From Clostridia bacterium (GTDB taxonomy: Bacteria; Bacillota; Clostridia; Oscillospirales; CAG-272), in NCBI GenBank assembly GCA_017504405.1, contig JAFVRG010000010.1, forward strand, positions 1,883 to 65,882: a DNA stretch of 64,000 bases. Reading direction: 5' to 3'. Below, piece by piece: positions 1-64,000 of the stretch. Within the stretch, counting starts at the first letter, position 1. Every line of letters starts with the position of its first letter. A program made the position numbers and the translations under genes. The notes under the pieces were generated by a model, which did not search any database, was not told the DNA's origin, and saw only the letters and a list, made by a program, of their open reading frames with translations.

Positions 1-568
1 GCCCGCAATGGCTAATATACTTATAGAAAAGCTCACGCCGTATCAACCGATGTTTATCGAGGAGCCGTGTCTGCCCGAAAACGTTGACTGCATGGTTGAT
101 ATAGCGAGAAAAACCAACATACCTATTGCGGCAGGCGAGCGTCTGTTCGGAAAATGGCAGTACCGTGAGCTGATTGAAAAGCGGGCGGTGAGCATAATTC
201 AGCCCGACCTCTGCCACGTTGGCGGAATATTCGAGGCACGAAAGCTTGCCGCTGTGATAGAAATGTATTACGGCACGGTTGCTCCGCACAACCCGCTCGG
301 TCCTGTTTCACTCGCAAGCTGCCTGCAGTTAGATGCGTGTATTCCCAACTTCCTCGTCCAGGAGCATCCCGGCAACGCCGACGGCTCCGACCTCGGTGTC
401 GGATATATTACCGAGCCGTTTGAGATAAAGGACGGATACATTGAGCTGTCTGGCAAGCCCGGTCTCGGCATCGAGCCGGACGAGGCGGCTATCAAAGAGA
501 AAATTTACGAGGGAAGCTGGTCAACGCCACGCCTTTATTTTGAGGACGGCAGTGTTGCCGATTGGTGA
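1..568 (+). CDS. Enolase-superfamily sugar-acid dehydratase (mandelate racemase/muconate-lactonizing family, D-galactonate/D-mannonate dehydratase-like), C-terminal part; 5' end outside window
   Basis: The frame is open to the window edge. FIEEPC, AAGER, IIQPDLCHVGG and APHNPLGPV segments resemble the C-terminal barrel of MR/MLE enzymes. SDR and KDPG aldolase genes follow. Confidence 0.7.
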   Translation, partial: PAMANILIEKLTPYQPMFIEEPCLPENVDCMVDIARKTNIPIAAGERLFGKWQYRELIEKRAVSIIQPDLCHVGGIFEARKLAAVIEMYYGTVAPHNPLGPVSLASCLQLDACIPNFLVQEHPGNADGSDLGVGYITEPFEIKDGYIELSGKPGLGIEPDEAAIKEKIYEGSWSTPRLYFEDGSVADW

Positions 569-572
569 GATT

Positions 573-1346
573 ATGAACAGGACAGTGCTTATAACAGGGG
601 CGTGCTACGGCACGGGATTTGCTATTGCGAGAAGATTTGCCCGTGAGGGGTACGACGTTATTATAACGGGCAGGGATAAGGAAAAGGCGGACGCCGCCGC
701 TAAGGCGATTTGCGAGGAATTCGGCGTCTGTGCCCTCGGTTACGCAACTAAGGAGTTTTCGCAAGACGAGGTTGTTTCGATTTTTGAGGACATAAGGGCG
801 GGCGGCAGGACGGTTAGCTCTGTTGTGCTCAATGCGGCAAACCTCGGAATCGGACAGGACAGCCTGTCGGTTTCTATTGAGGACTTCATGGGCGTTTACA
901 ATATAAACGTGGCTTTTAATTTTATGCTCTGCCGTGAGGCGGTCAAGGGTATGCGTGAGATTGGCGGCGGCTCTATTGTGTTCATAACCTCGAACTCCGC
1001 TCTGCGTGTGACAGAAAACCGTTGTGCGTATTGCTCGTCAAAGAGCGCAATTTTGGCTATGTCAAAGTCCTTTGCCGTTGATTTCGGAAAATACGGGGTG
1101 CGCTCAAACTGCGTGCTCCCGGGCTTGATAAAGACCGAGAGATGGGAAAAGAATCAGGGCAACGTAAAATACGCTCTCGCCAATTACACGCCGATTGAGG
1201 ATATTGCGGATTTTGAGGACATTGCGAATGCGGCGTATTTCTTCGCAAGCGAGCAATCAAAGAACATAACGGGAGCAGAGCTTGTCGTTGACGGCGGTAT
1301 GCTCGCTCAGCTGACACCGAATATAGAAAGGGAGCTTTGGAAATGA
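573..1346 (+). CDS. Short-chain dehydrogenase/reductase (SDR) family oxidoreductase
   Basis: Start moved to the ATG at 573 (MNRTVLITGACYGTGFAIA), which has GGTGAG upstream. It has a Rossmann TGxxxGxG-like motif and a YCSSK catalytic YxxxK. The 441 start would overlap the upstream gene. Confidence 0.85.
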   Translation: MNRTVLITGACYGTGFAIARRFAREGYDVIITGRDKEKADAAAKAICEEFGVCALGYATKEFSQDEVVSIFEDIRAGGRTVSSVVLNAANLGIGQDSLSVSIEDFMGVYNINVAFNFMLCREAVKGMREIGGGSIVFITSNSALRVTENRCAYCSSKSAILAMSKSFAVDFGKYGVRSNCVLPGLIKTERWEKNQGNVKYALANYTPIEDIADFEDIANAAYFFASEQSKNITGAELVVDGGMLAQLTPNIERELWK

Positions 1347-1993
1347 GAGAACAGATAATCAAGGCTATTGAAGAGAAAAAGCTGATTGTTATAGTCAGAG
1401 GAATTGAAAGGGAAAAGCTGATACCCCTCGCAGAGGCAATGTATGAGGGCGGAATTCGGCTGCTCGAAATAACGTACAGCGCAAACGGCTCGACACCCGA
1501 CGGGGAAACTGCGGACTGCATCCGCACACTCTCCGAGCATTTTGAAGGTAGAATGTACATAGGCGCCGGCACGGTGCTGACCGAAGGGCAGGTTGAGCTG
1601 ACGCATGCGGCGGGCGGAAAATTCATTATCTCACCGGATACAAATGCTGACGTCATACGAAAAGCAAGAGAGCTTGGTATGGTATCAATGCCCGGTGCGC
1701 TGACACCGAGCGAGGTGCAGGCGGCGCACAGGGCGGGGGCAGATTTTGTAAAGCTGTTCCCTGTTACCAATATGGGGACTGAGTACGTGAAGGCTATACG
1801 TGCGCCCCTCTCGCATATTAAGCTGCTCGCTGTCGGCGGTATTGACGTGAGCAATATGCAAAAATATATTGCGGCGGGCGTGTCGGGCTTCGGCATCGGC
1901 TCTAATATAATAGATAAGAAGGCTCTTGCCGAGGGCGACTACGGCAAGATAACGGAGCTTGCAAAAAAATACGTTGAAATATGTCAAAGCTGA
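1343..1993 (+). CDS. eda: 2-dehydro-3-deoxyphosphogluconate / 4-hydroxy-2-oxoglutarate aldolase
   Basis: The ATG at 1343 overlaps the SDR stop (ATGA), with AAAGGGAG upstream. IVIVRG, LLEITY, GAGTVL, FIISPD, PGALTPSE and ADFVKLFP are typical KDPG aldolase blocks. Confidence 0.85.
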   Translation: MREQIIKAIEEKKLIVIVRGIEREKLIPLAEAMYEGGIRLLEITYSANGSTPDGETADCIRTLSEHFEGRMYIGAGTVLTEGQVELTHAAGGKFIISPDTNADVIRKARELGMVSMPGALTPSEVQAAHRAGADFVKLFPVTNMGTEYVKAIRAPLSHIKLLAVGGIDVSNMQKYIAAGVSGFGIGSNIIDKKALAEGDYGKITELAKKYVEICQS

Positions 1994-2045
1994 GAAAAGC
2001 CGTGACGGTTACCCGTCACGGCTCTCTCACTTTTACAAGTGAATT

Positions 2046-2246
2046 TTACTTGCCGGATTTGATATCGTTCTCGTACTTCTCGATCATCTTCTTAACCATC
2101 TGACCGCCAACGGAACCTGCCTGACGTGCAGTGATATCACCGTTGTAGCCGTTAGAAAGGTTAACACCAACCTCGCTTGCAGCCTGCATCTTGAACTGGT
2201 CAAGTGCTGCCTTTGCTTCAGGAACGATTACTTTACTCTTAGACAT
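2046..2246 (-). CDS. Small acid-soluble spore protein, alpha/beta type
   Basis: The 66-aa product is MSKSKVIVPEAKAALDQFKMQAASEVGVNL...ITARQAGSVGGQMVKKMIE, which carries the canonical alpha/beta SASP signature. The longer 144-aa ORF start is rejected. Confidence 0.85.
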   Translation of the reverse strand: MSKSKVIVPEAKAALDQFKMQAASEVGVNLSNGYNGDITARQAGSVGGQMVKKMIEKYENDIKSGK

Positions 2247-2471
2247 TAGAAATCTCCCATTATATCTATTTTTCGAGGCGTCGGGCGTGATTGACACTTC
2301 TTCACTCTCGCCGTCTCTGCTATTATTGTTAGCAGTATAAACAGAATTATTATTGGAAGTTTCTGCCGATTGCAATAAAGAAAAGAAAAAGCAAAGGCGG
2401 GCGTATTTTTCAAAAATCTCAATCAAAGGCAATATATTTACGATGCATTTACAAAAAAAATTGCAAAGGTA

Positions 2472-2500
2472 TTGACACAAATCAATTCATTTGATAAAAT
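2472..2500 (+). promoter_or_regulatory. Sigma-A type promoter for the GH20 gene
   Basis: TTGACA (2472-2477), a 17-nt spacer, then TAAAAT (2495-2500) preceded by TGa (extended -10). It lies about 60 nt upstream of the 2562 start. Confidence 0.55.
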
Positions 2501-2561
2501 ACAGTCGTCAAGACGGGAAGCTGTTTCCTGCAAGGACGTACATTGTAAAAGGAGAGCTATA

Positions 2562-4181
2562 ATGAAAAAGGATTTTGACACTTTTGGCGTAATGATAGAT
2601 ATGTCCAGAAACGCCGTGATGAGCATAGACGGATTAAAAAGGTTTTTACCGCTTCTCAAAAGAATGGGGTACAACTGCGTAATGCTCTACACCGAGGACA
2701 CATACGAGGTAGACGGTGAGCCTTACTTCGGTTATATGAGGGGACGCTATTCAAAGGCTGAAATGAAGGAAATAGATGCATTTGCCTCAGAGCTCGGAAT
2801 GACCGTCATTCCATGCATACAAACGCTCGCTCACCTGAACGCTATCTTCCGTTGGGGAATGTTCCCGAGGGATTGCGACGACATCCTTATGACCGACGAC
2901 GAGCGCACGTATGAGCTTATTGACCGTATGCTTTCAACGCTCTCCGAATGCTTTAAGTCGAGAAAAATACATATCGGAATGGACGAGGCGTACATGCTCG
3001 GCAGAGGCAGGCATCTCGATGAATTCGGCTACGAAAAGGTAGACGATATTATGAAACGGCATCTTCACAGGGTTATTGAGATAGCCAAAAAATACGGCTA
3101 CGAGGTAATGCTCTGGTCGGATATGTTCTTCCGCTCCTGGAACAACGGTGCCATCCATATCCCTGAGAGTGTGGTACCAAAGGAGATAATCGAATCTGTT
3201 CCGAAGGAAGCAATACCCGTATATTGGGATTATTATCATACAAATGAGGAAGATTACAGCGGTATGATAAAAAATCACAAGCAGTTCTCGGACAAGACGT
3301 GGTTTGCGGGAGGCGCTTGGTGCTGGGAGGGTGTTATCCCCTTCAACCGTTATACGCTGGAAACGATGATACCCGCAATAGATGCCTGCAAAAAGCACAA
3401 AATACGCAACGTATTTATAACTATGTGGGGAGATGACGGCGCAGAATGCTCTCATTTTTCACAGCTCCCGTCGCTATATTACCTTTCGCAATATGCTAAG
3501 GGCATAACGGATGAGGAAAGGATAAAGGCGGGCTTTAAAAGACTTGTAGGCATTGATTTCGATGAATTTATGAATATAGACTGCCCCAACGACATAGTAC
3601 CCTATAACGATGGACCGAAAAACCCGTCGAAATATATGCTCTACTCGGACTATTTCAACGATTTCCTTGACTACACGGTAAAAGAGGGGGCAGGGGAGAA
3701 ATACGTTGAATATGCAAGCCAGCTCCGTGCAACGGCTAAAAAAAGCCGTAAATACGGCTACGTATTCAATACTGCCGCAGTGCTGTGCGACGTTATGGCT
3801 ATCAAGTACGAGCTCGGTCTGCGCACACGCAAAGCGTACGAGGCTCGCAACAAGGAGGAGCTCGAACGGCTCGCAAGAGAGGATTACGTAAGGGTTGAAA
3901 AGCTCATAAGGATTTACGGCAGAGCCTTCGAGAAGCAGTGGTTTTTGGACAATAAGCCACACGGATTTGACGTTCAGGACCACCGTATTGGCGCTCTCCT
4001 TTACCGTACAGATGCCTGCCGAAGAAGAATTTTAGACTATACGGGCGGCAAAATAGACCGCATCGAGGAGCTCGACGAGGCGCTACTACCGTTTAAGAAA
4101 GCCGAGCAGAGCGCAAGAATAAACAATGCTCCGCTCTATGCAACGGTTAATATCGTGCATCATTGCTCTGTGACCCCATAG
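2562..4181 (+). CDS. Glycoside hydrolase family 20-like (beta-N-acetylhexosaminidase-like), cytoplasmic
   Basis: Start at 2562 (MKKDFDTFGVMIDMSRN) with AAAGGAGAG upstream. GVMIDMSRN, MLYTED, IPCIQTLAHL and HIGMDEA (H-x-G-x-D-E) resemble a GH20 catalytic barrel. No signal peptide is visible. Confidence 0.65.
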   Translation: MKKDFDTFGVMIDMSRNAVMSIDGLKRFLPLLKRMGYNCVMLYTEDTYEVDGEPYFGYMRGRYSKAEMKEIDAFASELGMTVIPCIQTLAHLNAIFRWGMFPRDCDDILMTDDERTYELIDRMLSTLSECFKSRKIHIGMDEAYMLGRGRHLDEFGYEKVDDIMKRHLHRVIEIAKKYGYEVMLWSDMFFRSWNNGAIHIPESVVPKEIIESVPKEAIPVYWDYYHTNEEDYSGMIKNHKQFSDKTWFAGGAWCWEGVIPFNRYTLETMIPAIDACKKHKIRNVFITMWGDDGAECSHFSQLPSLYYLSQYAKGITDEERIKAGFKRLVGIDFDEFMNIDCPNDIVPYNDGPKNPSKYMLYSDYFNDFLDYTVKEGAGEKYVEYASQLRATAKKSRKYGYVFNTAAVLCDVMAIKYELGLRTRKAYEARNKEELERLAREDYVRVEKLIRIYGRAFEKQWFLDNKPHGFDVQDHRIGALLYRTDACRRRILDYTGGKIDRIEELDEALLPFKKAEQSARINNAPLYATVNIVHHCSVTP

Positions 4182-4271
4182 GCGCACAGATATTCTTAGG
4201 GAATTACCCGGCTTTAACGAGCATGGTTTACGCCGATTTTTTCAGCAGAGCTAACGGAGTTATTCCTCTAA

Positions 4272-4303
4272 AAACAAAAAGCCCCGAATCGGGGCTTTTA
4301 TTC
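4272..4303. terminator. Rho-independent terminator
   Basis: AGCCCC gaatc GGGGCT stem-loop with an A-run before and a T-run after. Confidence 0.7.
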
Positions 4304-4417
4304 TTTCAATAGGACGCACGTATTTTGAGCAGATTTTTTCGTTCTCCGACCCGAAGGCGTAGTTTACCTACGTCGAGCTTGGTCGGAAACGGAGAAAGAT
4401 GCCAAAATACGAAGTCC

Positions 4418-5920
4418 TCACTTGTTGTTGTAGCTATCCTTTACAAGCACGTCGTGCGCTCCGCCCTCGACTATCGATACCGAGCTGACGAGCGTGAGCT
4501 TCGCCTTTTCTTGGAGCTCTGCTATCGAGAGTGCGCCGCAGTTGCACATTGTCGATTTAACCTTTGCAAGCGTTACTGCCATATTGTCGTGCAGAGGTCC
4601 TGCGTACGGAACGTAGCAGTCAACGCCCTCTACAAACGAGAGCTTCTGCGCTCCGCCGAGGTCGTAGCGCTGCCAGTTTCTCGCACGGGCAGAGCCCTCG
4701 CCCCAATATTCCTTCATATACGTGCCGTTTATGAGCACCTTGCTCGTCGGGCTCTCGTCAAAACGTGAGAAGTATCTTCCGAGCATACAGAAATCACAGC
4801 CCATTGCAAGCGCAAGGGTGATATGATAATCGTGAACGATACCGCCGTCCGAGCAGATAGGAACGTAAATTCCCGTTTCCTTGAAATACTCGTCACGAGC
4901 CTGTGCCACGTCGATAACCGCAGTAGCCTGTCCTCTGCCTATACCCTTGGTCTCACGGGTGATACAGATAGAGCCGCCGCCGATACCGATTTTTATAAAG
5001 TCAGCTCCTGCTTCAGCGAGGAAGCGGAAACCCTCACCGTCAACGACGTTACCTGCTCCAACCTTTACGGTGTCGCCGTAGTGAGCACGAATCCAATCAA
5101 TAGTTCTCTTCTGCCACTCGGAATAGCCCTCGCTCGAATCTATGCAGAGCACGTCAACGCCTGCCTCAACGAGTGCGGGAACACGCTCGGCATAATCACG
5201 GGTATTGATGCCTGCGCCGACTATATAGCGCTTCTGCGAGTCGAGAAGCTCGAGCGGATTTTCCTTATGGCTGTCATAGTCCTTTCTGAACACGAAGGAA
5301 ACGAGGCAATCATTTTCATCGACTATGGGCAAGGAATTTAACTTGTTATCCCAGATTATATTATTACATTCCTTAAGAGTAGTTCCCTCGGGTGCGACAA
5401 TCAGCTTCTCACGGGGGGTCATAAAGGTAAATACCTTCTCGTCGGGGGACATACGGCTGACACGGTAGTCACGGGAGGTGACGATACCGAGAAGCCTTCC
5501 GTTTGCAGTGCCGTCCTCGGTAACCGCAACGGTGGAAAAGCCGTTCTGCTCCTTGAGCGCAAGTATATCCGCAAGGGTTGCATCGGGGCGTATATTTGAT
5601 GCGGAGGTGACAAAGCCTGCCTTATACGACTTGACACGGCGGACCATTGCCGCCTCATCCTCGATGGACTGCGAGCCGTAAATGAAGGACACGCCGCCCT
5701 CTTTTGCAAGGGCAACTGCCATTTTATCATCGGATACCGACTGCATTATTGCGCTGACGAGCGGAACGTTCATTGATATTGCGCTCTCCTCGCCCCGTTT
5801 GAATTTAACGAGCGGAGTTCTGAGCGACACGTTAGCGGGAATGCAATTAGAATCAGAGTATCCCGGCACGAGCAGATATTCACTAAACGTATGGGACGGT
5901 TTGTCGTAGTAGTAAGCCAT
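4418..5920 (-). CDS. guaB: IMP dehydrogenase
   Basis: Start at the ATG at 5920 ([20 protein letters not shown]) with AAGAGGTG upstream. There is a CBS-pair region, and the catalytic loop [13 protein letters not shown] lies in an IMPDH/GMPR-type barrel. Confidence 0.85.
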
Positions 5921-6000
5921 AAGCACCTCTTATTTTCAGTATAATTTATAATATTTTTTCAATTATAATGCAAGCGTGGGAAAAAGTCAAGCCCTTTTTA

Positions 6001-7389
6001 TCATTTTTCGTCAATTTTGTGGGAAATTTCGTCCTTTATGAAATCAAATGAAAGCATTGAGTAAATAAGCCACACGAGCGTAAGAATTATCGGCACGAGC
6101 CAGAAGCCGTCAAAGAGCGGTATTACCATCTCGCCCCCTGCGATATATGCAGAATCGGCGGGTACCTTCTTCGTAAACGCCATAAACACGGTGTTGGCGA
6201 GTGAGGAAAGCGACGAGAGCACCGCAAATACAAAGAACCACACAAGGCGCAGTCGCACCCTTCTGTGTATCAGCTCGGTTGCCCTCTCGTTATATTCTCT
6301 GCCCGTGTATTCCCTCACAACCGAATAGAGTGCGTATGAAAATACGGCAATGAATATTATAAACGCCAGCGTTTCAAGCGCCGATACGGCGATAACGCTC
6401 ATATATGTCGCCTCTGCCGCATCGGTTTTCGATATTGCATTGTAGTCGAATTTTGCGTGGAAATAATCCTGCACGATGACGCCGAAAAGCGAAAGGAGCG
6501 TATAGAGAAGCCCCGTTGCCATGAGCGCACGGAAGATCCGTTGGCTCACAAAGCGGAACGAGAAAATAGATGCGAGCAGTAAAATGAGTGCGCATATGAC
6601 GTCGGGCAGAATATTGATGCTGTCAAAGGTGATATCGAGAAATGCGCCGACACCGACTGCCGTGAGGTTGAGTATCGAAAACAGGCTGTTTTTCAGATGC
6701 CTGCGCCTGACCTCGCCGTCAATTTCAGAAAGGCGCTGACGGATAACCTCGTTTATACCCTCCGAGCGCAAAAGCGACACAATATAAGGGCAGGTAAATG
6801 CGATAAATGCGATGCCAAATATCAGTCCTACGGCAAAACAGATGCCTGCGGCAATTCCTACGTATGAGTTGTAATGCTCTGCTGCATCCATTGCGCTCGC
6901 AGGGAGCAAAAGAAGCGTGGGGAGAAAGCCAAGAGCCGAGCGTGCTATGACGAACACGAGAGTTGCGGATTTCGCATTTTTAAGGCGCTCCCCATCGAAT
7001 ATTTCGAGGACACCCTCCCGCTCGCCTATATACTCTATTCCCTTATAAAAGGTACGGAATGCAGGAATAGCAAATATCAGCTCGACAACTGCATAAGCGA
7101 GAGCTATTACCGTAAGAAGTGTCATTTCGCTCGAATGGTTTTTCTCTATCCAATTCATCAAAATCATAAAGGGGAAGCGTGAAATGCTTATCCATAGTAG
7201 CTTTTTAAAGAGCGAGCGTGCCTCTTTAAAATGCGGATAAATCTCGGACAGGTCGCCAAGCAACAGCAAAATCAGCGCATACCCTATGCAATCGGGCAAA
7301 TAATCGGTTATCGTATAAAGGGGGTTGGCGAGCAAAACAATTGACGCCACCGCCATTATTATACGTATTTTCAGCTTTTTATCGCTCAC
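6001..7389 (-). CDS. Polytopic membrane protein, unknown function
   Basis: 462-aa ORF with many hydrophobic segments. Its start overlaps the stop of the upstream ORF by 4 nt. No motif was recognised. Confidence 0.55.
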   Translation of the reverse strand: MSDKKLKIRIIMAVASIVLLANPLYTITDYLPDCIGYALILLLLGDLSEIYPHFKEARSLFKKLLWISISRFPFMILMNWIEKNHSSEMTLLTVIALAYAVVELIFAIPAFRTFYKGIEYIGEREGVLEIFDGERLKNAKSATLVFVIARSALGFLPTLLLLPASAMDAAEHYNSYVGIAAGICFAVGLIFGIAFIAFTCPYIVSLLRSEGINEVIRQRLSEIDGEVRRRHLKNSLFSILNLTAVGVGAFLDITFDSINILPDVICALILLLASIFSFRFVSQRIFRALMATGLLYTLLSLFGVIVQDYFHAKFDYNAISKTDAAEATYMSVIAVSALETLAFIIFIAVFSYALYSVVREYTGREYNERATELIHRRVRLRLVWFFVFAVLSSLSSLANTVFMAFTKKVPADSAYIAGGEMVIPLFDGFWLVPIILTLVWLIYSMLSFDFIKDEISHKIDEK

Positions 7390-7958
7390 TTTTCGTCCTC
7401 CCCGTCAGGCAGAGTTATCCACATATAGCAGGAATAAAGAAGCCTCAAATTAAGTGCGATATAGACAATTCCTATGCACACGGTAACTATCGTTAAGACG
7501 AGCACGGTCTTCGCCGCCGCCACCGAGTCCTTGGGTAAAAGGGTGGGAAAAACGTTCATTATTATAAGAGGAACGTAGAAGATAAGCGATAGCTTCCTTT
7601 GAATTATCGCTCGTCCCCTTTGGTCGGGGAGCTGTGTTTCACGGGATATTTCCTCAACACCCAGCAAAAGCACCCAGGTAAATACCGCCATAACTATCGG
7701 GTGTATCAGAACGAAAACAGAAATTGCCGTATTTACGTTAAAATGCAAAAGCGACAAAATCTCAAGAACCGCAAAAGGCAGAGAAGCCGCAACCATCAAA
7801 AGGTCGATGTACAGGGCGTTTTTGAAATGCCTGTTGTACGCTGAGAGCTTTTGCAGTCCCAAAAACATAATAAGAGAGGAAAGACACCAGAAGATGCCCT
7901 GCTTGGTTATGAAATTAAGAGATAGAGCGTAGCCTATGAACAGTGTGCCAAATCCCAT
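7386..7958 (-). CDS. Polytopic membrane protein, unknown function
   Basis: 190-aa hydrophobic ORF, translationally coupled to 6001..7389. Confidence 0.55.
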   Translation of the reverse strand: MGFGTLFIGYALSLNFITKQGIFWCLSSLIMFLGLQKLSAYNRHFKNALYIDLLMVAASLPFAVLEILSLLHFNVNTAISVFVLIHPIVMAVFTWVLLLGVEEISRETQLPDQRGRAIIQRKLSLIFYVPLIIMNVFPTLLPKDSVAAAKTVLVLTIVTVCIGIVYIALNLRLLYSCYMWITLPDGEDEK

Positions 7959-7984
7959 TTTTTCTCCTCTCGCTGTCGTGTGAG

Positions 7985-10702
7985 TTATCCCTCGTCCTTA
8001 GATAGACAGCATTGCTTATATTTTTTTCCGCTGCCGCAGGGGCAGGGGTCGTTTCTGCCGATTTTCTGCTTTTTAACCGTCGGCTTTTTCTTCACGGTAC
8101 CGTCAGCAAAGCCCGCAGTCGTCGGCTTTGCCACCGCAACCCTCTCAACAGGGCGGCGTGCGGTGACGGTGAGCACCATACGGACGGTGTTATCACGAAT
8201 TTCCTCGGTCATCGACTCAAACATCTGCGCTCCGATTATTCTGTACTCGTTTATCGGGTCACGCTGTGCGTAGGAATTGAGCCCTACCGAGCCCTTCAAA
8301 TCGTCCATTGCATCTATCTGATCCATCCACGCGCGGTCTACGTTGCGAAGCAGTATGTTGCGCTCAACCTCACGCATATCTATACCCGCCTCGGAAAATT
8401 CCTTTTCCTTTGCACAATATACCGAGAGTGCCCTCTCGGTCAGAAGGTCGGCTATCTCACTCTCGCTCTTTTCCTTTAATGTGTCAATTTCGCCGTCGGC
8501 TACAAGTCCGAAAAGGTGCGAGCGTATCTTGATTTCATCCCACTCTCCGCCCTCGGGCATAAGCGCCGATACCGAGTCGGATATAAACTCACGCATCATA
8601 CCCACGATGCGGTCGTGAACGTCTGCACCGTCGATTACGCTTCGGCGCTCCTTATAAATCATATTGCGCTGATAGTTCATAACGTCGTCGTACGAGAGGA
8701 CGTTTTTACGGCGTGAGAAGTTGTTTGACTCTATGCGCTTCTGCGCCGTTTCGATTACGGTAGTGAGCAGAGCCGAGCGCAGGCAGGCATCCTTATCCAT
8801 ATTCATTCTCGCCGCCATTGCGCCTACCCTCTCTCCGCCGAAAAGGCGCACGAGGTCGTCCTCGAGCGAGAGGTAGAATCGGGATTCGCCCGCATCTCCC
8901 TGTCGTCCGCTACGTCCTCTGAGCTGGTTGTCAATACGGCGGCTCTCGTGCCTCTCCGTACCGAGAATGAAGAGTCCTCCTGCCGCACGGACACGCTCCG
9001 CCTCGGGGGCTATCTCCTCCTTATACTGCTCGTAAAGCTCGGAGAATGTCCTGCGTGCCTCCAAAAGCTCGGGGTTATCGGTATTCGAGAAGCCGTTGGC
9101 CTCGGCAATCAGCTCCTCGTCGATGCCCATTTTCTTCATTTTAGCCTTTGCCATATACACGGCGTTACCGCCGAGCATAATATCGGTGCCTCGTCCTGCC
9201 ATATTCGTCGCTATCGTGACGGCACCGCTCTTTCCTGCCTGCGCTATTATCTCCGCCTCACGCTCGTGATGCTTTGCATTGAGGACGTTGTGGGGAATAC
9301 CCCTGCGCTTTAAGAGGTAGGAAAGCTCCTCAGACTTATCAATAGATACCGTACCGACAAGGACGGGCTGTCCCTTCTCATAACACTCGCAGATCTGCTC
9401 TACAACCGCACGGAGCTTTGCCTCTCGGTTGAGGTATACGTTGTCGGGGTGGTCTATCCTTATCATAGGACGGTTGGTCGGCACCTCGACGACGTCAAGA
9501 CGGTAAATCTCACGGAATTCCGCATCCTCGGTGAGCGCAGTACCCGTCATACCCGACAGCTTTTTGTACATTCTGAAATAGTTCTGGAAGGTTATTGTGG
9601 CAAGCGTTTTCGACTCCTTCTCAATACGCACGCCCTCCTTCGCCTCTATTGCCTGATGCAGACCGTTTGAGTAGCGTCTGCCGTACATAAGTCTGCCTGT
9701 GAAGGTATCAACGATGATGACCTCGCCGTTTTTAACAACGTAGTCTACCTCGTTTTTCATAATACCGTGCGCGCGCACGGCGTTTTCTATATAATGGTAG
9801 AGAGATGAATTTTCAGAGTCGGCTATATTCTCAACGCCGAAAAACTCCTCCGCCTTGCGTATACCGTTGGCGGTGAGCACCGTCTGACGGTGCTTTTCAT
9901 CTACTATGAAATCCTCGTCGGCTGAGCTGTAATCGGTCTTGCTCTCCATTTCCTTGATAACACGGCGCTTCATTTTACGCACGAGCTTATCGGCACGCTC
10001 GTAGAGCTCGCTCGACTCGTCGCCCTGTCCCGAAATAATCAGAGGGGTACGTGCCTCGTCTATGAGGATAGAGTCAACCTCGTCCACAATGGCGAAGGCG
10101 TGGCCACGCTGTACCATCTCCTCCTTATGAAGAACCATATTGTCACGCAGGTAGTCAAAGCCAAGCTCGTTGTTGGTGGCATAGGTTATGTCGGCGGCGT
10201 ACGCACGCATCTTCTCGTCACGCTTCTGATTCGGAACAATAAGTCCCGTGGTAAGACCGAGGTAGCCGTACACTCTGCCCATTTCCTCGCTGTCACGGCG
10301 TGCAAGGTAATCGTTAACCGTTACGATATGAACGCCGTTGCCTGCGAGGGCGTTTAAGTATGCGGGCAGGGTTGCAACCAGAGTTTTACCCTCTCCCGTT
10401 TTCATTTCAGCAACACGGCCCTGATGCAAAAGAACGCCGCCTATGAGCTGTACACGGAACGGCTTTTTGCCGAGCACACGCCACGCCGCCTCACGCACGG
10501 TTGCAAACGCATCGACTAAAATACCGTCGAGCGTTTCCCCGTCGGCAAGACGTGCCTTGAGCACCTCGGTCATACCCGAAAGCTCCTCATCGCTCATAGC
10601 AGAATAGCGCTCGTCAAGCGCCTCTATCTGGTCAGCGATACGCTCGATTTTCTTTATCTGCCGCTCGCTGTAGGTTCCGAATATTTTTGAAAAAAGGCCC
10701 AT
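7985..10702 (-). CDS. secA: Preprotein translocase ATPase SecA
   Basis: 905 aa. MKTGEGKTLV Walker A, DEVDSILIDEARTPLIISG, TNMAGRGTDI and the C-terminal zinc finger CPCGSGKKYKQCC are all present. Confidence 0.97.
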   Translation of the reverse strand: MGLFSKIFGTYSERQIKKIERIADQIEALDERYSAMSDEELSGMTEVLKARLADGETLDGILVDAFATVREAAWRVLGKKPFRVQLIGGVLLHQGRVAEMKTGEGKTLVATLPAYLNALAGNGVHIVTVNDYLARRDSEEMGRVYGYLGLTTGLIVPNQKRDEKMRAYAADITYATNNELGFDYLRDNMVLHKEEMVQRGHAFAIVDEVDSILIDEARTPLIISGQGDESSELYERADKLVRKMKRRVIKEMESKTDYSSADEDFIVDEKHRQTVLTANGIRKAEEFFGVENIADSENSSLYHYIENAVRAHGIMKNEVDYVVKNGEVIIVDTFTGRLMYGRRYSNGLHQAIEAKEGVRIEKESKTLATITFQNYFRMYKKLSGMTGTALTEDAEFREIYRLDVVEVPTNRPMIRIDHPDNVYLNREAKLRAVVEQICECYEKGQPVLVGTVSIDKSEELSYLLKRRGIPHNVLNAKHHEREAEIIAQAGKSGAVTIATNMAGRGTDIMLGGNAVYMAKAKMKKMGIDEELIAEANGFSNTDNPELLEARRTFSELYEQYKEEIAPEAERVRAAGGLFILGTERHESRRIDNQLRGRSGRQGDAGESRFYLSLEDDLVRLFGGERVGAMAARMNMDKDACLRSALLTTVIETAQKRIESNNFSRRKNVLSYDDVMNYQRNMIYKERRSVIDGADVHDRIVGMMREFISDSVSALMPEGGEWDEIKIRSHLFGLVADGEIDTLKEKSESEIADLLTERALSVYCAKEKEFSEAGIDMREVERNILLRNVDRAWMDQIDAMDDLKGSVGLNSYAQRDPINEYRIIGAQMFESMTEEIRDNTVRMVLTVTARRPVERVAVAKPTTAGFADGTVKKKPTVKKQKIGRNDPCPCGSGKKYKQCCLSKDEG

Positions 10703-10850
10703 AATCTTCCACCTTTATGTTTATATAAAGATATTTTATCATATAAATTTATATTTTACAATAAAAAAATGTAAACAAATGTATTTTGACTTGACTTTTT
10801 TTATTTTTAAGGTACAATATTCTCGTAAGTAAAAGATAAGGGGTAGAACG

Positions 10851-11348
10851 GTGAAAAGCATAAACATAGTTCTCCACTGTCCCGAAATTCCGCAGAATAC
10901 GGGAAACATAGCACGCACCTGCGCCGCAACGGGCGCAGCGCTCCACCTGATAAAGCCCTTGGGGTTTGAGATTGACGATAAAAAGATGAAGCGTGCGGGG
11001 CTCGACTATTGGGATAAGCTGGACGTGACAATTTACGAAAACGAGAACGAATTTTTTAAGAAAAATGAGGGCGCAAAAATTTACTATTTTTCAACGAAAG
11101 CGCCAAGAGCGTATACCGAAATAAAATACCCCGATACGGTATTTATAATGTTTGGCAGGGAAACCAAGGGCCTGCCCGAGGAGCTGCTCCAAAAGAACCC
11201 CGACACGACGGTGAGAATACCGATGCGAGAGAGCCTTCGCAGTCTTAATCTCTCAAATTCGGTGGCAATTGCTACCTATGAAATTCTGCGTCAGCGTGAT
11301 TTTGCCGACCTCGTGGCAGAGGGCGAGCCCACCACGTTTAAGTGGTGA
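10851..11348 (+). CDS. trmL: tRNA (cytidine/uridine-2'-O-)-methyltransferase, SpoU/TrmL type
   Basis: GTG start with AAGGGG upstream. IVLHCPEIPQNTGNIARTCAATGAALHLIKPLGF and SLNLSNSVAI are TrmL-like. Confidence 0.85.
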   Translation: MKSINIVLHCPEIPQNTGNIARTCAATGAALHLIKPLGFEIDDKKMKRAGLDYWDKLDVTIYENENEFFKKNEGAKIYYFSTKAPRAYTEIKYPDTVFIMFGRETKGLPEELLQKNPDTTVRIPMRESLRSLNLSNSVAIATYEILRQRDFADLVAEGEPTTFKW

Positions 11349-11360
11349 GGGCGTGCCCTC

Positions 11361-11546
11361 AACTATGATTGCCCTGTCGGACAAGCTATGAGGTACTACG
11401 TACCGTTATGATTGGCTTCGCCAAGTTATGAGTGACTTCGTCACGTTTAAGGTTAGACGGGCAATCATATCATAACGTTCGCAGAGCGAACTCATAACCT
11501 TTGCGTCAGCAAAATCATAACTTTCACGTAAGTGAAATCACAACTC
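11361..11546. repeat. Hairpin array A: unique 5-6 bp mini-hairpins spaced by (G/C)TATGA(T/G), then by the complement TCATAAC
   Basis: TATGA words at 11364, 11387, 11407 and 11427. Hairpins at 11392-11404, 11412-11424 and 11432-11444. TCATA(A/T) words at 11465, 11470, 11492 and 11515. Hairpins at 11477-11491, 11500-11513 and 11522-11537. An 11-bp long-range pair joins 11364-11374 to 11459-11469. Confidence 0.8.
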
Positions 11547-11551
11547 GTAAG

Positions 11552-11583
11552 AAAAAAGCTCCGATTACTCGGAGCTTTTTTTG
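11552..11583. terminator. Bidirectional rho-independent terminator
   Basis: AAAAAAGCTCCG attac TCGGAGCTTTTTTT. It serves convergent trmL (+) and the large-protein/peptide operon (-). Confidence 0.8.
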
Positions 11584-11598
11584 TTTTAGGTTATGGAA

Positions 11599-11736
11599 TT
11601 ATAAATCCCAATTTAACGGGAGTTCCCAAATTCCGACTGTATTATCATTATTTCCTTGACTGTTAATAGACAAGGTGATAAACTCCTCGGATTTAACCTT
11701 TATAACCTCAATTGAGGGCTTGTTATACTTTTTCAT
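11599..11736 (-). CDS. 45-aa peptide (MKKYNKPSIEVIKVKSEEFITLSINSQGNNDNTVGIWELPLNWDL), possible RiPP/signalling-peptide precursor
   Basis: Not in the supplied ORF track because it is under 60 aa. The ATG at 11736 is preceded by AAGGAGGGTAAACAA, 17 nt after the stop of the 1461-aa gene, and is followed by the terminator. Confidence 0.45.
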   Translation of the reverse strand: MKKYNKPSIEVIKVKSEEFITLSINSQGNNDNTVGIWELPLNWDL

Positions 11737-11753
11737 TTGTTTACCCTCCTTAA

Positions 11754-14700
11754 TTATTCCTCATCCTTGAGAGGATGGTTGATTGCCGCATTGTTTACGT
11801 ACTGCGGATATTCGGTCTTGTAGTAGGTGCATATATCAACGAGAGATACTGCTCCGCCGTTTGCCTGATAGTTCTGGCTGATACCGTCATCGTAGAGGTA
11901 GAGATACTCGCCGTCAAGCTCGATTATTACAAAACCACGGAAGAACATAAGCTGTTCCTTCGCAACAACCGTTCCGCCATTGGGAATACGGTTCGTATAG
12001 TCATCGCCGGTTACGTTGCCGTTGCGGTCGATAGAGCCGTTAATGAAATCAACGGTGTATGCAAATACTGTGGTCGTATCCTCACTGTCGGGAAGAACCG
12101 AGAGACGCTCTGCCTCCTCAAAGGACTTGAAGCCGTCATCCTCGTCAGCGATTATATCGGCAACGAAATTTTTACCGTCTGCGTCGATAGCAGTACCGTC
12201 GAAGGTAACGGTGAGGTTCTCAAAGCTGTCGTAGCCGACGAGTGCGCCGTATGCAACAACAGTTGCTTTTCTGAAGGACTCAGCCTTCGTCGTGTCGTAT
12301 GCATATACGCTTCTGATACCGACGTTCTTCGATACACGTGCCTGGAAGCCTATGAACGAGAATATCGAATCTGCGTTACCGAGCACGCCTGCAAGCTTTG
12401 CCTCAACAGCCTCCTTGCTGTCACAGCCGACAGAGCCTATCTGCGAGCCCTTGAACTCATTTACAATGAGCTTCTGCTGGGCTATGCCTGCGTTTCTGTA
12501 CGCCTCGGTGCTGACACCGTAGAAGCGGCAGATGTCAACGAAGTTGTTGATTGCAATTTCCTCGGCCGTAAGGTCGGTGATATAGATACGGAGGTAGGTG
12601 GGAGTCGTGCGGTAGTAGTAGAAGGCTGCGCCGTCCCAACCGCCGCCCTGACCAAGGTTTTCGATTTTAAGCGGCTCGTTATAGGTAGCGGAGCTTTCCC
12701 TCTCATCTACCAGAAGCTCTGCGTTAACGTAGCTGATAATATCGGTGGTGTAGGGATTTACATCGTCAACTATTGCGTCGAAGGTTCCGACGAAGTTGAT
12801 ACCGATGTAGGGGTAATCGGAAGACTTAAGGGTCTTATAGATTACATTCTGGCGGGTTCCGAATACACGGTTAGAACCCGAAAGTCCGATGTTAAGACCT
12901 ACGTTATTCATACTCACATTCATAAAGTTGCTGTATGTACCGGGAATGCTGCCGGGAGCATAGAAGATATACTGTGCGGTATATCCCGTTCCGTTTATGT
13001 TACAGGTATCGGCAGAGTTTGCGCTACCGAGTCCTGTGTTGGTTGCAGTGTTGCGGGTTGAACGCCACTGATAGCAGGGCTGACCTGCGCCCGGGTTAAC
13101 TGCATTCTTTATCTGCGCATCGGTCCAGCGGAATCCCGTATATACCATATAGTTATTGGATACTCCCGCCTTGAAGCTGACGCTGCCGTCCTCTGCATAT
13201 TCAAGGAACGGATGGATATAATCCTCGCTCTGACGCTGCTCATCGGTATATACGTTACCGTAGGTTGTGCCGTACAGCAGTGAGGGAGTGGGCGTGTAGG
13301 GAAGCAGGGTATCGGTTGCGGCCTCCGCAGTTGTCTTGTTAGAGGTATTAGAAGCCGTAAGCACGAACCAATTGCCCTTCGCCGTTCCGTCGGATATACG
13401 GACGTACGCATGGCGTCCGCCGTTATTCGTGAGCTCGAAATACTGATAGCTGCTCTGGCTTGCAAATGCGCCTATCTCAGGCTCAATGTAACGGATATTG
13501 TCGGGAACAGTCGTGGTCGAGCTGTTGTAATAACCAACGGTATTCTCGTTAATAGCGGTGAAGTCAACCTCGGCGTACAAATTCTCACGCTCAACGTAGA
13601 GCTCACGGTAGTTTACGATAAAATCAAGCTCTGAAACGAAGGCGTCAATCTTTTCCTTCATCGCAGTCTTGGTTGCATCGGTTGTGTCGTACATATTGTA
13701 CTCAGAGAAGCCGTTGTAGAAGGTGTCGTCGGCATACTCAAGAATCATTTCGATATCGTATGCGGATACGTCTACTGCGTACTTATAAATAAGGTCTGCA
13801 AAGTAGTTACGAGCCTTCTGCGCATCGGTAAGCTCAACGGAATACATACGGATATTGTCGATATATTTATCAACGGTTGCGATATATCCCGTATTTCTCG
13901 TGTGGTAGGAAAGACCCCTTGCCCTGTTGTTAACCGCAGGAAGGATAGAGGACTGATATGCAGCGCTTCCGTAATGCTTGGAGTAATCCACGTCTTTTTC
14001 GCCAAGTATATCGAATTTAAGCTCAAATTTCCTTACCACGGGGTCAAGAATTCTGCCCTCAAGAGTGAGGTTAAAGGTATGAGGCTCATCGAAGTAATAA
14101 TATTTGGACAGGGTAAGCATAGGGTTGGTGCTGTTAGAGTCCATACCGACGAAATTCGTGCATGCTCTGTTGTCCTTATAGTAAATTCTCGCATTGAACG
14201 TGGTAAAGCCCATCTGTGCCTGACCTGACAGGTCACCGAAGACACCGAGCGCAAAGTTAGCGTTGTAGTTGCTACCCGTTGCGGCAACGTTATTCTGCCA
14301 GAAATCGGAGTATTTATAGTTGGTCTGGAGCGTGAAATAACCGTAGCTGCCGTTTGCATCGGCTGTCGTCGAAAGGTTATCGTCAAGCCACAAGTCAATG
14401 TTACCCATAGTCTGGAGGTTGTTGAAATGTGCCTGAACTCCATCTCTGTCCTTAATCATATCGTAGGTGAAGAGGTTGCCCGTGTAAATACCTGCACCAA
14501 GCGATGTATTCGCCTGATTATCAGTCGTATAGGTTTTCAGATAACCGTCCTCGGTTATCGAAATTCCGCTGGTTGCGGTATCGGTATCGCCGCTCTTGTA
14601 GAAGCTGCCGACGAGGTTGTACTGACCGATATTCTGTCCGCCGAGGATTTTCAGAGCAGAGTGATACGTACCCATACCCGATGCAGAGTTAATGTCAGAG

Positions 14701-16139
14701 TTAACGGAGAGTATATCGTAGACGTCAACGTACTTTGCAAAGTGGCTGGGAACGAGGTCAACAACTGTCGTGCCGTCCTCGTCAAGAGTAACACGCTTCG
14801 TCGTGTAGTATGCCTGATCGAGGGTGGACGCATCTATGTAGGCAATGAGGTTGCCGTCGTCGTACCAGAGGTCCTCATAATAGCCGTAGTGACCCTTGCC
14901 GGGTGCGAAGTAGTAGTCAAGGATAGCCTTAAACTTATCCGCCTCGCCCGAGGTAGCAACGTCGGTGAAGTTGAGGTAGAAGTTCGCAACTCTGCGGGTG
15001 CCGTATGTCATTTGCTCGTTTATTGTGGTCATAACGTCCTTGAGCTCTACTTTAAGGCCTGTGAAGGACGGAGATTTAGCGCCTTCTCCGAACGAGTAGG
15101 GAGCCGTGAAGCCGGCGTACTGCGAGGACATACCTGCATAAAGCTGAGCTGCAAAGAGCGTAGCATCAACGCCTGCTGTTCCGTACTGGCAGAAAACCTC
15201 AGTCATCTTGTCAAGCATATCGTCGCCCGTGTAGCCTGCAAGGGTGAAGCCATTGTTGTACAGATACTCTGCAAACGCTCCCTTTACGTTCTTGCTGTCA
15301 AGGTCAGCGTCCTCGGTTGCGGGATCATCGTCTGCCTTATAGCCGTCAGGGAATCTGCCTGCAATAACGTCTCTTACTGCCTCTCTCTTTGCATCGTCAC
15401 CCTCAACGTCGAGCGATGAACCCGCCAGGATTACGAACAGGCTCGTGTCGGAGTCGTTAAGCAGTCCGAAGATGTAATCGGTAAGACCGTTTACAGACCA
15501 ATCGGCAACGTTTTCAGAGTTGAATTTTGCAGCGAGCTGGTTTCTCAGATTGTTGCTGTTTCCGTCAGCTGCAGTGTAACGTGCGCCTGCGGTGTAGAGG
15601 TCGCTGTAAACGTACGCCATCATAGCACCGAGCCTGTAATTTCCGATAATATATGTGTTGAGGAGCGTGCTGATAATATAGTTTGCTTCCAGAGGAGCAA
15701 GCATAATACGTACGTCACCGTCAACACCGTTAACGAAATAAAGCTCGTTATACAGCGCATCATAGTAGCTCATGAGGTCGCCCTCAACCGTGCCGTCACC
15801 GTTCGGGTCAATTACTGCCTTAATATCAGCAGTCAGTGCCTCGAGGGTGTCGTTGGGATAGCTGGGCTTGAGCGTCAGGGCAATTCTGCCCGCAACGTCA
15901 TCCGAGGTCATAGCCTTGTTTGACGAGAGATAATTCGTCAGCTTGGCATTTATGACGTCTGCCGTGGGAATGGTTGCCTCATCGCCGTATGCGTCGACGA
16001 GTGCGAGGAAGTGTGCCTTATTTGCATCATCGGGGAGTGCATCGTAGCCACCGTCCGCATATGACACAAGTGACATAGCAGGAATCATGCATACGAGCAT
16101 TACTGCGATCAGCACAAGGCTTAAAATTCGCTTTTTCAT
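11754..16139 (-). CDS. Large secreted protein (1461 aa) with at least two LamG/concanavalin-like jelly-roll domains
   Basis: N-terminal signal peptide MKKRILSLVLIAVMLVCMIPAMSLVSYA. Two domain-end motifs typical of LamG-type domains are present (IDNIRMYSVELTDAQKARNYF and YLRIYITDLTAEEIAINNF). No anchor motif was seen. Confidence 0.6.
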   Translation of the reverse strand: MKKRILSLVLIAVMLVCMIPAMSLVSYADGGYDALPDDANKAHFLALVDAYGDEATIPTADVINAKLTNYLSSNKAMTSDDVAGRIALTLKPSYPNDTLEALTADIKAVIDPNGDGTVEGDLMSYYDALYNELYFVNGVDGDVRIMLAPLEANYIISTLLNTYIIGNYRLGAMMAYVYSDLYTAGARYTAADGNSNNLRNQLAAKFNSENVADWSVNGLTDYIFGLLNDSDTSLFVILAGSSLDVEGDDAKREAVRDVIAGRFPDGYKADDDPATEDADLDSKNVKGAFAEYLYNNGFTLAGYTGDDMLDKMTEVFCQYGTAGVDATLFAAQLYAGMSSQYAGFTAPYSFGEGAKSPSFTGLKVELKDVMTTINEQMTYGTRRVANFYLNFTDVATSGEADKFKAILDYYFAPGKGHYGYYEDLWYDDGNLIAYIDASTLDQAYYTTKRVTLDEDGTTVVDLVPSHFAKYVDVYDILSVNSDINSASGMGTYHSALKILGGQNIGQYNLVGSFYKSGDTDTATSGISITEDGYLKTYTTDNQANTSLGAGIYTGNLFTYDMIKDRDGVQAHFNNLQTMGNIDLWLDDNLSTTADANGSYGYFTLQTNYKYSDFWQNNVAATGSNYNANFALGVFGDLSGQAQMGFTTFNARIYYKDNRACTNFVGMDSNSTNPMLTLSKYYYFDEPHTFNLTLEGRILDPVVRKFELKFDILGEKDVDYSKHYGSAAYQSSILPAVNNRARGLSYHTRNTGYIATVDKYIDNIRMYSVELTDAQKARNYFADLIYKYAVDVSAYDIEMILEYADDTFYNGFSEYNMYDTTDATKTAMKEKIDAFVSELDFIVNYRELYVERENLYAEVDFTAINENTVGYYNSSTTTVPDNIRYIEPEIGAFASQSSYQYFELTNNGGRHAYVRISDGTAKGNWFVLTASNTSNKTTAEAATDTLLPYTPTPSLLYGTTYGNVYTDEQRQSEDYIHPFLEYAEDGSVSFKAGVSNNYMVYTGFRWTDAQIKNAVNPGAGQPCYQWRSTRNTATNTGLGSANSADTCNINGTGYTAQYIFYAPGSIPGTYSNFMNVSMNNVGLNIGLSGSNRVFGTRQNVIYKTLKSSDYPYIGINFVGTFDAIVDDVNPYTTDIISYVNAELLVDERESSATYNEPLKIENLGQGGGWDGAAFYYYRTTPTYLRIYITDLTAEEIAINNFVDICRFYGVSTEAYRNAGIAQQKLIVNEFKGSQIGSVGCDSKEAVEAKLAGVLGNADSIFSFIGFQARVSKNVGIRSVYAYDTTKAESFRKATVVAYGALVGYDSFENLTVTFDGTAIDADGKNFVADIIADEDDGFKSFEEAERLSVLPDSEDTTTVFAYTVDFINGSIDRNGNVTGDDYTNRIPNGGTVVAKEQLMFFRGFVIIELDGEYLYLYDDGISQNYQANGGAVSLVDICTYYKTEYPQYVNNAAINHPLKDEE

Positions 16140-16171
16140 AGTATTCTCCTTTTTATAAATTTGTTGATTAT

Positions 16172-16200
16172 ATTATATAACAATGCGTGAATTAATTCAA
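16172..16200 (-). promoter_or_regulatory. Sigma-A type promoter of the 1461-aa protein gene
   Basis: On the minus strand: TTGAAT (16200-16195), a 17-nt spacer, TATAAT (16177-16172). It lies about 30 nt upstream of the AAAAAGGAG RBS and the ATG at 16139. Confidence 0.55.
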
Positions 16201-16248
16201 TTGATATATTAGACAAAATTTCGCACCTTTCGTTTGTGCAACATTAAC

Positions 16249-16272
16249 AAAAAAGTTCCGACTTAGCGTGTT
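16249..16272. repeat. Direct-repeat copy of the left arm of the 16374-16420 terminator
   Basis: AAAAAAGTTCCGACTTAGCGTGTT versus AAAAAACTCCGACTTAGCGTGTT at 16374-16396. They differ by one substitution and one 1-nt indel. The two copies bracket hairpin array B. Confidence 0.8.
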
Positions 16273-16285
16273 GTCTTTTCGGGAA

Positions 16286-16370
16286 TACGTAATGAAATCT
16301 GCCACGGGCAGATGAAATCCACCTATGGTGGATGAAGTCGCTATGCGACGAAATCCTGCTACGCAGGGTA
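16286..16370. repeat. Hairpin array B: four unique 5-bp hairpins spaced by ATGAAAT/ATGAAGT/GAAAT
   Basis: ATGAAAT at 16292 and 16312, ATGAAGT at 16332. Hairpins CTGCC acg GGCAG (16299-16311), CCACC tat GGTGG (16319-16331), GTCGC tat GCGAC (16337-16349) and CCTGC tac GCAGG (16355-16367). Confidence 0.8.
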
Positions 16371-16373
16371 AAG

Positions 16374-16420
16374 AAAAAACTCCGACTTAGCGTGTTACTC
16401 ACGCTAAGTCGGAGTTTTTT
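16374..16420. terminator. Bidirectional rho-independent terminator (15-bp stem)
   Basis: AAAAAA CTCCGACTTAGCGTG ttact CACGCTAAGTCGGAG TTTTTT, immediately after the stop of 16422..17453. Confidence 0.85.
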
Positions 16421-16421
16421 G

Positions 16422-17453
16422 TTATTTCGTATTCAAAACACGCCGTATCATCCACTGAGCATCGCCCATTGCATTCAAGACGTTTAATTTAATATTTGGG
16501 TTTTTACCCTGCCACACCACAAACAGCTCATGAACAAACGCTTGACCAAGCTCTTCAACGCCCGCGAAATCAAGGTCTGCCTCCTCAAAGCTGAGAAGGA
16601 GCTCGCCCAATCTGCGTGCCTCGGAGCGTGATACGGGATATCCGTTCTGGAAAAAGTGCGCTACCGGAATAGATGTTTTTATAAACCCCTCGTCTACGGT
16701 TGAAAATCTGTCGAACACCTCTCTTGAGGTTTTTTTACTGTAATTGTTGAGCGACATTATTACCAATGTTCCGTTGCTTTCCTCGGCTTCACGTCCGCCG
16801 TAATTCTCCCAATCATCCTTAAAATTATCTCTGACAAACACAGCACGGTCGGAAAAAATCATAAAACTATCCATAAGGTGAGATGTGAAGAATATCCCCT
16901 CGCCTGAATGAGCGCTTTTATTGGTAGTGAACTTTCCCGCAAGCAAAATTGAGGCACATTCCGCAAGAGGTGTATCCTCCCCCCTCTCGCTTAAAATGAA
17001 GTTTCTGATGTTTTTGAATATACCTATTCCGTTGTCAAATATGTGCACCTCGGTTTTGACCGCATCTCTTGTCACTCTCACCTCAATTATGTCGGATTTT
17101 GAATGTTCTATCGCATTATTCATCATTTCGCAGAAGGCATACTGCCATATACGGAAGACGTTTTTGGGCAAATCCGAAAGCATAGGCTCAATATCCGACG
17201 CAAATACTCTCGCCTCGTCCAATTTGCCGTTATTGGCGTATGAAAAATCCTTTTGGGTAAAAGCGAGGTAATACTCATTTTTATTCTCATGCTTATATAC
17301 CGTTCCCTCGTCGAGCAGCTCCTTCAAATAATTATAAACAGTAGACTTTGATTTGCCGAAATTCTCAACGGTTTTCGCCACCACTGCCGCATCATTAACA
17401 GAAATCAAGCCCAACATATACTGCTTTATCAATTCCTTGGTTGTATCTCTCAT
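16422..17453 (-). CDS. Fusion protein: N-terminal winged-HTH, GHKL (HATPase_c) ATPase/kinase-like core, C-terminal STAS-like (DUF4325-type) domain
   Basis: STVYNYLKELLDEGTV (wHTH). EMMNNAIEHS (N box), FDNGIGIF (G1) and SGEGIFF (G2). The C-terminal LDFAGVEELGQAFVHELF matches the STAS-like DUF4325 pattern as I recall it. Confidence 0.6.
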   Translation of the reverse strand: MRDTTKELIKQYMLGLISVNDAAVVAKTVENFGKSKSTVYNYLKELLDEGTVYKHENKNEYYLAFTQKDFSYANNGKLDEARVFASDIEPMLSDLPKNVFRIWQYAFCEMMNNAIEHSKSDIIEVRVTRDAVKTEVHIFDNGIGIFKNIRNFILSERGEDTPLAECASILLAGKFTTNKSAHSGEGIFFTSHLMDSFMIFSDRAVFVRDNFKDDWENYGGREAEESNGTLVIMSLNNYSKKTSREVFDRFSTVDEGFIKTSIPVAHFFQNGYPVSRSEARRLGELLLSFEEADLDFAGVEELGQAFVHELFVVWQGKNPNIKLNVLNAMGDAQWMIRRVLNTK

Positions 17454-17554
17454 TTCCGCCTCCTTGAAATAATTATTACAGAAATTCTATCACATTATTC
17501 CAACAAAGTCAATATTTTTTCCAAATATTGCGAAAAACATTCCAAAATTTCCTG

Positions 17555-18433
17555 CTATATAAACTGCGACAGCTCGTGCTGGATTTTCTCATAAAGGGTG
17601 CGGGATATGGGCGTCAGGGGCAGGCGCAGCTCGTTCTCGCAGAGCCCGAGCATTGACAGCGCCGCCTTTATAGGCGCAGGGCTGGTATCCTCGAACATCA
17701 TGTGCATAATAGCTGTCATTGAGCGTTGGATAGACGTTGCCTTGTTCTGCTCGCCCGACCTGTACGCACGGCACATTTCAACACATTTTTTCGGTAGGGC
17801 GTTCGATATTACCGATATAACGCCCGAGCCGCCAACCGACATTATCGGCAACGTCATCGTATCGTTTCCGCTGTATATTGCGAGGGCGGGGAAATTCGAT
17901 GAAATATCGAGCGCCTTATCAATATTGGGGCTCGCTTCCTTTATTCCTACAATGTTTTCCTCACGGTAGATTTTATCGAGTGTGTCGAGCGTTATATCCA
18001 CCCCCGTCCTTGTCGGTACGTTATAAACTATCACGGGCTTGTCGGTCGCATTGGCTATGCGTTTATAGTATTCCGCTATGCCGTTTTTCGTTCCTTTATT
18101 ATAAAATGGCGTGATAACGAGCAGGGCGTCTGCACCGTGCGCCGCCGCAAAGCGTGACTGCTCCATAGCACGTGGAAAAACCAGTGAGCCTGTGCCAACT
18201 ATCATTTTCGCCCTGCCGTCAATCAGCTCGGCGCACCTGTCAATCAGCCTGTGCGTTTCCGCATCGGTGAGGGCGGGCGACTCGCCCGTCGTGCCGCAGA
18301 CGACTATCGCCTCAACACCGCCGTCTATCTGGTATTCTATCATTTTTTCAAGGGCGCAGAAGTCCACCTCACCGCCCGAAAAGGGGGTTGCGAGGGCGGT
18401 TGCCACGCCGTCAAATATCTTCTTTTTTTTCAT
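17555..18433 (-). CDS. dapA: 4-hydroxy-tetrahydrodipicolinate synthase
   Basis: Start moved to 18433 (MKKKKIFDGVATALATPF). GTTGESPAL, YNVP and IVGIKEAS motifs are present. The 336-aa extension is rejected. Confidence 0.9.
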   Translation of the reverse strand: MKKKKIFDGVATALATPFSGGEVDFCALEKMIEYQIDGGVEAIVVCGTTGESPALTDAETHRLIDRCAELIDGRAKMIVGTGSLVFPRAMEQSRFAAAHGADALLVITPFYNKGTKNGIAEYYKRIANATDKPVIVYNVPTRTGVDITLDTLDKIYREENIVGIKEASPNIDKALDISSNFPALAIYSGNDTMTLPIMSVGGSGVISVISNALPKKCVEMCRAYRSGEQNKATSIQRSMTAIMHMMFEDTSPAPIKAALSMLGLCENELRLPLTPISRTLYEKIQHELSQFI

Positions 18434-18521
18434 AATAACCTCTCTTGTTAAAAAAGTGCTTGAAATTGTCTTCAAAAAATTGTATAATACATAGTATATG
18501 AGTGAAACGGAGGGTGCGACA

Positions 18522-19610
18522 ATGGCAGACACGGTAAAAATGATAGAAAACGAGCGTGTACACACCGATTTGAAAACACACGATTTTTATTATGCTCTGC
18601 CCGAGGAGCTGATAGCACAGACGCCGTCGGAGAGGCGTGATTTCTCACGGCTGATGGTGCTTGACCGAAAAAGCGAGGACTGTTCGGTTGAACACAGACA
18701 TTTTTACGACGTTATCGACTACCTTAACCCTGAGGACGTGCTGGTCGTAAACTCCTCCCGTGTAATCCCTGCACGCCTGCTCGGCGTTACCGATAAAACG
18801 GGGGCGTCTATCGAGCTTTTGCTCCTCAAAATGCTCGAAAACGGCGAATGGGAGACCCTCGTGCGCCCTGGCAAGAGGGCTAAGGTGGGTGCATCATTTA
18901 CCTTCGGCGAGGGCGCTCTGCGAGCAACCGTCACCGATATAACCGAGGGCGGAAACAGGACTGTGAAATTTGAATACTCGGATAAATTTTCAAGCATATA
19001 CGAGGCGCTCGACTGTGTTGGAAATATGCCCCTGCCCCCCTATATAACCGAAAAGCTCGCCGACAGCGAGCGTTACCAGACGGTGTACGCAAAGGAGCGT
19101 GGCTCTGCCGCCGCACCTACTGCGGGGCTTCATTTCACGCCCGAGCTGATTGAGAAAATAAAGGCAAAGGGCGTGGGCTTTTGCGAGGTTACTCTGCACG
19201 TGGGGCTCGGCACGTTCCGTCCCGTCAAGGAAGAGGATATCGAGGCACACCTTATGCATTCCGAGCATTTTTCGATAAGCCGTGAGGTAGCCGAGGAAAT
19301 AAACAAACGCCGTGCAAACGGTGGAAGAATTATCGCAGTCGGCACAACCGCCTGCCGTGTGCTCGAAAGTGCGAGCGCACCCGACGGCACTCTGTCGGAA
19401 ATGAATGCAGACACGAAAATTTTCATATACCCCGGGTATAAATTCAAGGCGGTTGATGCTCTGATTACGAATTTCCACCTACCCGAGAGCACGCTCATTA
19501 TGCTGGTCAGCGCACTTGCGGGCAAGGATAGGATTATGAAGGCATACGAGAGCGCCGTAAATGAAAAATACAGATTTTTTTCATTCGGCGATGCAATGCT
19601 CATCCTGTGA
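18522..19610 (+). CDS. queA: S-adenosylmethionine:tRNA ribosyltransferase-isomerase
   Basis: The ATG at 18522 has GGAGGGTG upstream. [36 protein letters not shown] and [10 protein letters not shown] are QueA blocks. The exact start is uncertain (18498, 18522 or 18540). Confidence 0.9.
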
Positions 19611-19620
19611 AGGATGAGCT

Positions 19621-19728
19621 AATGAATAATGAAGGCGCTTCGCCGATGAATAATGAAAAATGAATGAAGATTTTCGCCAAAGCGAAAATCAACCGAAATT
19701 ATTCATTATTCACTATTCATTATTCATT
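19621..19728. repeat. Hairpin array C: nested inverted repeats of AATGAATAATGAA around short hairpins
   Basis: 19621-19633 AATGAATAATGAA is the exact reverse complement of 19716-19728. 19645-19657 pairs over 11 nt with 19702-19713. Hairpins lie at 19634-19644 and 19670-19689 (8 bp). A 9-bp hairpin at 19598-19619 spans the queA stop. Confidence 0.75.
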
Positions 19729-19781
19729 TCTCCCGTATGCGGAAAAAGAATAAATAATAAATTTGGATAAAGGATTTATTT

Positions 19782-20225
19782 ATGTCAGAAAATAATATGA
19801 ACGGGCGGTATCTCGGCGTTGATTACGGCGACGTGCGCACAGGACTCTCGCAGACGGACATAACACGCTATCTTGCGAGCGGAATCGGGTATATAAAGCC
19901 CGGCGGAATGAGGCATACAGCCGTGGCTGTTGCCGAAAAGGCTCGTGAAATCGGCGCTGTCAAAATAGTTGTGGGACTGCCGAAGAACATGAACGGCAGT
20001 GAGGGCGAGCGTGCCGAAAAGGTACGTGCGTTTGCCGAGCTTTTGCGTGAAGAAACCGATATTCCTATTGATTTTATGGACGAGAGGCTGACAACGGTTG
20101 AGGCGTACAACTACCTCAACGCAACCGACACCGCATCGAGAAAGCGCAAAGGGGTTATAGATACACTCTCCGCCGAGATAATGCTGCAAAACTATATTGA
20201 CAGGGAAAAGGCGCAAAAAAGATAA
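19782..20225 (+). CDS. ruvX: Holliday junction resolvase-like / pre-16S rRNA nuclease (YqgF family)
   Basis: YLGVDYGDVRTGLS, VVGLPKNMNGSEG, DERLTT and AAEIMLQNYID are YqgF/RuvX signatures. Confidence 0.85.
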   Translation: MSENNMNGRYLGVDYGDVRTGLSQTDITRYLASGIGYIKPGGMRHTAVAVAEKAREIGAVKIVVGLPKNMNGSEGERAEKVRAFAELLREETDIPIDFMDERLTTVEAYNYLNATDTASRKRKGVIDTLSAEIMLQNYIDREKAQKR

Positions 20226-20312
20226 AATTAAACACAAAGGTCACAAAAACGACATATTTTTGCGGTACAATTAAACTGACTTAATCATCAAAAATCCGAG
20301 AGGAGCTATACA

Positions 20313-21821
20313 ATGAGCGATAAGGACTTTGACATAGAAAACGAGAACGCCGAGGAAAGCAAGGCGGGTTCGGAAAACGAAAAAAGCACAGAAAACAACG
20401 TAGCGCCCGCACAAAAAACCGAGGACACAGGTAGCGGTAATTCCGAGAATACGCAGGAAAACGGGCAGGAGAGCCGTGAGGAAAATTCGGGTCTTTACGG
20501 AAACGATTTCTTCAATCCTAATCCAAATCAAAAAGGATACCAAAGCAACCCCTACAATTCGGGAAATCAAGGTAACCCATACAATTCGGGAAATCAGGGC
20601 AACCCATACAATTCGGGAAATTCCTATAACCCCTATAATCCCTATTCGGGCAACTCCTATAACCCGTACAGACAGCCAAAGCCCAAAAAGCCCAAGAATC
20701 CGTACACGCTGTTAACGGTATTCGTGGTAGTGGGGCTGATACTCTCGCTCGGTATGGGAATTGTAGGAATGGTGATAGGCTCTGCCATAACCTCATCGGA
20801 TTATGAGGATAAGCTCGCCAAGGTCAACCAAGTAATCAACATACAAACCAACACAGTTGAGAAGAACCCCACCGAGGCAGGCACGTCCTCATGGGTATTT
20901 GAGGAATGCCGTGACAGCGTTGTAGCAATAACCACGAACCTCGGAACAGGCTCAGGCGTGTTCGTCAGCGTACAGCATCAGAATGCCCCCGAGCCCTATG
21001 CGTATATCATTACTGCAAACCACGTTGTCAGCGGTGCTACCTCGATAAAGGTGCAAACCTATGACGGACGTGAATACGTTGCAGAGTCTATGGGCGGTGA
21101 CGCCTGGACGGATATTGCGCTCATAAGGATAGTTGTAGACCAAAGTTCGGTATATAAGCCAAAGGCACTCGCAACAGGTACGGACTACGTCAATATGGGC
21201 GAGGAAATAGTCGTTATCGGCAATCCCTTGGGCGAGCTGACGTGGAGCGTTTCGACGGGAGTTGTCAGCGGTCTTAACCGAGAGGTGTACCTTGACGGCT
21301 ACAAAATGAACCTTATGCAGATAGATGCGGCAATCAACCCCGGCAACTCGGGCGGCGCCGTATTCGATATGCACGGAAATTTAGTTGCTATAGTCAATGC
21401 AAAGACCGTGACAACGGGTGTTGAGGGTATCGGCTATGCTATTCCCGCTCCCGATGCGCTGAACGTTATAAATCAGCTGCTCACAAACGGCGGCTACGTT
21501 TCGGGCAGACCCTACCTCGGCATCGGATTTTCGGGTGTAAACAACGTAAACGTGGCAGGTGCGTACCAGTTCTCGGGATATATGATTACGAGCTATGCAT
21601 TCGGTGACCAGCTCAAATACGGCGATTTGCTGGTTTCAATTGACGGTACGGCTCTCGTTGACGCCTCGCAGATAATACAAACGCTCTCGCAGAAGAATAT
21701 CGGTGATAGCATAACCTTCACGGTTATAAGGCTCAACACGCAGACAAACACCTATCCGTTTGCAACGCTTGACGTTACGGTTACTATTCACAGCATCGAC
21801 GATTATCACAATCTCGGCTGA
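20313..21821 (+). CDS. Membrane-anchored trypsin-like serine protease (HtrA/DegP-like, S1C) with a low-complexity N-terminus and a C-terminal PDZ-like region
   Basis: NPYNSGNQG repeats, a TM segment LLTVFVVVGLILSLGMGIVGMVIG, histidine block ITANHVV, and serine block GNSGGAVFD. Confidence 0.8.
   Translation: MSDKDFDIENENAEESKAGSENEKSTENNVAPAQKTEDTGSGNSENTQENGQESREENSGLYGNDFFNPNPNQKGYQSNPYNSGNQGNPYNSGNQGNPYNSGNSYNPYNPYSGNSYNPYRQPKPKKPKNPYTLLTVFVVVGLILSLGMGIVGMVIGSAITSSDYEDKLAKVNQVINIQTNTVEKNPTEAGTSSWVFEECRDSVVAITTNLGTGSGVFVSVQHQNAPEPYAYIITANHVVSGATSIKVQTYDGREYVAESMGGDAWTDIALIRIVVDQSSVYKPKALATGTDYVNMGEEIVVIGNPLGELTWSVSTGVVSGLNREVYLDGYKMNLMQIDAAINPGNSGGAVFDMHGNLVAIVNAKTVTTGVEGIGYAIPAPDALNVINQLLTNGGYVSGRPYLGIGFSGVNNVNVAGAYQFSGYMITSYAFGDQLKYGDLLVSIDGTALVDASQIIQTLSQKNIGDSITFTVIRLNTQTNTYPFATLDVTVTIHSIDDYHNLG
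20547..20668 (+). repeat. In-frame 27-bp tandem repeats (NPYNSGNQG units) inside the protease gene
   Basis: AACCC(C/A)TACAATTCGGGAAATCA(A/G)GG(T/C) repeated at 20547, 20574 and 20601, followed by degenerate NPY units. Confidence 0.8.
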
Positions 21822-21844
21822 TTCAACCGTATAAAACGAAAGAA

Positions 21845-21882
21845 TATGCGCTTTTTGAAAAAAGCTTAGCAAAAACTTTTGT
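21845..21882 (+). repeat. Dispersed copy of the 3'-UTR element CGCTTTTTGAAAAAAGCTTAGCAAAAACTTTT
   Basis: The core starts at 21849, 28 nt after the protease stop and just before the terminator. It is near-identical to copies at 24850 and 34231/34286/34341/34395. Confidence 0.8.
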
Positions 21883-21888
21883 AAAGAT

Positions 21889-21916
21889 AAAAAAGCCCTC
21901 CCTGAGGGCTTTTTTA
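21889..21916. terminator. Bidirectional rho-independent terminator
   Basis: AAAAAAGCCCTC cct GAGGGCTTTTTT between the convergent protease gene and ligA. Confidence 0.85.
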
Positions 21917-21924
21917 TATGCAAT

Positions 21925-23988
<2,064 letters not shown>

Positions 23989-24013
23989 TCAATTAAAATA
24001 CAAATATCCTTGC

Positions 24014-24042
24014 TTGACAAAGTGCAAGTTGCATTTTATAAT
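24014..24042 (+). promoter_or_regulatory. Consensus sigma-A promoter for the SDR gene
   Basis: TTGACA (24014-24019), a 17-nt spacer, TATAAT (24037-24042). It lies 29 nt upstream of the ATG at 24071. Confidence 0.6.
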
Positions 24043-24070
24043 AGATTATGAAAGAAAAGGGGGTGCTGTT

Positions 24071-24817
24071 ATGGATATTGGAGTAGCCGTTGGCGGTACG
24101 GGCGGTATCTGCCGTTACCTCATTGAGAAAATCAGAGAGTCGGGAGAGGTTGGAGAAATATGGCTCCTTACCCGAAGCGCAGAGCGTGCGGGCACCGTTT
24201 TCCCCGACAGCGGTAAGGGCTTCATTCGTGTTATCGAGTGCGATTTCTCACGCCCGTATGAGCTGTTGAGCGAGATGCTCGGGGACGGCGAATACGAGGT
24301 AAAGTGGCTCTTAAACGGAGCGGGGGTCGGACTTATCGCCGACGTGCGTGACACGCCATGCGCCGATGCCGAGAATATGATACGGGTTAACTGCACGCTC
24401 CCGAGCGCTGTCATATCTGCCGTTTTGCCGTATATGAAAAGCGGGGCGCATATTGTGAATTTTGCGAGTGCGGCGGCGTTCTGCCCTCAGCCTCATTTTT
24501 TGGTCTATGCGGCAACAAAGGCGTATATTCTCTCCTATTCACGTGCTCTCGGGCGGGAGCTGAAAAAAGAAAAAATCAGCGTAACCGCAGTATGCCCAGG
24601 ACCCGTTGATACCGAATTTATATCAAAAATCGAGCGTGACAGAAAAATATATCCGAAAAAGAAACGGGCAATGGCAAACCCCCGTGCGGTTGCAAATCAC
24701 GCCTACAAATGCGCAAAAAAGGGACGGGCGGTTGCCGTTTATTCGATTAAAATGAAGCTGGCGCATATCGCTTGCAAGACGCTTCCCACCTCACTCGTTA
24801 TGAAATTCTTCGACTAA
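24071..24817 (+). CDS. SDR family oxidoreductase
   Basis: Start at 24071 (MDIGVAVGGTGGICRYL) with AAAGGGGGTG upstream. YAATKAY gives the YxxxK motif. The longer 23879 start runs through the promoter. Confidence 0.8.
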   Translation: MDIGVAVGGTGGICRYLIEKIRESGEVGEIWLLTRSAERAGTVFPDSGKGFIRVIECDFSRPYELLSEMLGDGEYEVKWLLNGAGVGLIADVRDTPCADAENMIRVNCTLPSAVISAVLPYMKSGAHIVNFASAAAFCPQPHFLVYAATKAYILSYSRALGRELKKEKISVTAVCPGPVDTEFISKIERDRKIYPKKKRAMANPRAVANHAYKCAKKGRAVAVYSIKMKLAHIACKTLPTSLVMKFFD

Positions 24818-24845
24818 TGCCTACGCAGAACAGACGCTTGCAGAA

Positions 24846-24882
24846 TAGTCGCTTTTTGAAAAAAGCTCAGCAAAAACTTTAT
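24846..24882 (+). repeat. Dispersed copy of the 3'-UTR element CGCTTTTTGAAAAAAGCTCAGCAAAAACTTTA
   Basis: The core starts at 24850, 33 nt after the SDR stop and just before the terminator. Confidence 0.8.
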
Positions 24883-24888
24883 AAAAGG

Positions 24889-24917
24889 AAAAAGCAGACC
24901 AAAAGGTCTGCTTTTTA
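24889..24917. terminator. Bidirectional rho-independent terminator
   Basis: AAAAAGCAGACC aaaa GGTCTGCTTTTT between the convergent SDR and GH3 genes. Confidence 0.85.
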
Positions 24918-24930
24918 TATTTTATGAATT

Positions 24931-27567
24931 TTAGCCGAATATACGGGTATATTTAAGCATTACCTTTACCAGGTGCTTGATGTTGTCACGCAGACGGTGG
25001 ATATTAACCTTACCGCTCTTGACACCCTCAACTATGGGGGCGGTGTGAGTATCGTCGGGCTCGCCCGGAGTCAACCAGCAGTTACCGTTGGCAACCGCCA
25101 TAACGTGGTCTGCGGTTTCATATGAATTCCAATCTGTCATAATAAAGCCGTCAAAGCCCATTTCCTCACGGAAGATGCCGAGCATCAGCTCGGAGTCGGT
25201 TGCCGTGTAGAGGTCGTTTGCCGCATTGTACGAGGTCATAAGACCGTCGGCGCGGCAGATTCTCATAGCAATGTCAAAGGGTTTTACGTACATCTCACGC
25301 AAAGTGCGCTCATCTATTATAGCGTGTGTTCTGAATCTGGATATTTCGTTATTGTTGGCTATCACGTGCTTATAGACCGCAGACACCTTGTTATCCTGAA
25401 GTCCCTTTGCGTGGTATCCCGCCATAATTCCCGTCAGCACGGGGTCCTCCGAGAAATACTCAGGGTTTCGTCCGCACAGCGGAGCACGGTGCATATTCAT
25501 TCCGGGTGCAAGGCTCATATGAACACCCTCGTCAAAGGACTCCTCGGCAATTACTCTGCCGACGGTATATACAAGCTCACGGTTAAAGCTTGCGCAGACC
25601 ATATTACTGCACGGCATACCTGTGGTACGCTTATGCATACGCAAGCAGGAGTTTCCGTCCGCCGCATAGAAATTCTTGAAGCCGTACTTTTCAATCGGGT
25701 AAACCGAGCCGGCAACGCCGTTTGCGTCAATAGACCACGCACACGCACATACGTTGAGACGGGCAAGCTCCTCAACGCTCATCTGAGCGATAAAGCTATC
25801 GAGCAGGTCGGGATTCTTTTCCACATCCTCATAGTAAATGGTTTCGCCGTTATATTCGGGCAAAACAGGCGCATCGAATACCTTGCGCTCGGTTTTCGGC
25901 ATAAAGGGAATATTCCTCTCAAAGTCAATGGACGTCATTCCCTTCGGGCTTATCCCCTTTTTCTTTGACATAACGTCAAACTTCTCTTTGGGCACGCAGT
26001 AGCTGTGGAGCTGTTTAACCAACTTTTCCTCTGCGAGCGTTACCGAGTAAACTCTTTCGATAGCGTTTACGTTTTCTCCGAGGAAAAATACGTAATCGCC
26101 CTTCTCCATTACCATAGCAGCAAGCTCGGTGTCGTATGAGGAAAGCTCTAAATTATCAACCGTAAAGGTGATCACCTCGCTCTCGCCGACGGCAAGCTCC
26201 CTCGTCTTTTGGAAGTCAACGAGCTCGTGGGCGCATTTCTCTATTCTGCCGTCAGGCTTGCTGACGTAGAGCTGAAGCACCTGCTTGCCCTCTCGGTTGC
26301 CCGTATTCTTCACCTCTGCCCTGAGTGTCAGGCGCTCGCCGTCATACTCTGCGCTAAGGTATTTGTACTCGAAATCGGTATAGGAAAGTCCGTATCCGAA
26401 GGGATAGGCAACAGGCACACCGTATGTATCGAAATAACGGTAGCCGACGTACATTCCCTCCTCATAGTAAACCTGTATGCTGGGGTTCTGATTTTCCTCG
26501 TTATCCAAAGCCCTGCAATCAGGATAGTTCTTTGCTACGGGGTGATCGTAGTAGTCAAGAGCCCACGTATCGGTTAGTCTGCCTGAGGGGTTAACAGTGC
26601 CGTTCAATATCTCTGCGAGAACTCTGCCCGCATACTGTCCGCCGTAGGAAAACCACAAAGCTCCCTTGATATTGTATTTGTCTATGAATTTAACGTCAAT
26701 CGTGTAGCCGACGTTTAGTATTACAACGGTCTTTTCAAAAATCTCGGATACTGCGGCAATGAGCCTCTCCTCGATATCGGAAAGATAGTATCCGCCCTTA
26801 TCCGCTCTATTGTCGAAATTTTCCTTTGAGCCACGGCATAAAGAGACAACCGCAATATCGCTGAACTGTCTTGCTCTTTCGAGCATTTCCCTGTCGGGAA
26901 CCGTTCCGAATTCGTATTCGTAGTAGTGACGAAGCTCCTCGTTTAACTCAAATCCGCCGTGCTCGGTCATTCCGCCGATAAAGCCGGCACTGAATCGGGG
27001 ATTGATGCATCCGGCGCCGCCTACCATATTGAAAAAGCGGTAGTAGACTTCTCCGAAAACGTTGATTTTTTTGTTTACAAGAGGAAGAATGCCGCCCTCA
27101 TTTTTGAGAAGCACCGCACCCTCTCTCGCAACCTTGAGCGTCTGTTCATCGTGCTCGTCGTATTTGTAATCCGCCGTTTTTTCCATTTTAACGCAGTCGA
27201 ACACCGTTTCCGTCGAGGGAAATTCCTCGCCGTCCGCCGTTCTGAATCCCGATATCTCTACGGTATAGGTGACTCCCTCTACCATATGTACACGGCGCAT
27301 ATCCACCGCCAGCTTTAACGGACGCCAGTTTCCTCTGTCGGGAATCCACGTTTTATACGGAACCTCCTCGCCGTTAACGGTTACCTTTCCCTTGACACTC
27401 ATATCCATATCAACTGGAGCGTAATCGTTATTTTTATCCGTGAAGGACCATACGTGATATCCTTCAAGGGCACCCACAGCCTCCCACGAGGTTCCGTATA
27501 CGTTGTTTACGTCGTGATAGCGTCTTCCTGAGCCGTATAAAAACAGCTCTCTTTCTTTATTATTCAT
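24931..27567 (-). CDS. Glycoside hydrolase family 3 protein with the catalytic barrel at the C-terminal end
   Basis: 878 aa. KHVIANNNE, SEDPVLTG and GFDGFIMTDWNS (nucleophile Asp motif) lie in the last third. An alpha/beta sandwich and an Fn3-like region lie upstream of them. Confidence 0.75.
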   Translation of the reverse strand: MNNKERELFLYGSGRRYHDVNNVYGTSWEAVGALEGYHVWSFTDKNNDYAPVDMDMSVKGKVTVNGEEVPYKTWIPDRGNWRPLKLAVDMRRVHMVEGVTYTVEISGFRTADGEEFPSTETVFDCVKMEKTADYKYDEHDEQTLKVAREGAVLLKNEGGILPLVNKKINVFGEVYYRFFNMVGGAGCINPRFSAGFIGGMTEHGGFELNEELRHYYEYEFGTVPDREMLERARQFSDIAVVSLCRGSKENFDNRADKGGYYLSDIEERLIAAVSEIFEKTVVILNVGYTIDVKFIDKYNIKGALWFSYGGQYAGRVLAEILNGTVNPSGRLTDTWALDYYDHPVAKNYPDCRALDNEENQNPSIQVYYEEGMYVGYRYFDTYGVPVAYPFGYGLSYTDFEYKYLSAEYDGERLTLRAEVKNTGNREGKQVLQLYVSKPDGRIEKCAHELVDFQKTRELAVGESEVITFTVDNLELSSYDTELAAMVMEKGDYVFFLGENVNAIERVYSVTLAEEKLVKQLHSYCVPKEKFDVMSKKKGISPKGMTSIDFERNIPFMPKTERKVFDAPVLPEYNGETIYYEDVEKNPDLLDSFIAQMSVEELARLNVCACAWSIDANGVAGSVYPIEKYGFKNFYAADGNSCLRMHKRTTGMPCSNMVCASFNRELVYTVGRVIAEESFDEGVHMSLAPGMNMHRAPLCGRNPEYFSEDPVLTGIMAGYHAKGLQDNKVSAVYKHVIANNNEISRFRTHAIIDERTLREMYVKPFDIAMRICRADGLMTSYNAANDLYTATDSELMLGIFREEMGFDGFIMTDWNSYETADHVMAVANGNCWLTPGEPDDTHTAPIVEGVKSGKVNIHRLRDNIKHLVKVMLKYTRIFG

Positions 27568-27620
27568 AAATTTTCTCCTATCATTGGGGCGCAGGTGCGC
27601 CCCTTTTTTAAATTGGTTTA

Positions 27621-30614
27621 TTATCTGTCACGGATAGCGTCAATAGGCTTCTTCGCCGCAATCTTCCTTACAGGCATAAAGGATGCGATAAACGCAACGC
27701 CAAGGCTGATTGCGAAAATATATATAATATTCATAACGCCGAAGCTGAGTATGGTCATCAAGAGGCCGTACTCCTCACGGAGCAGATTGTTTATAAGCAT
27801 AGTGACACCGAAGGATATGCCTGCCGAGAGAACGAAGTTTATCATAGCGATAACGAAGCTCTCCGAGAAGAATATCGAGAATACATCGTTGGAGCGTGAG
27901 CCTATTGCACGCAGAATACCAATTTCACGCTTCTTGTAGTTGATACTCGTAACGATGAAGTTAAACATCATAAGAGATGCAAACGCCGCAAAGCCTACGC
28001 CTACCCAGAGGAATACCTGACCGAGAACGTCAAGAATTTCCTTCATATCGTCGAGCAGCACGTTTACTGCATTCGAGAGGCTGTACTGAACGTGACCCTC
28101 CTCGTAGGTATTTTGTACGTACTTGATTACCTGCATAAGCTTGTCGCCCGCAGCTGCGGGAGCAACAATGGTTTTAAACGGACCTGTCGGGCCGAATTCC
28201 TCGCTCATTTTGTCGGTGCTCGATTGCATTTCGGCAAGAAAATCAGCCTTTCCGACGTTCCACAGCTCATCGCTCATTACCGTTACATTGCTGTTTCCTT
28301 CAAGCTTTGAGGTGTTGAAAAATCCGACCACCTTGATAGGTGAAACCGCGCCGAGCTCCAAGCCCTCAAAATCCTTAACGCCTATCTGCGATTCGGTATA
28401 CTCGCAGAAAATAGCATTCAGAGCATTCTGGTTGTTTACCTTCAAAACCTCAACATAGACCTTGCACTTTTCAAACTCACTGTTTATGCCGACAAGCTCA
28501 AAGTAATGGTTTACAGAGATATTGTTCTTAATTTCGGTTATGCTGCCGTATCCGCCTATATCCAAAATCTCTTGCGCCATAGCGTCTGTGAGCTTAGTAT
28601 CGCACGAATTGAAATAGTCGTGAACGGCATTGTAAATGCTACCGGCGGGCAGAAGCACCTCGTAGCCTTCAAGCGCGGTTTTTCCTGCTTCGTTAAAGAA
28701 AACAGCCGAGCTGTCGGTGAGGCTCGCAAACGGCCTTATCCAAGAATTTAAATGAATTGTGCGGTTGAAGGGATCGCCAATATTCTGAGGATTGAAACGG
28801 CTATCAAAGATGTTTGAAATCTGCTCATCGGTTACCGTGGTGCCTGCAACAGCCTGCTCGTAGAGGTTGTCGTATACGTTCTTCGATACGAACAGAGCGC
28901 CTGTGGGACTGAAATCAACGATTGCCTCGTATTCCTTATACAAAAGGTAATCGTAAATGCCCTGCTCCTCGTCCTGCTGGAACATATTTGTCTCGTATCT
29001 CTGGGCATTAAAGCCTGTATTTACAACTCCGACAATAGTATACTCACGGCTCACCATCTCTCCACTCGAACCGAAATTGCTGTTTATCCTTATAGATGAA
29101 TTTATTTTCTTTCCTATAATATCATCGGCAGAGTTTATCTCTATTTTCTCGTTTTTGTCGGTTGAGCTGTATCCCGCACCCTTGAGCAGTGCAAGCGTCC
29201 AATCGGTTATCGCAACCTCGTTGTCTGCCAGAGGCAGTCTGCCGTCAACGGTAAACTTGAACGCATCGAGATCAGCCTCGGTGAAATGAGCGACGGATCT
29301 GAACTCCGAGCTTCCGTACAGCTTATCCTGACTGTAAAACATATTCCAGCTATCTGCACGTGCGTTGATGAGTCCCATAAAGGACACGCCGAGCTCGCCT
29401 TCAATTCTCGTCTTTTCCTCATCGGTAAAGGACGTGTTGTAGGTGTTGAAGTAATCGTACTCGTCGGGGTCGCTGTTCCAGCCCTTCTGGAAGGAAACGT
29501 ACTTGATGCCCGAGTCAATGAGTGAGTTGTAGGTCGTTTCAACGTGGTCGTAGCCCGCAACCGAGGTCGCAAGTCCGAACAGCGAGAACGCAACAACCGA
29601 GAGAAGAATTGTGAAGGCAAGCCTTACAGGCTTGTGCTTTATGCTCTGCGTTCCCATCTTGAATGCGTTTTTGAGGGGAAGGCGTGACTTAATCAGCTTG
29701 AACTTCTCGCCCGAATGAGGCTTTATCTTGCTCTCGTCGGTGGGAACGAACGCTCCCGCCATACCCGACTTATTCTTCTTTGAGAATATGCCGAGGCGTG
29801 TTTTCTGTCCTGCACGCTTGAGGCGCAGAAATTCGTTTATCGCATCCATATCCTCCTGTGTCAGAACGTAGTCGTCGGGTATCTCGATTTCATTTTCCTT
29901 AAAATTAAGTCCCTTTTCCTCGGCTGCGGTGTTGTTCTCTCCGCTGTACTCAACGTCGGATATAATCTTACCGTCTGCAAGCTCGATAATTCTGTCCGCA
30001 TACTGCTCGGAGAACTCACGGTCGTGAGAAACTATTAAAACGAGCTTAGTCTTCGAGAGCTTTTTGAGGGTGTCGAATACCTGACGTCCCGTCTTTGAGT
30101 CCAGCGCTCCCGTCGGCTCGTCTGCCATTATTATTTCGGGGTTTTTAACCAGCGCACGTGCTATCGCAACTCTCTGCTTCTGACCGCCCGAAAGCTCGTT
30201 AGGTCTGCGGTTGCCCATTCCTGCGAGGTCAACCTCTTTCAGTATGTTGTTTATCGCCTCGCTCGTCGCACGCTTGCCCTGAAGCTCGAGCGCAAGACCG
30301 ATATTTGCGCCTATCGAAAATTCCTCAAGAATGTTGTACTCCTGGAAGATGAAGCCTATGTAGGTGTTACGGTAGCTGTCAAAGTGCTTCTGCTTAAATT
30401 TCTTGCTCGATACACCCTTAATGAGTATATCTCCGCTGTCGTATTTATCAAGACCTCCGAGGATGTTAAGAAGAGTTGATTTACCCGAGCCCGACTTACC
30501 GAGTATAAATACCATACCCGTATCGGGGAGCTTTACCGACACGCCGTCAAGCGCATTGACGGGCACGCCTCTTTTGGGCTTGTAAACCTTTTTCAAATTT
30601 ATTGCTTCAAGCAT
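27621..30614 (-). CDS. Fused ABC transporter: MacB/LolD-type ATPase plus FtsX-type permease with a very large extracytoplasmic domain
   Basis: GKSGSGKST Walker A, LSGGQKQRVAIARAL signature and LVLIVSHD. TM1 is around LAFTILLSVVAFSLFGLATSV, followed by about 500 aa of soluble sequence and then a C-terminal FtsX-like 3-TM bundle. Confidence 0.85.
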   Translation of the reverse strand: MLEAINLKKVYKPKRGVPVNALDGVSVKLPDTGMVFILGKSGSGKSTLLNILGGLDKYDSGDILIKGVSSKKFKQKHFDSYRNTYIGFIFQEYNILEEFSIGANIGLALELQGKRATSEAINNILKEVDLAGMGNRRPNELSGGQKQRVAIARALVKNPEIIMADEPTGALDSKTGRQVFDTLKKLSKTKLVLIVSHDREFSEQYADRIIELADGKIISDVEYSGENNTAAEEKGLNFKENEIEIPDDYVLTQEDMDAINEFLRLKRAGQKTRLGIFSKKNKSGMAGAFVPTDESKIKPHSGEKFKLIKSRLPLKNAFKMGTQSIKHKPVRLAFTILLSVVAFSLFGLATSVAGYDHVETTYNSLIDSGIKYVSFQKGWNSDPDEYDYFNTYNTSFTDEEKTRIEGELGVSFMGLINARADSWNMFYSQDKLYGSSEFRSVAHFTEADLDAFKFTVDGRLPLADNEVAITDWTLALLKGAGYSSTDKNEKIEINSADDIIGKKINSSIRINSNFGSSGEMVSREYTIVGVVNTGFNAQRYETNMFQQDEEQGIYDYLLYKEYEAIVDFSPTGALFVSKNVYDNLYEQAVAGTTVTDEQISNIFDSRFNPQNIGDPFNRTIHLNSWIRPFASLTDSSAVFFNEAGKTALEGYEVLLPAGSIYNAVHDYFNSCDTKLTDAMAQEILDIGGYGSITEIKNNISVNHYFELVGINSEFEKCKVYVEVLKVNNQNALNAIFCEYTESQIGVKDFEGLELGAVSPIKVVGFFNTSKLEGNSNVTVMSDELWNVGKADFLAEMQSSTDKMSEEFGPTGPFKTIVAPAAAGDKLMQVIKYVQNTYEEGHVQYSLSNAVNVLLDDMKEILDVLGQVFLWVGVGFAAFASLMMFNFIVTSINYKKREIGILRAIGSRSNDVFSIFFSESFVIAMINFVLSAGISFGVTMLINNLLREEYGLLMTILSFGVMNIIYIFAISLGVAFIASFMPVRKIAAKKPIDAIRDR

Positions 30615-30795
30615 AATATATCTCCTTATAACTTAATATTTTACTTTGATTAGAGTATACCATAAAACATTATTTCAAGTCAACAAAAATCAAGCATTTT
30701 TACATTTAAAAAAGAGGATATTTCGGTGTGTGAGGGCAGAAAATAACTGTGCTTCGCAATTTTGTGAATTTTGTTTGAATATTTATATAAATCGC

Positions 30796-30824
30796 TTGAC
30801 AAATTCATAAGCAGGGTGTATAAT
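30796..30824 (+). promoter_or_regulatory. Consensus sigma-A promoter upstream of the RHH-protein gene (and possibly clpB)
   Basis: TTGACA (30796-30801), a 17-nt spacer, TATAAT (30819-30824). Confidence 0.6.
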
Positions 30825-30856
30825 GTTGCTGTAAAGAAAAACCGTGGAGGATTAAA

Positions 30857-31519
30857 ATGTCAAAAAGCGTATATTCACTCGTCCTTACCGACGAGGTAGT
30901 CAGAGAGATAGACCGTCTGGCGTATCAGTCGGGGACGAACCGTTCAAATATGATAAACCAAATCCTTGCAGAACGTGTGTCCTACACAACGCCCGAAAAG
31001 AGGATAGAGGGAATTTTCGGTGCTATCGAAAAAATGCTGGGTATGTCGGATACCTTCCGCAAGAGTGCACCTGCCTCGGACACGATGCTCCAGATAAATT
31101 CCTCGCTCGCCTACAAATACAACCCGAACGTAAAATACAGCGTGGAGCTGTACCGTGACGACAGCGAGGCGCTCGGTGAGCTTCGTGTGTCTATGAGGAC
31201 GCAGAACACGGCGTTGATAATGGCTCTCATTGATTTTTACGGCGTGTGGGCTGACACCGAGCGACGTTTTATCGGCGAGAGCCCGTCGGGCGCCGACCGT
31301 ATGGGCAGATTTTACAGGAAGATAAAGCCGAGAATTAACCGCACGGCGAGCAGGGGCTCGGACACCGACACGCTCGGCGGGCTGATTGCGGAGTATATTC
31401 GGGCGTTTGACTCGGCGCTTAAAGCCTACTTTTACAACCTGAACGCGCCGAGCGTTGCCGTGCGTGAGGTGCAGAATATTTACAGGGAATACCTCTCGGC
31501 ATCGCCTCACATTATCTGA
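30857..31519 (+). CDS. Ribbon-helix-helix (CopG/Arc-like) N-terminal domain protein, rest unknown
   Basis: MSKSVYSLVLTDEVVREIDRLAYQSGTNRSNMINQILAERV fits a beta-strand/helix/helix RHH pattern. GGAGG RBS. 113 nt upstream of clpB on the same strand. Confidence 0.5.
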   Translation: MSKSVYSLVLTDEVVREIDRLAYQSGTNRSNMINQILAERVSYTTPEKRIEGIFGAIEKMLGMSDTFRKSAPASDTMLQINSSLAYKYNPNVKYSVELYRDDSEALGELRVSMRTQNTALIMALIDFYGVWADTERRFIGESPSGADRMGRFYRKIKPRINRTASRGSDTDTLGGLIAEYIRAFDSALKAYFYNLNAPSVAVREVQNIYREYLSASPHII

Positions 31520-31632
31520 GGGGTGTTGGTGGTAACGTCTTAATTTCAGGCTGACAGCACAGGGGCGTGGCGCAGGCACGCTCCCTGCCCGAAGGCTTTA
31601 CCTATTTGATTTTTTGTAAGGAGGAAAATATT

Positions 31633-34218
<2,586 letters not shown>

Positions 34219-34221
34219 AGG

Positions 34222-34430
34222 CAGAAAGGGCGCTTTTTGAAAAAAGCTTCGCAAAAACTTTCGCAGAGAAAAGACGAAAATAGGGCGCTTTTTGAAAAAA
34301 GCTTCGCAAAAACTTTCGCAGAGAAAAGACGAAAATAGGGCGCTTTTTGAAAAAAGCTTCGCATAAACTTTTGCAAAAAAATACGGAAACAGGCCGCTTT
34401 TTGAAAAAAGCTTCGCAAAAACTTCATAAT
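34222..34430 (+). repeat. Four tandem copies (period 55/55/54 bp) of the CGCTTTTTGAAAAAAGCTTCGCAAAAACTTT element
   Basis: Cores begin at 34231, 34286, 34341 and 34395. Copies 1 and 2 are identical over 55 bp. The array lies between the clpB stop (34218) and the terminator. Confidence 0.9.
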
Positions 34431-34476
34431 AAAAAACAGGCAAGGGTGAGGTGCTTTCTGCGCCTTGCCTTTTTGT
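34431..34476 (+). terminator. Rho-independent terminator of clpB
   Basis: AGGCAAGG ... CCTTGCCT stem followed by TTTTT. Confidence 0.6.
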
Positions 34477-34590
34477 TTGCGGTTATGTCAGATAAAAGGC
34501 TCGTTTTCTTCTGAAAAATTCTCCCAAAAAAGATGGACAAAGCGGACTTTTTGTGCTACAATAGGTTTATAACGACTAAGGAGAGCTAAC

Positions 34591-35325
34591 ATGACCGCAA
34601 CTCTTGCATATCAGTTAAAGGATATTTATTCTCTGCCAAAGCAGAAGCTTGACAGTGACACCGTTATCGTCGGCGTTGACGGAATATGCTATATCGTCAC
34701 CGAGGCGGGCAATCTGCAATTCGGAATTGACAGCATAATTTACATACCGAGGGGAGTTGAATTTTCAGCTCGCTCAGCCGTCGGCTTTTCGGGTATTTTT
34801 ATAGAGGTTGCGGGAGAGTGTCCTATGAAGCCCCTCACACCCCTTATGGATTACACGAAAAACATAGTACCGCTTGCGCAAATGATACACGCATCCTACA
34901 CGCAAAACGGCGAGGGCTCAAGCCTGACTGAGGCTCTGCTCTCCTCGGTTATGGGCTATGCGGAAATTATTGCCGAGAAAAAGGGTGAGCCTGATTTTAT
35001 CAGTATGTTAAAGGCAAGGATTGCGAGCGAATATCATAGCAAGGATTTTGACCTCGTGCGTGAGTGCCTGCGCCTCGGCTACAACCATGACTACGTGCGC
35101 CGTGTTTTCCGCACGGTTGTCGGCAAGACCCCCTCGGATTTTCTCACCGACGTGAGAATTTCAAGGGCAAAGGAGCTGCTCGTTTCAACCCCCGATTTAC
35201 CGATAGCGGAAATAGCAGCCGCTACGGGCTTTTCCGACCAGTATTATTTCTCACGTGTGTTCTCGAAGATATGCGGTATTTCCCCCGCACGCTACCGCCG
35301 TGCAAGGCTAAACGGCGAGGCGTGA
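34591..35325 (+). CDS. AraC family transcriptional regulator
   Basis: C-terminal double HTH (IAEIAAATGFSDQYYFSRVFSKICGISPARYRR). Confidence 0.8.
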   Translation: MTATLAYQLKDIYSLPKQKLDSDTVIVGVDGICYIVTEAGNLQFGIDSIIYIPRGVEFSARSAVGFSGIFIEVAGECPMKPLTPLMDYTKNIVPLAQMIHASYTQNGEGSSLTEALLSSVMGYAEIIAEKKGEPDFISMLKARIASEYHSKDFDLVRECLRLGYNHDYVRRVFRTVVGKTPSDFLTDVRISRAKELLVSTPDLPIAEIAAATGFSDQYYFSRVFSKICGISPARYRRARLNGEA

Positions 35326-35326
35326 T

Positions 35327-35818
35327 ATGCAGAAACGAATAGTTGAGAGGCTGTCGCAAATCGGCTGGGCGTGTGCGCTCATTCGCTGGGTTAACCTCAT
35401 ATCAACCGCACTTATACTCATATCATTTCCCGCAATGCTGATAATTTTTGCGGTCAAAAGGCTCTTTGTTCAGGCGCTCATTCTCGCACTCTCCTGCGCC
35501 GTTCCGTTTTTGACTGTAACAGGGGTGAGAATTTTGCTCGACAGACCCCGTCCGTTTGAGGCAGAGGGCTATACGCCCCTCTTAAAAAGAGAAAAGGGCG
35601 GACGCTCCTTTCCGAGCCGCCACGCACTCTCCGCCTCAGTCATTTCAACGCTCTGGCTCTGCGCAGTGGGCACGCCTGTCGGCATCATTTTATGGGTATG
35701 CACCCTCGCCCTCTCGGTATGCCGTTACCTGTCGGGCGTGCACTACCTCTCCGACCTCATAGTCGGCATCGCCGTCGGCACCCTCTCGGGCATCCTCGGC
35801 GTGTTTATTCTTCCATAA
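35327..35818 (+). CDS. PAP2-family membrane phosphatase
   Basis: SFPSRHALSA and SGVHYLSDL phosphatase motifs, with multiple TM segments. Confidence 0.75.
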   Translation: MQKRIVERLSQIGWACALIRWVNLISTALILISFPAMLIIFAVKRLFVQALILALSCAVPFLTVTGVRILLDRPRPFEAEGYTPLLKREKGGRSFPSRHALSASVISTLWLCAVGTPVGIILWVCTLALSVCRYLSGVHYLSDLIVGIAVGTLSGILGVFILP

Positions 35819-35821
35819 AGC

Positions 35822-35850
35822 AAAAACGGAGAACTTTTCTCCGTTTTTTT
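35822..35850. terminator. Bidirectional rho-independent terminator
   Basis: AAAAACGGAGAA ctt TTCTCCGTTTTTTT. Confidence 0.85.
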
Positions 35851-35864
35851 CATTGCCCGCAATC

Positions 35865-36170
35865 CTATGGATTTGGTTTTTCAAATCTTATTGTGTATTT
35901 TATTCCTTTTGTTTCAAACATAAATTTCATCGCATAACGTGCCCCTATTACAAACATTTCCCGCCTCTCAAGAGCTTTAACGTCCTCGTTCAGTGTCAAA
36001 AATTTATCGAATATTCTTTTTTGCTCCTCGGAAAGACCGTCGTATAAAAGCTCCTTCAACATATCGAACATTCTGAATATTTCCTTGTGCTTTTCTTTAT
36101 AGTCTTCCTCAAAGCTTTTGACATTTTCTTTTTCTACAAAGCTCCATACCTTATCAAGAAGTTCTCTCAT
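35865..36170 (-). CDS. Hypothetical 101-aa helical protein, divergent from an XRE regulator
   Basis: Charged, helical sequence (EEDYKEKHKEIFRMFDMLKELLYDGLSEEQKRIFDKF). AAGGAGAG lies upstream. No family was recognised. Confidence 0.5.
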   Translation of the reverse strand: MRELLDKVWSFVEKENVKSFEEDYKEKHKEIFRMFDMLKELLYDGLSEEQKRIFDKFLTLNEDVKALERREMFVIGARYAMKFMFETKGIKYTIRFEKPNP

Positions 36171-36198
36171 CTTAATAAATACTCTCCTTAATCTGCAT

Positions 36199-36222
36199 TT
36201 TTAGAACTTTTCGGTTCTAAAA
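36199..36222. promoter_or_regulatory. Perfect 9-bp inverted repeat (TTTTAGAAC n6 GTTCTAAAA), candidate XRE operator
   Basis: Located in the divergent promoter region between 35865..36170 and the XRE gene. Confidence 0.45.
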
Positions 36223-36284
36223 TATGATTATACTGTTTTTTTATGATATTGTCAATAGTACATAAAGATACTAAGGAGTTGAAA

Positions 36285-36479
36285 ATGTATTTAAGGCGAT
36301 TGCGTGATTTGCGTGAGGATCACGACATGAAGCAGGAAGAGGTTGCAAAAATCCTCGGAATACAGCAGACCGTATATTCACGGTATGAGCGTGGCGCTTT
36401 GACAATACCGCTACCACACTTATTAAAGCTGGCTGACCTGTACGGCGTAACCCTCGACTACATTACCGAAAGAGAATAA
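36285..36479 (+). CDS. XRE-family helix-turn-helix transcriptional regulator
   Basis: Start at 36285 (MYLRRLRDLREDHDMKQEEVAKILGIQQTVYSRYERG) with TAAGGAG upstream. Confidence 0.8.
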   Translation: MYLRRLRDLREDHDMKQEEVAKILGIQQTVYSRYERGALTIPLPHLLKLADLYGVTLDYITERE

Positions 36480-36480
36480 A

Positions 36481-36514
36481 ATCCCTGCAAGGCTATACCG
36501 TGCAGGGATTTTTA
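36481..36514 (+). terminator. Rho-independent terminator
   Basis: ATCCCTGCA ... TGCAGGGAT followed by TTTT. Confidence 0.75.
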
Positions 36515-36538
36515 TGTATGGGTTGTTGTGGATATAAT

Positions 36539-36567
36539 AAAAACCTCATTGCGAGAATGAGGTTTTT
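36539..36567. terminator. Bidirectional rho-independent terminator
   Basis: AAAAACCTCATT gcgag AATGAGGTTTTT, downstream of the minus-strand dxs operon. Confidence 0.8.
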
Positions 36568-36571
36568 GTTT

Positions 36572-37279
36572 TCAGGCGTTTTGGGCGCAGAGGATTATTT
36601 TTTGTAGGTCGGGGGCGGGGATTGGCTTATCGAGGGCGGTCAGGTGCTTTTCGGGCATTGCGCCGAAAAGCGATTTGTACCAGACGAGCGCTACGAGGTA
36701 TCTGCCGCCGCCGAGCGAGAGATGCACTCCGTCACGGTAGAGGCGCTCCACGCCTGCGTTTATTGCAAGGTTGACCGCACGGTGCGAGGGTATGTTACCC
36801 GAAATTTTCGGGTATTTTTCCATAATCGCAGAGAGCGTTGCATCTAACGAATTGTACATATCCCCTCTGGGTGCGACAGCCCTTGCTTCGGCGCTGTCGG
36901 GGCTGTACTCCCAGCCCTGATGCAGATATATTTTCGCTCTCGGCTGATATAGCTCCACTATCTCCAAGAGCCTTTCAAGCGACGGGGAAAAGCTATCCGT
37001 GCCGAGCGATTTGCGTGAGAGCTGTTGGACTGTGACAATATCGTATTCATCGGCAGATAGCGCCTCGTTGAGCGTTACGCAAAAGTCGGTTTCAACTCCG
37101 TTGAAATCATAAAAATACACACGCCTATCGGCATAGTAGTTTCGTATATGCGTATCGAGCGATGCGTCCGCAACGTAGAGATTTACCGTTTCGAGCTCTG
37201 CGCCGTTTTTACGTGCGAGGGCGTGAATATACCTATGGGCATCACGTGAAAAGCTGTTCCCTATCGACAAAATCTTCAT
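36572..37279 (-). CDS. SGNH/GDSL-like hydrolase-fold protein (DUF4886-like)
   Basis: MKILSIGNSFSRDAHRYIHALA (block I GNS), with a DGVHLS-type block near the C-terminus. Confidence 0.55.
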   Translation of the reverse strand: MKILSIGNSFSRDAHRYIHALARKNGAELETVNLYVADASLDTHIRNYYADRRVYFYDFNGVETDFCVTLNEALSADEYDIVTVQQLSRKSLGTDSFSPSLERLLEIVELYQPRAKIYLHQGWEYSPDSAEARAVAPRGDMYNSLDATLSAIMEKYPKISGNIPSHRAVNLAINAGVERLYRDGVHLSLGGGRYLVALVWYKSLFGAMPEKHLTALDKPIPAPDLQKIILCAQNA

Positions 37280-38019
37280 TACTCACGCCACCCCCTCGCT
37301 TTTGCGCACTCCTGCGCACACCTTTTTGCCAATTCTGCCGTGCCTGTGCCTATATCGGTATCAAAGTCGGAAAATTTGTTACCTGTCACCTGCTTTTTGG
37401 AAAGGCACAGATAGAGGATGAGCGAGAGCACGTATTTGCCTATATCCGAGGGGTCCTTCGGGCTGGCATACATATCAAGCCCTGCCGACAGCGAGGCTCT
37501 CAGCGCATCGCAAAACGGAACAATTCCGAAAACTCCCTCTGCGTTTTCCACCGCATCGGCAACCGTTCTCACAATATCCTCTGCCATTTTCTCGGTGCTC
37601 TCATAGCCCATTGTATTCATAAGAACCGGTGAGCCATCCTTATACGCCCACGGCTCGCTGACAAACAGGCGTGCGGCGGGGGCATACTTGTGAAGCCTTT
37701 TTTCAATAAGCGGCAGATAGTCGGTATACTGCAAGGGATTACAGCTCTCACGTGCGCCCTGGTGAATGACTATCGCATCAAAACGGCGTGAGGCGAGGAC
37801 GTCGTGGATAGAAACGGTCAGAGGCGTTCTCATTCCGTTAACCGACATTGATGCGTCCTTCGATTTTGTATAAAGCGAGCGCCAATACGCCTCATAGGTT
37901 GAGGCGGTATTTACCGTAAGGGAGCAGACGTACATCTGCTCCCTTGCGCTTTCGGCTATATTTGAAAGATAGCGCACCGCCATATCCGAGAAGCGGTCGC
38001 CTATAATCAAAACGTTCAT
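37279..38019 (-). CDS. Paralogous SGNH/DUF4886-like protein with an altered block I (GDRFS)
   Basis: MNVLIIGDRFSDMAVRYLSNIA. Its start overlaps the dxs stop by 4 nt, and its stop abuts the next start. Confidence 0.5.
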   Translation of the reverse strand: MNVLIIGDRFSDMAVRYLSNIAESAREQMYVCSLTVNTASTYEAYWRSLYTKSKDASMSVNGMRTPLTVSIHDVLASRRFDAIVIHQGARESCNPLQYTDYLPLIEKRLHKYAPAARLFVSEPWAYKDGSPVLMNTMGYESTEKMAEDIVRTVADAVENAEGVFGIVPFCDALRASLSAGLDMYASPKDPSDIGKYVLSLILYLCLSKKQVTGNKFSDFDTDIGTGTAELAKRCAQECAKARGWRE

Positions 38020-39899
38020 ATTCTAAGCTCCTGCTTTGAATAATTTTTGACAGCCCTGCATACAGCTCCTGCGTCTATACCGCAATACTCATAAAGGTCG
38101 CACGGCTCTGTCGGGTTGGCGAAGCTGTTGTCTATCGCAAGTATCTCGTACTCGCCCTCGGCATACCTTTCGGGCGCAACACGTGAGAGTGCCTCGCCTA
38201 TTATCATTCCTGCGCCGCCGTTGCGTATTCCCTCCTCAAGAAAGATTATCTTTCCGCTCTCGGGAAGCAGATTTTTGATTTTCTCCGCCGTTTCCGCATA
38301 CGGACATAGCTGTTCGAGCAAAATTACCTGCGTAGGTATGCCCTCGGCTCTCAGAGACTCTGCGGCATCGAGCGCCCTCTCGGCAATTTTTCCGTAGGTT
38401 ATAACCGTAGCCCCCCTATAGAAATTCGAGGTATCGGTACGCACGCCGAAGCTATCAAAATCGCCGTCGGGATAGAAGGCGTTTACTATCCTTTCATTTT
38501 CGGGTGCATTTGAATAGCGGATAGCGACGGGGGTCTGCAATTCTTTCGTGTGTTCAAGAATTTTTGCCATCGAGCCAAAGGTTTGGGGCGCATACAGCGT
38601 CATGCTCGGCACGTGCGACAAAAACGCAACGTCGAATATTCCGTGATGCGTTGCGCCGTCGGAAACGGCGAGCCCAGCTCGGTCTATACATACCGTTACG
38701 GGCAGGCTCTGGAGCGCAATATCGTGAAGAATATTGTCATACCCCCTCTGCAAAAAGGTGGAATAAACTCCAAAGTAGGGACGCTTGCCTGCGGCGGCAA
38801 GTCCCGCCGAGAAGGTGAGCGCATGCTCCTCCGCAATACCTACGTCAAAAAACCTATCCTTATATTTTTCGCAAAATCTGTCAAGCCCCGTGCCTGCGCC
38901 CATAGCGGCAGTAACGGCGCATATACGTTCGTCATTTTGCGCCATATCGCATAGGGTGTCGCATAAAACGCTGTTAAAGGTCGGCTTGCAGCTCTTGCTT
39001 GTATAATAGCTGTGATATTCAGTCGGGCTCTTCTCGGCGGGGGCATAGCCCTTTCCCTTCACCGTGCGCAGATGAACGAGCACGGGGCGTCCGAGATTTT
39101 TCGCCTCGGAGAATATCATCTCCATTTTTTCAATATCGTGGCCGTCCGCAGGGCCTATGTAGGCAAAGCCCATCTGCTCAAAGTAGTTCGGACGGACCAG
39201 AATTGCCTTCAATATACGCTTGATTTTCCTCGTCAGCCTGAAAAGGAAATTGCCGAAAAGGGGTATCCCCTTCAAAAACGAGCGGGTTGCCCTCTTTGTC
39301 TTAACGTATTTTTTCGACACACGCATCCTTGCAATCAGCTTTGCAAATCTGCCAGTGTTTTTGGATATTGACATCTCGTTTTCGTTGAGAACAACGACAA
39401 GTCGCACGTTTCTGTGACAGTTATTGAGCGCCTCGTGTACCATTCCGCCCGTGAAGGCTCCGTCACCGATAACCGCAACCGTTGTGCTGTCGCTGCCCGA
39501 AAGTCGGTCAGCCTCGCAAAATCCGAGTGCTGCGGATATTGAGGTCGAGGAATGTCCTGCGCCGAACGGGTCGTATTTGCTCTCTGCTCGGTTGGTAAAG
39601 CCCGAAAGCCCACCTGTTTTTCGTAGGGTGTCAAAGTTCTCACGCCTGCCCGTCAAAAGCTTATGCGTATAGCTCTGGTGTCCGACGTCGAATATTATCC
39701 TGTCCTTCTCAATATCAAATACCCTGTGGAGCGCAACCGTCAGCTCTACCACACCGAGATTTGATGCGAGGTGTCCGCCGTTCTGCGTTACCTTTTCAAC
39801 TAAAAATTTTCTAATGTCCTCGCACAGAGCGTATGCGCCGCTGTGTGACAGCGCCTTTATATCCTCGGGGCTATTCACCCCGTCAAGTGTTTCGTACAT
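38016..39899 (-). CDS. dxs: 1-deoxy-D-xylulose-5-phosphate synthase
   Basis: 627 aa. GGHLASNLGVVELTVALH, DVGHQSY, GDGAFTGGM (ThDP motif) and HHGIFD. Confidence 0.95.
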   Translation of the reverse strand: MYETLDGVNSPEDIKALSHSGAYALCEDIRKFLVEKVTQNGGHLASNLGVVELTVALHRVFDIEKDRIIFDVGHQSYTHKLLTGRRENFDTLRKTGGLSGFTNRAESKYDPFGAGHSSTSISAALGFCEADRLSGSDSTTVAVIGDGAFTGGMVHEALNNCHRNVRLVVVLNENEMSISKNTGRFAKLIARMRVSKKYVKTKRATRSFLKGIPLFGNFLFRLTRKIKRILKAILVRPNYFEQMGFAYIGPADGHDIEKMEMIFSEAKNLGRPVLVHLRTVKGKGYAPAEKSPTEYHSYYTSKSCKPTFNSVLCDTLCDMAQNDERICAVTAAMGAGTGLDRFCEKYKDRFFDVGIAEEHALTFSAGLAAAGKRPYFGVYSTFLQRGYDNILHDIALQSLPVTVCIDRAGLAVSDGATHHGIFDVAFLSHVPSMTLYAPQTFGSMAKILEHTKELQTPVAIRYSNAPENERIVNAFYPDGDFDSFGVRTDTSNFYRGATVITYGKIAERALDAAESLRAEGIPTQVILLEQLCPYAETAEKIKNLLPESGKIIFLEEGIRNGGAGMIIGEALSRVAPERYAEGEYEILAIDNSFANPTEPCDLYEYCGIDAGAVCRAVKNYSKQELRI

Positions 39900-39936
39900 A
39901 AAAACCTCTTTGCCTTTGCTTCTGACCTGTGCCCCG

Positions 39937-40788
39937 TCAGTTATCTAAAATCTCCTCGGACGTGTTTTCCAACAGGACATTTCCCTCCGTCTCCGCATCG
40001 CCTCTCGACGTGGGAGCTGTGCCAAACACACGCTTATACGCCCGATAGAATGTTGAATAGTCGGCAAAGCCCACGCTGTATGCGGCAAACGAGGCGCTTG
40101 CGCCCTCCTCTATCATCTGGCGTGCCAATACTACCTTCTTGTTATTTATATATCCGAACACGGATATTTTGTTGTATTCCTTGAAGGCACGGCATAGGTA
40201 TGATTTGCTGACGAAGAAATGTCTGGCAATCTCGTCGAGCATTATCCTCGAGGTTATGCGCTCGTTGACGTACTTGATAACCATAGCGCCGAGGGCGCTG
40301 TCACCGTGAGAATCAACGGGGGGCTGGTTATTGATAGCGGTTATAAGCAGCTCACCTATAAGCACCCGTGCCATAGCGGAGCGCAATCCCGTTTCTATGT
40401 CGCAAAGATTTTCAAGCCGTCCGAAAATCTCCTCGATGCGCCGACGGCGCTCACCGTCAACCCGTATCACCGCACTGCCGTATTTCTCAAGATACTCCGC
40501 AATTTCGCTCGGAATATCATCGCCCGAAAAATTCAGAACGTAGCGGTTGTAGGCGTGGTTTACGCTCGGCTCCGCATAGTGAAATTTGCACGGCAAAACG
40601 AGGGCTACCGTGCCCGAGGTAATATCGTAACGCTCGCCCTCGTACATATAGTGTCCCACTCCCTCAAGCACAAAAAGCACCTCGTAGGTCGTGTGACAGT
40701 GCTTCTCAAACGAGGATGGCGAGGGCTTCTCGCTTTCGCTGTGGTGCATTGACACCGTGCCGTAGTTAAAAATTTCGCATTTATCCAT
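39937..40788 (-). CDS. AraC family transcriptional regulator (cupin plus HTH)
   Basis: Start moved to the ATG at 40788 (MDKCEIF) with AAGGAG upstream. C-terminal AraC HTH (AAYSVGFADYSTFYRAYKRVFG). Divergent from uxuA. Confidence 0.8.
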   Translation of the reverse strand: MDKCEIFNYGTVSMHHSESEKPSPSSFEKHCHTTYEVLFVLEGVGHYMYEGERYDITSGTVALVLPCKFHYAEPSVNHAYNRYVLNFSGDDIPSEIAEYLEKYGSAVIRVDGERRRRIEEIFGRLENLCDIETGLRSAMARVLIGELLITAINNQPPVDSHGDSALGAMVIKYVNERITSRIMLDEIARHFFVSKSYLCRAFKEYNKISVFGYINNKKVVLARQMIEEGASASFAAYSVGFADYSTFYRAYKRVFGTAPTSRGDAETEGNVLLENTSEEILDN

Positions 40789-40957
40789 ATTGTCTATCTC
40801 CTTGTGCTGTTGCACAGTAGTTCAATTATAGCACACAAAAAGAATATTTGCAATAGTTTTTGCAATAATTGCAATTGAATTTTTACCTTGCGTATTATAA
40901 AATAAACTTAACGGATACTATTATCTGTAAAACGTATTAAGGAAAGGACACTCTGCC

Positions 40958-41998
40958 ATGAAAATGACATTTCGTTGGTATGGAGAAAACGACTGCATAC
41001 CGCTAAATTACATTAAGCAGATTCAGGGAATGAGCGGTGTCGTCACCGCCGTTTACGACGTGCCCGTAGGTCAGGTATGGGAGCTATCCCGACTGGAAAG
41101 GCTGAAGGAGCTGTGCGATGCGGCTGACCTCGAAATGGAGGTTATCGAATCGGTACCCGTCCACGAGGACATAAAGCTCGGGCTTCCCACCCGTGACGCC
41201 TATATCGAGGCGTACAAGCAGAACATTATCAACTGCGGTAAGGTGGGCGTTAAGTGCATCTGCTACAACTTCATGCCTGTATTTGACTGGCTGCGCACCG
41301 ACCTCTATTTCAAGCATAAGGACGGCGCAACCTCTCTCGCCTACAATCACGATACACTCATGAAGCTCGACCCGAAAAATCTCCGTCTCCCCGGCTGGGA
41401 CGAGAGCTATACCGCCGACGAGCTGAATGCCCTGCTCGACTCCTACAAGGGCATGACGCACGAGAAGCTTTTTGACAACCTCGTATACTTTTTGAACGCT
41501 ATAATGCCCGCATGCGACGAGGCAGGCGTCAATATGGCTATACACCCCGACGATCCGCCGTGGGATATGTTCGGTCTTCCCCGTATAATCTGTAAGGAGG
41601 AGGACTACGACCGCCTGTTTGCGGCTGTGCCCAATATGCACAACGGTATAACCTTCTGCACGGGCTCGCTCGGCGCAGGACGCTTCAACGACCTGCCGAA
41701 AATGGCGGCAAAGTACGCAAAGAGAATACATTTCGCTCATCTGCGTCAGCTCAAATACACATCCGACATTGATTTCTTTGAGAACGGTCACATGACCGAG
41801 CTCGGAAACGTCGATATTGCCGAAATAATGAAGGCTCTCGCAAAGAACGGATTTGAGGGCTACGTGCGCCCCGACCACGGAAGAAACATCTGGGGCGAGG
41901 ATGCTAAGCCCGGCTACGGTCTTTTCGACAGAGCGCTCGGCGCTACCTACCTCTCGGGTCTTTGGGAGGGAATAGTAAAGTCCGAAAAGGAGATTTGA
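40958..41998 (+). CDS. uxuA: Mannonate dehydratase
   Basis: MKMTFRWYGENDCIPLNYIKQI, CYNFMPVFDW and IHPDDPP are UxuA signatures. Confidence 0.9.
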   Translation: MKMTFRWYGENDCIPLNYIKQIQGMSGVVTAVYDVPVGQVWELSRLERLKELCDAADLEMEVIESVPVHEDIKLGLPTRDAYIEAYKQNIINCGKVGVKCICYNFMPVFDWLRTDLYFKHKDGATSLAYNHDTLMKLDPKNLRLPGWDESYTADELNALLDSYKGMTHEKLFDNLVYFLNAIMPACDEAGVNMAIHPDDPPWDMFGLPRIICKEEDYDRLFAAVPNMHNGITFCTGSLGAGRFNDLPKMAAKYAKRIHFAHLRQLKYTSDIDFFENGHMTELGNVDIAEIMKALAKNGFEGYVRPDHGRNIWGEDAKPGYGLFDRALGATYLSGLWEGIVKSEKEI

Positions 41999-41999
41999 T

Positions 42000-42851
42000 A
42001 TGAAGCTTCCATTCAAAATTGATTTATCCGACAAGGTTGCGGTTATTACAGGCGGCGGCGGAGTTCTCTGCGCCTCCTTTGCCGAGGCTGTTGCAGAGTG
42101 CGGCGCTAAGGTTGCGGTTCTTGACATAAACCTCGAGGCGGCAGAAAGGGTTGCAGCAGGCATCAGAGCAAACGGCGGTATCGCTATCGCTGTCAAGGCA
42201 AACTGCCTTGAGCGTGAGAGCCTCGACGAGGCAAGGGCTACCGTTGAAAAGGAGCTTGGCTCATGCGACATTCTCATCAACGGAGCAGGCGGAAACAACC
42301 CCCGTGCGACCACCGCAAACGAGTATTTCGACCCCGAAACTCTCGGTGATGCGGACAAGGTTGATTTCTTCGACCTAAAGCCCGAGGGAATTAAGTTCGT
42401 GTTCGACCTCAACGTAACAGCGGCATTCCTCACCACACAGGTATTTGCGCTCGATATGGCGAAGAAGGGTAAGGGTACGGTGCTCAACATTTCCTCGATG
42501 AACGCATTCCGTCCTCTGACGAAAATCCCCGCATACAGTGCGGCAAAGGCGGCTGTATCTAACTTCACCCAGTGGCTTGCAGTTCATTTTGCAACCGCAG
42601 GCGTGCGTGTAAACGCAATAGCACCCGGCTTTTTCGTAACCAACCAGAACCGTGCGCTTCTGTTCGCACCCGACGGAACACCCACTCCGAGAACCGAGAA
42701 AATCCTCAGGGGTACTCCTATGGGACGCTTCGGCGAGAGCGAGGAGCTTCTCGGCACTATGCTCTGGCTCCTCTCCGATGAGGCGGCAGGCTTCGTTACA
42801 GGAATAGTCGTTCCCGTTGACGGCGGCTTCTCCGCTTATTCGGGAGTTTAA
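42000..42851 (+). CDS. SDR-type oxidoreductase, probably D-mannonate/fructuronate oxidoreductase
   Basis: ITGGGGVLC and YSAAKAAV. It is immediately downstream of uxuA, and the function is inferred from that context. Confidence 0.65.
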   Translation: MKLPFKIDLSDKVAVITGGGGVLCASFAEAVAECGAKVAVLDINLEAAERVAAGIRANGGIAIAVKANCLERESLDEARATVEKELGSCDILINGAGGNNPRATTANEYFDPETLGDADKVDFFDLKPEGIKFVFDLNVTAAFLTTQVFALDMAKKGKGTVLNISSMNAFRPLTKIPAYSAAKAAVSNFTQWLAVHFATAGVRVNAIAPGFFVTNQNRALLFAPDGTPTPRTEKILRGTPMGRFGESEELLGTMLWLLSDEAAGFVTGIVVPVDGGFSAYSGV

Positions 42852-42896
42852 CTCCTTTAAAACCTAAAGCTCTTGGCATGACAGCCAAGAGCTTTT

Positions 42897-43727
42897 TTAT
42901 TTTTTCCTCGCACGGCGGTATTCGAGCGGGGTTTTTCCTGTTTTTTTCTTAAAGACGGTGCAAAGCTGACCTCGGTCAAAAAAGCCCACCTCCAAGGAGA
43001 TTTCCTCAACCGAAAGATTTGTATTTGCAAGCAGCTTTTTTGCCACCGATATGCGCTCTGAAATCAGTCTCTGATGAATCGTCATACCCGTATTCTGCTT
43101 AAAAACCGAGTTGAGATAGTAGGAGTGGTATCCGAGAGCCGAGGCAATTTTTTTATTGGTTATGTCCTTGTCGTAATTCTTCTTTATGTATAGCATAACC
43201 CTGCCTGCGAGCGCACCTGCGCCGTCAGCAGCTCCCATCGTTTCTCCGAGCATATAACACAAAATACGCTTGACCGTTGCGGACGTATGCGCATCCGCAA
43301 GCTCCTCGCTCGCTCCCATACCTGCAACGCATTCCTCAAAAAGCGGTTCAAGCGAGTAGGCATTATGCGCTACCAGCGTTTCAGAAAGCTCGTCGGGCGG
43401 GTCGTTTTCAAAAATTTTCGAGCTGTCAAAGCTATCCGCTACGCTTGGACGCAGCGCCTTTTTTTTGCTTGCATTATCTCTGCTCATATCGAAATTGAGC
43501 ACCATAATCTTTACCTTTTTATCAAAATAATACGGAGTTGCGGGGCGCAGATAAACGGCAGAGCCTGTGTGAAGCAGTATTGCTCTATCCTCAAGAACGA
43601 GATTGACAGGGCCCGACAGCACATAGAAAAGCCTGTAATCGTAGGAGAGGGCGTGAGGCGGCTGAGACATTACCGAGGGTTGAAGCTCGGCGTAACGCAG
43701 ATAGGGATTTATTTCGGCAAGTGTCAT
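42897..43727 (-). CDS. AraC family transcriptional regulator, divergent from the Fe-S operon
   Basis: Start at 43727 (MTLAEINPYLRYAE). C-terminal AraC HTH (EISLEVGFFDRGQLCTVFKKKTGKTPLEYRR). Confidence 0.8.
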   Translation of the reverse strand: MTLAEINPYLRYAELQPSVMSQPPHALSYDYRLFYVLSGPVNLVLEDRAILLHTGSAVYLRPATPYYFDKKVKIMVLNFDMSRDNASKKKALRPSVADSFDSSKIFENDPPDELSETLVAHNAYSLEPLFEECVAGMGASEELADAHTSATVKRILCYMLGETMGAADGAGALAGRVMLYIKKNYDKDITNKKIASALGYHSYYLNSVFKQNTGMTIHQRLISERISVAKKLLANTNLSVEEISLEVGFFDRGQLCTVFKKKTGKTPLEYRRARKK

Positions 43728-43849
43728 TTGTTTACCTTTGTTTTTCAAACTTTTTGATTTGTATTTTATATTGATTATAGCATACAAAAGTTATATAATC
43801 AACATATAAAGTAATTATTTTTCAAACTGTTTTGAAAAAGGAGATGCTG

Positions 43850-44887
43850 ATGAAATACATAGTCGGATATCAGGACAGAGGCGACACGTCTTTTCTCGAT
43901 ACGGTGATAAAAAATCAGGACAGCATAAAGGAACTGTATTTTTCCTGGGGAGATTTCCCTAACGGAAGAAAGAGCCTTTTTGACGATGCGAGCGAAACGC
44001 TTTTTGAACGGCAAATGCGGCAGGCGAAGGATTTGAAGCGTCTGAGCGAGGAGAAAATCCCTATGAATCTTCTGTTCAACGCAAACTGCTACGGAGAGGA
44101 CAGTCAATCCAGAAAATTCTTTGAAAAAATCGGCTCAACTGTTGATTTTATAAAGCAGAGCTTCGGGCTGTCATCGGTAACTACCTCGTCACCGCTCATA
44201 GCAAAATTCATCAAAAACAACTTCGAGGGCGTTGACGTCAGGGCGTCGGTCAATATGGAGATAGGTTCTGTTGAGGGACTTGGCTACGTCAAGGACTGTT
44301 TTGACAGCTATTATATCAAAAGGGAGAAAAACCGAAGCTTTGCCGAGCTTGCGCGTCTGCGCAAGTGGTGCGACAGCGAGGGCAAGGAAATGTATCTGCT
44401 CGCAAACAGCGGATGCCTCTATAACTGCTTGGCTCATATCTTCCACGACAATCTGGTGGCGCACGAGGCGGATATATCGAAAATGGACAACGGCTACGAC
44501 TTTTCGGGCGTGTGCTGGGAGTTTCTCAAAAACCCCGATAACAGAAATGAATGGTTAGAACGCACTACATTTATTCGCCCCGAGGACATTCACCTCTATG
44601 AGGGGTTGGTTAGCGCCGTGAAGCTCGCAACCCGTGTGAATTTTTCGCCGTCACGCATTATTGACGCCTACGTCAAACGCCGCTATCACGGCTCGGTTAT
44701 GGAGCTTTTAGAGCCAAACCACAGTGGCGTTTTCTATCCCCAATACGTCGATAATTCAAAAATACCCGACAGCTTTGCCAAGCGTGCGGGCAGCTGTGAC
44801 AGAAATTGCAGGGAATGCGGATACTGCTCCCGTGTTATGAACGGTGCAACCGTGACTCTTTCTGCTGATACCTCATTAAAAGTATGA
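43850..44887 (+). CDS. U32 (collagenase-like) family-like TIM-barrel protein with a C-terminal Cys cluster
   Basis: The ATG at 43850 lies 6 nt after AAAAAGGAG. The layout ELYFSWGDFPNGR ... VRASVNMEIG ... YIKREKNRSFAEL ... YLLANSGCLYNCLAH parallels U32 proteins as I recall them. The C-terminal CDRNCRECGYC could bind Fe-S. This call needs an HMM check. Confidence 0.4.
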   Translation: MKYIVGYQDRGDTSFLDTVIKNQDSIKELYFSWGDFPNGRKSLFDDASETLFERQMRQAKDLKRLSEEKIPMNLLFNANCYGEDSQSRKFFEKIGSTVDFIKQSFGLSSVTTSSPLIAKFIKNNFEGVDVRASVNMEIGSVEGLGYVKDCFDSYYIKREKNRSFAELARLRKWCDSEGKEMYLLANSGCLYNCLAHIFHDNLVAHEADISKMDNGYDFSGVCWEFLKNPDNRNEWLERTTFIRPEDIHLYEGLVSAVKLATRVNFSPSRIIDAYVKRRYHGSVMELLEPNHSGVFYPQYVDNSKIPDSFAKRAGSCDRNCRECGYCSRVMNGATVTLSADTSLKV

Positions 44888-44900
44888 ACGGAGATTTGCT

Positions 44901-45980
44901 ATGCTGACAAGTGAAATGATTAAAAGGGCTGCCCTCGAGGCAGGCGCTGATAAATGCGGAATAGCGCCTATGTCGAGATTTGACGGTGCGCCCGACGATA
45001 TGAATCCGCAATTTCTTTTTCCGGAAGCAAAGAGCTGTATCGGCTTTGTCTTCCGTATTCCCCGTGGAGTTCAGCGAGGAATAGAAGAGGGAACGCAGTT
45101 TTTCCAATACCCGTCTATGGCATACGGAGGAATAAACGAAATATTTGCCCCTGCGGTGCTGTACCACGTGGGAAAGGTAATTGAGGACGAGGGCTACGAG
45201 GCGTTCGTATACAGAAATACGGGAGCAAGAGGAAGCGTATCCGATATGGACGGAAGTCCCGGAAACACCCTCTCGCCCGAGGAGCAGATAGAGGTAAACG
45301 AAAATGCAAAGACCTCAACTGCCCACCACAGGAGCGTTCAGTTCACGAGAGCGACGAGAGATACAAACGTCGCTCCCGACCTTCAGTTCCAGTTCAGGCT
45401 GGCGGCGGTTGCCTGCGGTCTCGGCGAAATAGGCTGGAGCAAAATGCTCCTCACACCCGAATTCGGCCCGCTGCAGAGGGTGGCATTTCTGTTTACCGAT
45501 GCAGAGCTTGAATACGATGAAATGTATAGCGGTGAGCCGCTATGCCGAAAGTGCGGCGCATGTGTCCGTGAATGTCCCGGCGGCTGCATACCGCCAATAA
45601 ATTCCGGAAAGACGGTGACAGTTGACCTCGCAGGCAAGATATGCGAGTGGGGAGATATAGATATGTGGCGCTGCTACGCCTTCTATACTCATGCGGGACG
45701 GTACTATAACCCCTTTGTGCCTAAGGAGGTATTTGATGAAAATCCTAACGGCAATCTCGATTTGTTGGAGGGAAAAACCGATATAGCAGACGAGAAGGAA
45801 ATAATGAAGGTATACGGCGAGCTCCAAAAATATTTTCCGAGCTGGGTCGGATACAATATGGCAAAATGCGGCGGCTGCATACGCGGATGCGTTTCGATGC
45901 TTGAAAAGAAGGGCGGCTGTATGGAAGGACGCTTCAAGGAGCCGCTGAGAACGAAAAAGCCCTGGAAGCTGGACAGGTGA
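44901..45980 (+). CDS. QueG / reductive-dehalogenase-superfamily-like Fe-S protein, paralog 1 (359 aa)
   Basis: AAVACGLGEIGWSKMLLTPEFGPLQRVAFLFTDAEL, CRKCGACVRECPGG (CxxCxxCxxxCP), WRCYAFY and C-terminal CGGCIRGC. No Tat or signal peptide. Confidence 0.55.
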   Translation: MLTSEMIKRAALEAGADKCGIAPMSRFDGAPDDMNPQFLFPEAKSCIGFVFRIPRGVQRGIEEGTQFFQYPSMAYGGINEIFAPAVLYHVGKVIEDEGYEAFVYRNTGARGSVSDMDGSPGNTLSPEEQIEVNENAKTSTAHHRSVQFTRATRDTNVAPDLQFQFRLAAVACGLGEIGWSKMLLTPEFGPLQRVAFLFTDAELEYDEMYSGEPLCRKCGACVRECPGGCIPPINSGKTVTVDLAGKICEWGDIDMWRCYAFYTHAGRYYNPFVPKEVFDENPNGNLDLLEGKTDIADEKEIMKVYGELQKYFPSWVGYNMAKCGGCIRGCVSMLEKKGGCMEGRFKEPLRTKKPWKLDR

Positions 45981-45989
45981 GGTACGGTT

Positions 45990-46889
45990 ATGCTGACAAG
46001 TGAATTTATAAAAGAAAAAGCGAGAGAGCTGGGCGCAAGCGTCTGCGGAATCGGAAAAATATATGAGGAAGTCGACCCTCAGCGCAGCCCGAAATCAATT
46101 CTGCCAAACGCAAAGGCCATAATCGGCTTTGGCTTTATCGTTCCGAGGGGAATTTACAGAGCGATGAGCAGCGGCGCACAGTATTACACCTACACAACCC
46201 TCGGCGTTAAGTATCCCGACGAGGAGCTTGCCGAAATATTTTTACTGAAAATGGGAGCAATCATTGAGGACTCTGGATACGATGCGTGTCTGCAAAAGGC
46301 GGTGCCCAACCTTCGTATAAAGGGCGACAAGGACACAAACCCCGAGGTTGTTGACACCTATGAGCTCGTACACGCAGTACCGGTTTCACCCGACAAGCCC
46401 GCTCCCGACGTCATCATTGACTTCGGCAAGGCGGCAAGGGCGTGCGGAATAGGCAGCACGGGACTCAGCGGTAAAATACTCAGTCCAAGCTGGGGACCTT
46501 ACATACGCTATTGCTTTATCATAACCGATGCGCCTCTCGACACCGACGAGCCCCTTGACACTCCTGTGTGTGACGGATGCGGAGAATGTATGAGAGTATG
46601 CCCTGGTAACGCAATAGACGAAAACGGACTTGACAGCTGGCAATGCGCCGTGTATTACAAGGGGGCGCACAAATCAAATCCTTTTATGCCGGACGACTTT
46701 CTTTCGGGGCATCCCGAGCGTGATGCCATTATAAACGGCGAAAAGCGATTTGATGCAAAATCGGCAAGAGAGCTGTTCCCCAGTCTTAACTTTCTTCCCA
46801 ATACTCAGTGGGGCTATGCCCCCTGCCTGTGCGGCAGAGCGTGTGACGTTGCCTGCTACGAGCATCTGAAAGGGGGACTCAAAAAATGA
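45990..46889 (+). CDS. QueG / reductive-dehalogenase-superfamily-like Fe-S protein, paralog 2 (299 aa)
   Basis: AARACGIGSTGLSGKILSPSWGPYIRYCFIITDAPL, CDGCGECMRVCPGNAI, WQCAVYY and CLCGRACDVAC. Confidence 0.55.
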   Translation: MLTSEFIKEKARELGASVCGIGKIYEEVDPQRSPKSILPNAKAIIGFGFIVPRGIYRAMSSGAQYYTYTTLGVKYPDEELAEIFLLKMGAIIEDSGYDACLQKAVPNLRIKGDKDTNPEVVDTYELVHAVPVSPDKPAPDVIIDFGKAARACGIGSTGLSGKILSPSWGPYIRYCFIITDAPLDTDEPLDTPVCDGCGECMRVCPGNAIDENGLDSWQCAVYYKGAHKSNPFMPDDFLSGHPERDAIINGEKRFDAKSARELFPSLNFLPNTQWGYAPCLCGRACDVACYEHLKGGLKK

Positions 46890-47821
46890 GAGAAAAGATT
46901 ATTGAGAGCTGTAAAAAATGGGGGGCTGACCTCGTTGGCTTTGCCCCTATTGACAGATTTTGCGCCGATTCTGCGGTACGCAAGCTGATGCCCGAGGCAA
47001 AAACCGTCATAGGTCTCGGGTTCCGTGTTCTCCGAGGCACGTACAGAGGAATTGAGGAGGGAAGCACCTACTACCAATATACCACCATGGGCGTTGAGAA
47101 TATGGAGGAAACGGTTATGCCTATGGTGCAGGTGCGCCTATCAATGTATCTTGAGGAAGAGGGGTATCTCGCTCTGCCTCAAAGAAGGCATCAGCAGATA
47201 ATGGCAGAAAGCGATTCTACAAACCCCGAGGTTGCGTACGATTCGGTTTACAGAGGATGCACGCAGGAAACGCAGATGAACTTTTCCGAGGCGGCTGTTC
47301 TGTGCGGTCTTGGTGAAATAGGCATGAATGGCGCTATCCTTACAGACGAGTTCGGACCGTTTGTCAGATGCTGCTTCGTCATTACCGACGCCGAGCTTGA
47401 GCCCACACCCGTAAAGGAAAAGCACCTGTGCGACAGATGCGGAAAATGCATAAAGGCTTGCCCGGGCGGCGCTATTTCCGAGAACGGCGAGCTCGACCCC
47501 TGGCAGTGCGCCGTATACTACAACGGCGCAAACGGAACGAAGAACCCGTTTATGCCCCCCGATGCCTTTGCTGATTTTGAAAACAGAATGGATATTATAG
47601 GCGGACGGGCGAGGGTTGACAAGGATACCGCACCCGAAATTTTGCAGAATATATACTTCTATCCCCCCGCACAGCACGCATACCAATGCTCAATATGCGG
47701 ACGGGCGTGTGATATGAGCTGCTATGTGCATCTCGAGGAAAAGGGTGCGCTGACCAAAGCCTTCAAGCTTCCCTTCCGCAGACGCAGTGAGTGGAAATTC
47801 TCCGAGAAGGATTTTGAGTGA
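46886..47821 (+). CDS. QueG / reductive-dehalogenase-superfamily-like Fe-S protein, paralog 3 (311 aa)
   Basis: ATGA overlap with paralog 2. AAVLCGLGEIGMNGAILTDEFGPFVRCCFVITDAEL, CDRCGKCIKACPGGAI, WQCAVYY and CSICGRACDMSC. Confidence 0.55.
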   Translation: MREKIIESCKKWGADLVGFAPIDRFCADSAVRKLMPEAKTVIGLGFRVLRGTYRGIEEGSTYYQYTTMGVENMEETVMPMVQVRLSMYLEEEGYLALPQRRHQQIMAESDSTNPEVAYDSVYRGCTQETQMNFSEAAVLCGLGEIGMNGAILTDEFGPFVRCCFVITDAELEPTPVKEKHLCDRCGKCIKACPGGAISENGELDPWQCAVYYNGANGTKNPFMPPDAFADFENRMDIIGGRARVDKDTAPEILQNIYFYPPAQHAYQCSICGRACDMSCYVHLEEKGALTKAFKLPFRRRSEWKFSEKDFE

Positions 47822-47850
47822 AAGCCACGGATTTTTAACAATTTACAGAT

Positions 47851-47888
47851 AAAAAAACTAAACCTGCCACAGCTATGGCAGGTTTTTT
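47851..47888. terminator. Bidirectional rho-independent terminator
   Basis: AACCTGCCA cagcta TGGCAGGTT followed by TTTT, between the Fe-S operon (+) and the esterase gene (-). Confidence 0.85.
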
Positions 47889-47903
47889 GAATGATTGATT
47901 TTA

Positions 47904-48704
47904 TCAGTACAAATCCTTATCGAGAAAGCCCATATAGTGCAGCCAGCCCTCGAGCTCTAGGCGCCAATTGCGGTTGAGGCGGTAGGCGGGAGCGAGTCCC
48001 TGCCCGTGATAGCCCTTAGGATATACCGCCACCTGTACGGGAATGTTCAGCTCACGCAGGCGTGTTGCATATCTGTACGTATTCATTACGTTGACACCCG
48101 GGTCATCCGAAGTATGCCAGAAAAACGCCTCGGGCGTTTTCTCATCGGCAATGAACGAGGGGTCAACCGAGGGAGCGAGCTCTCTCCATCTTTCCTCACC
48201 GAGCAGATTGATATTGGAGCCCATATGAGTTACCCTTTCGTCACTCATACAAATTACGGGATAGCAAAGTATCTGACCGTTGGGCAGATAATCCTCTTTG
48301 TCGATTTCATCTATGTCCTCAAAATCTATTTTTCCGCGGTAGGTGGAAACGAGCGCTGAGAGGTGACCGCCCGCAGAGGAGCCCATAACGGCAACTCTGT
48401 CCTTATCTATTCCGAATTTCTCTGCGTTTGCACGGACAAAGCGCACGGCACGGCGTGCATCGAGCAGGGGCAGAGGAAAACGGCAGGGTGACACACGGTT
48501 CTTCACCACAAAGGCGTTCATGCCGAGTGTATTGAGAAACTGAGCATAGCCCTCTCCCTCGTGCCTTGCAAGCCCTGCGTAGCCGCCGCCGGGAAAAATC
48601 ACAACGGTTGCATCGGTTGCCTTCTGAAGTGCGGGATAAAAAGCAATTTCAGGCTCGTATACGAACTCACCCGGTGTCTTTTCCCATAGCTTGAAAATTT
48701 CCAT
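47904..48704 (-). CDS. Alpha/beta hydrolase (acetyl-esterase/lipase-like)
   Basis: VVIFPGGGY oxyanion region, GSSAGGH nucleophile elbow (GxSxG), and a C-terminal HGQG. Confidence 0.8.
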   Translation of the reverse strand: MEIFKLWEKTPGEFVYEPEIAFYPALQKATDATVVIFPGGGYAGLARHEGEGYAQFLNTLGMNAFVVKNRVSPCRFPLPLLDARRAVRFVRANAEKFGIDKDRVAVMGSSAGGHLSALVSTYRGKIDFEDIDEIDKEDYLPNGQILCYPVICMSDERVTHMGSNINLLGEERWRELAPSVDPSFIADEKTPEAFFWHTSDDPGVNVMNTYRYATRLRELNIPVQVAVYPKGYHGQGLAPAYRLNRNWRLELEGWLHYMGFLDKDLY

Positions 48705-48780
48705 ATTAAATTACCTCTTTTGTATTATTAGGTTTTAATTTACGTTGTATATAATAAAGCGATGCTTGTATTATACGGAT

Positions 48781-49914
48781 TTAATCGACACGCTCTGCGA
48801 GCTTGTTTACCCATTTGCGGTAGAATGCCTCATACTCACCGTTATCGAGCGCCTCTCTGATTTTTTCCATAAGCTCGTTATAGAAATAGAGGTTGTGCAG
48901 AACGCAAAGTCGCATACCGAGCAGCTCACGTGCCTTAAACAGATGACGGATATATGAGCGTGAATAGTGCTTGCACGCAGGACACTGACAGCCCTCGGAG
49001 ATAGGACGGGGATCGTCAAAGTATCTCTCGTTGTTTATATTCATCTTGCCCTGCCAGCTGAAAAGATTTCCGTGACGGGCATTTCTCGACGGCATTACGC
49101 AGTCGAAGAAGTCAACGCCTCTGTAAACCGCCTCGAGAATGTTCTGCGGCGTGCCGACACCCATAAGATACCTCGGCTTGTCGGCGGGCATATACGGCTC
49201 GACAACCTCGATTATGTGGTACATAACGTCTGCGCTCTCACCGACGGCAAGACCGCCGATAGCGTATCCGTCAAGGTCCATTTTCGCCGTTTCAATCATA
49301 TTCTTCACACGCAGATCGTCGTACGTGCCGCCCTGATTTATTCCGAATAGAAGCTGATTTTTATTTATCGTTTCGGGCAGGGAGTTGAGGCGAGTCATCT
49401 CATCCTTGCACCTTTTGAGCCAGCGCAGAGTGCGCTCGCTCGATTTTTTCACGTAGTCGTAGGGCGCAGGATTTTCCACGCACTCGTCAAACGCCATAGC
49501 AATGGTCGAGGCGATATGCGACTGTATTCTCATGCTCTCCTCGGGGCCCATAAATATGCGCTTGCCGTCCATATGAGAGGAAAAGTGTACGCCCTCCTCG
49601 GTGATTTTACGGAGCTTTGCAAGTGAGAAAACCTGAAATCCTCCGCTATCGGTGAGGACGGGTCGGTCCCAGTTGAAAAATTTATGAAGTCCGCCCATTT
49701 TGTAAATGAGGTCGTCACCGGGGCGGATATGAAGGTGATAGGTGTTCGACAGCTCGACCTGACAGCCTATCTCCTTTAAATCCATTGTTGAAATACCGCC
49801 CTTAACCGTTGCGCTCGTGCCAACGTTCATAAATACGGGGGTTTGTATCGTTCCGTGCACGGTTTCCATTACTCCGCGCCGTGCCCTGCCTTCTTGCTTT
49901 AATACCTTAAACAT
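48781..49914 (-). CDS. tgt: Queuine tRNA-ribosyltransferase
   Basis: TPVFMNVGT, LTDSGGFQV, GLAVGE and the zinc site CQCPACKHYSRSYIRHL. Confidence 0.95.
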   Translation of the reverse strand: MFKVLKQEGRARRGVMETVHGTIQTPVFMNVGTSATVKGGISTMDLKEIGCQVELSNTYHLHIRPGDDLIYKMGGLHKFFNWDRPVLTDSGGFQVFSLAKLRKITEEGVHFSSHMDGKRIFMGPEESMRIQSHIASTIAMAFDECVENPAPYDYVKKSSERTLRWLKRCKDEMTRLNSLPETINKNQLLFGINQGGTYDDLRVKNMIETAKMDLDGYAIGGLAVGESADVMYHIIEVVEPYMPADKPRYLMGVGTPQNILEAVYRGVDFFDCVMPSRNARHGNLFSWQGKMNINNERYFDDPRPISEGCQCPACKHYSRSYIRHLFKARELLGMRLCVLHNLYFYNELMEKIREALDNGEYEAFYRKWVNKLAERVD

Positions 49915-49946
49915 ATCTATTCCTTAACTTGTGAATGCTGTATCTT

Positions 49947-51977
49947 TTAGTTTATTCTATTGAATTCCCGTTCAATTTCTGATTTTTTAAGCTCTATCGC
50001 AACAGGTCTGCCGTGAGGGCATACCGTTATGTCGGGCATACCGAGCAGCTTCTCTATCAGCCAACAAATATGAGAGGCATCAGAGCGCTTGCCTATTTTT
50101 ATAGATGCCTTGCAGGCTATCTGATAGAGCGACTTCTCCATTCTCTGCTCCTCGCTTATCTCTGCGTCGCCCGTTCCCTCTGCCATACGGTCTACTATCG
50201 ACGAGAAAACGCCCGTTGCATCAAACGAGTCTATATTGTGAGGGTATGCGGTCAATTTCAGCCGTCCCCTGCCGTCAACGGTGAAGGAAAAGCCGAGAGC
50301 CTCCAATTTTTCCCTGTTCTCCTCGGCTACCGAAACGCCCACACCGCCAAGATGCACCTCAAGCGGGAACAAAAGCCCCTGCGATGCTACCCGTCTGTCG
50401 TTTTTCAGCGTGTCCTTCATAGCCTCGAAGTTTATGCGCTCGTGCGCCGCATGCTTATCTATCATAAGCACTCGGTCGTCGCCCTCAAGGAGCAGATAGC
50501 CGTTAAAGATTTCGCCCACGTATCTGTATTTTCTGTTTTCGTCCTCAAATATTCTCGAGCGCAGAGCCTCCTCGCTCACGTAGGGGGTGTCGCCAGCTCT
50601 CGGTATCACCCTGTCCCCTTGGTCGGGCACGCTCGGCGCAGCCCCTTTCATATCGGGCGCATCGGTTTTCGGATCGTCACTTCTCTTTTCTGCGTTCGAT
50701 ACGGCATCCCACGCAGGGGAATGAACGTACGATGTAGGAGTGTTTCTCTGCTCTGCCCGTCTAATTTCCTCAAGAATTTCAAGAGATTTTTCGGGTGTCA
50801 CCGTTTCCTGCACGCTCTGTCTGCTTGCAGCTGCTGAGTGCTTTCCCTCAGCGGTGGCTCTCATAGCCGTATCAAGAGAAAACTGACGGCTCGCCACGCT
50901 TTGTCGCTTTTCCTCTATCGGGATAAAGGAGCGTACAGGCTCCTTGACCTGAGCTTTCGGCTCAGTCATCCTCATCTCGTGACGGTAGGAAAAGCTCTCC
51001 AACGCATTTTTCACCGCATAGAAAACTGCGCTGAATACGGCACTCTCGTTTGAAAACTTCACCTCAAGCTTTGCAGGGTGAACATTGACGTCAACCAAGC
51101 GGCTGTCTATATCCACAAAGAGAATGCTGACGGGAAATTTTCCCGGCGCTATGTACGAGGAAAACGCCTGCTCGAGCGCCGCCGCAACGGTATTGCTCTT
51201 GACGTACCTCTTATTTATAAACGTATTTACGTAGTTTCGGTTATTTCTGACGTTATCGCTCCTGCCAACGTAGCCTGTCACCCTGATACCCGCATCCTCG
51301 CCCTTTACCTCTATCAGCTTTTTGGCAAAATCCTGTCCCTCAAGCGAATAGAGCGTATTGAGGAGCCGTCCGTCGCCCACGGTTGAGAATTTCAAAACTC
51401 CGTCAGAGAAAAATTCAACCGACACGTCGGGGCGTGACATTGCGAGCTTTGATACTACATTATAACAGGCGAGCGCCTCTGTCTTATCCTTTTTGAGAAA
51501 GCTGCGCCTGGCGGGGACGTTGTAGAACAAATCCTCAACTATCATAGTCGTTCCGTCCGAGCATCCTACCTCGGTTACCTCAGTAACCCTGCCGCCCTCG
51601 GAAAAGAGGGCTGTTCCCGAATCTGCGCTCTCGGTTTTTGATATAATGGTCAGCTTTGAAACTGCGGCGGTTGCGGCGAGAGCCTCGCCACGAAAACCGA
51701 GCGTCATTATCGAATCAAGGTCGCTTTTGTCGGATATTTTGCTCGTCGCATGCCTCTTTATCGCTATCGGCAGCTCCGCTCCGTCCATGCCGTGACCGTC
51801 ATCGGTAACCTTTATCATCGTGACTCCGCCGTCCTTTATCTCGGCACGGATTTTCTTCGCCCCTGCATCTATGGAGTTTTCAAGCAGCTCCTTTAATACC
51901 GAGGCAGGGCGGTCAACTACCTCGCCTGCGGCGATAAGGTTCGCTATTTCAAAGCTGAGTACGTTAATTTTCCCCAT
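49947..51977 (-). CDS. mutL: DNA mismatch repair protein MutL
   Basis: IAAGEVVDRPASVLKELLENSIDAG, DDGHGM, GFRGEAL and a C-terminal dimerisation/endonuclease domain. Confidence 0.95.
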   Translation of the reverse strand: MGKINVLSFEIANLIAAGEVVDRPASVLKELLENSIDAGAKKIRAEIKDGGVTMIKVTDDGHGMDGAELPIAIKRHATSKISDKSDLDSIMTLGFRGEALAATAAVSKLTIISKTESADSGTALFSEGGRVTEVTEVGCSDGTTMIVEDLFYNVPARRSFLKKDKTEALACYNVVSKLAMSRPDVSVEFFSDGVLKFSTVGDGRLLNTLYSLEGQDFAKKLIEVKGEDAGIRVTGYVGRSDNVRNNRNYVNTFINKRYVKSNTVAAALEQAFSSYIAPGKFPVSILFVDIDSRLVDVNVHPAKLEVKFSNESAVFSAVFYAVKNALESFSYRHEMRMTEPKAQVKEPVRSFIPIEEKRQSVASRQFSLDTAMRATAEGKHSAAASRQSVQETVTPEKSLEILEEIRRAEQRNTPTSYVHSPAWDAVSNAEKRSDDPKTDAPDMKGAAPSVPDQGDRVIPRAGDTPYVSEEALRSRIFEDENRKYRYVGEIFNGYLLLEGDDRVLMIDKHAAHERINFEAMKDTLKNDRRVASQGLLFPLEVHLGGVGVSVAEENREKLEALGFSFTVDGRGRLKLTAYPHNIDSFDATGVFSSIVDRMAEGTGDAEISEEQRMEKSLYQIACKASIKIGKRSDASHICWLIEKLLGMPDITVCPHGRPVAIELKKSEIEREFNRIN

Positions 51978-51980
51978 AAC

Positions 51981-54617
51981 TTAACCCTTCAGTATTTTTT
52001 TAAGCTCAAACACGAGGTTCATAGCCTCTATCGGCGTGAGTGTGTTAATGTCCGTCTCTCTGAGTCTGTCGGCAACCTCGTCGCTCTCGTGGCGTTCTAT
52101 CTGTGCAAACAAATCGGGAGCTTCGTAATCGCTCTTTACCACTACGGGCGCACCCTTTGAGCCTTCCGACTCGATTTGCGTGAGAATTTCACGGGCTCTC
52201 GACACTACCTCACGGGGCAGCCCCGCCAGCTTTGCAACCTCAATGCCGTAGCTATCATCGGTTGCTCCTCTCACTATCTTGCGAAGGAAGATAAGACTAT
52301 CCCCCTTCTTCTTTGCGGCGATATTGAAGTTCACAATGCCGTCAATTTCGTCCTCAAGCACGCATATCTCGTGGTAGTGCGTTGCGAACAGAGTTCTCGC
52401 CTTTATTTTTTTCGCCGTGTATTCGCACACAGCCTTAGCTATACTCATTCCGTCATAGGTGCTGGTGCCTCTGCCCACCTCGTCGTAAATTATGAGCGAA
52501 TGGGTGGTGGCATTTTTAAGTATATTCGACACCTCGTTCATTTCGAGCATAAAGGTTGACTGTCCCGATGCAAGGTCGTCGGATGCACCTATTCTCGTAA
52601 ACACCTTATCGGTAATGCCTATCTCTGCCGAGCGTGCAGGGACAAAGCAGCCTATCTGCGCCATAACGGTTATTATCGCAACCTGACGCATATAGGTCGA
52701 TTTACCCGCCATATTCGGTCCTGTTATCAGCATAAATTTGCAGTCGGACGTGCCAAGGCGTGTATCGTTTGGCACAAAATACGAGCCGTCAACGAATTTC
52801 TCAACCACGGGGTGTCTGCCCTCGGTTATAACCGTTATATCCGATGCGTTGACGTCAGGGCGCACGTAGCCGTTAGTCTGCGACACCTCGGCAAAGGTCG
52901 CATATACGTCCATCTCTGCGATAAAAGCCGCCGCCGCACGTATTCTGTCCGCATTTGCGGCAACGGTGTCACGGATGGCGCAGAACATCTCGTATTCGAG
53001 CGCACACACACGGTCCTCTGCCGTCAAAACCTCATTCTCAAACGCCTTTAATTCCTCGGTCATATATCTTTCGCAGTTCGTGAGCGTCTGCTTTCTCATA
53101 TACCTTGCGGGAACGAGGTCAAGCTGTGCTTTCGTAACCTCAATGAAGTAGCCGAACACCTTGTTATAGGTAATACGCAGGCCCTTGATGCCCGTCAATT
53201 CCTTTTCCTTTTCTTCAAGGCGTGCTATCCAGTCGTTGCTCCTGTCCCTGACGTCACGCAGTCTGTCAACCTCGTCGCTGTAGCCCTTATTTATAATTCC
53301 GCCCTCACGTATCGAATACGGCGCCTTATCGCTAATCGCCGAGTAAATGAGCGAGGATATATCCTCAAGGGTGTCGAGCGAGTCACGCAGCTCTGCCACA
53401 CGGGTATAGCTGACTGCGCCCAAAAGCTCCTTTATATCCGGCAGGACCCTGATGCTGTCGCCAAGGGATCTCAAATCCTTTCCGTTTGCAGTTCCGTACA
53501 CTGCCTTCGCAAGCAGGCGCTCTATGTCCAAAACAGGGGTGAGCAGGTGGCGCAAATCCGAGCGAAGCATAAAATCCGAGTAAAAGACCTCGGTGCAGTC
53601 GAGGCGTGAGATTACCGTTCTCAGGTTTATACTTGGCTTCACTATGTAGGAGCGCAACAGCCTCTTACCCATAGAGGTTTTCGTTTTGTCGAGAACGCCC
53701 AGGAGCGAGCCACGCTCCCCCCTCTGCCTGCTGTTTTCCACAAGCTCAAGGTTCTTCACGGCGCTGACGTCGAGCTGCATAAACTCACCGTCATCGTAAA
53801 TTACAAGGTCACGGGCGTATGCGAGCGAGTTTTTCGTCTGCTCGGTGTAGGTGAGCGCTGCGCCGACTGCAACAATTATTGCCTCGTTTGAAACCGAGGA
53901 CAGTCGCTCCATACCGTACGCCAGGGAGAAGCGCTCCCTCGCCATCTCCTCGTTATAAAGTCCCTTCATAGACGGCTCTATCACGACGTCGAAGCTCATT
54001 TCGGCAAAATCGCAAATATCGGCAACCGCCGCCCTGTCGGTATTCAAAAGAATTTCGGCAGGGGTGTATATTGCCAGCTCGTTTTTCACTCTGCCGTATA
54101 CGTTATCCCCCTCGATAAAGGTTGCACGTGCCGTGCCCGTTGATATATCGGTAAAGCATAGAGCTATGCCGGTTTTCGCATAGTAAAGGGCGCAGAGGTA
54201 GTTGTTTTTCGCATCGTTGAGCATCGCTCCGTCTGTAACCGTACCGGGGGTTATTATTCTGACTATATCACGCTTTACAAGTCCCCTTGCGGTAGCGGGG
54301 TCCTCTAACTGCTCGCAGACCGCAATCTTTATATTCCTGTCAACCAGACGGGCAATGTAGTCATCGGACTTATGAAAGGGGATACCGCACATAGCCGCAC
54401 GGAAGCCACCGCCGCAATCACGTGCCGTGAGCGTCAGCTCAAGCTCCCGTGAGGCAATCAGGGCGTCCTCAAAGAACATCTCGTAAAAATCACCGAGACG
54501 GTACATAAGAATATGCTCGGGGTACTCACCCTTTATCTCCACGTACTGCTTCATCATCGGTGAAGGGTTGGTAAGCTCCCCTATTTTATTTATTATAACT
54601 GCCTCGTCCTTAGCCAT
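51981..54617 (-). CDS. mutS: DNA mismatch repair protein MutS
   Basis: TPMMKQY, GDFYEMF, Walker A GPNMAGKST, STFMLEM and DEVGRGTSTYDG. Confidence 0.97.
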   Translation of the reverse strand: MAKDEAVIINKIGELTNPSPMMKQYVEIKGEYPEHILMYRLGDFYEMFFEDALIASRELELTLTARDCGGGFRAAMCGIPFHKSDDYIARLVDRNIKIAVCEQLEDPATARGLVKRDIVRIITPGTVTDGAMLNDAKNNYLCALYYAKTGIALCFTDISTGTARATFIEGDNVYGRVKNELAIYTPAEILLNTDRAAVADICDFAEMSFDVVIEPSMKGLYNEEMARERFSLAYGMERLSSVSNEAIIVAVGAALTYTEQTKNSLAYARDLVIYDDGEFMQLDVSAVKNLELVENSRQRGERGSLLGVLDKTKTSMGKRLLRSYIVKPSINLRTVISRLDCTEVFYSDFMLRSDLRHLLTPVLDIERLLAKAVYGTANGKDLRSLGDSIRVLPDIKELLGAVSYTRVAELRDSLDTLEDISSLIYSAISDKAPYSIREGGIINKGYSDEVDRLRDVRDRSNDWIARLEEKEKELTGIKGLRITYNKVFGYFIEVTKAQLDLVPARYMRKQTLTNCERYMTEELKAFENEVLTAEDRVCALEYEMFCAIRDTVAANADRIRAAAAFIAEMDVYATFAEVSQTNGYVRPDVNASDITVITEGRHPVVEKFVDGSYFVPNDTRLGTSDCKFMLITGPNMAGKSTYMRQVAIITVMAQIGCFVPARSAEIGITDKVFTRIGASDDLASGQSTFMLEMNEVSNILKNATTHSLIIYDEVGRGTSTYDGMSIAKAVCEYTAKKIKARTLFATHYHEICVLEDEIDGIVNFNIAAKKKGDSLIFLRKIVRGATDDSYGIEVAKLAGLPREVVSRAREILTQIESEGSKGAPVVVKSDYEAPDLFAQIERHESDEVADRLRETDINTLTPIEAMNLVFELKKILKG

Positions 54618-54680
54618 TGCTTTTCCCCTTAAAAGTTATATTAAATGAATTTTTGACAGCGGAGCTATTCCGCTGTTTTA

Positions 54681-55073
54681 TCAGTGACAGCCCGAGCAGG
54701 TCGAGCAGTCGTGCGTACAATTCTGAGGCTCTATGCCAAATGCGTGGCGGGCAATTTCCTGATTTATCTCTGCCATAAAATCGTTTACCGCCTTTTGCGC
54801 GTCCGCAAACGCCTTGTACTCGCTATGCTCGACAATTTCCTTGCCGAGGGCGTCCATATTTTCCTTGATTTTCTGTATAACCTCGGAGCTCTGCTCCTCT
54901 ATCTCCTTGTTAAACTCCTCAGCAAGTGCCGCACGCTGTGCGTTGTAGGACGCCAGCTTGTCCTGAAGCTCCTTGTTCGATTCGTAATCAGCCTTTGCCT
55001 TATCATAGGCGAGAAGCACCTCATCGTTCTTTATAGCCTCGCCGAGCTGCTTTGCAATTTCAATAGCCTTCAT
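54681..55073 (-). CDS. YlbF/YmcA-family regulator with a C-terminal Cys-rich tail
   Basis: Helical KAKADYESNKELQDKLASYNAQRAAL pattern typical of the YlbF family. The tail is CTHDCSTCSGCH. Confidence 0.65.
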   Translation of the reverse strand: MKAIEIAKQLGEAIKNDEVLLAYDKAKADYESNKELQDKLASYNAQRAALAEEFNKEIEEQSSEVIQKIKENMDALGKEIVEHSEYKAFADAQKAVNDFMAEINQEIARHAFGIEPQNCTHDCSTCSGCH

Positions 55074-55075
55074 TT

Positions 55076-56479
55076 TTATATCCTCTTTTCATTTTTGATT
55101 TTTCCGTATAATACGTATGCGCTTGCGCGCTCTATCTCGACGTCGAGGTATTTACCCACGTCATTTTCAGTTGCAGAAAAATGCACCAGCTTATTTTGCG
55201 CCGTTCTGCCCGAATAAATACCCATCTCGGAGCTCTCACCGTCAACGAGCACCCTAACGGTTGTGCCGACAGCCCGCTGATTTTTCTCAATAGCGATTTC
55301 GTCTTGGAGAGCGAGCAGACGGCGCATGCGCTCTCCCTTAACGCTCTCGGAGAGCTGCTCCCGCTCTGCGGCAGGCGTGCCCTTGCGTGGCGAGTAGATA
55401 AATGAATAAATCATATCAAACCGCACAAGGCGCATTATGTCGAGCGTTTTCTCAAAGTCCTCCTCACTCTCCCCGGGGTAGCCCACGATTATATCGGTGG
55501 TTATCGCTATGTCGGGGATTTTTTCACGGAGCTTTTTCACTATCGTGAGATACCTCTCGGTACCGTATTTTCTGTTCATGTCACGAAGTATTCTGTCAGA
55601 GCCGCTCTGCAATGGCAGGTGGAAATGCGGCTCTACCCTGCCGTGTGAGGTTGCAATAACGTCAATGAGCGCATCGGGCGTGTCCTTCGGGTGGCTGGTC
55701 ATAAATCTGATTATATAGTCGCCCTCCCTCTCGGTTATACGGGAGAGCAGGGTTGCAAAATCGCAGTCGCTTTTGTAGGAATTTACATTCTGACCGAGCA
55801 GGGTTATATCCTTACACCCCGTGTCGATGAGCGCATTTACCTCTGCGATTATATCCTCGCTTTTTCTGCTCCGCTCACGCCCACGAACGTAGGGGACAAT
55901 GCAGTAGGAGCAAAAATTATTGCAGCCGTACATTATACTCACGTATGCCCTGTGCGATACGTCACGCATCACGGGTATACCCTCGCACACCTCGCCTGTG
56001 TCGGTGTCCCACATAAAGCTGCGCTTGTATTTTTTATCGGAAATTTTCTGCCATACGAGCCTGGGTATCATATAAACCGAGTTCGGCTCGACTGTGAAAT
56101 CGACGTTGTGATAGCGCATTTTGAGCTGCTCTGCACGCTCCCTTTGCGCCACCATACAACCGCATATTCCTATGACGGTGTCGGGGTTTTCCGCCTTCCT
56201 GTGCTTAAGCTCGCCAATCATCGAGAGCGCACGGTTCTCTGCGTGCTCACGCACGGCGCAGGTGTTTACGATAATGAGGTCTGCCTCATCTGCGCTCTGC
56301 GCCCGTCCGTAGCCCATAGAGGCGCACAGCCCACGTATCCTCTCACTGTCCGCCTCGTTCTGCTGACAGCCGAAGGTGTAAACGTAGGCGAGCATTTCCT
56401 TGCCCCCCTCACGCCTTTTTTCGTTGTGCTTGAGCAAAAGCCCTATGTATTTTTCGTATTCGCTGTTTTTTATATCCAT
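55076..56479 (-). CDS. miaB: tRNA (N6-isopentenyl adenosine(37)-C2)-methylthiotransferase
   Basis: YTFGCQQNEADSE (UPF0004), radical SAM GCNNFCSYCIVP, and a C-terminal TRAM domain. Confidence 0.9.
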   Translation of the reverse strand: MDIKNSEYEKYIGLLLKHNEKRREGGKEMLAYVYTFGCQQNEADSERIRGLCASMGYGRAQSADEADLIIVNTCAVREHAENRALSMIGELKHRKAENPDTVIGICGCMVAQRERAEQLKMRYHNVDFTVEPNSVYMIPRLVWQKISDKKYKRSFMWDTDTGEVCEGIPVMRDVSHRAYVSIMYGCNNFCSYCIVPYVRGRERSRKSEDIIAEVNALIDTGCKDITLLGQNVNSYKSDCDFATLLSRITEREGDYIIRFMTSHPKDTPDALIDVIATSHGRVEPHFHLPLQSGSDRILRDMNRKYGTERYLTIVKKLREKIPDIAITTDIIVGYPGESEEDFEKTLDIMRLVRFDMIYSFIYSPRKGTPAAEREQLSESVKGERMRRLLALQDEIAIEKNQRAVGTTVRVLVDGESSEMGIYSGRTAQNKLVHFSATENDVGKYLDVEIERASAYVLYGKIKNEKRI

Positions 56480-56581
56480 AAAAGCCTCGTTGCTTTACCT
56501 GTATTTTTTGCCTGTTAAGTCAACCCTTCGCTTCCGTAACCGCCATCAAGGCGGAGGTGCTAAAATCGCTTGCCAATTGGG

Positions 56582-57565
56582 TTAAATTTTCTCATAGACG
56601 GTGTTGACCGTCAGAACCTCGCCGTTTTTAAGGAATATCACCGCACCCACCTCTGCGTTGTCAGAAAGGTATGCAAGCGCCTTGTCCTTGCCCATAACAA
56701 AGAGGGCTGTTGACAGCGCATCGGCGAGCGCTCCGTCATCGGACACAACCGCAACCGACAAAATATCGCTGTCGGCGCACCTGCCTGTTTTTACGTCAAA
56801 AATGTGATGATAGAGGACTCCGTCCACCGTTTTATTCCTCTCATAAACGCCCGACACCGAAACGAATCCGCCGTCAAGCGTCAGCTTGCCGTGTACCGCC
56901 GTAGGCTTTTCGGGGTTTTTGACACCCACCGAAAACGGCTCGTCACGCTCGCCAAAGACCGATATATTACCGCCGAGCGACAAAATGCCCCAGCCGTAGC
57001 CCTTTTCTGCTAAAAGCTCGGTAAGCCTCTCGGCTATATAGCCCTTAGCCACGCCGCCGAGGTCTATTTTCATACCGACAGGGCGTGTGATTTTCCCGTC
57101 AGCGAGGGTTACTCTTTCGTAGCCCACAAGGTCGAGCGCATTTTCTATCTCACTCTCGGTAGGCAGAGGGGCATCGGGGTCGTTTATCTTCCACACCTCG
57201 GTCAGAGCGCCGCAGGTGTAGTCGTACGCTCCGTTTGTTTCAGCGGCGAGGGCATGCGCCCCTAAAAGCACCGCAAACAGCTCGTCGCTGACCGCAACCG
57301 TTTCTTCGGTTGAATGATTTAATTTATACAGCTCCGAGCCCTCACGGGTTGCGGAGAAAATATCCTCGTAGTAATGTAGCCCGCTCATTACAAGCGGAGT
57401 GGCGTCACCGTCCTCGCCGTCGGAGAGGGCGGGCAGGGTAATCTCTACCAGCGTATCGAGCGCATACACCGACACCTTATGCGTTTGCTCCGAGCAGGAG
57501 GAAAGCGACAGCGCCGAGGTCAGCATAAGCAAAACCGCAAGGGTAAGCGAAAAAAATTTTTTCAT
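56582..57565 (-). CDS. apbE: FAD:protein FMN transferase (ApbE family) lipoprotein
   Basis: Lipobox LSLSSC. DLGGVAKGY and HHIFD motifs. Confidence 0.85.
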   Translation of the reverse strand: MKKFFSLTLAVLLMLTSALSLSSCSEQTHKVSVYALDTLVEITLPALSDGEDGDATPLVMSGLHYYEDIFSATREGSELYKLNHSTEETVAVSDELFAVLLGAHALAAETNGAYDYTCGALTEVWKINDPDAPLPTESEIENALDLVGYERVTLADGKITRPVGMKIDLGGVAKGYIAERLTELLAEKGYGWGILSLGGNISVFGERDEPFSVGVKNPEKPTAVHGKLTLDGGFVSVSGVYERNKTVDGVLYHHIFDVKTGRCADSDILSVAVVSDDGALADALSTALFVMGKDKALAYLSDNAEVGAVIFLKNGEVLTVNTVYEKI

Positions 57566-58365
57566 CGTTTGCCTCCGTAATGCTTTTTGAGCCTGTCCTC
57601 AACCAAAAGAAGTAAAACGCCGCTGAATGCGCCAAGGGGCACCGAGGTTATAAGTAGAACGGGAAGATAATAGATAATTCCAAACGAGGAGTACATCATC
57701 ATAGCCGCAAAAATCTGTCCTATTCCGTGCATAGCGCAGGACATAACCCCAACGCCTATTCGGCTGATTTTTTCGCCGAAAAGCAATGATAAAAACAAGG
57801 CTGAAAGCGACAGAGCCGTTCCAAAGAGCGAGAAAAGGAATGTGGACGCATTGCCAAACAGGACTGCGGACAAAACAGCACGCAAGAGCGCAACGGCTAC
57901 CGCATATTTTTTTCCGATGATGAAGAATGCAAACATTACCGCTATATTGGCAAGCCCTAATTTTACTCCGGGGAAAACCGCAGGGAAAATGAGCATCTCA
58001 ACGTAGGAGAAAATCAGCGCAATAGCCAACAGGCACGCCGTCAGCGACAGGGCGGCGGTTTTCGGGTGGCGTCTTGCTTGCTTTGCCGTGAATTGCGCCG
58101 AGCCGTTTTGTGTTCCCCCGTTGCCTTCAACAGCTTTTTTGCAGTCGCCGCCGCTGACAGAATTTGCTTCAACGCCGCATGTGGCGGTATTTGCTTCTCC
58201 GTTCAGCTCATTGCCCACAGCGGACCTTGCGGGGGTGGCGCTCTCACTTGCAACGGGCTTTGCTTTGCCGCTTCCGTTCGCAACGGTTTTTACATCAGCC
58301 CCCTGTGTGTTTTCGGGGGAAATTTTCCTTGCGCCGTCCTCACTTTGCAAACTATAGAGCAGCAT
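57562..58365 (-). CDS. Gx transporter family protein (heptaprenyl diphosphate synthase component I-like) with a low-complexity N-terminal extension
   Basis: The C-terminal ~170 aa are hydrophobic and carry PGVKLGLANIAVMF. The start is uncertain: the longest ORF (58413) overlaps the upstream gene by 62 nt, and the ATG at 58365 reduces the overlap to 14 nt. Confidence 0.55.
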   Translation of the reverse strand: MLLYSLQSEDGARKISPENTQGADVKTVANGSGKAKPVASESATPARSAVGNELNGEANTATCGVEANSVSGGDCKKAVEGNGGTQNGSAQFTAKQARRHPKTAALSLTACLLAIALIFSYVEMLIFPAVFPGVKLGLANIAVMFAFFIIGKKYAVAVALLRAVLSAVLFGNASTFLFSLFGTALSLSALFLSLLFGEKISRIGVGVMSCAMHGIGQIFAAMMMYSSFGIIYYLPVLLITSVPLGAFSGVLLLLVEDRLKKHYGGKR

Positions 58366-58726
58366 CAAAATCACCCCCAAAGGATATTTTGACCGTAACC
58401 GCCGCAGGGGCACAAACGATTATCTCGCCCTCACGGGATATTTTCCCGCTGTTCACGCACACACCGTCGGGGCAGGTGGACTGTTCTATCCACACCTCGC
58501 CGTTCTCAACGCACAAAACAAGGGACACACCGCCGTTTTCTATCTCAATTCGGCGGGTTTCGTAGAGGGAAATATATTCGGTCTTATCCCCGACAGTCAA
58601 TTCCGCTACATTGCCCTCGTCCGAAAAAACGAACGGGGATAGCCATATTGCAAGCGCAAGAAAAAGGACAATCGCCACTATGGCAAAATCAAGCAGCTTT
58701 GTATGAGAAAACAGCCCCTTTTCCAT
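58352..58726 (-). CDS. NusG domain II-containing membrane-anchored protein
   Basis: N-terminal TM segment, then VWIEQSTCPDGVCVNSGKISREGEIIVCAP, typical of the NusG_II family that accompanies Gx transporter and ApbE genes. Confidence 0.7.
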   Translation of the reverse strand: MEKGLFSHTKLLDFAIVAIVLFLALAIWLSPFVFSDEGNVAELTVGDKTEYISLYETRRIEIENGGVSLVLCVENGEVWIEQSTCPDGVCVNSGKISREGEIIVCAPAAVTVKISFGGDFDAAL

Positions 58727-58840
58727 TACGCCCTCCTATAAAAATACGTGCGCTTTCACGCCCGTGACGCACAAATATTTGCGCACACTTATTAAGAATT
58801 ATTATATCATAAAAGGTAAAAGCTTGTCAACAGGAAGAAA

Positions 58841-58872
58841 AGAAAAAGCGAGGTGTCTTATACTCCTCGCTT
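58841..58872 (-). terminator. Rho-independent terminator of tcdA
   Basis: Minus strand: AGCGAGG agtataagaca CCTCGCT followed by TTTTTCTTTT. Confidence 0.75.
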
Positions 58873-58907
58873 TCTTGCAAAAATGAATATTTAATTTTCG
58901 CAGAAAA

Positions 58908-59609
58908 TTACTTTGCAATTTTCAGAACAACATACCGTGCTATCAGTAGCCCTGCTGTTGCAGGAACAAATATCACGGATGCAGGGGCGTGTCTGCCGTT
59001 TTGAGTGTCAACTACAGCCGATGCTGGCTTTTCGTCACTCCAAAGCACGGGCACGTCCTCTATTTTCTCGTTTCGCAGTCCTATCCGCACAGCCCTTGCA
59101 AGCGGGCAGGTGTTCGTTTTTGATATATCGGTGATTTTTAAGTGCATAGGGTCGAGCTTGTTACCCGTTCCCATAGAGGAAATAACCGCTACCCCCTCTG
59201 CCTTACACGCAGAAATGAGGGCAATTTTTGCGCTGACGGTGTCTATCGCATCAACGACAAAATCGGGGCGGTATTCGCAAATCAGTGAGTGCGCATTATC
59301 CCTGTCAACAAATTTTATAACAGCCTCTGCTTTGACGTCGGGGTTTATCGCACGCACTCTATCTGCAAACAGCTCCGCCTTTTTCTTACTTACCGTTGTC
59401 ATATCAGCAATTATCTGACGGTTGATATTTGTAGCCGAAACCTCGTCAAAATCAACTGCGGTTATCCTGCCCACGCCCGTCCTCACAAGCGCCTCGATAG
59501 CGTAACCGCCGACACCGCCGCAGCCAACCACCATAACGTGTGCATTTTTTAATTTTTCCATAGCGCTCTCGCCCAAAAGCGCCTTACTCCTATCAAATAT
59601 TTCGCTCAC
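58908..59609 (-). CDS. tcdA: tRNA threonylcarbamoyladenosine dehydratase (ThiF/E1-like)
   Basis: GTG start with AAAGGAGTG upstream. VMVVGCGGVGGYAIEALVRTGVGRITAVDFDEVSATNINRQ. Confidence 0.85.
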   Translation of the reverse strand: MSEIFDRSKALLGESAMEKLKNAHVMVVGCGGVGGYAIEALVRTGVGRITAVDFDEVSATNINRQIIADMTTVSKKKAELFADRVRAINPDVKAEAVIKFVDRDNAHSLICEYRPDFVVDAIDTVSAKIALISACKAEGVAVISSMGTGNKLDPMHLKITDISKTNTCPLARAVRIGLRNEKIEDVPVLWSDEKPASAVVDTQNGRHAPASVIFVPATAGLLIARYVVLKIAK

Positions 59610-59642
59610 AAAACACTCCTTTTGCTCATTTTTCGCCTACTT

Positions 59643-59666
59643 AAAATGTAAACCAACATTTACATT
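59643..59666. promoter_or_regulatory. Perfect 9-bp inverted repeat AAATGTAAA n6 TTTACATTT, candidate operator
   Basis: Lies in the 264-bp divergent region between tcdA and the metallophosphoesterase gene. Confidence 0.3.
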
Positions 59667-59888
59667 TCCCGTTTTTTGAGCAGTTTTACAGCAATATTAC
59701 TGAATTTTTCCGCCAAAACCGCCCAATTCCCCGAAATCCCCGAGCCTTTAAGCTTCCTTTTATATAATACCACACCTTTTCGCTTTTTTCAATAGCAAAC
59801 TGCATTAAACTCTATTTACAAATTCAGCTGTCCGTGTTATAATTGTAAAGAAAGCTATATTTAATCAGAATTAATGTTGGGGGGCACC

Positions 59889-60728
59889 ATGAAAATCAAT
59901 CAGACCGACCTTATAATCACTGAATATAAAATCCCGATAAAAAACGTCAAAAGAAAGGTCATTTATCATATCAGCGACTGTCACATTTCCGAATATGACG
60001 ACGAATCAACCGACGTAGAAATTTTCAAGGCAAAAAGGGAAAGTGAATATTGGCTCAGTCTTCGCTCTCAGTTCACCAGGGAGCATAACCAACCCATCTG
60101 CCGCTGCCACGACCTCCCTGCACTTGACAACCTCGACAGGCTTCTTGCCGTTGCATCCGACGGTGACGCAGTCATTCTGACGGGGGACATTATGGACTAC
60201 GTCAGCCAACCGAACGTTCGCATTTTGAAAAACAGACTGTCCGCCCTCACCGCCCCCTACCTTTACGTCAGGGGGAATCACGAGCCCCTCTCCGATATGC
60301 AGGGGATTTCCGAGGATTTTATCGAGCGCATAAAGAGGCCATTTCAGGCGATTGAGCTTGACGGTATCATTCTCGTTGGAATTGATAATGCGGACAGGGT
60401 GATAGATGAATCTGTTATACCGTCCCTGAAACGGATTTTTGACAAAAATAAGCCTGTGATTGTTGCAATGCACGTTCCGATAATGACTGATTCAAACGAG
60501 CATCTTTTATCGGGAGAAAACGAGTATTTCAGGCTCAATCACTCAAACGCCCCTGCCTCAACCGACAAATTTATTTCTTTGCTGAGGGAAAACGCAGAAA
60601 ACACAGTCGCCGTCCTTGCAGGTCATTTGCACGCCCCCTTTATAGGCAACTTCTTCGGAGAATCGGTGCAAATCATTTGCTCTCAGGGCATTTCGGGAAA
60701 CATAAACAAATATATCATCGGAGAGTAA
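59889..60728 (+). CDS. Metallophosphoesterase (calcineurin-like)
   Basis: HISDCHIS, LTGDIMDY, RGNHE and AMHVP motifs. Start at 59889 (MKINQ) after a G-rich RBS. Confidence 0.75.
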   Translation: MKINQTDLIITEYKIPIKNVKRKVIYHISDCHISEYDDESTDVEIFKAKRESEYWLSLRSQFTREHNQPICRCHDLPALDNLDRLLAVASDGDAVILTGDIMDYVSQPNVRILKNRLSALTAPYLYVRGNHEPLSDMQGISEDFIERIKRPFQAIELDGIILVGIDNADRVIDESVIPSLKRIFDKNKPVIVAMHVPIMTDSNEHLLSGENEYFRLNHSNAPASTDKFISLLRENAENTVAVLAGHLHAPFIGNFFGESVQIICSQGISGNINKYIIGE

Positions 60729-60822
60729 CCCCCTTTCTGTCAGGATAACGGTATTGACTTTTAACTCCGAGGGTGCTATAATAATATCAACCTTTAAATT
60801 ATTCTTTTTAACGGAGGCTCTT

Positions 60823-61311
60823 ATGAAATTTTGCACAAGCTGTGGCAATGAAATGTTTGACGATGCAGTTATCTGTACAAAATGCGGACGTATGGCAGCA
60901 ATGCCTCAGTTTCAGCAACCTGCCCCTCAGGCTCCCCAACCGACACCTGTCAATCAGGCACCTGTACAAGGTCAGGGCGTGCCCGTTACCAAGGGTAAAG
61001 CCATAAATCTTGTAATGACCATTTTAAGCTTTGTATCGTCTATTGCCATATCTATTTCTTTAATGTTTCTAACTGTGGCAATATTGGATGTTCGTGTTTT
61101 TGAAGATTATTATCCTTACAAAAAATATAGAGTTTACTTCCCTTATGACGTAATCCTTTCTGCCCACATTGCGTTCTTTATAAGTTCGCTTTTTTGTTTG
61201 ACAAATATCATCCTTTCCTTAGTGTCAAGAGAGCGGGTGGAAAACCTCCTGCCTAAAATTTCAAAATTTGTCTTTTCATTTTTAATAATGCTTGCCTGTG
61301 TTATATTTTAA
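60823..61311 (+). CDS. Zinc-ribbon membrane protein with a Pro/Gln-rich linker
   Basis: Start at 60823 with ACGGAGG upstream. CTSCGNEMFDDAVICTKCG zinc ribbon, QQPAPQAPQPTPVNQAPVQGQG linker, then 3-4 TM segments. Confidence 0.65.
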   Translation: MKFCTSCGNEMFDDAVICTKCGRMAAMPQFQQPAPQAPQPTPVNQAPVQGQGVPVTKGKAINLVMTILSFVSSIAISISLMFLTVAILDVRVFEDYYPYKKYRVYFPYDVILSAHIAFFISSLFCLTNIILSLVSRERVENLLPKISKFVFSFLIMLACVIF

Positions 61312-61339
61312 TTTTATCTTTCATTAAAGGAGCTTTATT

Positions 61340-61831
61340 ATGAAATACTGTTCAAAATGCGGGGCGCAGCTCCCCGATGAAGCTATTTTTTGTTATGCGT
61401 GCGGACGTGCAGTTGATCCGCAGTTCAATCAGCAGTCGCAGTTCAACCAACAGGCTCAGCCTAACCAGCAGGCGCAGCCCAATCAGCAGGCTCAGCGCCC
61501 TCAGCAGCCGCCTCTATGGACTCAGACCCCAAATCAAGTTCCGTTGTGGCATCAACAGCCGCCAAGGGCTGCCGATAACCCTCTCACAACTGCCGCAAAG
61601 GTTCTTATGATTATCGGAACCGTTATAATGGGAATATATACCTTCGGTATTGCTCTTGCCTGGTGTCTTCCTATGACCATATCATACTCCAACCGTATAA
61701 AAGAGGGACGCCCTGTTTCAACAGGCTTTAAGGTCTGCACTCTTTTATTTGTCAGCTTAGTAGCCGGTATCCTTATGCTGTGCGATAACAGCAATAACAC
61801 CTATAACGGCAACAACAATTATTACTACTGA
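61340..61831 (+). CDS. Zinc-ribbon membrane protein with a Gln-rich repeat linker and a two-TM C-terminal module
   Basis: CSKCGAQLPDEAIFCYACG zinc ribbon, QFNQQSQFNQQAQPNQQAQPNQQAQRPQQ repeats, then two TM helices. Confidence 0.65.
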   Translation: MKYCSKCGAQLPDEAIFCYACGRAVDPQFNQQSQFNQQAQPNQQAQPNQQAQRPQQPPLWTQTPNQVPLWHQQPPRAADNPLTTAAKVLMIIGTVIMGIYTFGIALAWCLPMTISYSNRIKEGRPVSTGFKVCTLLFVSLVAGILMLCDNSNNTYNGNNNYYY

Positions 61832-61842
61832 TAACAACGATA

Positions 61843-61878
61843 CAAAAATCTCCGAGCGCTATGCTCGGAGATTTTTTG
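61843..61878. terminator. Bidirectional rho-independent terminator (member of the CTCCGAG stem family)
   Basis: CAAAAATCTCCGAGC gctat GCTCGGAGATTTTTTG. Confidence 0.85.
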
Positions 61879-61881
61879 CTA

Positions 61882-62124
61882 TTATTTTATTTCCTGCTCT
61901 AAATTTTCAAAATACGGAGAGCTGAAAAACTCGCTGATACTGATTTCCAAGCCATCACATATCTTCTTAACCGTAGATACGGTTGTAGATTTGTTCCGTC
62001 CGCAGAGTATATTGTTAACTGTTGATTGAGTCATACCGCAAATCGTAGACAGTCTGTTATAGGTTATGTTGTGAATGGCGCATAATTCCATTATCCTATA
62101 TCTTACCGCACGTCCTATATCCAT
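61882..62124 (-). CDS. XRE-family HTH transcriptional regulator
   Basis: ITYNRLSTICGMTQSTVNNILCGRNKSTTVSTVKKICDGLEISISEFF. Confidence 0.8.
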   Translation of the reverse strand: MDIGRAVRYRIMELCAIHNITYNRLSTICGMTQSTVNNILCGRNKSTTVSTVKKICDGLEISISEFFSSPYFENLEQEIK

Positions 62125-62197
62125 GGTTTTCCTCCTTAACTCTTATGGGTTAACTTTATTGTAACGCATACAGATAAAAAAGATTACCTCAAAAGAG

Positions 62198-62226
62198 TTG
62201 ACTTTTAAAGAAAGCCATGATATAAT
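62198..62226 (+). promoter_or_regulatory. Sigma-A type promoter for 62287..62967
   Basis: TTGACT (62198-62203), a 17-nt spacer, TATAAT (62221-62226). Confidence 0.55.
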
Positions 62227-62286
62227 TAAAGATACAACTCGAAATTGCTAATTTCATCCCGCAAATTCATGGAGGTATGACATCAA

Positions 62287-62967
62287 ATGAGAAACGAAAA
62301 AGCCAAGCCTTTAATATACAGGATAGCTGCCCTGACCCTTCTTTTAATGATTGTTTTTCTACCACTTATAATGGATGCATCAAAGCCCGAGATTGAGCTT
62401 TTAGAGGACGAATGTTACACAGAATATTACGAATACTTAAACAAAAGCAATGTCGAGATGTATCTGACCTTCAACCGAGATGTACGTTCAATTTATGCTA
62501 CTGTTAAATTTTATGATGCACAGGGCATTTGTCTGGAAATAAAGCGTGTGGAATTTTACGGGTACGGAAAGGATGCAGAATCCTCCTATACATTGGTTGA
62601 GGGCGAAGTTGATTCATACGAGATAGTTGAATACGAATACGAGCTTGCTCCCGCTTTGGAGGGTTATATTCATTATACGCTGATATTTATAGCATTAATC
62701 TTCCTTGTTCTCGCCTTTCTGCCTAACTATAAGGAATATGAATACTCGGGCAGGATAATATCTGTATACGCAGGACTTATGCACTATACTCTGAGAGTTA
62801 ACGGTGAGCTATACGATAAGCACACCACTCTCAACGACCTCATTTCGATAAACTTATCCACAACATTAGAGGACGGCACACATCTTTGGGCTACTATATC
62901 ATCGTTACGCCGTATAACACTGAAAATCAACAACATAATCGCAAAAAACACACTCAACCACTTTTAA
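62287..62967 (+). CDS. Hypothetical membrane protein (226 aa)
   Basis: N-terminal TM (IAALTLLLMIVFLPLIM) and a mid TM (YTLIFIALIFLVLAFL). No motif was recognised. The gene looks A/T-rich. Confidence 0.5.
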   Translation: MRNEKAKPLIYRIAALTLLLMIVFLPLIMDASKPEIELLEDECYTEYYEYLNKSNVEMYLTFNRDVRSIYATVKFYDAQGICLEIKRVEFYGYGKDAESSYTLVEGEVDSYEIVEYEYELAPALEGYIHYTLIFIALIFLVLAFLPNYKEYEYSGRIISVYAGLMHYTLRVNGELYDKHTTLNDLISINLSTTLEDGTHLWATISSLRRITLKINNIIAKNTLNHF

Positions 62968-62968
62968 T

Positions 62969-63007
62969 CAAAAATCTCCGAGCACAGCGCTCGGAGATTT
63001 ATTTTTT
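62969..63007. terminator. Rho-independent terminator, near-duplicate of 61843-61878
   Basis: CAAAAATCTCCGAGC acag CGCTCGGAGATTTATTTTTT. Confidence 0.8.
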
Positions 63008-63071
63008 AGTTTTTGCAAAGTCTTTAAGGGAAAGCAACTTTTTTGAAAATCAGGAAAACACCTTTAAATAC

Positions 63072-63102
63072 AGCAAAGCCCCGATTGCTCGGGGCTTTTT
63101 GA
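63072..63102. terminator. Rho-independent terminator
   Basis: AAGCCCCG attgct CGGGGCTT followed by TTT. Confidence 0.6.
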
Positions 63103-63104
63103 GT

Positions 63105-63455
63105 TTAATTTTCGGCATTACCCTTGACCGTAGTAATAGAAGAAATAAGGATTCTTCTTATTCTACCTGCTATATTGGCAAGCTTTGAAAAGGTAGCTTC
63201 GCTTATAATATCAGTTTTCACAAAAAGATTGAGCCAATATTCCGTTTCGTGGCACTCCTTAAGAGCTATTTGTAATTTTGCGGCAAAATCCGCCTTACTC
63301 TGCGCATAGTTTGCCTCATGCACATTTGCACCGATGCTTGTACCGTTTCTCAGAAGCTGATTTTTCAGCACAAATTTTCCTTTCAAGCTCTCGCAGAGCT
63401 TCACAATCTCCACAGAGAATTCCATTGATAAATCTAACAGTATGTTATCTGACAT
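63105..63455 (-). CDS. Four-helix-bundle protein (23S rRNA intervening-sequence protein / Avd-like family)
   Basis: Start at 63455 (MSDNILLDLSMEFSVEIVKLCESL). QLLRNGTSIGANVHEANYAQSKADFAAKLQIALKECHETEYWL is the family signature as I recall it. Confidence 0.75.
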   Translation of the reverse strand: MSDNILLDLSMEFSVEIVKLCESLKGKFVLKNQLLRNGTSIGANVHEANYAQSKADFAAKLQIALKECHETEYWLNLFVKTDIISEATFSKLANIAGRIRRILISSITTVKGNAEN

Positions 63456-63464
63456 ATTGCCTCT

Positions 63465-63699
63465 GATGAAATGCGGCGGCGCCGCATGAAATGATGCGTT
63501 GCATCTTGAAATGTAGCAGACTACGCCGCTACATGAAATGCACAAGCGTGCATAGAATGAAATTTGCCCTTACTAAAATATGCGCCGCAAAAGCGGCGCA
63601 TTTCATGATATTTTATATCATTTCATTCACTTTAAGTGAATTTCATTTGCACAGCCTGCTGGGCAAATTTCATTGGAAGCGAATCAACGATTCGCTTCC
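63465..63699. repeat. Hairpin array D: five (A/T)TGAAAT-spaced and four ATTTCAT-spaced unique hairpins around a 9-bp central hairpin
   Basis: ATGAAAT at 63466, 63486, 63533 and 63557, and TTGAAAT at 63506. ATTTCAT at 63600, 63620, 63640 and 63667. Hairpins at 63473-85, 63493-505, 63513-32, 63540-51, 63580-601, 63607-19, 63627-39 and 63675-99. A 14-bp long-range pair joins 63556-69 to 63661-74. Confidence 0.85.
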
Positions 63700-63787
63700 T
63701 CTATGGCAACCGCAACCGCAACAGTCATACCAACCATGGGGTTGTTACCTGTTGCTACGGCTTTCATTTATCGTCGTTTGGTATCAT

Positions 63788-63816
63788 CTACAGACATCTC
63801 TGTAGAGCTATTTTTT
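63788..63816 (+). terminator. Possible plus-strand terminator after the structured region
   Basis: CTACAGA catc TCTGTAG, then AGCTA, then TTTTTT. The T-run is displaced 5 nt from the stem. Confidence 0.35.
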
Positions 63817-64000
63817 GTTATTTACCGAATGGTGAAACACGAGGAGCGATTGATTATCATTTCGTGACATTAGGTATCATTTGTGCAGATGTCGGCAAAA
63901 TGTCGGCACGCCGTCAAATTTATCCCCTTAGTCATCATCGTTGTCGGCAAACATACTCTCAAGTATTTTACCACCAATCTCTGACATCTTATCGGTTAAG

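Follow-up and report, generated by a model that had tools for sequence, protein, structure and literature searches.

Array D of a gut Clostridia genome is a full-length member of the Gut-1 (RF01706) family, whose published motif is one half of the element

An array of short hairpins at positions 63466-63699 (array D) of the window, the whole 64,000-nucleotide stretch of Clostridia DNA that was analysed, is a full-length Gut-1 element (Rfam accession number, RF01706). The homology is clear, and array D belongs to this known, functionally blank family rather than to an undescribed kind of element. A scan of the window against Rfam at gathering thresholds gave no matches, and the RF01706 match to array D surfaced only when E-value thresholds were used. 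The full-length model then aligned to the minus strand at 63595-63675 with 48.6 bits (E = 9e-9), which is 1.4 bits short of the gathering score of 50, and a second match to array D (33.4 bits) was found on the plus strand at 63423-63517. An orthologue of array D (L125) scored 50.0 bits and paralogous elements scored 50.5-76.4 bits. At the curated Rfam thresholds, 20 related loci yielded 22 Gut-1 matches of 50-76 bits, which lay on the same strand as the neighbouring gene or tRNA wherever this was checked. We refer to the strand of the Rfam match as the Gut-1 orientation, which is the minus strand of the window for array D and the plus strand for a second array, array A. The three hairpins with GAA linkers inside UGAAAU words by which Gut-1 is recognized are present in array D, as judged from the model alignment and from the covariation of 49 relatives.

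Gut-1 was published as a 77-nt motif with 43 examples, found in human gut metagenomes only, and its consensus consists of a hairpin, a GAA linker inside UGAAAU and a hairpin, three times over (Weinberg et al. 2010, PMC2864571). That study judged Gut-1 to be an RNA that is not cis-regulatory, and was silent on its function (PMC2864571). Rfam, in which the family has stood since 2010 as a "gut only" 77-nt motif without organism, context or function (several of which are now supplied), files it as Gene; sRNA. No paper mentioning Gut-1 other than that of 2010 was found in our literature search. In the flanks of the 2010 supplementary alignment, members with the word GUGAUAU are followed downstream by AUAUCAC with hairpins and by a UAUAUUCGCC/GGCGAAUAUA stem (PMC2864571). 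These flanks show the half of the element that carries the reverse-complement word (the anti-word), indicating that the dyad grammar and the covariation of the words were already in the 2010 data, outside the published motif. The published 77-nt Gut-1 is only one half of the full element. An earlier note on this DNA, made from the sequence alone, knew of no described element of such organisation; this has to be corrected, because half of array D is Rfam Gut-1 and the 2010 flanks show the anti-word half. Array D and published Gut-1 have in common three short hairpins joined by GAA inside (A/G)UGAAAU words, an occurrence in gut bacteria and a frequent position just 3' of a tRNA and a terminator. 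The full-length unit described here differs from the published motif in being two to three times longer, in its anti-word half and central hairpin, in a long-range stem that covaries and can give way to a local hairpin, in its several word classes, and in its Watson-Crick-only pairing with stems that change in concert. Also new are its positional rules and a partial coupling to a four-helix-bundle (4HB) gene.

Every part of array D that the earlier note had listed, namely its words, hairpins, anti-words and the long-range stem around three word-hairpin units, was found base for base at the positions given there (Table 1). On the plus strand, the word ATGAAAT occurs at 63466, 63486, 63533 and 63557 and its variant TTGAAAT at 63506, and the anti-word ATTTCAT occurs at 63600, 63620, 63640 and 63667. 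The hairpins between successive words are perfect and each has a different sequence. The words thus run in direct and then in inverted order across approximately 235 bp, at a spacing of 16-28 bp that is out of helical phase. The long-range stem is part of the minimum-free-energy fold on both strands. The central hairpin is present in every relative with a sequence that differs in each; on the minus strand it is the sole terminator-like site in array D, and no comparable U-rich tail followed it in the relatives read by eye. No promoter-like sites were found within array D. In the orthologues, the position of the hairpin H0 is occupied by another hairpin, the tip of which differs by symmetric indels. 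The last anti-word abuts the ribosome-binding site of the 4HB gene. An integrase island has been inserted at GGTAACAACCCCATGG beside array D, and it is absent from the orthologous loci. When strain variants of array D were sought by an exact-protein look-up, the contigs recovered were all identical, and one Logan contig (L122) looks chimeric.

Table 1. Coordinates of array D, the genes beside it and the other arrays in the window (word and anti-word halves named in Gut-1 orientation).
Feature	Position	Strand	Description
Array A	11361-11546	+	Full element with word pair TTATGA/TCATAAC, between the trmL stop codon and the bidirectional terminator 11549-11580
Word-only array	16292-16412	+	ATGAAAT, ATGAAAT, ATGAAGT, GAAAT and four hairpins (16292-16370), then its own terminator
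Tandem-word stem	19600-19730		From the window scan
4HB gene (116 aa)	63105-63455	-	PF05635, 86.7 bits; TIGR02436, 92.3 bits; start codon 10 nt past the last word
Anti-word half	63466-63563	-	Five AUUUCA(U) words (ATGAAAT on the plus strand) between four unique hairpins
Long-range stem, one arm	63556-63569		AATGAAATTTGCCC on the plus strand; perfect complement of GGGCAAATTTCATT
Central hairpin	63580-63601		9 bp, ATGCGCCGC/GCGGCGCAT
Gut-1 proper (word half)	63595-63675	-	AAUGAAAU and UUGCCC; hairpin 1 with a conserved C.U mismatch; two further UGAAAU-hairpin units
Long-range stem, other arm	63661-63674		GGGCAAATTTCATT on the plus strand; 14 bp
Hairpin H0	63675-63699	-	11-bp stem GGAAGCGAATC/GATTCGCTTCC, directly 5' of the element in Gut-1 orientation; holds the stop codon of the upstream gene remnant
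PF14057 (GGGtGRT-family) gene, 3' remnant	63700-63770	-	Ends in GNNPMVGMTVAVAVAIEEANR and the stop codon; intact in relatives, upstream of the element on the same strand

Array D is a genuine element under strong selection and lies far above chance. At least three words followed by at least three anti-words were found at two loci in the window and in none of 100 dinucleotide shuffles, and word-hairpin-word chains gave 18 word matches in the window, whereas the shuffles averaged 1.3 and never exceeded 4. Compared with its shuffles, array D folded with z-scores of -7.1 (RNA, plus strand), -7.9 (RNA, minus strand) and -8.9 (DNA, plus strand). A scan of the window for hairpin clusters was too noisy for use.

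An exact-pattern scan limited to one genome per species returned at least 120 loci. Among those listed, 57 matches (53 loci) had at least two ATTTCA words downstream, and nearly all of these had none or one upstream. The hosts of the 53 loci were nearly all uncultured Clostridia bins from gut and rumen (Acutalibacteraceae, Oscillospiraceae, Faecousia, Ruminiclostridium and "Eubacteriales"), which gives Gut-1 a host range in these families and their relatives. The same word pattern had 119 matches in IMG/VR viral contigs, none of which carried the element grammar, and a phage origin of the arrays was rejected on this count. The full element is intergenic, multi-copy and approximately 170-230 nt long, and a central hairpin separates its word-hairpin units from its anti-word-hairpin units, three to five of each. 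In Gut-1 orientation it starts with H0, which is either a bidirectional intrinsic terminator after a tRNA or gene, or a hairpin overlapping a stop codon. H0 is followed by AA and word 1, fused to a 5' arm X, and hairpin 1 is formed by X and a local, often imperfect X'. Then come another two or three word-hairpin units and the central hairpin, after which a second copy of X', this one perfect, is fused to anti-word 1. The element ends with three to five anti-word-hairpin units, after which lies the promoter of the next gene or, in the case of array D, its ribosome-binding site. A covariance model built on seven elements (R1) matched array D on the plus strand at 63462-63678 with 74.6 bits and found additional copies of the element within the 8-kb loci.

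In an alignment of 49 elements, 93.4% of the cells pair, compared with 31-40% when the partners are slid by one to three columns, and 40 of the 49 pairs show compensatory (two-sided) changes, 561 cells in all, values that none of 500 shuffles reached; the alignment was fitted to the structure, so that these counts lean towards it. The proposal in the earlier note that the structure is selected is borne out by these figures. When the sequences were simply cut at the words in an independent parse, 167 distinct hairpins with 1,096 Watson-Crick pairs resulted. Across the 49 elements, the long-range helix is 97.3% paired with covariation at eight of its nine pairs, and the local hairpin, which is mutually exclusive with the long-range stem, is 95.4% paired with covariation at all five of its pairs. 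Since both alternative helices covary, two copies of X and one X' covary together. Across loci, the arms of the long-range stem vary together (TTCGCC, TTTGCCC, TTCGTTCC, CCACCC, CCGCC and CCGTCT).

It had also been noticed, from arrays A and D, that word and anti-word change together between loci, and three classes of such pairs are now seen: TGAAAT/ATTTCA, TGATAT/ATATCA and, in array A, TTATGA/TCATAA. The TGATAT class was recovered independently by a metagenome scan with a GTGATAT pattern (L141, L187 with two copies, L229, L232, L240 and L255), and in its members the arms change from the AAAT type to the ATAT type, matching the word. Different classes stand side by side in one genome, as arrays A and D do in the window and as both classes do in L062 and L079. 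Array A had been described as the grammar of array D on the opposite strand, and this reading was upheld: UAUGAUUGCCC pairs with GGGCAAUCAUA around three hairpins, three anti-word hairpins follow, and the folding z-score is -3.1. An Rfam scan of array A gave no match. The dyad grammar proposed in the earlier note is not obligatory, because the window also holds a word-only array and a close relative, L376, carries a mixed, word-only array with three GTGATAT units followed by four ATGAAAT units. The word-only array of the window was matched by R1 at 16308-16424 (46.3 bits), and a direct copy of the 5' arm of its terminator lies at 16256-16275. The genes of the window are housekeeping genes, e.g. 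SecA, Tgt, QueA, MutS and LigA, and its TrmL is MBR2339872.1.

Arrays come and go between close strains at the trmL locus. Array A is absent from this locus in relatives, and those at 76-83% protein identity have only a plain terminator there. L376 (97% identity) has a different array directly 3' of trmL, which is 90% identical to the word-only array and runs directly into the counterpart of window 16291-16414, indicating that the window carries an extra 4.9 kb between its two arrays. Discrete near-identical copies with unrelated flanks were also found (approximately 143-197 nt, 96-99% identical). L064 has two copies, one of which starts exactly at the CCA end of a tRNA, and L058 has three copies, in both orientations. 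In the flanks of 49 elements, neither target-site duplications nor terminal inverted repeats were found beyond the control level, and a MITE or classical transposon was rejected on these grounds.

The elements occupy a regular position with respect to genes. Among the 47 elements with a determinable neighbour, 39 (83%) have a co-oriented gene or tRNA upstream in Gut-1 orientation; a bias of about 83% would also be roughly what the known gene-strand bias predicts for any feature fixed relative to replication in a Firmicute. A tRNA lies within 120 nt of 19 of the 57 elements, compared with none of 57 chance matches; 18 of the 19 are in Gut-1 orientation, and ten amino-acid identities are represented. 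Reading the tRNA-linked loci by eye placed the element outside the transcripts on either side of it, with a good intrinsic terminator before it and the extended -10 promoter of the following gene after it. Array A lies in a 3' UTR, and the orthologues of array D are intercistronic and flanked by co-oriented genes.

A 4HB gene is present in the locus of 14 of the 57 elements and of none of the 57 chance matches. In approximately 10 of the 14 it lies directly behind the element, so that about 20% of the elements directly precede a PF05635 gene. In the opposite direction, three 4HB homologues at 72-73% identity, chosen solely by the length of their contigs so as to be unbiased, all had an orthologous element right before them on their own strand. 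At these orthologues, the GGGtGRT gene is followed by H0, which holds the stop codon, by the element, and by the ribosome-binding site and start of the 4HB gene; neither a U-tract terminator nor room for a promoter was seen between the GGGtGRT and 4HB genes. From one of these orthologues to another the hairpins differ by compensatory changes, hairpin 1 keeps its C.U mismatch, and the long-range stem loses at most one base. The association between array and 4HB gene is real in both directions but partial: the co-occurrence suggested by the earlier note stands for the orthologues and for the loci in which the gene directly follows the element, but no more than about a fifth of the elements come with a 4HB gene. 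A search with the 4HB protein encoded beside array D found 3,755 relatives at E <= 1e-10. Most 4HB homologues are on contigs shorter than 1 kb, which suggests that metagenome assemblies break at the elements. A literature search for a link between 4HB proteins and tRNA found nothing useful. If the association is functional, it would offer a first testable handle on this orphan protein family.

The pairing carries little mark of a single RNA strand. The aligned set contains 2,016 Watson-Crick cells (of approximately 2,100 in total) and G.U-type cells number 41 on one strand and 39 on the other; in the independent parse, 6 G.T and 4 A.C stand beside the 1,096 Watson-Crick pairs. As G.U is as rare as A.C, neither strand stands out as the RNA strand and neither looks like the sole one, and assigning a strand from wobble pairs was abandoned because the counts are symmetric. 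The earlier choice between RNA and single-stranded DNA therefore stays as it was put, since the near absence of wobble on either strand leaves room for an element that acts as DNA or on two strands. On the strand that reads ATTTCA, GAA, GCA or GTA triloops closed by C:G, together with GNNA loops, account for approximately 40 of 69 loops in our own tally, and the other half has the complementary loops TTC, TAC and TAAC. The c(GNA)g motif is a hyper-stable DNA mini-hairpin (PMC13037366, PMC3201870). At 80-90% identity, 317 changes are two-sided and 123 one-sided. The two L064 copies, 96% identical over 197 nt, have approximately seven differences by eye, four of which make up two compensatory pairs in H0. 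Symmetric tip insertions distinguish close strains in H0 of L131, L133, L134 and L136, and they distinguish the last hairpins of the two L064 copies. Such insertions were also observed at the window terminators 11549-11580 and 16378-16412.

As a whole, we tentatively favour, with less than firm confidence, the reading that array D and its family are REP/BIME-like structural modules placed where transcription units end, which can fold on either strand and whose stems are maintained at the DNA level. In these elements, a constant A/U-rich linker, the word, connects short G+C-rich hairpins, and its reverse complement connects the second run; the long-range stem holds the halves together, and its 3' arm can close the local hairpin instead. 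The hairpins would extrude whenever either strand becomes single-stranded, as transcript or as DNA, and from this we infer an insulating or stabilising role, in which they would form a structural block between adjacent transcription units. In a minus-strand transcript, array D would be a highly folded spacer or leader 5' of the 4HB gene. The arms would stay Watson-Crick through concerted change at the DNA level, probably by hairpin-templated correction, which we propose keeps the structure while each hairpin sequence is unique. This reading accommodates the shared architecture, the structural selection, the G.U/A.C symmetry, the way in which the arms change together, the placement of the elements, their multiple copies and turnover, and the polar loops with their c(GNA)g motif. 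Several points weigh against it. REP families are defined by a conserved sequence and a RAYT transposase, but the hairpin sequences of Gut-1 arrays are not conserved and no RAYT was among the Pfam families listed for the 50 window proteins scanned; a simple hairpin block leaves the constant word and its covarying anti-word unexplained; and word-only arrays make the dyad dispensable. Moreover, the upstream co-orientation would also fit a strand-specific RNA role or a replication-direction bias, the covariation counts come from a structure-fitted alignment, and RNA or composition effects could also lie behind the preferred triloops and closing pairs. A bolder version, which we consider quite improbable, holds that the arrays are a new class of structure-only element, whose hairpins would be written and kept by DNA-level hairpin templating, with new palindromes inserted at hairpin tips as both arms change at once, with interchangeable word and anti-word linkers and a switchable fold on either strand, and with 4HB proteins as dedicated partners. 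If it were true, a large orphan protein family would gain a nucleic-acid substrate, and if the stems are indeed maintained at the DNA level, the arrays would be a natural system for hairpin-templated mutation.

The most serious rival to the REP/BIME-like module, possible though on balance doubtful, is a functional RNA made from one strand, either the Gut-1 sRNA or a cis-acting leader or 3' UTR, with a regulatory or sponge role and perhaps a 4HB protein as partner. The minus-strand RNA would form a multi-hairpin body that switches between local hairpin and long-range stem, and its UGAAAU/AUUUCA linkers would serve either as RNase sites or as binding sites of a multimeric protein, possibly the 4HB protein from the gene just downstream. 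Expression of the downstream gene would thereby be controlled, or the binding factor titrated. The 4HB gene and the higher-scoring Rfam match share a strand, and the element must be part of a transcript in the orthologues, where neither terminator nor promoter intervenes anywhere from the upstream gene through the element to the 4HB ribosome-binding site. The location of array A between a stop codon and its terminator, the co-orientation with upstream genes, the two mutually exclusive and conserved pairings, which are switch-like, and the 4HB genes directly behind the element in all tested orthologues and in most of the 4HB-bearing related loci are likewise in keeping with an RNA. However, an RNA selected on one strand would be unusual in having G.U no commoner than A.C, and the complementary loop preferences of the halves mean that no strand has the favoured GNA loops throughout. 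The tRNA-linked elements read by eye lie outside both adjoining transcripts, four elements in five have no 4HB gene directly behind them, and the differing words within one genome argue against a single word-specific protein.

We consider it unlikely that the family is a non-autonomous mobile element acting through single-stranded DNA, such as an IS200/IS605-derived or REP/RAYT element, in which recognition of a hairpin and its flanking word would copy H0 and array to sites beside terminators and tRNA 3' ends, and the 4HB gene would be cargo or helper, in an echo of the 4HB reading frames inside 23S rRNA intervening sequences. The near-identical copies with unrelated flanks, one beginning at a tRNA CCA end, the L058 cluster with both orientations, the presence and absence between close strains and the arrays at the edges of the 4.9-kb indel would all suit mobility, as would the very short contigs that hold most 4HB homologues. 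So would the lack of target-site duplications and terminal inverted repeats, as in IS200/IS605, and the conserved word at the hairpin foot, which resembles a guide sequence (PMC6006769). Most copies, however, have no hairpin sequence in common, so they are old or were not copied as units, and for the few near-identical ones gene conversion or a local duplication would be explanation enough. Neither an HUH/Y1 transposase nor a RAYT was present among the 25 Pfam families listed (of 89 matched) in a scan of 50 window proteins, and none of the IMG/VR pattern matches was an element. The 4HB protein is also not known to have a nuclease or recombinase motif. An array of double-stranded DNA sites (iterons, integrase arm-type sites or transcription-factor boxes), whose 7-mers would be read by a protein in direct and then inverted order, is already disfavoured and, in our judgement, very improbable. 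The order of the words over approximately 235 bp and the tyrosine integrase gene that adjoins array D would fit such an array, but the integrase island is an insertion absent from the orthologous loci, the words differ between elements of one genome, and the sequence between the words is strongly selected for pairing, which a box array does not need. Helically phased protein boxes were rejected on the word spacing.

Among known systems, REP/BIME (REPIN) sequences share with Gut-1 arrays multi-copy extragenic hairpins clustered at transcription-unit 3' ends in either orientation, a short conserved foot sequence and variable presence between strains (PMC6006769, PMC2817692). In the Gut-1 arrays, the counterpart of the guide-like foot and its placement is a 6-7-nt word, inverted halves and a position 3' of genes or tRNAs. 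The difference lies in the hairpins: those of REP keep their sequence from copy to copy within a genome and require RAYT (TnpA-REP), whereas only linker and structure are conserved in Gut-1 arrays and every hairpin differs, so that hairpin sequence is not shared among the copies of a genome, a few recent duplicates excepted. A CRISPR array, with identical repeats of approximately 24-40 nt between unique spacers and with cas genes, was rejected, because the conserved unit of array D is 7 nt and its unique parts are palindromes; the one CRISPR repeat match listed, CRISPR-DR28, is not meaningful and falls on the terminator 63072-63097, at 17 bits where the gathering score is 35 (E = 5.9). Integron attC sites resemble Gut-1 arrays in conserving structure over sequence, in their short inverse core words and in a possible activity as a folded single strand, but attC has one imperfect palindrome per cassette, with extrahelical bases, and needs IntI, whereas Gut-1 arrays are made of perfect mini-hairpins with neither cassettes nor IntI. 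The 23S rRNA intervening sequences that carry a PF05635 reading frame resemble array D in placing such a gene beside an extended, variably present hairpin structure; array D differs in lying outside an rRNA gene and in having no single long stem around the gene, and most elements of its family are without a 4HB gene.

At the trmL locus, a 4.9-kb segment of the window (11349–16290), which contains array A (a full Gut-1-type element), its terminator and a gene encoding a 1,461-aa protein, was absent from the relative L376, whose TrmL protein is 97% identical. In L376, trmL was joined directly to a word-only array (three GTGATAT and four ATGAAAT words), which showed a 90% match to window 16291–16414. 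Arrays were observed at the borders of the indel distinguishing the window from L376. The word-only array of the window (16292–16370) was flanked by a direct repeat (16256–16275 and 16378–16398), the unit of which comprised an A-tract and the 5′ arm of a terminator. Judging from this arrangement, it looks as if the word-only array was inserted and one hairpin arm was duplicated in the process. The same X...X...X′ layout, where X is the 5′ arm and X′ its pairing partner, was found again within full elements.

Near-identical copies were clustered in other contigs. Three elements were detected inside 600 nt at L058:1204–1776, two forming a tandem pair (98.6% identity) and the third being inverted. 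Two copies of 197 nt each, 96% identical and separated by 1.3 kb, were located at L064:3751–3947 and 5090–5286, with a four-helix-bundle (4HB) gene situated between them. Comparison of hairpins revealed pairs that differed by symmetric (palindromic) insertions at the tip, as in CTCCGA-TTAC-TCGGAG versus CTCCGA[CTTAGCGTG]TTAC[TCACGCTAAG]TCGGAG. The outer stem (sometimes also the loop) was unchanged. These differences suggest hairpin-templated remodelling.

Hairpin, word/anti-word and integrase features
Feature	Location	Note
Hairpins with symmetric tip insertions	window 11549–11580 vs 16378–16412	by comparison
Hairpins with symmetric tip insertions	H0 (hairpin preceding the element) in L131/L133/L134/L136	by comparison
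Hairpins with symmetric tip insertions	last hairpin, two L064 copies	by comparison
Tandem AATGAA words, two hairpins, TTCATT anti-words	window 19600–19730	downstream of queA
Integrase island/GGGtGRT remnant	window 63700–64000 and L121:1–1895, past window end	minus strand in the window

The structure near queA is kin of the array-type word/anti-word elements, of a different build: tandem words surround the hairpins GGCG CTT CGCC and GATTTTCGC CAAA GCGAAAATC, and four anti-words follow in tandem. R1, the covariance model built on seven elements, matched it weakly (13.9 bits).

Genes for a 407-aa tyrosine integrase and an HTH_17 protein lie just beyond the right end of the window. The insertion, at GGTAACAACCCCATGG, hit a GGGtGRT-family gene in its 3′ end; of this gene, only the final ~25 codons are left beside array D. 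Because the junctions at this site differ in other contigs (L133–L135), it looks like an integration hot spot.

A protein search returned 3,755 relatives of the 4HB protein (E ≤ 1e-10), the majority with ~70–77% identity. Most were carried by contigs shorter than 1–2 kb, which is consistent with multi-copy 4HB genes adjoining repeats that break assemblies. In a Logan contig (L122:1–570), a G+C-rich foreign reading frame was fused to array D within hairpin 1; this junction is probably an assembly chimera that arose at the repeat.
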